Shown: positions 1-30,928 of the stretch, piece after piece
Layout: each line of letters begins with the position of its first letter
Numbering within the stretch: the first letter of the stretch is position 1
Source of the DNA: Capsulimonadales bacterium
Lineage (GTDB): Bacteria > Armatimonadota > Armatimonadia > Armatimonadales > Armatimonadaceae
Direction of reading: 5' to 3'
Length of the DNA stretch: 30,928 bases
Assembly (NCBI GenBank): GCA_033762295.1
Contig: JANRLW010000059.1
Location: 1 to 30,928 of the forward strand
The notes under the pieces: model-generated
Databases searched by the model: none
What the model saw: the letters and a program-made list of their open reading frames with translations, nothing else
What the model was told of the DNA's origin: nothing
Made by a program: the position numbers and the translations under genes

Positions 1-1
1 G

Positions 2-487
2 GCGGCCCACGTCGCCGACCCCCGGCGGGCATTGGCCGACGACTTTTTTTTTTTGGAGGGCGGCCCCTGGTGGGTGGTTTTGGTGTCCACGGTTCTGTTT
101 TTACGGGTGGAGCCGCCCGTTTTTGTTGGGCGGGGGGGGATCGACCGGACGCTCCTACGGGCGGTCGTGGGAGATGTCGAGGAGGACGATGCCGGGTCGG
201 ATATCGCTCGCTCTCCGGGGCAGCGGGCGCGTCACTATGCGCCGCGCGCCAAAGTGCTGCTGGTTCGCACGGACCTCCTTTCCCTGGTTCTTGCGCCGGG
301 CGACGGCCTGATCGCCGTCGGGAACCGTTCCTCCGTGGAATACGCCGCCGCGCTATACGCCGACCTCCGGCGTCTGGACCGACGTGAAGTCGCCCGCATC
401 ATTGTCGAAATGCCGCCGCAAGGCCCGGAATGGCAGGCGATTCACGACCGCCTGAAGCGAGCGGCAACGCAGAAGGTGGACCGGTGA
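2..487 (+). CDS. sua5: L-threonylcarbamoyladenylate synthase Sua5, C-terminal part (5' truncated; first ~140 nt look error-ridden)
   Basis: Motifs 'RSPGQRARHYAP' (SPGxxxxHYAP), 'YAAALYADLRRLD' and 'WQAIHDRLKRAA' match the Sua5 C-terminal domain. The upstream 'AAHVAD...EGGP...STVL...EPP..GG' resembles a degraded YrdC domain end. Confidence 0.85.
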   Translation, partial: AAHVADPRRALADDFFFLEGGPWWVVLVSTVLFLRVEPPVFVGRGGIDRTLLRAVVGDVEEDDAGSDIARSPGQRARHYAPRAKVLLVRTDLLSLVLAPGDGLIAVGNRSSVEYAAALYADLRRLDRREVARIIVEMPPQGPEWQAIHDRLKRAATQKVDR

Positions 488-1767
488 CGCCGGTTGTCGT
501 GATCGGCGGCGGCGCGGCCGGGATGCTTGCCGCCTGGCGGTCCGCCTCGCTCGGCGCGCCGACCCTGCTTCTCGAAAAGAAGCATCGGCTCGGCACCAAG
601 ATTCTGATCTCCGGCGGCGGCAAGTGCAATCTGACCCATGCCGGGACGATGGAAAGCCTTCGTCAGAAGTTCCGTGCCAACGAGGGGCGTTTTCTCCGTC
701 CGTCCTTCTATCGTTTCACCAACGAGGACTACCTGCGTCTCCTGACCGACCTGGGTATGGAGGTTTATACCCGTCCGGACGGGCGAATTTTTCCGGTACC
801 GCCCGCCGACGCGCACGATGTCGTCGCCCTGATGGAGACGGTCGTCCGCAATGCCGGCGTGACGGTGCGCCTGGAGACGCCGACCTCCGGGGTCGCGACC
901 GACTCCGGCGGAATCGTCGGCGTCGATACCGAAAGCGGCGAGCGGATTGCCGCGCGTCAGGTCATCATTGCGACCGGCGGTTCCTCCTTCCCGGCGACCG
1001 GTTGTACCGGAGACGGCTGGCGATGGCTCGGAAACCTGGGGCATACGATCGTCCCGCTACGCGCCGCGCTGGCCCCGCTGTATCTGGACCCGACACCGTC
1101 CGCCGATTGGAGCGGGGTCGCCCTGCGCGACTGCGTCCTGAAGGCGCGTGCCGCCCATGCCGACGGAACGCCGGGCAGGGAGCGGATGCGCTGGCGCGGC
1201 GATCTGCTGTTCACGCATAAAGGGGTCAGCGGCCCGACCGCCCTGGGGGTGTCGCGGGAGGTAGCGGAAGCCATCCCGGAGGAGAGCCTGGTCGAGGTCG
1301 ATCTTCTGCCCGACGAACCGCACGACCGACTGACCGCCGCCCTGATCGCCCACTGTCGGGAGAATCCGCGCCGTTCGGTCAGCGACTTCACGGAACGGTA
1401 CGTCCCCCATCGCCTGGTTCCCGCCGTGTTCGGCGCGGCAGCGACCGAACCGTCCGTCCGGGGCGCGCACCTCGGACAGAAGGAGCGCAACCGGCTGGTC
1501 AACACCCTGAAAGCCTGGCCTCTGGGGCGTGTGCGCCATGTTCCGCTGGAACGGGGCGAGGTCGTGGCCGGTGGCGTCTCCCTGGACGAGGTCGATCCGC
1601 AGACGATGCGCTCGAAAATCGTGCGCGGACTCTACCTGTGCGGCGAGGTTCTCGACATCGCGGGGCCGGTCGGGGGGTATAATCTACAGGCAGCCTGGTC
1701 TACCGGTTTCGTCGCCGGAGAGACCGCCGCCCGGGACGCCTTGTCCACCGAACAGGAAAGAACATGA
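484..1767 (+). CDS. NAD(P)/FAD-dependent oxidoreductase, HI0933/BaiN family
   Basis: 'VVVIGGGAAGMLAA', 'GTKILISGGGKCNLT', 'ATGGSSFPATGCTGDG', 'LLFTHKGVSGP', 'GEVLDIAGPVGGYNLQAAWSTG'. GTG start at 484 overlaps the sua5 stop (GTGA). Confidence 0.93.
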   Translation: MTPVVVIGGGAAGMLAAWRSASLGAPTLLLEKKHRLGTKILISGGGKCNLTHAGTMESLRQKFRANEGRFLRPSFYRFTNEDYLRLLTDLGMEVYTRPDGRIFPVPPADAHDVVALMETVVRNAGVTVRLETPTSGVATDSGGIVGVDTESGERIAARQVIIATGGSSFPATGCTGDGWRWLGNLGHTIVPLRAALAPLYLDPTPSADWSGVALRDCVLKARAAHADGTPGRERMRWRGDLLFTHKGVSGPTALGVSREVAEAIPEESLVEVDLLPDEPHDRLTAALIAHCRENPRRSVSDFTERYVPHRLVPAVFGAAATEPSVRGAHLGQKERNRLVNTLKAWPLGRVRHVPLERGEVVAGGVSLDEVDPQTMRSKIVRGLYLCGEVLDIAGPVGGYNLQAAWSTGFVAGETAARDALSTEQERT

Positions 1768-2378
1768 AGATTCGTCACCACTGGTTGTCGTTCGTTGCCG
1801 CCGCCCTGCTGTCGGCGGCGCTGATCGCGGGCTGCGAGGAGAAACCGGCCGCCCCCTCGGGTAACGCGGGCACCGAAACCGCCGCCTCGCCGGAACCGAC
1901 CACGGAGGCCGCCCGTCCCGCCGAATCACCGTCCGGCGAGAACGTCATGGGTCCGCCCACCCCGCCGCCGGCCGCGCTGGCCACTCCCGCGCCCGATCCC
2001 GTCAACATGCCCAAGGTTCCGTTCAAGGGGAACGGCCAACCGGTCACGACCAAATCCGGGCTGATCTACGAGGATATGACCGTCGGCACCGGAGCGGCTC
2101 CGAAGACCGGCCAGAACGTCAAAATGCAATATGTCGGCTGGGACGCCACCGGCACGATCTTCGACAGTTCCTACAAGCGGGGCGAACCGTTCGAATTCAC
2201 CCTCGGTGTGGGTCAGGTCATCAAAGGCTGGGATGAAGGCGTCGGTTCGATGAAGGTCGGCGGACGGCGCAAACTGATCATTCCGCCGGACCTGGCATAC
2301 GGCGGCCGCCCCGGCATGCCGTTCGACACGGCGAAACCTCTCACCTTCGATGTCGTTCTGGAAGGAATCGCGGAGTAA
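1764..2378 (+). CDS. FKBP-type peptidyl-prolyl cis-trans isomerase, predicted lipoprotein
   Basis: Lipobox 'LIAGC', Pro/Ala-rich linker, and FKBP core 'FDSSYKRGEPFEFTLGVGQVIKGWDEGVGSMKVGGRRKLIIPPDLAYG'. ATGA overlap with the upstream gene. Confidence 0.95.
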   Translation: MKIRHHWLSFVAAALLSAALIAGCEEKPAAPSGNAGTETAASPEPTTEAARPAESPSGENVMGPPTPPPAALATPAPDPVNMPKVPFKGNGQPVTTKSGLIYEDMTVGTGAAPKTGQNVKMQYVGWDATGTIFDSSYKRGEPFEFTLGVGQVIKGWDEGVGSMKVGGRRKLIIPPDLAYGGRPGMPFDTAKPLTFDVVLEGIAE

Positions 2379-2415
2379 TCGTCGGACCGGGTGTCGGGTC
2401 GGGCCTTCCTCGTCC

Positions 2416-2444
2416 TTGACACCCTCCGTCGCCGAACGTATAAT
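2416..2444 (+). promoter_or_regulatory. Consensus sigma70 promoter for the MalK-like gene
   Basis: TTGACA (2416-2421), 17-bp spacer, TATAAT (2439-2444). Confidence 0.85.
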
Positions 2445-2555
2445 TTCCGCAGAATTTCGACGAAGGTGGGGACCGGGTTCCGCGCCTTCGTCCATGCAGA
2501 AAGGCCGTTGCGGACGAACACGGATCGTTCGTCCGAGCGTGTCAACCGTCCGACT

Positions 2556-3725
2556 ATGGCCCGCGTAACCCTACGTAATCTTTTCAAGATCTTTACCGAC
2601 CAGCAGACCAAAAAAGAGGTCAAGGCGGTCAATAACCTGAACCTGGAAATTCACGACGGGGAGTTTCTGGTGCTGGTCGGCCCGTCCGGCTGCGGCAAGA
2701 CCACCGCTCTCCGCATGATCGCCGGTCTGGAGGAGATCACCTCCGGTGAAATACTGATCGGCGACCGGGTCGTCAACGATGTCGCCCCCCGGGACCGGAA
2801 CATCGCCATGGTGTTCCAGAACTACGCGCTCTACCCGCATATGAGCGTCTACAAGAACATGTCGTTCGGTCTGGAACTCCGGATGCTTCCGAATCTGCTC
2901 CGGCAGATTTCCAATCCGGGCGAGACCAAAAAGATCAAGGAAGAGATCGATACGCGCGTTCGCGCCGCCGCGGAAACGCTGTCGATCGGTCACCTGCTGG
3001 ATCGGAAACCTAAACAACTGTCGGGTGGCCAGCGACAGCGCGTCGCGCTCGGCCGCGCGATCGTGCGCGAACCCCAGGTCTTCCTGATGGACGAGCCGCT
3101 GTCCAACCTCGACGCCAAACTGCGCGTCCAGACCCGCGCCGAACTGATCAAACTGCACCGGCAACTCAAGGTCACCACCATCTATGTCACGCACGACCAG
3201 GTCGAGGCGATGACGATGGGTCAACGGATCGCCGTCATGAAGGACGGCGTCCTCCAGCAGTGCGACACCCCGCTCAACCTCTACCACTCGCCGGCCAATA
3301 TGTTCGTCGCCGGGTTCCTCGGCACACCGTCGATGAACTTTGTGTCCAATGCCACGGTCACGAAGAACGGCGCGGGTCCGGTCGTCGATACCGGGGCCTT
3401 CAAACTCCATCTCCCGGAGGATCGCGCCGACGCGCTGAAACCCTACATCGGCCGCGAGGTCGTCCTCGGCATCCGGCCGCAGGACATCCACGACAAAAAC
3501 TTCGCTCCCGCCCACCTGAACGGGCAGGACCCGATCCGGATGTCGGTCGATGTGATCGAGCCGATGGGCGCGGTGTCCACCGTCTTCCTCAACGCCGGTC
3601 AGCAGACGCTGGTGGCCGAGGTGGACGCGGAGACCCGCGCGAAAGAGGGCGCCCCGATCGACGTCCTCATCGATGGCGGAGCCGCCCACCTCTTCGACCG
3701 CGAAACCGAAAAGACGATCGTCTGA
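2556..3725 (+). CDS. Sugar ABC transporter ATP-binding protein (MalK/MsmX/UgpC family)
   Basis: Walker A 'GPSGCGKTT', 'LSGGQRQRVALGRA', 'MDEPLSNLDAKLR', 'YVTHDQVEAMT' and a C-terminal OB domain. ATG at 2556 (MARVTL) was chosen because it lies downstream of the promoter. Confidence 0.95.
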   Translation: MARVTLRNLFKIFTDQQTKKEVKAVNNLNLEIHDGEFLVLVGPSGCGKTTALRMIAGLEEITSGEILIGDRVVNDVAPRDRNIAMVFQNYALYPHMSVYKNMSFGLELRMLPNLLRQISNPGETKKIKEEIDTRVRAAAETLSIGHLLDRKPKQLSGGQRQRVALGRAIVREPQVFLMDEPLSNLDAKLRVQTRAELIKLHRQLKVTTIYVTHDQVEAMTMGQRIAVMKDGVLQQCDTPLNLYHSPANMFVAGFLGTPSMNFVSNATVTKNGAGPVVDTGAFKLHLPEDRADALKPYIGREVVLGIRPQDIHDKNFAPAHLNGQDPIRMSVDVIEPMGAVSTVFLNAGQQTLVAEVDAETRAKEGAPIDVLIDGGAAHLFDRETEKTIV

Positions 3726-3737
3726 AAACGCCGGACC

Positions 3738-3764
3738 GCCCTCATCCCGGCCGGGGATGGGGGC
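3738..3764 (+). terminator. GC-rich hairpin after the ABC ATPase gene (possible terminator, no U-tract)
   Basis: gccctcatcccggccggggatgggggc forms an imperfect inverted repeat 12 nt after the stop codon. Confidence 0.4.
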
Positions 3765-3792
3765 GTCCTTGCGTGCGGTAAAATAGTCGATC

Positions 3793-4386
3793 ATGCAGGA
3801 ACAATCCCGACAGAAAGGTCCCGCACCGACGCCGGAACCGCCGATCGATTCCCCGCCGCCCCGAAAACTCAGCCCGACCGAACTGAAAGCCGCCCAGGCC
3901 GAAGCCCTCGCCCGACTCTGGGAGGAGTTTCATCGGCTGAACGCCACCTTCTTCGAGGGAAAACTCACCCTCCGCGAAATCCGCTTCTCCACCCGAAAAC
4001 AGTACGGGGGTTACTACCGTCCGACCGAGAGCCTGATCGTTCTGTCCTGGCCGTCGTTCGTCGCCTTCGGCTGGGAAGAGACGATGAACACCTTTCGTCA
4101 TGAGGTGGCGCATCTGGTCCACTGGAACCACACACGCGAGTTCTGGACGCTTGCGGAGAAGCTGGGGAGCCATCGCAAGTACGCCCGGATTCCGGAGAAC
4201 CGGGAACATGCCTACTGCCGATACGTTTACGAATGTCCCGCCTGCAAGACGAAGGTGTTCCGGAGGCGGCGACTGGTCCGATCCTCCTGCGCCCGTTGCG
4301 ACCGGCAGTTCAACCCTGCCTTTCTGCTTCGTCTGATCGAATCCCCGTTTTCGCGTCAGGCAAAGAAACGGCCGGGACTTCCGTAA
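3793..4386 (+). CDS. SprT-like zinc metalloprotease domain protein with C-terminal Zn ribbon
   Basis: 'FHRLNATFFEGKL', HExxH 'HEVAH', 'NHTREFW', and CxxC pairs 'YECPAC'/'SCARC'. Confidence 0.85.
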   Translation: MQEQSRQKGPAPTPEPPIDSPPPRKLSPTELKAAQAEALARLWEEFHRLNATFFEGKLTLREIRFSTRKQYGGYYRPTESLIVLSWPSFVAFGWEETMNTFRHEVAHLVHWNHTREFWTLAEKLGSHRKYARIPENREHAYCRYVYECPACKTKVFRRRRLVRSSCARCDRQFNPAFLLRLIESPFSRQAKKRPGLP

Positions 4387-4858
4387 AGCCGTAACGGGCG
4401 TACAAACGAAGGGCGGGAAGGCGTCCGGACGACGTTTTCAAACAGACGCGCGAGTGGCCGAGTTCCTTCAGGCGACCAAGCGCGAACGTCAGCAGGACTT
4501 TGCCCAATCCCGCTCCTTGAAACGCGGGCAGCACGTACAGCCAGTGGATTCGTCCCCAGCCTTCCCACTCGCCGGTGCCGTACCAGGCACCGACCGTCGC
4601 CACGGGCAGGTCGCCGCTTTGCAGGAAACAGACCCGCTCCCGGATGTCGGCGTCGTTCGCGCCGTACGCGCGGGAAAAGGCGTCCGCCTCGACGGGGCCG
4701 AACGTTTCCGCGGCCCGGATTAACGCGAGCCAGGCGTCGGCATCGTGGCCTCCCTTCAGGTAACGCCATGCCAACCCGGAGGGCAGGTTCGCTTCGGGAA
4801 TATGTTCCAGGTCGGGCCGTCGGAGCCAGATCGGACGATTTTCTACGGTTGCCTCCAC
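4310..4858 (-). CDS. GNAT family N-acetyltransferase
   Basis: Motif A 'IHWLYVLPAFQGAGLGKVLL' and motif B 'RLPALRLYARYGF'. Confidence 0.88.
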   Translation of the reverse strand: MEATVENRPIWLRRPDLEHIPEANLPSGLAWRYLKGGHDADAWLALIRAAETFGPVEADAFSRAYGANDADIRERVCFLQSGDLPVATVGAWYGTGEWEGWGRIHWLYVLPAFQGAGLGKVLLTFALGRLKELGHSRVCLKTSSGRLPALRLYARYGFTEVPAVSLPDAKTGIRSDEAERQG

Positions 4859-4899
4859 AAACCTATCATACCGGAACGGAACGGACGAAGGAAATCGGG

Positions 4900-5772
4900 G
4901 TGGGGATAGTGCAACTTAGCGTCGTGGCACCCTCCGTCTCCTCACCGATCCGTATCGCGGTCCTGTCCGATGTCCATGGTAACCGGGTCGCCTTTGACGC
5001 CGCCCTGCGCCGCGTTCGGGAGCTTTCACCGGATCTTCTGGTCTTTGGCGGCGATATCGTGAACGGCAGCCCGGACAGTCGGGATTGCTGGGATATGGCC
5101 CTCGGCTACGATGCCCCCCTGCTCCGGGGAAACCACGAACGCTACATCCACCAGGCGGACCGACCGGACCGGCCGGCGGAATGGGCGCTGGAACGGTTCG
5201 CGCCCGTTCGCTGGACGGCGGAGCGTTTCACACCGGCCGAACGGGCCACGATGGGCGAACTTCCGTTGCTCTACCGGCATCCGGGTCTTCCGGAGATACT
5301 TTTCTGCCATGGCAGCCCGCGTAACGACAACGACGCCATTCTCGCGCATACGCCGGAACCGCAGCTGGCGGAGATGCTCGCCGGGATGGAGGAACCCCTC
5401 CTGATCCGTGGTCACAACCACGCGGCGCAGACACGCTTCTGGCAGGGCAAGATGATCGTCACCTGCGGGTCGGTCGGGTTGCCGCTCGACCACTTCCCGA
5501 CCGCGCAGTTCCTCCTCCTGGAACGACGGGGCGGTCGCTGGGAGACATTGCACCAGAGCGTGGAGTACGATCTCCGGGCGGCGGCGCGGCGGTTCGAGGA
5601 GACGGGATACCTGCGGGACGTCGGCCCGGTGGCACGGCTCTCCCTTCGGGAGGTGATGACCGCCTCGTTTCACTGGGTCCCGTTCCTGAAGACCTACTCG
5701 AAGTGGTCGCCCGATCACTCCCTGCCGCTCGGCACCGCGATCGAGCGATTTCTCAACGAAGATACTTTTTGA
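4900..5772 (+). CDS. Calcineurin-like metallophosphoesterase (start uncertain: GTG at 4900, 4909 or 4924)
   Basis: 'SDVHGN', 'GGDIVNG', 'RGNHE', 'CHGSP', 'RGHNH' and 'CGSVGLP' motifs. Confidence 0.88.
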   Translation: MGIVQLSVVAPSVSSPIRIAVLSDVHGNRVAFDAALRRVRELSPDLLVFGGDIVNGSPDSRDCWDMALGYDAPLLRGNHERYIHQADRPDRPAEWALERFAPVRWTAERFTPAERATMGELPLLYRHPGLPEILFCHGSPRNDNDAILAHTPEPQLAEMLAGMEEPLLIRGHNHAAQTRFWQGKMIVTCGSVGLPLDHFPTAQFLLLERRGGRWETLHQSVEYDLRAAARRFEETGYLRDVGPVARLSLREVMTASFHWVPFLKTYSKWSPDHSLPLGTAIERFLNEDTF

Positions 5773-5790
5773 GACCTCCGTGAGTATGTT

Positions 5791-7920
5791 ATGAGCATTT
5801 GTTTCGGAGCGCTGGCCGCTCTCCTGCTGATCATGGAAGGAAGTGTCATGGGGCGGAACCCGTCGACCGGCGCGGACCGCGCGCCGATTTTCTATGTCGC
5901 CACCAATGGCAGCGATGCCTGGTCCGGAACGCTCCCGACGCCGAACCGGTCGAAAACCGACGGTCCGTTTGCGTCGGTGGCTCGCGCCCGCCAAGCCGTC
6001 CGTGAGGCGAAGACGCAACCCGGCGGCCCGATGACGGTGGCGATTCGCGGCGGTTTTTATCCCCTCGCGGAACCGCTGACGTTCACCGCCGACGATTCCG
6101 GGACGCCGGAACGACCGATCACCTACCGGGCGTACGAAAACGAAACGCCGCAGTTGAGCGGTGGCCTCCGGATTACCGGATGGAAACGGACATCAAAAGG
6201 TGTCTGGCAGACACAATTACCCGAGGTCGTCCAGGGGCAGTGGTACTTCTCCCAGTTATATGTCAACGGGGAGCGGCGCTACCGCCCTCGCCTCCCGAAG
6301 GCAGGCTATTTCCGGGTGGCGGAGGAGGTTCCGCCGACCGAGGCCGTCCGGGACGCGGGCGACAACCGTTTCCGTTTCCATCCGGGCGATGTCCGCGCCG
6401 ACTGGTACGACGCGGGCCGCATCGAGGTGCTGCCGTTCCATATCTGGTCGATGAGCCGCCTGCCGCTGGAATCGGTCGATGTGAACGAACGCATTGTCAC
6501 GCTGGCCGGGCGGACGAGCGGACGCGTTTCGTATCTGGCGATCCGCAAGGGCAACCGGTATCTGATTGAGAACGTGCGCGAGGCGCTGACCGACCCCGGA
6601 CAGTGGTATCTCGACGCGCGGAGCGGCATCCTGACCTACCTGCCGCTTCCGGGTGAACGTCCGGACCGGGCGCGGATGATTGCGCCCCGTCTGGAACGTC
6701 TGCTGGTTGTCCATGGCGCACGGCATATCACCTTTGAAGGGCTCGATTTCGCGCATACGGGCTGGAACGTGCCGCCGACGGGGAACACCTTTCCGCAGGC
6801 CGAGGTGAACCTCGGAGCGACGATCGAGGCCCGGGACGCCGACTCGATCCGGCTCGTTCGCTGCCGCGTTCGGAACACGGGTAACTGGGCCGTCGCGCTG
6901 GGAGGCAGCAGCCGGAACTGCGTCGTGGAAAGCTGCGAACTGTCCGATCTCGGCGCGGGCGGCGTGAGGATCGGTGAAATGGCGTACCTCCCGGACGAAT
7001 CTCAATTGGCCCACCGCAACACGGTCTCGAACTGCCGGATCGCCCACCTGGGCAGAATGCACCCCGCCGCGGTCGGTATCTGGCTCGGTCATTCCCATCA
7101 CAACCGACTCCTGCACAACGAGATCGCCGACCTCTACTACACCGCCATCTCCCCCGGATGGAGCTGGGGCTACGGCCCGAGCGGGGCGCATCATAACGAG
7201 ATCGCCTTCAACCACCTGCACGACATCGGTCAGGGTGTCCTCTCCGATATGGGGGGCATCTACACCCTCGGAGTCGCTCCGGGAACGACGCTTCACCACA
7301 ACCGTATCCACGATATCCGGTCGTTCGATTACGGCGGCTGGGGCATCTACTACGACGAAGGCTCGACCGGCGTCGTCTCCGAGAATAACCTTGTTTTCCG
7401 GACCCGATCCGCGCCGTTTCACCAGCACTACGGGCGAGAGAACATCGTCCGTAACAACATCCTGGCCTTCGGACAGGAGGCGCAGTTGATGCGTACGCGA
7501 GCGGAGGACCACCTGTCGTTCACCCTGTCGAACAATATCGTCGTCTGGACGGAAGGCCCGCTCCTCGGTTCGAACTGGTCCGGCGACCGGTTCATCCTCC
7601 GGGACAATCTGTACTGGCGCTTCGGTCAGCCGGTCACCTTCGCCGAGGGCATGGATCTGGCGACCTGGCAAGCCAGGGGGTTCGACGCCGGTTCGCGGAT
7701 CGCGGACCCGCTGTTCGTCGCGCCGGAGAAGGGGGATTTCTCCCTGAAACCGGACTCCCCGGCGTTGAAAATGGGGTTCGTGCCGTTCGACCTTTCGACC
7801 GTCGGTCCGGACCCGGCGACGGTGAAATTCTTCGGCTGGAAAGGGCCGGTTCGCCTCGCTCCCCCGGCGTTCCCGACGCCGCCTGCCGGGACATCCCCAC
7901 CCCGTGGGACCGCCCCCTGA
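5791..7920 (+). CDS. Secreted right-handed parallel beta-helix protein (pectin-lyase-like fold, putative glycoside hydrolase)
   Basis: N-terminal hydrophobic stretch, 'FYVATNGSDAWSG', 'DSGTPERPITYRAY', repeated Asn-ladder PbH1 segments, 'LSDMGGIYTLG', 'GWGIYYDEGS', 'ADPLFVAPEKGDFSLKPDSPALKMGF'. Confidence 0.85.
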   Translation: MSICFGALAALLLIMEGSVMGRNPSTGADRAPIFYVATNGSDAWSGTLPTPNRSKTDGPFASVARARQAVREAKTQPGGPMTVAIRGGFYPLAEPLTFTADDSGTPERPITYRAYENETPQLSGGLRITGWKRTSKGVWQTQLPEVVQGQWYFSQLYVNGERRYRPRLPKAGYFRVAEEVPPTEAVRDAGDNRFRFHPGDVRADWYDAGRIEVLPFHIWSMSRLPLESVDVNERIVTLAGRTSGRVSYLAIRKGNRYLIENVREALTDPGQWYLDARSGILTYLPLPGERPDRARMIAPRLERLLVVHGARHITFEGLDFAHTGWNVPPTGNTFPQAEVNLGATIEARDADSIRLVRCRVRNTGNWAVALGGSSRNCVVESCELSDLGAGGVRIGEMAYLPDESQLAHRNTVSNCRIAHLGRMHPAAVGIWLGHSHHNRLLHNEIADLYYTAISPGWSWGYGPSGAHHNEIAFNHLHDIGQGVLSDMGGIYTLGVAPGTTLHHNRIHDIRSFDYGGWGIYYDEGSTGVVSENNLVFRTRSAPFHQHYGRENIVRNNILAFGQEAQLMRTRAEDHLSFTLSNNIVVWTEGPLLGSNWSGDRFILRDNLYWRFGQPVTFAEGMDLATWQARGFDAGSRIADPLFVAPEKGDFSLKPDSPALKMGFVPFDLSTVGPDPATVKFFGWKGPVRLAPPAFPTPPAGTSPPRGTAP

Positions 7921-7959
7921 CCGGCCGGGAACGCCGCGTCAGGATTTCCCCGAAGCGAT

Positions 7960-8023
7960 CGGAAACAGAACGGAAACAAATTCGGAAAATTGTCTTAACA
8001 TTTTCTTAAAATACCCTTGACAG
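7960..8023 (+). promoter_or_regulatory. Array of six ~11-bp-spaced direct repeats (OmpR/PhoB-family-like operator) upstream of glnA
   Basis: CGGAAACA at 7960, CGGAAACA 7971, CGGAAAAT 7983, CTTAACAT 7994, CTTAAAAT 8005, CTTGACAG 8016. Confidence 0.6.
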
Positions 8024-8045
8024 GGGGGGGTCGCGTTTTTATAAT
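8017..8045 (+). promoter_or_regulatory. Consensus sigma70 promoter of glnA
   Basis: TTGACA (8017-8022), 17-bp spacer, TATAAT (8040-8045). Confidence 0.88.
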
Positions 8046-8236
8046 CTTGCGTGACGCCGCACAATGAACGCTGCGGTGTCGTTCACGAAAAAGCGTGAAC
8101 GGATTCCCCCAGAATCAGTCGTCCGGCAGACTTGTTACCAGGGCAGCGCTGCACCCCAACTCAGGATGGTCGCCCCGGCTGGTGTCCGGTCTTTCATGGG
8201 AAAGACCGTGTTATCGTTCAAGCGGAAACGGTAATC

Positions 8237-9661
8237 ATGACCCCAAAAGAAGTTATCGAATTGGCGAAAGCCAACGATGTCAAAATCATCGACATCAAAT
8301 TCTGCGACCTTTTCGGCACCTGGCAGCACTTCTCCGTCGCTGCGAAGATTCTGGACGAGGATCTTTTCAACGAAGGTATCGGGTTCGACGGTTCGTCGAT
8401 TCGCGGTTTCCAAAAGATCAACGAATCGGACATGCTCCTGTTCCCCGATCCCAACTTCGCGTTCATCGACCCCTTCACCGATGTCCCGACGCTGTCGCTG
8501 GTCTGCGATATCAAGGACCCGATGACCGGTGCGCCCTACTCCCGCGACCCGCGTTACACGGCCAAGAAAGCCGAACAGTATCTGAAGGACTCCGGCATCG
8601 CCGATGTCGCCTATTTCGGTGCGGAATCCGAATTCTTCATCTTTGACGAAGTCCGCTTCGACTACAAGCCGAACTCCTCGATGCACTTTGTCGACAGTTC
8701 GGAAGCGGCCTGGAACACGGGTCGCGCCGAGGAGGGTGGCAACCTCGGTTACAAGATTCCGTACAAGGGCGGGTACTTCCCGGTCGCGCCGTTCGATAAG
8801 TTCCAGGACCTGCGTACCGAGATGATGCTCACCATGATCGAGGCGGGGATCGATGTCGAGGTGCAGCATCACGAGGTGGCGACGGCAGGACAGGCGGAGA
8901 TCGACCTGAAGTTCGGTCCCCTGCTGAAGCATGCCGATGACATGATTCTTTACAAGTACATTGTCAAGAACGTTGCCGCCCAGAACGGTTACACGGCGAC
9001 CTTCATGCCGAAGCCGCTGTTCCAGGACAACGGATCGGGAATGCATACCCACGTTTCGTTCTGGAAGGACGGGGAAACCCTGATGTTCCAGGAGGGCACC
9101 TACGCCAACCTGTCCGATCTGGCTCGCTGGTATATCGGCGGTGTCCTGCTTCATGCCCCGGCGGTCCTGGCGTTCGCCGCTCCGACCACCAACTCCTATC
9201 GCCGCCTGGTTCCCGGCTACGAAGCGCCGATCTACCTGGCCTACTCGAACCGTAACCGCTCCGCCGCGTGCCGCATCCCGGCCTACTCCAACTCCCCCAA
9301 GGCGAAGCGCGTCGAGTTCCGCGCCCCGGACCCGTCGAGCAACCCGTATCTGTGCTTCTCCGCTCTTCTGATGGCCGGCCTGGACGGTATCAAGAACAAG
9401 ATCGAACCGCCCGCCCCGGTTGATCATGACATTTACGAGATGACCCCGGCAGAACTCGAGGAGCGGGGCATCAAGCAGGCGCCCGGCAGCCTGGACGAAG
9501 CGCTGTCCGCGCTTGAAACGGACCACGACTTCCTGCTGGAAGGCGGCGTCTTTACCAAGGACCTGATCGAGAACTACATCGAGTACAAGCGAATCAACGA
9601 GGTGGACGCGATCCGTCTGCGCCCGCACCCCTACGAATTCGCGCTGTACTTCAACGTCTGA
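8237..9661 (+). CDS. glnA: Glutamine synthetase type I
   Basis: 'FDGSSIRGF', '[10 protein letters not shown]', '[12 protein letters not shown]', '[20 protein letters not shown]', '[13 protein letters not shown]', 'NRSAACRIP', '[11 protein letters not shown]'. The adenylylation-site Tyr region is present ('DHDIYEM'). Confidence 0.98.
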
Positions 9662-9676
9662 TCCCGATCGTCGGGA

Positions 9677-9715
9677 CGTCCTCCGGCGGATTCGATCCCT
9701 CCCCGCCGGAGGACG
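9677..9715 (+). terminator. 13-bp perfect stem after glnA (terminator or mRNA-stabilising hairpin, no U-tract)
   Basis: cgtcctccggcgg (9677-9689) pairs with ccgccggaggacg (9703-9715). Confidence 0.55.
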
Positions 9716-10010
9716 CCCCTAACCGACGAAAAACCGGCCGTAGCACAAGGCGGTGCACGGAATCCCCCCTCTTTTTCTCCCGTCGAACGGTGTCGTCACG
9801 GGAATTCGAAATCGGACACGGCGTCACGGATCTCCCGGAACGACCTCGTTGCCTGCAGGCAGCACGGAACGCCGATGCGACCAGGATAACCAGGGAAACG
9901 TATCCTGATAGGTCGCCGTCCCAATTACCCTGAATACCCGAAACACCATTACGACGAACGGACGACGAACAGAACCCCTGCTCGACGTACGACCCGGAGG
10001 CATTCATTTC

Positions 10011-11213
10011 ATGCGGACACACTCTTCCCGCGTTCCGTCCCCGGTGCGCGCCATCTCTCTGGCGACGCTCCTGACCACGTGCGCTCTCCCGACCTGTGCG
10101 CAGTCGTCCGCCCCGGCCGCGCCCCCGATCACGATCAACGCGCAGGTCGAGGCGAACTATACCGCCAACTTCAACAAACCGTTCAACGGCAGCAACCTGT
10201 ATCTCTACAATACCAAGGAAGGTCAGTTCTCGGTCAACCTGGCCGAGATTCGGGTCGGCAAAGCGGCGACTCCGGAATCCCGCACCGGATTCGTCGTTCG
10301 CCTGATCGAGGGCGAGGTACGTACCCTGCGAAACTTCAACGTCGGGGAGTTCGGCGGTCTTCCGAACGTGCTGGAAGCCTATGCCACCTTCCTGGCGCCG
10401 GTCGGCGGCAAGGATATCAAGGTGGATGTCGGTCAGTTCGTGACCCACGTCGGGTACGAGACCATCGATATCGGCACCAACAACTTCTTCTCGCGGAACT
10501 TTCTGTTCCAGTTCCCCTCACCATTCTATAACGCGGGTGTTCGCGCCGCCTATCCGGTCGGCCCCTCGACCACCGTTTCCGGCTTCGTCCTGAACCGGTA
10601 CAACGGAACGAACGACACCGGCAACCGCGATGTCGCTCCCGGATTCCAGGTTGCCCAGACCCTCTCCGGCGGTTCCTCGCTGATTCTGAACGGTCTTTAC
10701 TCCCGGGATAACGTCACGTATGACGGTACCCAGCAGCCCGGCACGGCCATCAACCAGACGAACAAATCCCTGGGCGTGCTCGACCTGGTTTACACCGGTC
10801 AGTTCGGTCCCCGGTTCAAGGTGGTTGCCGAGGGTCTGTATCGATTCGGCAAGACGGTGGTCCCCGGCAGCCAGAACGGTACCACTCAGGACGTCTCCTA
10901 CAACGTCACGGGCGGCGCCCTTTATCTGATCGCGACCAACCGATCCGGCAATGTCGCGGCGCTCCGGGGCGAGTACATCACGCAGAGCAAAACCAATGCG
11001 GGGGTGATTCCGAGCGGAGACGCGTCGAAGAAGCCCAACATTTCCAGCATCACGGCGTCCTACGAACTGCGCTCCGGACTGTTCCCCGGAATGCGGACGA
11101 TCTTGGAATATCGGTATGACAACGCCAATACCGAAATCTTCGCGAGCAAGGACGCCAATACGTTCAAAAAGAACCAGAGCACGCTGACCGTCGGACAGGT
11201 CTTCGCCTTCTGA
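10011..11213 (+). CDS. Outer-membrane beta-barrel porin (BBP2/DUF1597-like)
   Basis: Signal peptide, 'EANYTANFNKP', 'VGQFVTHVGYETID', 'NNFFSRNFLF', 'LEYRYD', terminal Phe. SD GGAGG upstream. Confidence 0.8.
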   Translation: MRTHSSRVPSPVRAISLATLLTTCALPTCAQSSAPAAPPITINAQVEANYTANFNKPFNGSNLYLYNTKEGQFSVNLAEIRVGKAATPESRTGFVVRLIEGEVRTLRNFNVGEFGGLPNVLEAYATFLAPVGGKDIKVDVGQFVTHVGYETIDIGTNNFFSRNFLFQFPSPFYNAGVRAAYPVGPSTTVSGFVLNRYNGTNDTGNRDVAPGFQVAQTLSGGSSLILNGLYSRDNVTYDGTQQPGTAINQTNKSLGVLDLVYTGQFGPRFKVVAEGLYRFGKTVVPGSQNGTTQDVSYNVTGGALYLIATNRSGNVAALRGEYITQSKTNAGVIPSGDASKKPNISSITASYELRSGLFPGMRTILEYRYDNANTEIFASKDANTFKKNQSTLTVGQVFAF

Positions 11214-11220
11214 TCGGACG

Positions 11221-11262
11221 ATCGGCGCGCCGCTCCAATCCACCCGTGGACGGCGCGCCGAT
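11221..11262. terminator. Hairpin between the convergent porin and GH52 genes
   Basis: atcggcgcgccg (11221-11232) pairs with cggcgcgccgat (11251-11262), with an inner tcca/tgga pair. Confidence 0.6.
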
Positions 11263-11290
11263 TCCCTCACGGATTCCGGACGTTAGAACG

Positions 11291-13471
11291 TCATATCATC
11301 CAGAGATGGCTGGTGACTCCGCGCGGGTAAAATCGCGATCCCAGGTCCGCGCCATCGGTCGATCTTACCTGGTCGGTGAACGCATGGTTACGCGCCTCGC
11401 CTTCCCGCAGCCAGCGGGCATGTGCCTGATCGGTCGACGGCGGCACTTTCAACCCCAGGATCGTTTCGGCCACGAACTGAATGAGAAACAGCTTGCTCAG
11501 CCAGGTGTTTTCCGAAACCGATGTGATCTTCAGACCGCCGCTCACCCGGTCGATGCAGATGCCGGGAGTTAACGCCGCCTTCATATGTCGACGTAACTGG
11601 CTGATCAGCTGTCCGTACCGCCCGTACGGCGACACGGCGTCCTCATCCCCCCAGAGATACGGGTAGACTAACGACTCGACGACGGGCAGGGTCCGGGCCG
11701 CGCCGCCCGGACTGTCCTTTTCAAAAAGCGCGGGAAAAAACTCATCCACCTCCCGCCACTGCGCGGCGATCGTCGCTGCCGCGCAGGCCGCTCTCTCCTC
11801 GGCCTCGACCGCCGACGGTTCCTCGCCGAGGGTGTCGAAACAGCGCGACAGGGCAAGATAGGCCGCCCAGGTCTTTACCGCCAGATACGCACTGCCGCGC
11901 GCCTGACCGAGGGACGGGTCGAGCGAGTCGTAGGTCGTAATCTCCTGTCCGTTTCGGCACCGCCCCGAATCAAAGGACATCAGGCCGTTGCGCAACGCAT
12001 CCGGCCCATCCCGGTGGAGCAGACTTCTCAGGCAGGCATGCAGCGTATTGCGGTGCGCCGCCAGCCAGAAGACATCGCCTTCCGCGAGCACCGTCGGCAG
12101 ACCGTAGAGCGCAGCGCAAAGGCAGAAGTTACACAGCTGCTCATAGGTCATGTAGGAGAAACAACCCGACAGATCCGGGCGTTCATAGGCCGAGAAACGG
12201 GCCGGCGCGAACTGATTCGCCACCCCCATGTCGTGGGTAAAGGAGATTCCGCCGGGGAATCGGGGACGCGCCGGATCGGTCGCATCCTGAACCTCATCAG
12301 TATAGGAATACCGATGGATCAACAGATCGAGGGTGTTCCGCAGCGTCCACGGATGGTATAGAAGCTCGAAGAACGCCTGGTCCACGGTCAGGTCGAGCGT
12401 GTTGAGCATCCGATACTCGCCTTCGTTGACCACCCAGATCGGCCGATGCACCGTCGTGGCGAACGGCGACCGTGGCAGCGCGCCGCGTTCATCGTGCAGC
12501 AGCATCGTTGAGCCGAGATAGGAATGGGTGCTGTGGGCCACGAGGAATTTTCGCTCGTCGGAGAGACCGGTCGCGTCCAGTTCCTCGTCACAGAGACGCG
12601 CCGTGTCGATATATTCGTCGATATTTTCGACGGCGAAGGCCAGCGCAGTGTCCAGGTCGCTGAACAGCCGGGAGTAAAGGTACGTGGTGGCGATCCCCGA
12701 AGTCACGATTCCGTGCCGGAAAAACCCGAGAGCCAGACGGCAGGTACGTATCTCCCCGGCCGGGACGGTCATCAGCAGGCCGCCCCGGTTCGCCAGCCGT
12801 TCGATCGGCGGCGCGGCATCGGAATCGGCCAGGGCGACCGCCGTTTCCAGTTCCCAGGTCTGGAGTTCGCGCAGTGCGCGGCCCGGCAGCGGAGCGGCGG
12901 CGAAACCGTATTCCCCGCCGCGAGCCATCCCCAGGAGGCCGTTACCCGCATCGGAGAGCGGTCGCAGCGGATCCGCCGCTCCGATCCCGAAAAAGCCGAA
13001 CGCCTCCCCGTCCCCGTCCCGGTTGTCCACGGTCAACTCGGCGAAAATGGCCGGGCACAGATGTCGACGCATCTCTCCGTCGCCGATCTCAACCACGTCG
13101 GGCACGGGGCCGAAAGGCGTATGGAGCGTGAAGGTCAGGGAACCGGCGGCCCAGCTATCGGTCGCCCATCCCAGGGTTCGGACGATCTCCTCCGGACCGA
13201 AGGTTCGCCAGTGGGCGGAACGCGCGGAATCGGACGGAGCGACTTCTCCGGTATAGGCGATCGAGGGCGAGGAGGACGGTCGGAAAAACGGCAGCGCCTC
13301 CACCCCTTTTCCGGGCCGAACGACCGCGATATAGACGTCCTGGTCGGCGGGACCGGCGAGTTCCGAGCCGAACCCGCCCCGGAATCCGTGCCGCCCGAGC
13401 GTGAACGACGCGAACGCGCCGAAAGGGCTGTGATGCGCATAAAAGTCGGTTGTCGGAAGCGGTTTTGGCAC
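11291..13471 (-). CDS. Glycoside hydrolase family 52 beta-xylosidase
   Basis: 'HHSPFGAFASFTLG', catalytic-region motifs 'WVVNEGEYRMLNTLDL' and 'EITTYDSLDPSLGQAR', 'GGISFTHDMGVAN', 'GSRFYPRGVTS'. GTG start with SD GAAGGAGG. Confidence 0.92.
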   Translation of the reverse strand: MPKPLPTTDFYAHHSPFGAFASFTLGRHGFRGGFGSELAGPADQDVYIAVVRPGKGVEALPFFRPSSSPSIAYTGEVAPSDSARSAHWRTFGPEEIVRTLGWATDSWAAGSLTFTLHTPFGPVPDVVEIGDGEMRRHLCPAIFAELTVDNRDGDGEAFGFFGIGAADPLRPLSDAGNGLLGMARGGEYGFAAAPLPGRALRELQTWELETAVALADSDAAPPIERLANRGGLLMTVPAGEIRTCRLALGFFRHGIVTSGIATTYLYSRLFSDLDTALAFAVENIDEYIDTARLCDEELDATGLSDERKFLVAHSTHSYLGSTMLLHDERGALPRSPFATTVHRPIWVVNEGEYRMLNTLDLTVDQAFFELLYHPWTLRNTLDLLIHRYSYTDEVQDATDPARPRFPGGISFTHDMGVANQFAPARFSAYERPDLSGCFSYMTYEQLCNFCLCAALYGLPTVLAEGDVFWLAAHRNTLHACLRSLLHRDGPDALRNGLMSFDSGRCRNGQEITTYDSLDPSLGQARGSAYLAVKTWAAYLALSRCFDTLGEEPSAVEAEERAACAAATIAAQWREVDEFFPALFEKDSPGGAARTLPVVESLVYPYLWGDEDAVSPYGRYGQLISQLRRHMKAALTPGICIDRVSGGLKITSVSENTWLSKLFLIQFVAETILGLKVPPSTDQAHARWLREGEARNHAFTDQVRSTDGADLGSRFYPRGVTSHLWMI

Positions 13472-13493
13472 CGGGCCCCTCCTTCAGTAGCGA

Positions 13494-14678
13494 TTAACGA
13501 CGCAAGGGGTTCTTCAAGCGTTCGTAAATACGTTGTTCGAGGTGAACGAACGAAGCCTCGCCCGCCATGATGCGCCCGACCAGGCGCGTCCCTGCCGGAT
13601 TCTTGACACCGAGTCGGTAGGATAGATACGGGGCGCGATGGAAGACACGCCCGACACGCAGCGCGGCATCGAACTCCGCCCCGAACGCCGCCGCGACCGC
13701 CCCCGTATATTCCTGTGTCGTACCGGCTGCCAGGTGGGCCGCCGCCAGTGCCCCGGTTCGTACGGCGTACTGGATCCCTTCGCCGAACAGCGGTTGCACG
13801 ACCCCGGCGGCATCCCCCACCAGTAGAACCCGACCGTCCGCCGTTGCCAGCGGCTCGGTTCCGGTCCAGAACGGTATCGGATGCGCCCATAACTTCGGCG
13901 CGTCCGCTCCGTCCGGACAGGTTCGACCGACGGAGCGCATCAGGATATCGATCGCGGATTTCAAAAGATGGCCGACACGGTTCTCCATTTTCGCCGAGGG
14001 GCGCTTCGGCAACAGCATTCCCGCGCCGACCGAGAGAAAGCCCGTTTTGGGAAAGATCCAGGCATATCCGTTCGGTACGGTTCCGTAATCGAGATAGGCG
14101 GTTTCCGGGTACAGAGGTTCGCCGTCCTCATCCGGGATTTCGATCTCGCGAGCGATCCCGTACTGGCGGCGGAGCCGAAGCCCGACCCGCGGCCCGACGA
14201 TCCCCTTCGCGCCATCCGCCCCGACGACATAGCGAGCCTGCCAGGTCTCGCCGTCGGTTGAAACCACCCGAACCGCTTCCGACTCGGGCAGTACGTCCCG
14301 GACCCGCACGCCGGTTCGGATGTCCGCGCCGGCGGCCCGGGCGCGTTCGGTCAGGAAATGATCGAACTGCGGCCGTTTCACCATCCAGACGGGCGCGAGC
14401 GTTCCTGCCGTGGTCCGCATCTCCGCGAGAACCGGGTCCTTTCCTTTCCAGGAATGGCGTAACCGGGTCACCGTCAGGTCGGAGAACACCGACGGATCGT
14501 CGAATCCCGCGATTTGCTCCGCCAGCGAGGCCGGAATCCCCCCTCCGCAGGGTTTGTAACGCGGTAAAGTCGCGGCGCGTTCCAGCAGCAAAACCCGCAT
14601 GCCGGCGTCGGCGGCCTTCCAGGCGCAGGTCGCGCCGCCCGGACCGCTACCAACGACAATCACATCCCAGATCGGCAT
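13494..14678 (-). CDS. Geranylgeranyl reductase family flavoprotein
   Basis: 'DVIVVGSGPGGA', 'PRYKPCGGG', 'VVGADGA', 'GYAWIFPK', 'LVGDAAGVVQPLFGEGIQYA'. Confidence 0.9.
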   Translation of the reverse strand: MPIWDVIVVGSGPGGATCAWKAADAGMRVLLLERAATLPRYKPCGGGIPASLAEQIAGFDDPSVFSDLTVTRLRHSWKGKDPVLAEMRTTAGTLAPVWMVKRPQFDHFLTERARAAGADIRTGVRVRDVLPESEAVRVVSTDGETWQARYVVGADGAKGIVGPRVGLRLRRQYGIAREIEIPDEDGEPLYPETAYLDYGTVPNGYAWIFPKTGFLSVGAGMLLPKRPSAKMENRVGHLLKSAIDILMRSVGRTCPDGADAPKLWAHPIPFWTGTEPLATADGRVLLVGDAAGVVQPLFGEGIQYAVRTGALAAAHLAAGTTQEYTGAVAAAFGAEFDAALRVGRVFHRAPYLSYRLGVKNPAGTRLVGRIMAGEASFVHLEQRIYERLKNPLRR

Positions 14679-14951
14679 CTGTCAACCGGCTCCATTCTAA
14701 GGTTCACATGGATCAAATGTTCGCCGTCGATTATATCGGTTATATCGGTTGAAAACGAGCGGCGCCCAACCCCGGATTTGTCCTTTTCCTCGCCGGACGA
14801 CCATGTTCCGGGACGGCTACGTGATGCTTAACGTAATTGTACCGGGAATACCCGCCGTTGAAACCTTTCCGAAACGCTGGCCCGTTTCCTGCCTTCGAAT
14901 GATTGGCCCCATGCCGTCTCGTCACCATCTTAAAGAGGAAGGATTTACGCT

Positions 14952-16112
14952 ATGAAATCTCCCCGGTTTTCGCGACGGGTGTTTTCCGTTGCGGCTCTGA
15001 CCGCTCTTGCCGCTGTCGGCAGCGTTCCCGCGCTGGCCCAGTCGGATATTACGTTCGGAGGGGACGCCCGCGCTTTTGCTATGGGCGGTGCGGGAATCGC
15101 GCTTCAGAACCTGTCCGGAGCCAACCGCATCAACCCCGCAACCCTGGCCTTCGAGGTACGCCGGTTCGACCTGATCGCCCCCTCGATCGCCGTCCGGACC
15201 GAAAACGACCTCTCCGTCAGCCGTGTCTACGACTATTTCTTCACCGGGCGATTGAAAGATGGCGGCGACCTCAACGACATCGTTCGGACGTTCAGCGGGA
15301 AAGATTCCGTCTTCGGCGTCAACGGCAGCGCGGGAATCCGCGTTGGCAGTGTCGAGGTGTCCGGCTTCGCGGTCGGCAAGGGACGCCTGCTGATCAACAA
15401 CGATCTGCGCAACTGGATCGAAAGCGGCCGGCCGGGCGAGGGCAGTAGCACCGCAATTCGGGACAATGCGCCGAACTCCCGTGCCGATGTCATCGCCGCC
15501 GGTTACTACAATCTCCCGGCGATCGGGGTGGGAGTCCGCCTCCCGATGCCCGAATCCGCCCGACAGCATGTCGCCGTCGGCGTCCGCGTGAAGGTGATGC
15601 GGGCCTATTACGCCCATTACCTCGCCGATGCCGCCGTCCTGGATGCCGCCGCCGATGCGTTCGCCGCCCCGGAACTCCGGGGCAGGGACTATCTGGACAA
15701 GCGGGGGGTCGGCGCGGATCTCGGTTTTCTCTGGCGGCAGACGCCGCGACCGGCCGGTGTTTTCAGTGCGGGGTTGGTCGTCGCCAATGTCGTCAATCCG
15801 CGCTTCAAATTCTCCGGCACCGATCGGAACGGCGCTCCGACGACGGTCGATCTGCTCAAAACGACGGCCAGCCTCGGCGCGGGCTACCAGTGGAAAGGCT
15901 TGACCGCAGCGGCGGACCTGGTCGACGTCACCGGCGGAGGTGATTCGCGCCAGTTCCGGACCGGTGCGGAGTACGCCTTCGGGAGAAACCTCGCCCTGCG
16001 TGGCGGGTACAGTTCCGCCGGAGGCTTTACCTACGGCGGCGGACTGTTCGGCTTCAATGTCGCTTTCGGTCAGCGTCAGCCGCTCGAAGTCGTGCGAACC
16101 ATCAATTTTTAG
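14952..16112 (+). CDS. Outer-membrane beta-barrel protein (TraF_2/FadL/PorV-like)
   Basis: Signal peptide, 'DARAFAMGGAGIA...NPATLA' N-terminal plug motif, amphipathic strands, 'GAEY', 'LRGGY', terminal Phe. Confidence 0.7.
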   Translation: MKSPRFSRRVFSVAALTALAAVGSVPALAQSDITFGGDARAFAMGGAGIALQNLSGANRINPATLAFEVRRFDLIAPSIAVRTENDLSVSRVYDYFFTGRLKDGGDLNDIVRTFSGKDSVFGVNGSAGIRVGSVEVSGFAVGKGRLLINNDLRNWIESGRPGEGSSTAIRDNAPNSRADVIAAGYYNLPAIGVGVRLPMPESARQHVAVGVRVKVMRAYYAHYLADAAVLDAAADAFAAPELRGRDYLDKRGVGADLGFLWRQTPRPAGVFSAGLVVANVVNPRFKFSGTDRNGAPTTVDLLKTTASLGAGYQWKGLTAAADLVDVTGGGDSRQFRTGAEYAFGRNLALRGGYSSAGGFTYGGGLFGFNVAFGQRQPLEVVRTINF

Positions 16113-16124
16113 TTCGAAAGGACC

Positions 16125-16170
16125 GGTCGCCCCGATCGCGCTTTTTGCGCGGCGGGGCGACCTGTTTTTT
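16125..16170 (+). terminator. Rho-independent terminator
   Basis: ggtcgccccg..cgcgc/gcgcg..cggggcgacc stem followed by tgtttttt. Confidence 0.75.
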
Positions 16171-16251
16171 CCGCGCCCGGAACGATACAATAACGGGACG
16201 TCCCCCGAAAAAGATGCCAGCGGGCGTCCGAACGGGTAAAATGGCGCAGTC

Positions 16252-18252
16252 ATGAGTCGATCGAACAAACGTTACTACATCACGACCCCCATCTATTACG
16301 TCAACGGTTCTCCGCATATCGGCACCGCGACCACCACGGTTCTGGCCGATGCCACGAAACGGTACCATCTCCTGCGGGGCGAGGACGCCTTTTTCCTGAC
16401 CGGGACCGATGAAAACGCCCGGAAGGTGCTGGATGCCGCCGCGAAAGTCGGGATGGAACCGCAGGCGTTCGTGGACGAGGTATCGCAGCGGTTCGTCCGC
16501 GCCTGGCAGTTCCTTGGCTGTGATAACGACGCCTTCTTTCGTACGTCCGACGATCGCCACTTCCGATGCGTTCAGGAGGTCTGGCGTCGTCTGTGGGAAA
16601 AAGGCGACATCTACAAAGGCGAGTACGAGGGCTGGTACTCCGTTTCCGAGGAGACCTTTTTCCGCGACACCGACGTGGACGCCGAACGTAAGGTCGTGAC
16701 CGCCGAGGGTCCGAGCAAGGGCGCGGTCGTCGAGCGGGTCAAAGAGGAATCTTTCTTCTTTCGTCTTTCGGCCTATGGCGAACCGCTCCGGCAGTACATT
16801 CTCGATAACCCGGACTTTCTGATCCCGGAGACGCGAAAAAACGAGGTGCTGGCGTTCATCGATCAGGGGTTGCGCGATCTGAATATCACCCAGAGCCGAA
16901 CCGGGTGGGGTATTCCGATTCCCGGCGTTCCCGGCAAGGTAGTGTATGTCTGGTTCGATGCGCTGATCAACTACCTTACCGAATCCGGCTGGCCCGACGA
17001 TCCGAACTGGGAGACCCTCTGGCCGGCGGACGTCCACCTGATGGGCAAGGAGATCTATACCCGCTTCCATGCCACGCTCTGGCCGGCGACCCTGATGGCG
17101 CTGGGGCTTCCGCTGCCCCGTCACGTGGTCGGACATGGCTGGTGGCTGGTCGGCGGCGAAAAGATGTCCAAATCCAGGGGGCCGATGCCGGAACCGCAGG
17201 AGGTCGTCGCGTTTCTGCACGGACGGTCCGGGGCGGCGGAACCGATCTGCATCGATGCCCTGCGCTACTACCTGCTGCGCGATATCCGATTCACCGATGA
17301 TGCGGAGTTTTCGCTCGATATGCTCGTCACCCGGTTCAATTCCGACCTGGCGAACGATCTCGGGAACGTCCTGAACCGCATTTTGCGCGCCGGATTCTTC
17401 GAGGGGGTCATTCCCGAAGCGCGCGTCCTGGATTCCGAATTGAAGGCGACGGCGGACCGGGCGGTGGCGGACTATGAAAAAGCTCTGGAGCGGTTTGACT
17501 GGGGCTCCGCCCTGCAGTCGGCCTGGTCACTGGTCTCGGCGGTCAATCTCTATTTTCAGGAGCAAGCCCCCTGGAACCTGGCGAAAAACGGCGACACGGC
17601 CGGGGTACGGGATGCCGTTTACAATGCCCTGGAAGGGGTCCGTCTCGCCTGTCTGCTCATCCATCCGGTCATGCCGCAGGCGACCCGGGCGATGGCATCG
17701 CAACTCGGGCTGACCGATTTCGCGGAGCGGGGCAGCTGGGCGCAGGGGTCCCGGTTCGGCGCGCTCGTGCCGGGAACGGCGACCGGCGAGGCCACCCCGC
17801 TCTTTCCGCGCATCGAAGTGAAGAAACCGGTGCCCGAACCGAAACCGACCCGCGAGACCAAAACGAAAACGGAAGCGAAACCTGACGTGAGCAACATACC
17901 TACCGCCGAACCCGAGGGCGGCGAACAGATTACCATCGACGAATTCGCGCGCGTGCAGTTCAAAGTGGCGGAAATCGTCGCGGCGGAACGAATCGAAGGG
18001 GCGAAGAAACTCCTGAAACTGCAGGTTCGTCTGGACGGCGACGAAACGCGACAGATCGTCTCCGGAATCGCCGACGCCTACGCGCCGGAGGCGCTGGTCG
18101 GAAAACAGATCGTCGTCGTGGCGAACCTGAAACCGGCCGTGCTGCGCGGTGTCGAGTCGCAGGGAATGCTGTTGGCGGCCACCGATGCCGAGGGACGCGC
18201 CGTCCTGCTGCATCCGGACAAAGTGGTGGCTCCCGGCAGCAAGGTGAAATAG
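16252..18252 (+). CDS. metG: Methionine--tRNA ligase with C-terminal tRNA-binding domain
   Basis: 'YYITTPIYYVNGSPHIG', 'FLTGTDE', 'YVWFDALINY', 'GKEI..FH', 'KMSKS', and a C-terminal 'RQIVSGIA..VVVANLKPAVLRGVESQGMLL'. Confidence 0.97.
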   Translation: MSRSNKRYYITTPIYYVNGSPHIGTATTTVLADATKRYHLLRGEDAFFLTGTDENARKVLDAAAKVGMEPQAFVDEVSQRFVRAWQFLGCDNDAFFRTSDDRHFRCVQEVWRRLWEKGDIYKGEYEGWYSVSEETFFRDTDVDAERKVVTAEGPSKGAVVERVKEESFFFRLSAYGEPLRQYILDNPDFLIPETRKNEVLAFIDQGLRDLNITQSRTGWGIPIPGVPGKVVYVWFDALINYLTESGWPDDPNWETLWPADVHLMGKEIYTRFHATLWPATLMALGLPLPRHVVGHGWWLVGGEKMSKSRGPMPEPQEVVAFLHGRSGAAEPICIDALRYYLLRDIRFTDDAEFSLDMLVTRFNSDLANDLGNVLNRILRAGFFEGVIPEARVLDSELKATADRAVADYEKALERFDWGSALQSAWSLVSAVNLYFQEQAPWNLAKNGDTAGVRDAVYNALEGVRLACLLIHPVMPQATRAMASQLGLTDFAERGSWAQGSRFGALVPGTATGEATPLFPRIEVKKPVPEPKPTRETKTKTEAKPDVSNIPTAEPEGGEQITIDEFARVQFKVAEIVAAERIEGAKKLLKLQVRLDGDETRQIVSGIADAYAPEALVGKQIVVVANLKPAVLRGVESQGMLLAATDAEGRAVLLHPDKVVAPGSKVK

Positions 18253-18335
18253 TACATTCGCTTCGGGACAGGTTTTTCTCTACGACAGGACGAAACGAAT
18301 CTCGTTCGACTCTTTTCGGAATGAGGTAGCCAGTC

Positions 18336-19430
18336 ATGCAGGCGATTCGAATACTATCGGTCGTTGTCGCGGGGCTTGCGTGCGCACCGGTTTTTGCGCA
18401 GAATGCCGGAAAAAAGAAACCGGCCAGGCCGACGCCCCCGGCGAATCAGGTGAAGGGTCAACAGCAGTTGGCCGGGGTGAACGGTCGGTTCGGAACGGTC
18501 TACACCCTGAAGTCCGGATTTAACTATGCGATTTTAGGAGCGAAGTACACTATGGAACCGCTCCCCGCCTATTCCGTTCTCTATGTCGGTCGTGACGAAA
18601 AACTGTTTGTCGTTCAGGTCGCGATCAAGAACTCCAACCCGGACGACACGCCCTTCGATGGCAGCCAGCATCGTCTGACGATCGTGGACGCCGATAACCG
18701 GACCTACACCGGTTACGATTATCTGTTGCAGAGTCAACCGAGTGTCTCCTTTTTCCCCAATGTCCGCCCCGGACAGGGATACGGACAGGGAACGGATCTG
18801 CTTCAGGTCGGTGTCAAAATCCCGGCAAAGGCGAGGATCGTCAAAATCATGCTCGATCAGGGTCGAAAAGGACGCAACGAGGAGGTCGTTCGCTACTACC
18901 TCGCCGGAGCGACGAAGGCCGAAGCGGGCGAGGACGGCGATCCGGCGAATAAGGTCACTCCCCTTCCGGCGGAGTTTCGTGCCGAGGGCGATTCGACCGG
19001 TTCTCTCGTTGCCTCCCCGCTGAAGGCACGTATCGGTGCCTTCGTTCCGTCCGGCGCGTTCGCGCTCCGCCTCGACGGCGTTACCTACTCCACGACGGAA
19101 ACCTACAACGGAGCCGCGCCGGAGGAAGGAAAACGATACCTGATCGCCACGGTCACGGCCCGGTACATCGGAACGGGTGAGAATCAGATGTACTACGTCA
19201 TCAGCACCGGCGAGCAGGCGAAACTGGTCGATGCCACCGGTGAGGATAGTACGTTTGTCGGGGTTCGTAAAGCGATGAGAGATGAAGACCCGGAAAAGAC
19301 CTTCAAACCGGGCGACACTTACGCGTTCCGTGTCTTTTTCTCCCTTCCCAAGGATGCCACGGGCAAAACGCTGAGCCTTTCGGCCGGGGACGGTCCGCTG
19401 TTCGACTTCGATCTGAGCGACTCAAAATAA
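18336..19430 (+). CDS. Secreted hypothetical protein with two similar beta-rich (DUF4352-like) domains
   Basis: Signal peptide ending 'VFA-Q', SD GAGG. Repeated pattern 'EKLFVVQVAIKN...LTIVDADN' and 'KRYLIATVTAR...KLVDATG'. Confidence 0.6.
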   Translation: MQAIRILSVVVAGLACAPVFAQNAGKKKPARPTPPANQVKGQQQLAGVNGRFGTVYTLKSGFNYAILGAKYTMEPLPAYSVLYVGRDEKLFVVQVAIKNSNPDDTPFDGSQHRLTIVDADNRTYTGYDYLLQSQPSVSFFPNVRPGQGYGQGTDLLQVGVKIPAKARIVKIMLDQGRKGRNEEVVRYYLAGATKAEAGEDGDPANKVTPLPAEFRAEGDSTGSLVASPLKARIGAFVPSGAFALRLDGVTYSTTETYNGAAPEEGKRYLIATVTARYIGTGENQMYYVISTGEQAKLVDATGEDSTFVGVRKAMRDEDPEKTFKPGDTYAFRVFFSLPKDATGKTLSLSAGDGPLFDFDLSDSK

Positions 19431-19530
19431 CGGCGGCCGACACCGTTCGTCGCCGGAAAGCCTGAATCCGGAGGAGACGCCGCCTTCCGGGAACACGACG
19501 GATTAATGGTACACTGACGGTGTACCCGTT

Positions 19531-20424
19531 ATGTTGAAATCAGGCATTTTCCGTAATATCTGGCAGAGCGTCGACGCCCTCGTGACCGGACGGGGGCGTG
19601 TCGACGAGAACCTTTTCGACGAGTTCGAGGAGGCTCTGCTATCGGCCGACCTCTCGGTCAAAACGACCGATAAAATTCTGCGCGACCTTCGCTCGTTCGT
19701 TCGCAACGAACGCCTTCCGGACGCCGCCGCGGTTCGGGATCGCCTCGCGCAATCGCTCATCGCCGCTCTCGGCAATCCCGCCGATACCGGCCTCAAAATC
19801 TCCGCGACGCCGCCTACCCTGTACCTGATGGTCGGCGTCAACGGAGTCGGCAAAACCACCAGCCTGGGCAAACTCGCCTACCGCGAAGCGAAAGCGGGCA
19901 AAAAGGTGATGCTGGCGGCCGGAGATACCTTTCGCGCCGCCGCCGCCGACCAGCTGGGAATCTGGGCCGAACGCGCCGGAGCCGATTTTATCCGCCAGCA
20001 TGAGCATAGCGACCCGGCCGCCGTCGTCTATGATGCGATCAACGCGGCGAAAACGCGCGGCACCGATCTGATTCTGGTCGATACCGCCGGACGCCTGCAT
20101 ACGAAATCCAACCTGATGGAGGAACTGCGGAAGATCGGCCGCGTCTGCGAACGGGAACTTGGCCGCAAACCGGATGAGATACTGCTGGCGTTGGACGCCA
20201 CGACCGGACAGAACGCGGTTCGTCAGGCGCAGGAGTTTATCGGCGCGGTCGGCGTTACCGGCATCGTCCTCGCCAAACTCGACGGGACAGCCCGCGGCGG
20301 AATCGTCATCACCCTGCGCGAGCAACTCGGCGTCCCGGTCAAACTGGTCGGAGTCGGAGAGCAGCCGGGCGATCTCCTGCCCTTCGACCCGGCGACCTTC
20401 GTCGAAGCGATGATGTCGGATTAG
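19531..20424 (+). CDS. ftsY: Signal recognition particle receptor FtsY (short, NG-domain only)
   Basis: '[15 protein letters not shown]', '[11 protein letters not shown]', 'DTAGRLH', 'DATTGQN', 'KLDGTARGG', 'GVGE'. Confidence 0.97.
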
Positions 20425-20445
20425 ACATCGGTTCGTCGAAGGTCG

Positions 20446-21696
20446 TCAGCGGTGGTAGCCCACGAGTTCCATGAAACCGCGCCCGGTCAGCAGGTTGCCG
20501 TCCTTATCGGCCCCTTCGACTTTCACCGCCCCCTCCCAGATCGCGTCACCGATGCCGATCACGGGAATCGTCTGTTTCGGGAACGACGGGGTGACCCGGA
20601 GTTTGTAGCCGACGGTTGGAAGCGAGATCTCCCAGCGGGCCGGGAACGCGATCCTCGAAACCGGGTCGCGCCACGCTTCGCCCGTTCGCTTGATCTCCGG
20701 TTCCGTTTCGACGATCTGCTTGCCCTCGGCGGTCAGGAGCGTGGCCCGGTACCGAATGATCTTGCCGGTACCGACCTCGCGGATGCGATCGATGATCAGA
20801 TCATCGCCGTTGTCCAGTTGCAGACCGAACCAGTCCCAACCATAGGTCGTGACGAAATCCCCCAGTCCCCATTGCCGGTCGAGCCAGCCGCTTCCGGCGA
20901 ACTTTTCGACCACACCGTCCCCACCGGTAAGCGTTCCCGACGCCTCCATCCGGGTCAGGGAAAGGTAGTAAAAATCCTCGGGGCGTCGGATACCGGTATG
21001 TCCCTTACCGCCGGGCAGCATGGCCGGACGATCCGGCTGGGAGAGGTGCAGGTCGAGCATCCAGTCCTCTCCGTTCAACTGAACATTCCACTTGCGTCCG
21101 TCCGCCGAAACCTGGGACAGCGTATTGTTTTCGAAGGCGATGGAAAAAAGGTCCGATTTCGAGACGACGGCATTGCCGTTGAGAAGCTGGTGCGGTGCCG
21201 GCAGTTCGCCGCGCTGCAACTGACGAAGCAGACGCATCGGACGGGGATCGTCGGGACGCGCGCTCGCCGCCAGAGCAACGACGCTGGTCAGCTGCCCGAT
21301 CTCGTTCCGGTCCAGAATGGAATAGGAGTCATGCTCGCCGGTTTCCAGGTCGATTTTGGAGAAGATGAGATAATGCCCTTTTTTCGTCGCGGATAGCCCG
21401 GTTCGAAAGAACGAGCCAACGATCGCCAGATTTCGCCCGGTCTCGGTTTTGACGAAGGTATTGAAGTACCACCATTCGATGTGGGCCGCGCCGTCGTGCG
21501 GCCCGGCATCCTTCGGAAAACCGACGGTCTTCTCCGCGCGCGGTTCGGTTGGTTCGCTTTTGACGGCGACGGTCGTTTTTTTCGGGGGAGTTTTTTGAGC
21601 GAAGCCCGACGCAATGGGCCACAGGCCGACGAGAAGGAGCGCCAGCGCGGCGCGAACGTACCGGTTTCCTCCGGAAAGTCCGGGCAAATCGATCAT
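20446..21696 (-). CDS. Secreted lipocalin-like CrtC/AttH family protein
   Basis: Signal peptide, 'FPKDAGPH..EWWYF', 'YYLSLTRM', 'GSGWLDRQWG', 'GWDWFGLQLDNG', 'WEGAV', 'GRGFMELVGY'. Confidence 0.85.
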   Translation of the reverse strand: MIDLPGLSGGNRYVRAALALLLVGLWPIASGFAQKTPPKKTTVAVKSEPTEPRAEKTVGFPKDAGPHDGAAHIEWWYFNTFVKTETGRNLAIVGSFFRTGLSATKKGHYLIFSKIDLETGEHDSYSILDRNEIGQLTSVVALAASARPDDPRPMRLLRQLQRGELPAPHQLLNGNAVVSKSDLFSIAFENNTLSQVSADGRKWNVQLNGEDWMLDLHLSQPDRPAMLPGGKGHTGIRRPEDFYYLSLTRMEASGTLTGGDGVVEKFAGSGWLDRQWGLGDFVTTYGWDWFGLQLDNGDDLIIDRIREVGTGKIIRYRATLLTAEGKQIVETEPEIKRTGEAWRDPVSRIAFPARWEISLPTVGYKLRVTPSFPKQTIPVIGIGDAIWEGAVKVEGADKDGNLLTGRGFMELVGYHR

Positions 21697-21829
21697 TGTT
21701 TATGTCTCCCTCGTTTCCACTATTCACTAGATGCAAACGCGCAAAGGTCGTGCCATGGTTCCCACGCGGCGGCCTGTTGATTATTTCTCCGACCGTCTTT
21801 TTTCCACGGCGATCCGTGGGCCTGTCCGA

Positions 21830-21862
21830 AAAACGCAAAAGGGACGGAAAACTCCGTCCCTT
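21830..21862 (-). terminator. Rho-independent terminator for the sugar isomerase gene
   Basis: aagggacgga-aaac-tccgtccctt hairpin. On the minus strand it is followed by a T-rich tail (TTGCGTTTTT). Confidence 0.75.
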
Positions 21863-21885
21863 CGAGTAAACGCCTGCCAGGAAGT

Positions 21886-22887
21886 TCAGTCTTTGGCCCA
21901 GAACATCGGACCGGGCTTTTCGTTGACGATGGACCGTTTCAAGACATCGAGGGCCTTGTGCAGACCTTCCTTGGTTGAGAGCATGCCGTCTTCATGCTCG
22001 ATGGAGAGGACATAATCGTAGTCCACCATGCGGAGCGTGCTGACGAAGTCCTTCCACCAGGCCTCATCGTGGCCGTAGCCGACCGAGCGGAAGACCCAGG
22101 AGCGTTCGAGAATCGCACCGTACGATTTGGTGTCCAGGTTGCCGTTGTGGGCGGCGTTGGTCGGGTCGATGCGGGTATCCTTGGCATGCGCGTGGAAGAT
22201 CGCGCCGTTCTTGCCGAGTTCGCGGACCGCCTGCAGGGGATCGATTCCCTGCCACCAGAGATGGGACGGGTCAAAATTCGCACCGATATTGTCTCCGGCG
22301 ACCTTCCGCAACCGAAGGAGCGTATCGTTATTGTAGACGATGAAACCGGGATGCATCTCGATGGCGAAGCGAACACCGTGCTGTTTGAGGAATCGATTCT
22401 GCGCACGCCAGTACTTGCCGGCGGTTTTCCACTGGTAATCGAGGATCTCGCGGTATTCGTCGGGCCAGGCGCAGGTGACCCAGTTCGGGTTTTTGGCGCG
22501 CGGATTGTCGCCGGGGCAGCCGGAAAAACCGTTGACCGTCGCCTGCGGCATGATACCGTCCTGGTACAGCTTCTCGGCGAGCAGAACGGCGTTTTCAAAC
22601 GCGGCATGGTGCTCCGCCGCGACGTCCCGGTTCGGATGCAGCGGGTTTCCGTGGACCGAAACCGCCGAGATAATCAGGTTGCGGCTTTTGGCGGCATCCA
22701 CCAGAGCCTTTCGTTTCCCGTCATCCTGGGCGAGGGCGACGATACCGCCGCAGTCGTCCAGGTGTCGCGAACCGGGATAGGCGCCACCGCCCAGTTCCAC
22801 CGATTCGATTCCGGCACCGGCAATATAATCGAGCGCTTCCTCAATGGGCCGGTCATGGAATAAAGCCGTAAAGATTCCGATTTTCAT
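21886..22887 (-). CDS. Sugar phosphate isomerase/epimerase (xylose isomerase-like TIM barrel)
   Basis: 'SVHGNPLHP', 'FSGCPGD', 'IEMHPG', 'NFDPSHLWWQGIDP', 'HAHAKD', 'RSWVFRSVGYGH', 'SIEHED'. ATG at 22887 (MKIGIF). Confidence 0.9.
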   Translation of the reverse strand: MKIGIFTALFHDRPIEEALDYIAGAGIESVELGGGAYPGSRHLDDCGGIVALAQDDGKRKALVDAAKSRNLIISAVSVHGNPLHPNRDVAAEHHAAFENAVLLAEKLYQDGIMPQATVNGFSGCPGDNPRAKNPNWVTCAWPDEYREILDYQWKTAGKYWRAQNRFLKQHGVRFAIEMHPGFIVYNNDTLLRLRKVAGDNIGANFDPSHLWWQGIDPLQAVRELGKNGAIFHAHAKDTRIDPTNAAHNGNLDTKSYGAILERSWVFRSVGYGHDEAWWKDFVSTLRMVDYDYVLSIEHEDGMLSTKEGLHKALDVLKRSIVNEKPGPMFWAKD

Positions 22888-23014
22888 TGCGTTTGTCCCC
22901 ACAATAAATTAGTGGCTTCGAAAGTGAAATCCTGCGAGATTGCCGGGTAAGGCATCCGCTTCGGGGAGATAATAACACAATTGTTCGTTCTCTGTAAACT
23001 CTCCGGCCCCGGGG

Positions 23015-23023
23015 TGTTATAAT
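23015..23023 (+). promoter_or_regulatory. Extended -10 promoter (TGnTATAAT), probably leaderless for the GT4 gene
   Basis: TGTTATAAT at 23015-23023, 6 nt before GTG 23030, with no SD. Confidence 0.65.
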
Positions 23024-23029
23024 GCACCG

Positions 23030-24184
23030 GTGATACGGATCGCCCATATTATAACGGGTTTGCGAACCGGCGGCGCGGAAACGATGCTTTTCAAGCTCCT
23101 CTCTCGAACGTCCCCGGACCGCTTCCGTCCGTCCGTCTGGTGCCTTACGGACGACGGTCCGGTCGCCGACCGCATCCGCGAACTGAACATCCCGGTCACC
23201 TGTCTCGGGATGCGCCGTGGCCTGCCCGATATGGCCGGCGTCCTGCGACTTTCGGCGCAGCTTCGCGCCTTCCGCCCGGAGATCGTCCAGACCTGGCTCT
23301 ACCATGCGGACGTCGCCGGGGGCATCGCCGCCCGGATGGCCGGATGCCGCACGGTCGTCTGGAATATCCGTAACTCCTCCTTTGACCCGTCCCGCGCCAA
23401 ACGCGCGACCGTTCTGCTCGCCCGGGTCGGCGCGCGGCTTTCCCGGTCGATTCCGGACGCGATCCTTTGCTGCTCCGAGGTGGCGAAACGGGAGCATATC
23501 GCCCTCGGCTATGCGTCCGAACGGTTCGTCCTCCTCCCGAACGGTTTCGACATCCGTCAGCTAAAGCCGGACCCCGACGCGCGCGTAGCGGTCCGGTCCG
23601 AACTGAAATTTCCGGCGGAGACGCCGCTCGTCGGCATGGTCGCCCGATTCGATCCACAGAAGGACCACGACAACTTCCTTCGGGCGGCGGCCCGAATCGC
23701 CGCCGTTCGTCCGGACGTCGGCTTTGTCTGCTGCGGGGATGGCGTCGACCCCGACCAGCCGGCGCTGCGCTCACGGGCGGCGTCGGGCGGGATCGGCGAA
23801 CGGGTTCGTTTCCTCGGACGGCGGAGCGATATCCCGCGTCTGAACGCCGCCTTCGATGTCGCGGTCTCCTCCTCCCGGTACGGTGAGGGTTTTCCCAACG
23901 TGATCGGCGAGGCGATGGCGTGCGGCGTTCCCTGCGTCGTCACGGAGAGCGGCGACGGCCCTTTCCTGGTCGGCGACACGGGGAAAGTCGTCCCAACGGG
24001 GAACGATGCCGCTCTCGCGGACGCCCTTCTGGAACTTCTTTCTCTTCCGCCGGAACGACGTGCCGAACGCGGTCAGGCCGCCCGGCAACGGGTCATCGAC
24101 CATTTTGAGATCGGGGCGGTCGCCGAGCGGTATGCGGAATTCTACGTCTCCCTCCTTTCCCGTCGCTCCGGAGTTCCCGCCTGA
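23030..24184 (+). CDS. Glycosyltransferase family 4
   Basis: 'HIITGLRTGGAETML', 'VQTWLYHAD', 'VARFDPQKDH', 'EGFPNVIGEAMACGVPCV' (EX7E). Confidence 0.93.
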   Translation: MIRIAHIITGLRTGGAETMLFKLLSRTSPDRFRPSVWCLTDDGPVADRIRELNIPVTCLGMRRGLPDMAGVLRLSAQLRAFRPEIVQTWLYHADVAGGIAARMAGCRTVVWNIRNSSFDPSRAKRATVLLARVGARLSRSIPDAILCCSEVAKREHIALGYASERFVLLPNGFDIRQLKPDPDARVAVRSELKFPAETPLVGMVARFDPQKDHDNFLRAAARIAAVRPDVGFVCCGDGVDPDQPALRSRAASGGIGERVRFLGRRSDIPRLNAAFDVAVSSSRYGEGFPNVIGEAMACGVPCVVTESGDGPFLVGDTGKVVPTGNDAALADALLELLSLPPERRAERGQAARQRVIDHFEIGAVAERYAEFYVSLLSRRSGVPA

Positions 24185-24185
24185 C

Positions 24186-26138
24186 ATGTGCGGACTCGCC
24201 GGTTTCCTCGATCCGTCCGACCGCCGATCCGTCGAGGAGCGCACGACCATTATTGAGAGGATGGCGGGCGTCCTCGCTCACCGCGGCCCGGACGACTCCG
24301 GCCTCTGGCAGGACGTCCGTGCCGGGGTCGCCCTCGGGTTTCGCCGCCTCGCCATCCGCGACCTGTCCCCCGCCGGTCACCAGCCGATGCGGTCCGCCTC
24401 CGGTCGTTTCGTCCTGGTCTTTAACGGCGAGGTCTACAACTCCGAGGAGATTCGCGCGGAGCTTGCGGCGACCGGCCGTTCCCCCTCCTGGCGCGGCACC
24501 TCCGACACCGAGACCATGCTTGCCGCGATCGAAACCTGGGGCCTTTCCGCAGCGGTGGGACGGTTCGTCGGTATGTTCGCACTGGCGGTCCGGGACAACG
24601 AAAGACGGACCCTTTCGCTGGTTCGCGACCGCCTGGGGATCAAACCGCTGTATTACGGGTCCGCCGGTCGTGCCATCGTGTTCGGCTCGGAACTCAAAGC
24701 CCTTTGCGCCCACCCGGACTTCCTGCCGGAGATCGACCCGGTCGCCCTGACCCGGTTCCTCCGGTACGCGTATGTGCCGACGCCGCTGAGTATTTATCGG
24801 AATGCCGCGAAACTTCCCCCCGGCACGATCCTGACCTTTACGGAAAACGACACCGCGTTCTCCCCACGCCCCGTTCCCTACTGGTCCCTGACGGAGACCG
24901 TCAACACCGCCCTCCGTGAGCCGTTCACCGGTTCCGAGGAGGAGGCGACCGACGCCTTTCTGGAACGGGCGCGGCAGGCGGTCCGACTGCGTCTGATCGC
25001 CGATGTTCCCCTCGGCGCGTTTCTCTCCGGCGGCCTCGACTCCTCGCTGGTCGTCGCCCTGATGCAGGAGGCGTCCTCTCGTCCGGTTCGAACTTTCTGC
25101 ATCGGTTTCACGGAGGAGGCGTACAACGAGGCGGACCAGGCGCGAGCGGTGGCCGCGGCATTGGGTACCGACCACACAGAGCGTCTGGCGACGCCGGAAG
25201 AGGCGATGTCGGTCATCCCGCGCCTGCCCGCGATGTACGATGAACCGTTCGCCGACCCCTCGCAAATCCCGACGTTTCTCGTCTCCGAACTGGCGCGGCG
25301 GCAGGTAACGGTGTCGTTGTCCGGTGACGGCGGCGACGAACTGCTGGCGGGTTACAACGCCTACACGCACGGTGAGGAGATCCGGCAGATCGCCCGCCGC
25401 CTCGGCGTCTTCCGTGGGGCGGCGGCCGGGGCGATAAAGACGTTCCCGCCGCAATTCTACCGGCACGTTTTGCGCGGTCGTTACACCGGCGACCGCCTTC
25501 ATAAGCTGGCGGACCTCCTGACGCAGGACCCCCTGGTCCATCACCGACAGCTAATGAGCCACTGGAAGTCTCCGTCCGCCCTGACCGGCGTTCCCGAACC
25601 GGAGGAAGCCTGGCTTTTGCCGGAGGTCGTCCCGCCGCCGCATCGGTCCTGGACCCCGATCGAGGAGGCGATGTTCCGGGACACGCTCACCTACCTTCCG
25701 GACGACATCCTGACCAAGGTGGACCGGGCGAGCATGGCTGTTTCGCTGGAGGCTCGTGTACCGTTACTGGACCACCGGCTGGTGGCCTTTTGCTGGTCGC
25801 TACCGATGTCGTACAAACGTCGGGACGGTCGGACGAAACGGGTACTTCGCCGGGCACTGGAGCGATACCTGCCGCGCGAGCTTTTCGACCGACCGAAACG
25901 GGGTTTCGGAGTGCCGATCGACGACTGGCTTCGTGGGCCGCTTCGTCCCTGGGCGGAGGAGTTGCTCTCGGAAGCCGCGCTTCGGGAAGACGGTTGGCTG
26001 GACCCGAAACCGATCCGCGCCGCCTGGGAGGCTCACCGGACGGGCGTACGAAACTACCCCGGCCCGCTCTGGTGCGTCCTGATGTACCGCGCCTGGCGCG
26101 AATCGGGCGCGTCTACCGCCTGTCGGTCAGAGTATTGA
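24186..26138 (+). CDS. asnB: Asparagine synthase (glutamine-hydrolysing) family amidotransferase
   Basis: N-terminal 'MCGLAG', 'HRGPD', 'FNGEVYN', 'RDRLGIKPLYY', 'FLSGGLDSS', 'LSGDGGDEL', 'KVDRASMAVSLEARVPLLD'. Start ATG at 24186. Confidence 0.95.
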   Translation: MCGLAGFLDPSDRRSVEERTTIIERMAGVLAHRGPDDSGLWQDVRAGVALGFRRLAIRDLSPAGHQPMRSASGRFVLVFNGEVYNSEEIRAELAATGRSPSWRGTSDTETMLAAIETWGLSAAVGRFVGMFALAVRDNERRTLSLVRDRLGIKPLYYGSAGRAIVFGSELKALCAHPDFLPEIDPVALTRFLRYAYVPTPLSIYRNAAKLPPGTILTFTENDTAFSPRPVPYWSLTETVNTALREPFTGSEEEATDAFLERARQAVRLRLIADVPLGAFLSGGLDSSLVVALMQEASSRPVRTFCIGFTEEAYNEADQARAVAAALGTDHTERLATPEEAMSVIPRLPAMYDEPFADPSQIPTFLVSELARRQVTVSLSGDGGDELLAGYNAYTHGEEIRQIARRLGVFRGAAAGAIKTFPPQFYRHVLRGRYTGDRLHKLADLLTQDPLVHHRQLMSHWKSPSALTGVPEPEEAWLLPEVVPPPHRSWTPIEEAMFRDTLTYLPDDILTKVDRASMAVSLEARVPLLDHRLVAFCWSLPMSYKRRDGRTKRVLRRALERYLPRELFDRPKRGFGVPIDDWLRGPLRPWAEELLSEAALREDGWLDPKPIRAAWEAHRTGVRNYPGPLWCVLMYRAWRESGASTACRSEY

Positions 26139-27210
26139 TCAGTTTTCGGGCGTCGAAAATCAGGAAGTTTTTCGGTCCACTGTTCATCGCGACCAGGATT
26201 CCGGCGGGGAACGCGTCGCCCAGCCGTCGCGCGGTTATCTCGATCCCGTCGGTTTCGTCGGCCCCGCCGTTCCAGCGAGCGATCTCGCGGTGGGCGTGCG
26301 GATTGCCCGGTTCCCCTTCGCGCGTGAAGACGCGGTAGACCGATCCGCCGTCCGCCGCCGGGATCTGGTCGGTACAGATCAGATACCCGCTTTTCGGCCC
26401 CGTCGGATAGAGAGCGATTCCTTCATGGTCGCCTTTGAAATCGGCGGTCGCGAATCGGGCCAGCTCGCGGTCGGGGTCCGGTGCGTCGGGGTCGGCGGCG
26501 TACTTTCGGACGCCGACGCCCTCGTCGGAATAGTAGACAAAACCAAGGTCGTCGTCCACGGCGATCGACTCGATCTCCTTCTTTCCGGAGTAGTTGCCGA
26601 ACGCTCGCACCTTTTCTGCCGTGACCTTGCCTTTGCCGTCCTCCCTGAGGCGGTACTGCCAGAGGTAGCCGGTGGTCGGACCGGACTTACGCCCGACAAT
26701 GGCGAAGATGGCGCCGTCTTTCGGGCGTCGATAAAGCGCGACTCCCATCGGGGCGGCGGCATCGCCGGTTTCGCCGCCGAAGACCGGAATACCGTTCGGG
26801 GCGATCTCGGAAAGCGTCCCGTCGTCCGGCCGCAAGGCGAAGAGGCGGATTCGGGACGTGTTCCGCTCGGTGACCACCACAAGGTCGGTTTTTGTTCCGT
26901 TCAGGGAGAACCCGTACTCGATATCGACATTATTGGGTCGGTCGAGTCCGCGAACGATCTGCCGGATGTCGCCTTTCAGATCGAACACATAGAGTGCCCC
27001 ACCTTCGGTGGCGGAAACCTTGTTGGTGCCGACAATCCGGCTTTCGGCGGGGTTTACGGGGTGGACCCAGATCGCCGGATCGTCCGGATCGTTGGCGACG
27101 GGTCGGGTCGCCAGGGCGGGAGTGACGGCCACGGTCGGGGTCCGGGCGACGGAGGGCAGCGCGACGATCAGGGCGAGGGTCAGGAGAGTCAGGCAGGGGG
27201 GACGATGCAT
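26113..27210 (-). CDS. Beta-propeller 3-phytase, secreted
   Basis: Signal peptide, 'DPDDPAIWVHP', 'GTNK', 'RPNNVDI', 'EIESIAVDD', 'YSDE', 'DHEGIALY', 'ETDGIE'. Confidence 0.9.
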   Translation of the reverse strand: MHRPPCLTLLTLALIVALPSVARTPTVAVTPALATRPVANDPDDPAIWVHPVNPAESRIVGTNKVSATEGGALYVFDLKGDIRQIVRGLDRPNNVDIEYGFSLNGTKTDLVVVTERNTSRIRLFALRPDDGTLSEIAPNGIPVFGGETGDAAAPMGVALYRRPKDGAIFAIVGRKSGPTTGYLWQYRLREDGKGKVTAEKVRAFGNYSGKKEIESIAVDDDLGFVYYSDEGVGVRKYAADPDAPDPDRELARFATADFKGDHEGIALYPTGPKSGYLICTDQIPAADGGSVYRVFTREGEPGNPHAHREIARWNGGADETDGIEITARRLGDAFPAGILVAMNSGPKNFLIFDARKLINTLTDRR

Positions 27211-27246
27211 AGGGGTGGTTCCGGAGGTAGGAAAGTGAAAATCAGG

Positions 27247-27276
27247 CGGGGGAAGCGTCCGACGACGCTTCCCCCG
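27247..27276 (-). terminator. 13-bp hairpin between the prepilin-like gene and phytase
   Basis: cgggggaagcgtc-cgac-gacgcttcccccg. The minus-strand tail cctgattttcacttt is only a weak U-tract. Confidence 0.55.
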
Positions 27277-27294
27277 AACGGTTTCAAGGGGTTC

Positions 27295-28212
27295 TTACGG
27301 CAGACAGGGCTGACCGTTGTCCGGGCGAACGGTGTCATTTGCCGGCTGAGTCCAGGGTCCGCAGTCGTTCGTGGAGTCGCGGGATCCCGGAGGCGTGACC
27401 CAGTTGGCGCGGGTGCCGGAGGAGGAGGTCAGCGTTCCGGTCCAGGCGGCGCGACGCCACTTGGCGTGTCCGTCGACGAACGTGACGTTGAAACCGCCGG
27501 TGTGTCGGACCTGGAGTCCGACCCAGTTGTTCGGGACGCCGACGACATCACGGGAGAGTTCGTCGCCTTCGAGTTCGGACTTGTTGCCTTCGAGGAGCAT
27601 GTAGGAGTCGGCGGGCGCTTCCCATCCGGCGAGGACGGGACCTTCGCCCGGATAGACCTGGTCGCAGAGATGCTCGTTGATGGAGTAGGAGTTGTACCAC
27701 TTGAATACACCGTCGGCATCCTTGATCAGGTTCCAGTTATCCCGGAGCCACTGATCGGCCGCCGCCTCGGAGCCATACGGGGTGAGGAAGTAGTAGCCGT
27801 AGTCATCATCGGCGCCCATGCTCATCTGCTGCGGGTTGCCGGTATCGCTCGGGCAGTTAAAGATGGAGCCGCCCTTCTGCTGAATGTTGCCGGCGCGCTG
27901 CTTGATGTAGGGATAGAAATGGAACATCCAGAAGTCCTTGCCCCAGTCGCCTTCGTTGGGTGCTTCGGGATCGGGGTTCACGCCGGCGTTGGACGGGAAC
28001 CGCTCGTCATAGTCCTGAATGTACATCAGGGCGGCGAGTCCGATCTGCTTCATGTTGGAAAGGCAGGTGATTGCGCGGGCTTTTTCGCGTGCCTGCGCAA
28101 AGACCGGGAACAGGATGGCGGCGAGGATAGCGATGATGGCGATAACGACGAGCAGTTCGATCAGCGTGAACGCTGCCGGGCGGGTCGTTCGGGCGAACGG
28201 ATTTCGGGACAA
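27295..28212 (-). CDS. Prepilin-type N-terminal cleavage/methylation protein, DUF1559/H-X9-DG family
   Basis: '[45 protein letters not shown]', 'QDYDERFP', 'FNCPSD', '[16 protein letters not shown]'. TTG start with SD GGAGG. Confidence 0.92.
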
Positions 28213-28293
28213 GGATTGGCCTCCAGGGTGTGAAAATGCTTCGGGTTATTGAACGGACAGCAGACACGACAAAATCGCTTGCAATAACTCCGA

Positions 28294-28339
28294 ATTATAT
28301 AATCATCGATTGGCGAGAATTTGTTAAGATAAGGTTAAA
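28294..28339 (-). promoter_or_regulatory. Putative Pho-box-like promoter for the prepilin-like/phytase genes
   Basis: Minus strand: TTTAACCT-tat-CTTAACAA-att-CTCGCCAA, then 10 bp, then TATAAT (28299-28294). No recognisable -35. Confidence 0.55.
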
Positions 28340-28782
28340 TTTTTCTTTTTTTTCGAACGAGGGTTGTTTTCGGGAGGGAGTTTCGGCGACCAGGCGGAAC
28401 ATGGTTGGAAATCTCTCCACGCCGGCGTCCGTCGGCTTTTTTTGGCCGATTGTTCGATCCTGACTCGGGTCGCAAACCCGTTCGATCCGGACGCGAGCGT
28501 TTCGTGATTCCGGTGGACCGGCACAATCGTCAGCAGGCGAAAGGAAGGGATTGGCAGCAAGCGACAACGCGATCGATTCTATAGCCTGCATTCGTTACGA
28601 ATGAAAATGTAGCCGTGTTCGCTTCTCGGCTTCATTCATTGAACCATTGTCGGAATTGTTCCGTTAGCGCCATTTGCTTCCTATCGGCTTTATATTTTGT
28701 GCGGCAGGCATTCGAGGGATGGGCAAAACTTTGATGACCGAACTCGCATTTCGGACCGAATCTATCGCCCCGAAGGCGATCT

Positions 28783-29181
28783 TTATTCGCCGACGAAGGA
28801 AATAATGCCCGGTTGCCGTTTTACCATGCCGTGTTCGAAGACCCAACGCCAGATTTGCCCGTCTTCACCGGCCATTCGGATCTCGCTTCCGGGTGCGACA
28901 AAAGGAGCGATACTTTCAAAAATTGAGGATTCGTCGCCGAGCTTCTCCCCGGTAAAGAAGAGTGAGACGATATTTTCTTCGTCATCCAACTCGGGTTCCC
29001 AGCGCACTGCCTTCAACGCCGCGACGAGGTCGGTGGAGGATCGAAATTCGGCGGAATTTAGGAAAGGAAACGTATCCTCCCCTCGGGTCACCACCAGCTT
29101 CTTGATTGCCTCGAAAGCCGCCGCCTGCCGGCTTTTTTCGATGGTTGCCTTCCCCTTCAGCAAGAAAACGACGTATCCCAT
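28783..29181 (-). CDS. Hypothetical protein, putative immunity protein for the upstream toxin fragment
   Basis: Intact 132-aa ORF ('FTGEKLGDE..FESIAPFVAPGSEIRMAGEDGQIWRWVF') starting 12 nt after the stop of the toxin-like fragment. Confidence 0.65.
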   Translation of the reverse strand: MGYVVFLLKGKATIEKSRQAAAFEAIKKLVVTRGEDTFPFLNSAEFRSSTDLVAALKAVRWEPELDDEENIVSLFFTGEKLGDESSIFESIAPFVAPGSEIRMAGEDGQIWRWVFEHGMVKRQPGIISFVGE

Positions 29182-29193
29182 TTGTGCACCAGA

Positions 29194-29330
29194 TTACGGT
29201 TGAATTAGGCCAAGAAGCTCGCGAAGATTGGACGTTCCCAAACCACCTGCCGCTTCGATATCTCTGATCGCGAACTTTCCCAGCTTGGGCGACTACCCGA
29301 TGATGACCTTCCCCGGATCGGGTGTATGAG
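29194..29330 (-). pseudogene. Toxin C-terminal remnant (possibly restriction-endonuclease fold) with an internal stop
   Basis: Manual translation HTPDPGKVIIG*SPKLGKFAIRDIEAAGGLGTSNLRELLGLIQP*. It has no start codon and TAG at 29295-29293. From memory it resembles RHS toxin ends of the 'VIGYxPKL...IExAGG' type. Confidence 0.5.
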
Positions 29331-29650
29331 TTACTGTGTTTTACTGGGCAATAACCTGACACGATGATTGTCTAAATAGTCTAATAATTTCCACATTGGC
29401 ACATAAAGGAGTTCTAAGGGCAACCAAATACCGTAGTATCCTTCGCAACGTTGCCGCACCTCTATGATGTCTACTATATATATGTAATCAAAATCATACT
29501 CATCAATGACGAATGCAGGCAGGTAATCAAGATCACCTACAACAAAAAAACTCAAATAACTGAATGCAACGCGCCGTGATTTGCGGGCTGTTACTCTTAT
29601 CAAAGATAAGAGATGTATATATAGTTATGGCAGTTGAGTATAGTTTCCAT
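29331..29650 (-). pseudogene. AT-rich small ORF, putative orphan immunity gene, apparently frameshifted
   Basis: ATG at 29650 (METILNCHNYI) is 47 nt from the 90-aa frame. Removing one TA from the TATATATA run (29616-29623) joins them into a ~105-aa ORF. Confidence 0.4.
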
Positions 29651-29662
29651 TGTTGAGAGAAT

Positions 29663-29902
29663 TTATAACATTGCGTGGTTGATAAGCCAGTCTATCTGCC
29701 ACATCGCCTCTTGAAAGAAGTCTTCCAGTTCATCTTTTAATACCCAGTAGTCATGACCGTTATTAGACGTGAAGTCCCACGTGTCTGATGTTAGTACCAG
29801 ATAGCCGCCTGTGTTATATACATCATCTTGCACAAGGACGTAAGGCTCTGCTTCACCTTCATTGAGAATGCGCCCTTTTACACCAACAGGAATATTTGTC
29901 AT
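29663..29902 (-). CDS. Small acidic protein, putative cognate immunity protein
   Basis: 79 aa, 'GRIL..G....YVLVQDD..NTGGYLVLTS......DYWV....LEDFFQEAMWQIDWL'. Starts 3 nt after the toxin stop. Confidence 0.7.
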   Translation of the reverse strand: MTNIPVGVKGRILNEGEAEPYVLVQDDVYNTGGYLVLTSDTWDFTSNNGHDYWVLKDELEDFFQEAMWQIDWLINHAML

Positions 29903-29905
29903 AAT

Positions 29906-30308
29906 TCAGTTCACAATCCGGACATGATTATTGACAATTGGCACTCTTCCACCGGGCCGATATACCTCAAAATGAACATGAGGAACACCAGGATCATGGT
30001 TCCCTGTTATCGAATTTGGGTCAATGCGGAATTGTCGTAAACCATCAGCACTCCGGTAAACACCGCTGCCCGCATTACCTATTTCACGGTAGCCCGGTCC
30101 CAAGAACTGCGCTGCACCTTCTAACGCTTCGTTTGCTGTTAAATATGTGCGCTCGTGATATGGCCTCGTCCGGCAAGCGTCTCAGCAATAACGTCGCCAC
30201 AATTGTTGTGAACCCAGATACCGCCGTTCGCTTTGCCGACGAAATAGGTATGGTCACCTTCGACTTAGGTGGTCAGACTGTTCTGTAATCGCCGGGATTT
30301 TCTGTGAA
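29906..30308 (-). pseudogene. Orphan polymorphic toxin tip: pretoxin Hint C-terminus plus putative RNase toxin domain, frameshifted
   Basis: VEGDHTYFVGKANGGIWVHN-NCGDVIAETLAGRGHITSAH (30264 to ~30146), then a one-base frameshift near 30143 into LTANEALEGAAQFLGPGYREIGNAGSGVYRSADGLRQFRIDPNSITGNHDPGVPHVHFE...NNHVRIVN*. Confidence 0.8.
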
Positions 30309-30313
30309 ATGCA

Positions 30314-30562
30314 TCACGCCGACGAAACAAGGGGCCAGGGAAGAATTTCATGATATTCGAACTCCGCTTGATAGTCTGTATCACTCGAACCTATCCATCT
30401 AATTATGTTATCAGCAAGTGTGCCTACACCGTAACGAACATCTTCGTTCTTTAACCAGACGGTATCGCATTCATCGCAAATGTACGAACAAATTTGTATT
30501 TTGCGAATTGTGATGCGATATAGACTTCCTTGACCACAATATGGGCAGGCTTGTTCGCTCAT
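30314..30562 (-). CDS. Small Zn-ribbon (CPxC...CDEC) protein, putative immunity protein
   Basis: 82 aa, 'CPYCGQG...YICDECDTVW'. Starts 2 nt after the stop of the toxin fragment. Confidence 0.7.
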   Translation of the reverse strand: MSEQACPYCGQGSLYRITIRKIQICSYICDECDTVWLKNEDVRYGVGTLADNIIRWIGSSDTDYQAEFEYHEILPWPLVSSA

Positions 30563-30564
30563 TT

Positions 30565-30738
30565 TTATCGGAAAGAAAATGCCGTAATAATGTCACTTGT
30601 CCCCCGACGCACAACTATGCGAAGGTTGGTTTCTCGGTTCGTACCTATAACGCGCCCCATCGGAACGTTGAAGACCTCGTTACCGTTTGGTTGCATCACA
30701 ACGGCTCCGCGCATCCCCCATGCTTCATCACGTGTTCT
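30565..30738 (-). pseudogene. Toxin C-terminal fragment (EndoU/BECR-like RNase end) cut off by IS630
   Basis: Manual translation RTRDEAWGMRGAVVMQPNGNEVFNVPMGRVIGTNRETNLRIVVRRGTSDIITAFSFR*. The end resembles a degenerate 'IITAFP' motif typical of RNase toxin tips. Confidence 0.65.
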
Positions 30739-30928
30739 AAGTAGTTATCCAAAAGAAATGCGGTAGCGTCCTCCCACGTTATCGAGTACCGAGCGAACGC
30801 TCTGGCACAGGAAAGGGAAACTTCGGTAGGCATCCAAACCCAGCCACCGATACTTCACCTGACGCCAGAGCACCTCGATCCTGTTTAACTCAGGACGATA
30901 CGGCGGCAGAAACAACAACCGCAACCCT
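30738..30928 (-). mobile_element. IS630-family insertion sequence, right end (continues beyond the window)
   Basis: The transposase 3' end is followed immediately by CTACT-TA. The TA at 30739-30738 fits the IS630 TA target site. Confidence 0.8.
30745..30927 (-). CDS. IS630-family transposase, C-terminal part (5' outside the window)
   Basis: GLRLLFLPPYRPELNRIEVLWRQVKYRWLGLDAYRSF...VLDNVGGRYRISFG* matches the IS630 'LPPYSPELNPIExxW' motif. Confidence 0.9.
   Translation of the reverse strand, partial: GLRLLFLPPYRPELNRIEVLWRQVKYRWLGLDAYRSFPFLCQSVRSVLDNVGGRYRISFG

Follow-up and report, generated by a model that had tools for sequence, protein, structure and literature searches.

At one end of a 30,928-nt stretch of DNA from an uncultured member of the Armatimonadota (hereafter the window), we identified four toxin-tip/small-ORF cassettes, all on the minus strand and within a low-GC island (approximately 28230-30736), with an IS630-type element marking both the end of the array and the end of the contig. 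We consider it likely that the array forms the downstream end of an RHS/PT-HINT polymorphic-toxin locus, made up of orphan (displaced) toxin-tip/immunity modules. Orphan arrays of this kind are already known, and the toxin and immunity families of its first three pairs are unnamed.

Results

Organization of the array

The GC content is 0.41-0.53 over positions 28001-30500, against mostly 0.57-0.70 elsewhere. The features of the array are listed below in 5' to 3' order on the minus strand.

30737-30928, minus strand: 3' end of the IS630-type element (last 60 transposase codons at 30748-30927, stop codon at 30745-30747, and terminal bases)
30565-30735, minus strand: tip 1, 56 codons (30568-30735) and a stop codon (30565-30567) of an unnamed toxin domain predicted to be BECR-like
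30314-30562, minus strand: zinc-ribbon ORF, 82 aa, intact; candidate tip-1 immunity protein
30142-30264, minus strand: PT-HINT end (about 23 residues) and linker; DNA and protein match to a Hint end on contig C64
29906-30145, minus strand: tip 2, complete toxin domain of about 79 aa in a frame that differs from that of the Hint end
29663-29902, minus strand: ORF79, intact; candidate tip-2 immunity protein
29331-29603, minus strand: ORF90, TTG start, frame open from 29624; status uncertain
29194-29340, minus strand: tip 3, ~46 C-terminal residues of a rare RHS toxin tip, interrupted by a TAG at 29293-29295
28783-29181, minus strand: ORF132, intact; candidate tip-3 immunity protein
28664-28732, minus strand: tip 4, last 22 codons (28667-28732) and stop codon of a TreTu-type ADP-ribosyltransferase toxin
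about 28584-28673, minus strand: broken TriTu-type immunity gene, stop after 13 codons

The original prediction held that these pieces are polymorphic-toxin C-termini, each followed within 2-12 nt by a small ORF, and both points stand. Gaps of 2 nt (zinc-ribbon ORF), 3 nt (ORF79) and 12 nt (ORF132) separate tips 1-3 from the genes that follow them, relatives of the pieces terminate RHS, PT-HINT, PT-TG, ALF and DUF637 proteins, and for all three pairs the same small ORF is again found immediately after its toxin in other genomes. These homologies lie well outside what chance would give, with per-genome E values of 1.5e-27 for tip 2 (58% identity to G139, a genome of the same family as that of the window), 1.3e-10 for tip 1 (51% identity to G036:C1) and 1.6e-21 for ORF132 (43% identity to the ORF that immediately follows the G079 toxin). 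The gene order was as predicted, but the coordinates needed small corrections, the Hint end starting at 30264 and not at 30308. The fourth cassette, whose toxin and immunity gene are each broken, had been overlooked. It also qualifies the earlier statement that none of the pairs could be assigned to a named family with certainty: pair 1 (tip 1/zinc-ribbon), pair 2 (tip 2/ORF79) and pair 3 (tip 3/ORF132) match no Pfam or NCBIfam family, but the fourth is the named TreTu/TriTu.

Cassette 1

Tip 1 is cut at the IS end. Of the 140 positions in the family profile, which was built from alignment A6 with the window piece included, it covers 83-140 only. It lacks the conserved His/His/Lys/His region of the family and, in the family alignment, carries Ser in place of a near-invariant Pro. 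The family comprises 371 clusters at E<=1e-3, and nearly all of the 150 that are listed carry the matching segment at their very C-terminus. Among 33 family proteins scanned, we found RHS repeats in 8, PT-HINT in 8, PT-TG in 3, ALF in 2, DUF637 in 1 and nothing in 13; in none of the 33 did a Pfam family cover the tip. Judged by sequence, this is a large unnamed family of putative C-terminal toxin domains carried on RHS, PT-HINT, PT-TG and CdiA-type proteins. Structure modeling suggests a BECR-RNase-like fold, and BECR-fold RNase toxins are among the closest systems: CdiA-CT of Yersinia kristensenii (5e3e), CdiA-CT of NC101 (5i4q), MafB2-CT (8hhj), BrnT and colicin D. In the PDB, Foldseek returned nothing at E<=0.001 for the tip-1 model, and tip-1 homologues had no match among solved structures in a sequence search.

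The zinc-ribbon ORF is 46% identical to the ORF located directly 3' of the G036 toxin and keeps the four Cys and the DECDTVW motif. In 10 of 19 metagenome loci, a relative of this ORF comes after a toxin of the tip-1 family; the other 9 lack the toxin.

Cassette 2

Positions 30196-30264 match a Hint end at C64:52570-52638 with 88% DNA and 96% protein identity, and there is a weak PT-HINT match to profile positions 117-137. This piece has neither a start codon nor a delivery region and, as assembled, is parted from tip 2 by a one-base frame change within the overlap at 30142-30181. Tip 2 itself keeps all 13 family-invariant residues (alignment A4). Homologues occur at 10 loci in six phyla, where they follow Hint domains (Nostoc, Chloroflexota, Pirellulaceae and Armatimonadota loci) or the end of an RHS core (Rhodanobacter locus). 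The domain is predicted to adopt a fold of about 80 aa (model pLDDT 91.5) with a His-x-His-x-Glu strand and further conserved His, Glu and Arg residues. No match was found for the model in the PDB by Foldseek at E<=0.001, nor for tip-2 homologues in a sequence search against solved structures. The only structural neighbor is 5T86, at 15% identity and a Foldseek E of only 0.22. This entry is the CdiA-CT of E. coli A0 34/86, deposited in the PDB without a functional paper; one preprint (10.64898/2026.05.10.723254) classes it as BECR, and one paper (PMC9424270) as a VOC-type metal-binding fold.

An ORF79 homologue lies directly downstream of the tip-2 toxin in 7 of the 10 loci, and ORF79 keeps all 6 invariant columns of alignment A5. 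Complex prediction for tip 2 and ORF79 gave a score of 0.32, compared with 0.00 for the best of three controls, which is weak support: 116 of 157 solved complexes attain this mark, as do 2 of 215 mismatched pairs, but at scores <=0.60 only 18 of the 157 solved complexes do so, and both passing mismatches fall in this range. Contacts agreed between runs to at least 89%, with a partner pLDDT of at least 68.

Cassette 3 and ORF90

In a pairwise comparison, tip 3 aligned over 46 aa (39% identity, E 3e-9) with the C-terminus of an RHS tip in the related genome G079; the protein carrying that tip has an Rhs_assc_core match (1.6e-14). The in-frame TAG at 29293-29295, a lesion as assembled, aligns with a Tyr in the relative. 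A nuclease-like motif of the tip-3 relatives, which in G079 and P0152 takes the form of a motif-like D/E...E-x-K stretch, lies upstream of the part kept in the window. Another relative, P0153, matches CdiA_C (PF18451) with 32.6 bits against 26.6, and G079 itself has no Pfam match. The lead toward a PD-(D/E)xK assignment for this family has an Atlas score below 0.9, and a sequence search of the G079 protein against solved structures returned RHS-core matches only. ORF132 retains all 17 invariant columns of alignment A8. Its pairing with tip 3 recurs in one locus, that of G079; relatives of ORF132 are also found away from RHS genes, and several ORF132 loci lack the toxin.

ORF90 had no relative in a search of 5.8 billion proteins, and 401 genomes yielded a single weak one (34% identity over 62 aa). 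This ORF may represent an immunity-like orphan that is not accompanied by a toxin piece.

Cassette 4

The fourth cassette is 92% identical in DNA to C64:53936-54081, and the tip 4 protein is 82% identical to the C64 copy. The C64 toxin paralogue matches Pfam TreTu_C (PF24691; 1.1e-29, 103.4 bits against a cut-off of 27), and its immunity paralogue, an intact gene, matches TriTu (PF24689; 1.4e-14, 54.2 bits against a cut-off of 27); the remnants in the window are too short for a Pfam score of their own and are assigned through the 92% DNA identity to C64. Similarity of the TriTu-type stub to C64 is lost about 16 codons after its stop. As described in PMC9825190, TreTu is a Salmonella Rhs ADP-ribosyltransferase that modifies EF-Tu, and TriTu is its immunity protein. 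Compared with that system, the window keeps only 22 toxin codons and a stop-interrupted immunity stub.

The IS630-type element, the presumed parent gene and other loci

The element that abuts tip 1 scores 33.4 bits with Pfam DDE_3 (cut-off 28.6; E 4.9e-8), and a second copy of its end lies at C34:61166-61305 (98.6% identity, different flanks). Together, the DDE_3 match and the occurrence of the element end in a further copy place it in the IS630 family, although only 192 nt are on the contig, which stops inside the element at 30928. The parent gene of the array would lie beyond the contig end. It is absent from the contig, and no other contig of the assembly could be linked as its carrier; within the assembly, the IS end of the window is shared only with C34, and a six-frame profile search of the genome for the missing half of tip 1 returned the window piece only. 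C4 also ends in an IS630-like gene, but this one is different and lies on the opposite strand. On C65, an RHS-type gene runs off the contig end; it was discarded as the parent because the end of this gene shares 90% identity with a remnant on C87 and not with C59, the contig of the window.

The same genome carries several more such loci. On C4, an intact gene of 3771 aa with RHS repeats and PT-HINT is followed by low-GC orphan Hint modules. Alongside the orthologous flanking gene in four related genomes, which are only about 60% identical in this comparison, we found no Hint or RHS match and no comparable drop in GC. The island is absent from this position in all four of the related genomes fetched, and three of them keep a pilin-like neighbor.

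Discussion

In loci of this kind, a new tip enters together with its immunity gene by recombination at the conserved end of the delivery part (RHS core or Hint domain), and the older module is displaced downstream, where it has neither a start codon nor a delivery domain. Repeated displacement of this kind would have left the four modules of the window, none of which should be able to make a working toxin. Tip 1 would be disabled by the IS630-type element that cuts it and removes the catalytic half. Tip 2, a whole domain, would be silenced by its position behind a frame change and only ~23 Hint residues, and tips 3 and 4 are presumably inactive as a ~46-residue stub with a stop codon and a 22-residue stub, respectively. 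The orphan signature consists of low GC, a 69-nt block of Hint-end homology at the 5' edge of module 2 and the same architecture elsewhere in the genome. A stub of conserved pre-toxin sequence is found at module 2 only; tips 1, 3 and 4 have none. If expressed, the three full-length candidate immunity genes most likely continue to shield the cell, through binding, from neighbors that deliver these toxins.

It had been proposed that toxins decay while immunity genes are retained and that every toxin is broken in a different way. All four toxins are disabled whereas three of the four immunity genes are intact, in agreement with the former, but the fourth immunity gene has also been lost. Selective retention of the immunity genes is plausible, although selection on them is not proven because four of four against three of four is too small a sample. 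The IS cut, the frameshift and the TAG are all present in the sequence as assembled; the disarming, however, is mostly 5' truncation. Such truncation is inherent to orphan modules.

Alternatively, the whole island might be a neutrally decaying relic that confers no benefit, its three ORFs being intact only through their shortness and the recency of decay. Several observations would fit: the fourth cassette has lost both genes, an IS is already inside the array, and no promoter signal stands out (a promoter/terminator scan found 4 against 3.4 expected, i.e. no enrichment). Moreover, point lesions per retained codon are similar, without a measurable difference between the two classes: 2 in ~240 toxin codons and at least 1 in ~390 immunity codons. 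We nevertheless regard a neutral relic as unlikely, given that three unrelated immunity families keep every invariant residue, in contrast to tip 1, which lost a near-invariant Pro, and to tips 2 and 3, which bear disabling lesions; retention of orphan immunity genes is, in addition, documented in other bacteria (PMC10539506). Less likely still is that the frameshift and the TAG arose through errors in sequencing or assembly and that module 2 is an intact, silent Hint-end-plus-toxin cassette serving as a swappable toxin reserve. The frame change does sit in a short T run, the domain behind it has all 13 invariant residues, and the 69 nt of Hint-end homology are 88% identical to another locus; Salmonella orphan Rhs tips can be re-armed by recombination (PMC3967940). 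This explanation would, however, extend to module 2 only, tips 1, 3 and 4 being structurally truncated and devoid of a 5' homology block. Lesions also occur in relatives from other assemblies, where the G036 homologue of tip 1 is itself frameshifted from its RHS end and an Oligoflexia homologue of tip 2 carries a stop, and real decay is therefore common.

A weak likeness of the zinc-ribbon ORF to Lar-type and other zinc ribbons, and the absence of a toxin at 9 of its 19 loci and at several ORF132 loci, might instead suggest that the small ORFs are accessory or regulatory genes that travel with toxin tips. We consider this highly improbable: location 2-12 nt after a toxin stop codon, small size and tight co-occurrence across phyla form the defining pattern of immunity genes, and the tip 2/ORF79 complex model lends weak support. 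An orphan array with candidate immunity genes retained behind disabled toxins is the reading that we prefer.

Poole and colleagues reportedly described in 2011 orphan toxin-CT/immunity modules downstream of full-length genes of the rhs and cdiA type in Enterobacteria. Orphan rhs-CT/rhsI modules downstream of full-length Rhs genes are likewise described for Enterobacteria by Koskiniemi et al. 2014 (PMC3967940). Like those rhs-CT/rhsI and cdiA-CT/cdiI orphans, the window has promoter-less, 5'-truncated tips, each followed by an immunity gene, in a tandem array of atypical GC, with a pre-toxin stub (in the window, at module 2 only) that would permit recombination with the main gene. Unlike them, the pre-toxin module is PT-HINT and not an RHS core alone, the host is an uncultured member of the Armatimonadota, every tip is additionally disabled, and the parent gene is off the contig. 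The AID systems of Bacteroidales, attributed to Ross and colleagues (2019), are said to be acquired interbacterial defence clusters. Orphan immunity genes are also reported for Serratia Rhs NADase immunity (PMC10539506). In both cases, as in the window, immunity genes occur without a working cognate toxin and are thought to protect against non-kin attackers; in contrast to both, the candidate immunity genes of the window still lie behind recognizable remnants of their own toxins and have no recombinase-associated gene-capture structure.

Orphan tip arrays in which immunity genes survive are a record of past bacterial competition, familiar from Proteobacteria and Bacteroidota. The window extends this pattern to the Armatimonadota, for which a literature search turned up a single paper naming the phylum alongside polymorphic toxins. 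It yields three toxin/immunity family pairs, two of them widespread, that are unnamed in current Pfam/NCBIfam, and natural intact members of these pairs are now located. It is conceivable, if rather unlikely, that at least one of the three unnamed cassettes represents a new toxin/immunity mechanism and not just one more sequence family with a known mechanism. If so, two candidates stand out: the tip-2 domain, found in six phyla, and the zinc-ribbon protein, which would constitute a new class of inhibitor for a putative BECR-type RNase family of 371 clusters.

Organization of the low-GC island

The last 2.7 kb of the window, which is one entire contig of a 5.16-Mb genome assembled in 132 contigs, form a low-GC island with a GC content of 0.41-0.53 (500-nt windows, 28001 to 30500), compared with mostly 0.57-0.70 in the rest. 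Three-frame translation and direct inspection of the sequence gave the following order, with the two genes that flank the island placed last:

30737-30928, minus strand: end of an IS630-type transposase (DDE_3, 33.4 bits against a cut-off of 28.6)
30568-30735, minus strand: tip 1, a toxin C-terminal piece
Start 2 nt past the tip-1 stop, minus strand: zinc-ribbon ORF, 82 aa
Beginning at 30264, minus strand: Hint-domain end
Within 30142-30181, minus strand: frame change between the Hint end and tip 2
Ending at 29906, minus strand: tip 2
3 nt past tip 2, minus strand: ORF79
Between ORF79 and tip 3, minus strand: ORF90, an extra small ORF
29194-29340, minus strand: tip 3, with a TAG at 29293-29295
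12 nt past tip 3, minus strand: ORF132
28667-28732, minus strand: tip 4, the last 22 codons of a toxin, overlapping its stop-interrupted partner
About 28584-28673, minus strand: stop-interrupted immunity stub, partner of tip 4
27295-28212, minus strand: prepilin-type N-terminal-methylation protein (motif by eye)
26113-27210, minus strand: 365-aa secreted protein

The IS630-type boundary was set by a second copy of the element end on contig C34 of the same genome, where the flanks differ. With the order read and this boundary defined, the arrangement of toxin tips and small ORFs in the original prediction is confirmed; its extent required two corrections, to the start of the Hint end and for the fourth cassette, which had been missed. 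The contig stops inside the IS, and the parent gene of the array does not lie on it. The second IS630-type end (C34:60970-61305) sits, by eye, inside a Mutator/IS256-like transposase frame, the IS elements being nested.

Toxin tips and their partners

Tip 1 shares 51% identity (E 1.3e-10) with a 169-aa frame of G036, a genome from another family of the phylum and the sole strong match among 401 genomes (four at E<=0.01, the window's own included). A HMMER search with the G036 protein against 1.84 billion representatives returned 371 proteins at E<=1e-3, of which 86 reached E<=1e-10; almost all of the 150 matches listed place the family match at the extreme C-terminus, and these proteins measure 115 to 2542 aa. 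A Pfam scan of 33 family proteins found RHS repeats in 8, PT-HINT in 8, PT-TG in 3, ALF repeats in 2, DUF637 and LysM in 1 each, and nothing in 13; a Pfam family covering the toxin part was found in 0/33, and NCBIfam gave no match for the toxin family. The G036 domain was predicted with a pLDDT of 90.7, and Foldseek with this model returned no match at E<=0.001. Within the first half of the family alignment, His, His, Lys and His are conserved. Since the window piece covers only positions 83-140 of a 140-position profile (built from alignment A6, this piece included), it is without the half bearing these residues, and it carries Ser where the family has a nearly invariant Pro. The zinc-ribbon ORF and the ORF immediately 3' of the G036 toxin share 46% identity, and in 19 metagenome loci with a relative of this ORF, a tip-1-family domain ends just upstream in 10 and is absent in 9. 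The G036 homologue itself (G036:C1:4554691-4557843) also lies within an orphan array, in a different frame from the upstream RHS-core end; another small tip with a Cys-rich ORF is also found upstream.

Strong matches to tip 2 occur in 2/401 phylum genomes (G139, 58% identity, 1.5e-27; G056, 48%, 3e-10), and 11/401 match at E<=0.01. G139, placed in the window's family, is titled 'Armatimonadota bacterium', which supports the phylum originally guessed. Scanning 185,579 species genomes yielded 10 loci, titled Acetobacteraceae (3), Nostoc, Armatimonadota, Chloroflexota, Rhodanobacter, Pirellulaceae, Fimbriimonadaceae and Oligoflexia, in which the domain forms the C-terminus of proteins carrying a Hint domain or RHS core end. 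An ORF79 relative follows directly in 7/10; of the others, a contig end truncates one and another ORF is present in the remaining two. The predicted complex of tip 2 and ORF79 lends weak support to the pairing, with a score of 0.32 against 0.00 for the best of three controls (contact agreement between runs at least 89%, partner pLDDT at least 68). This mark is reached by 116/157 solved complexes and 2/215 mismatches; scores of 0.60 or under hold just 18/157 solved complexes and both passing mismatches. A weak structural neighbour of tip 2, the CdiA-CT of E. coli A0 34/86 (PDB 5T86; 15% identity, Foldseek E 0.22), is classed as BECR in one preprint (10.64898/2026.05.10.723254) and as a VOC-type metal-binding fold in one paper (PMC9424270). 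The Nostoc MAG has two tandem ORF79-family genes behind one toxin (L042:3259-3717), and the Oligoflexia homologue has an internal stop just past its His-x-His-x-Glu strand (L050:2713-2964).

Tip 3 matches the extreme end of an RHS-core-plus-tip frame of 336 aa in the related genome G079 (46 residues, 39% identity, E 3e-9), its TAG aligning to a Tyr. The family is rare: a search of 5.8 billion proteins found 3 in the length band covered. Its relatives have a D/E...E-x-K stretch, located upstream of the portion left in the window. As leads only, one relative matches Pfam CdiA_C, and Atlas suggests Tox-REase families with scores under 0.9. ORF132 shares 43% identity with the ORF immediately 3' of the G079 toxin. 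Its relatives also occur without RHS genes, among unrelated genes in one genome and, in three other genomes of Armatimonadota, immediately behind the gene for a 266-270-aa protein (L035:1933-2730, L036:21-410, L037:1890-2699). This protein has a winged-helix-like start, an E-V-E-H stretch and no Pfam match, and the two genes may be a distinct toxin-antitoxin-like pair that involves this same immunity family.

Tip 4 and its stub share 92% DNA identity with C64:53936-54081, on another contig of the genome, where the intact ORFs match Pfam TreTu_C (1.1e-29) and TriTu (1.4e-14). For ORF90, the 5.8-billion-protein search found no relative, and the 401 genomes contained one weak relative (34% over 62 aa).

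Related loci in the genome

PT-HINT matches in this genome fall on C4, C43, C64 and C102. On C4 (C4:25077-42171), a 3771-aa frame is intact; it has 18 matches to RHS repeats plus a PT-HINT domain, and the low-GC stretch behind it contains two more Hint-tip modules. By eye, this frame ends in a GIY-YIG-like tip; the stretch also holds an IS-like gene, and the contig terminates in an IS630-like gene distinct from that of the window. The intact TreTu_C/TriTu pair belongs to a second orphan array on C64 (C64:51764-55872, minus strand, loci L003-L005), whose Hint end is 88% identical to that of the window. That array also contains several toxin-like tips that have small ORFs behind them, as well as a pentapeptide-repeat ORF. 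In addition, a 166-aa ORF, SUKH/SMI1-like by eye, comes after a 253-aa frame made up of PT-HINT and a tip.

At the end of C65 (C65:24102-28531), an RHS-type frame at least 1476 aa long continues past the contig edge. It was rejected as the window's parent, its end resembling a remnant on C87 and not the window. C87 begins with a low-GC array (C87:1-5500) whose 130-nt remnant is 90% identical to the C65 end, and the two may be neighbouring contigs. Four related genomes, which are only about 60% identical, gave no Hint or RHS match beside their orthologue of the flanking gene for the 365-aa protein; the pilin-like gene is still adjacent in three of the four, with no island there.

Discussion

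The tips were proposed to be polymorphic-toxin C-termini, and their relatives bear this out by ending RHS, PT-HINT and other proteins, with tip 4 assigned through TreTu_C. The small ORFs likewise recur behind them: the zinc-ribbon ORF in 10/19 loci, ORF79 in 7/10 and ORF132 in G079. The array consists of orphan modules from a polymorphic toxin locus of the RHS/PT-HINT type, an arrangement already described at Rhs and CDI loci (PMC3967940). As assembled, no toxin piece could function. At tip 2, the frame change might, less probably, be an assembly error, because all 13/13 invariant residues of the family are retained and the change sits in a short T run.

For toxin decay with retention of immunity, as originally proposed, the counts are 3/4 immunity genes intact compared with 0/4 toxins; the zinc-ribbon ORF, ORF79 and ORF132 are full length against their relatives with every invariant column kept. 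That these genes were kept for protection is plausible and fits reports on orphan immunity genes (PMC10539506). Point-lesion density is alike in both classes, and truncation is inherent in the formation of orphan modules. Given these two points and such counts, the locus alone cannot establish protective retention.

The finding is real, of a known kind and well described by the original prediction. A limited literature search found a single paper naming Armatimonadota together with polymorphic toxins. The new elements lie in the phylum and in three toxin/immunity family pairs without a name: one joins a zinc-ribbon protein to a large family of BECR-like toxins, and a second is built on the small cross-phylum domain of tip 2.
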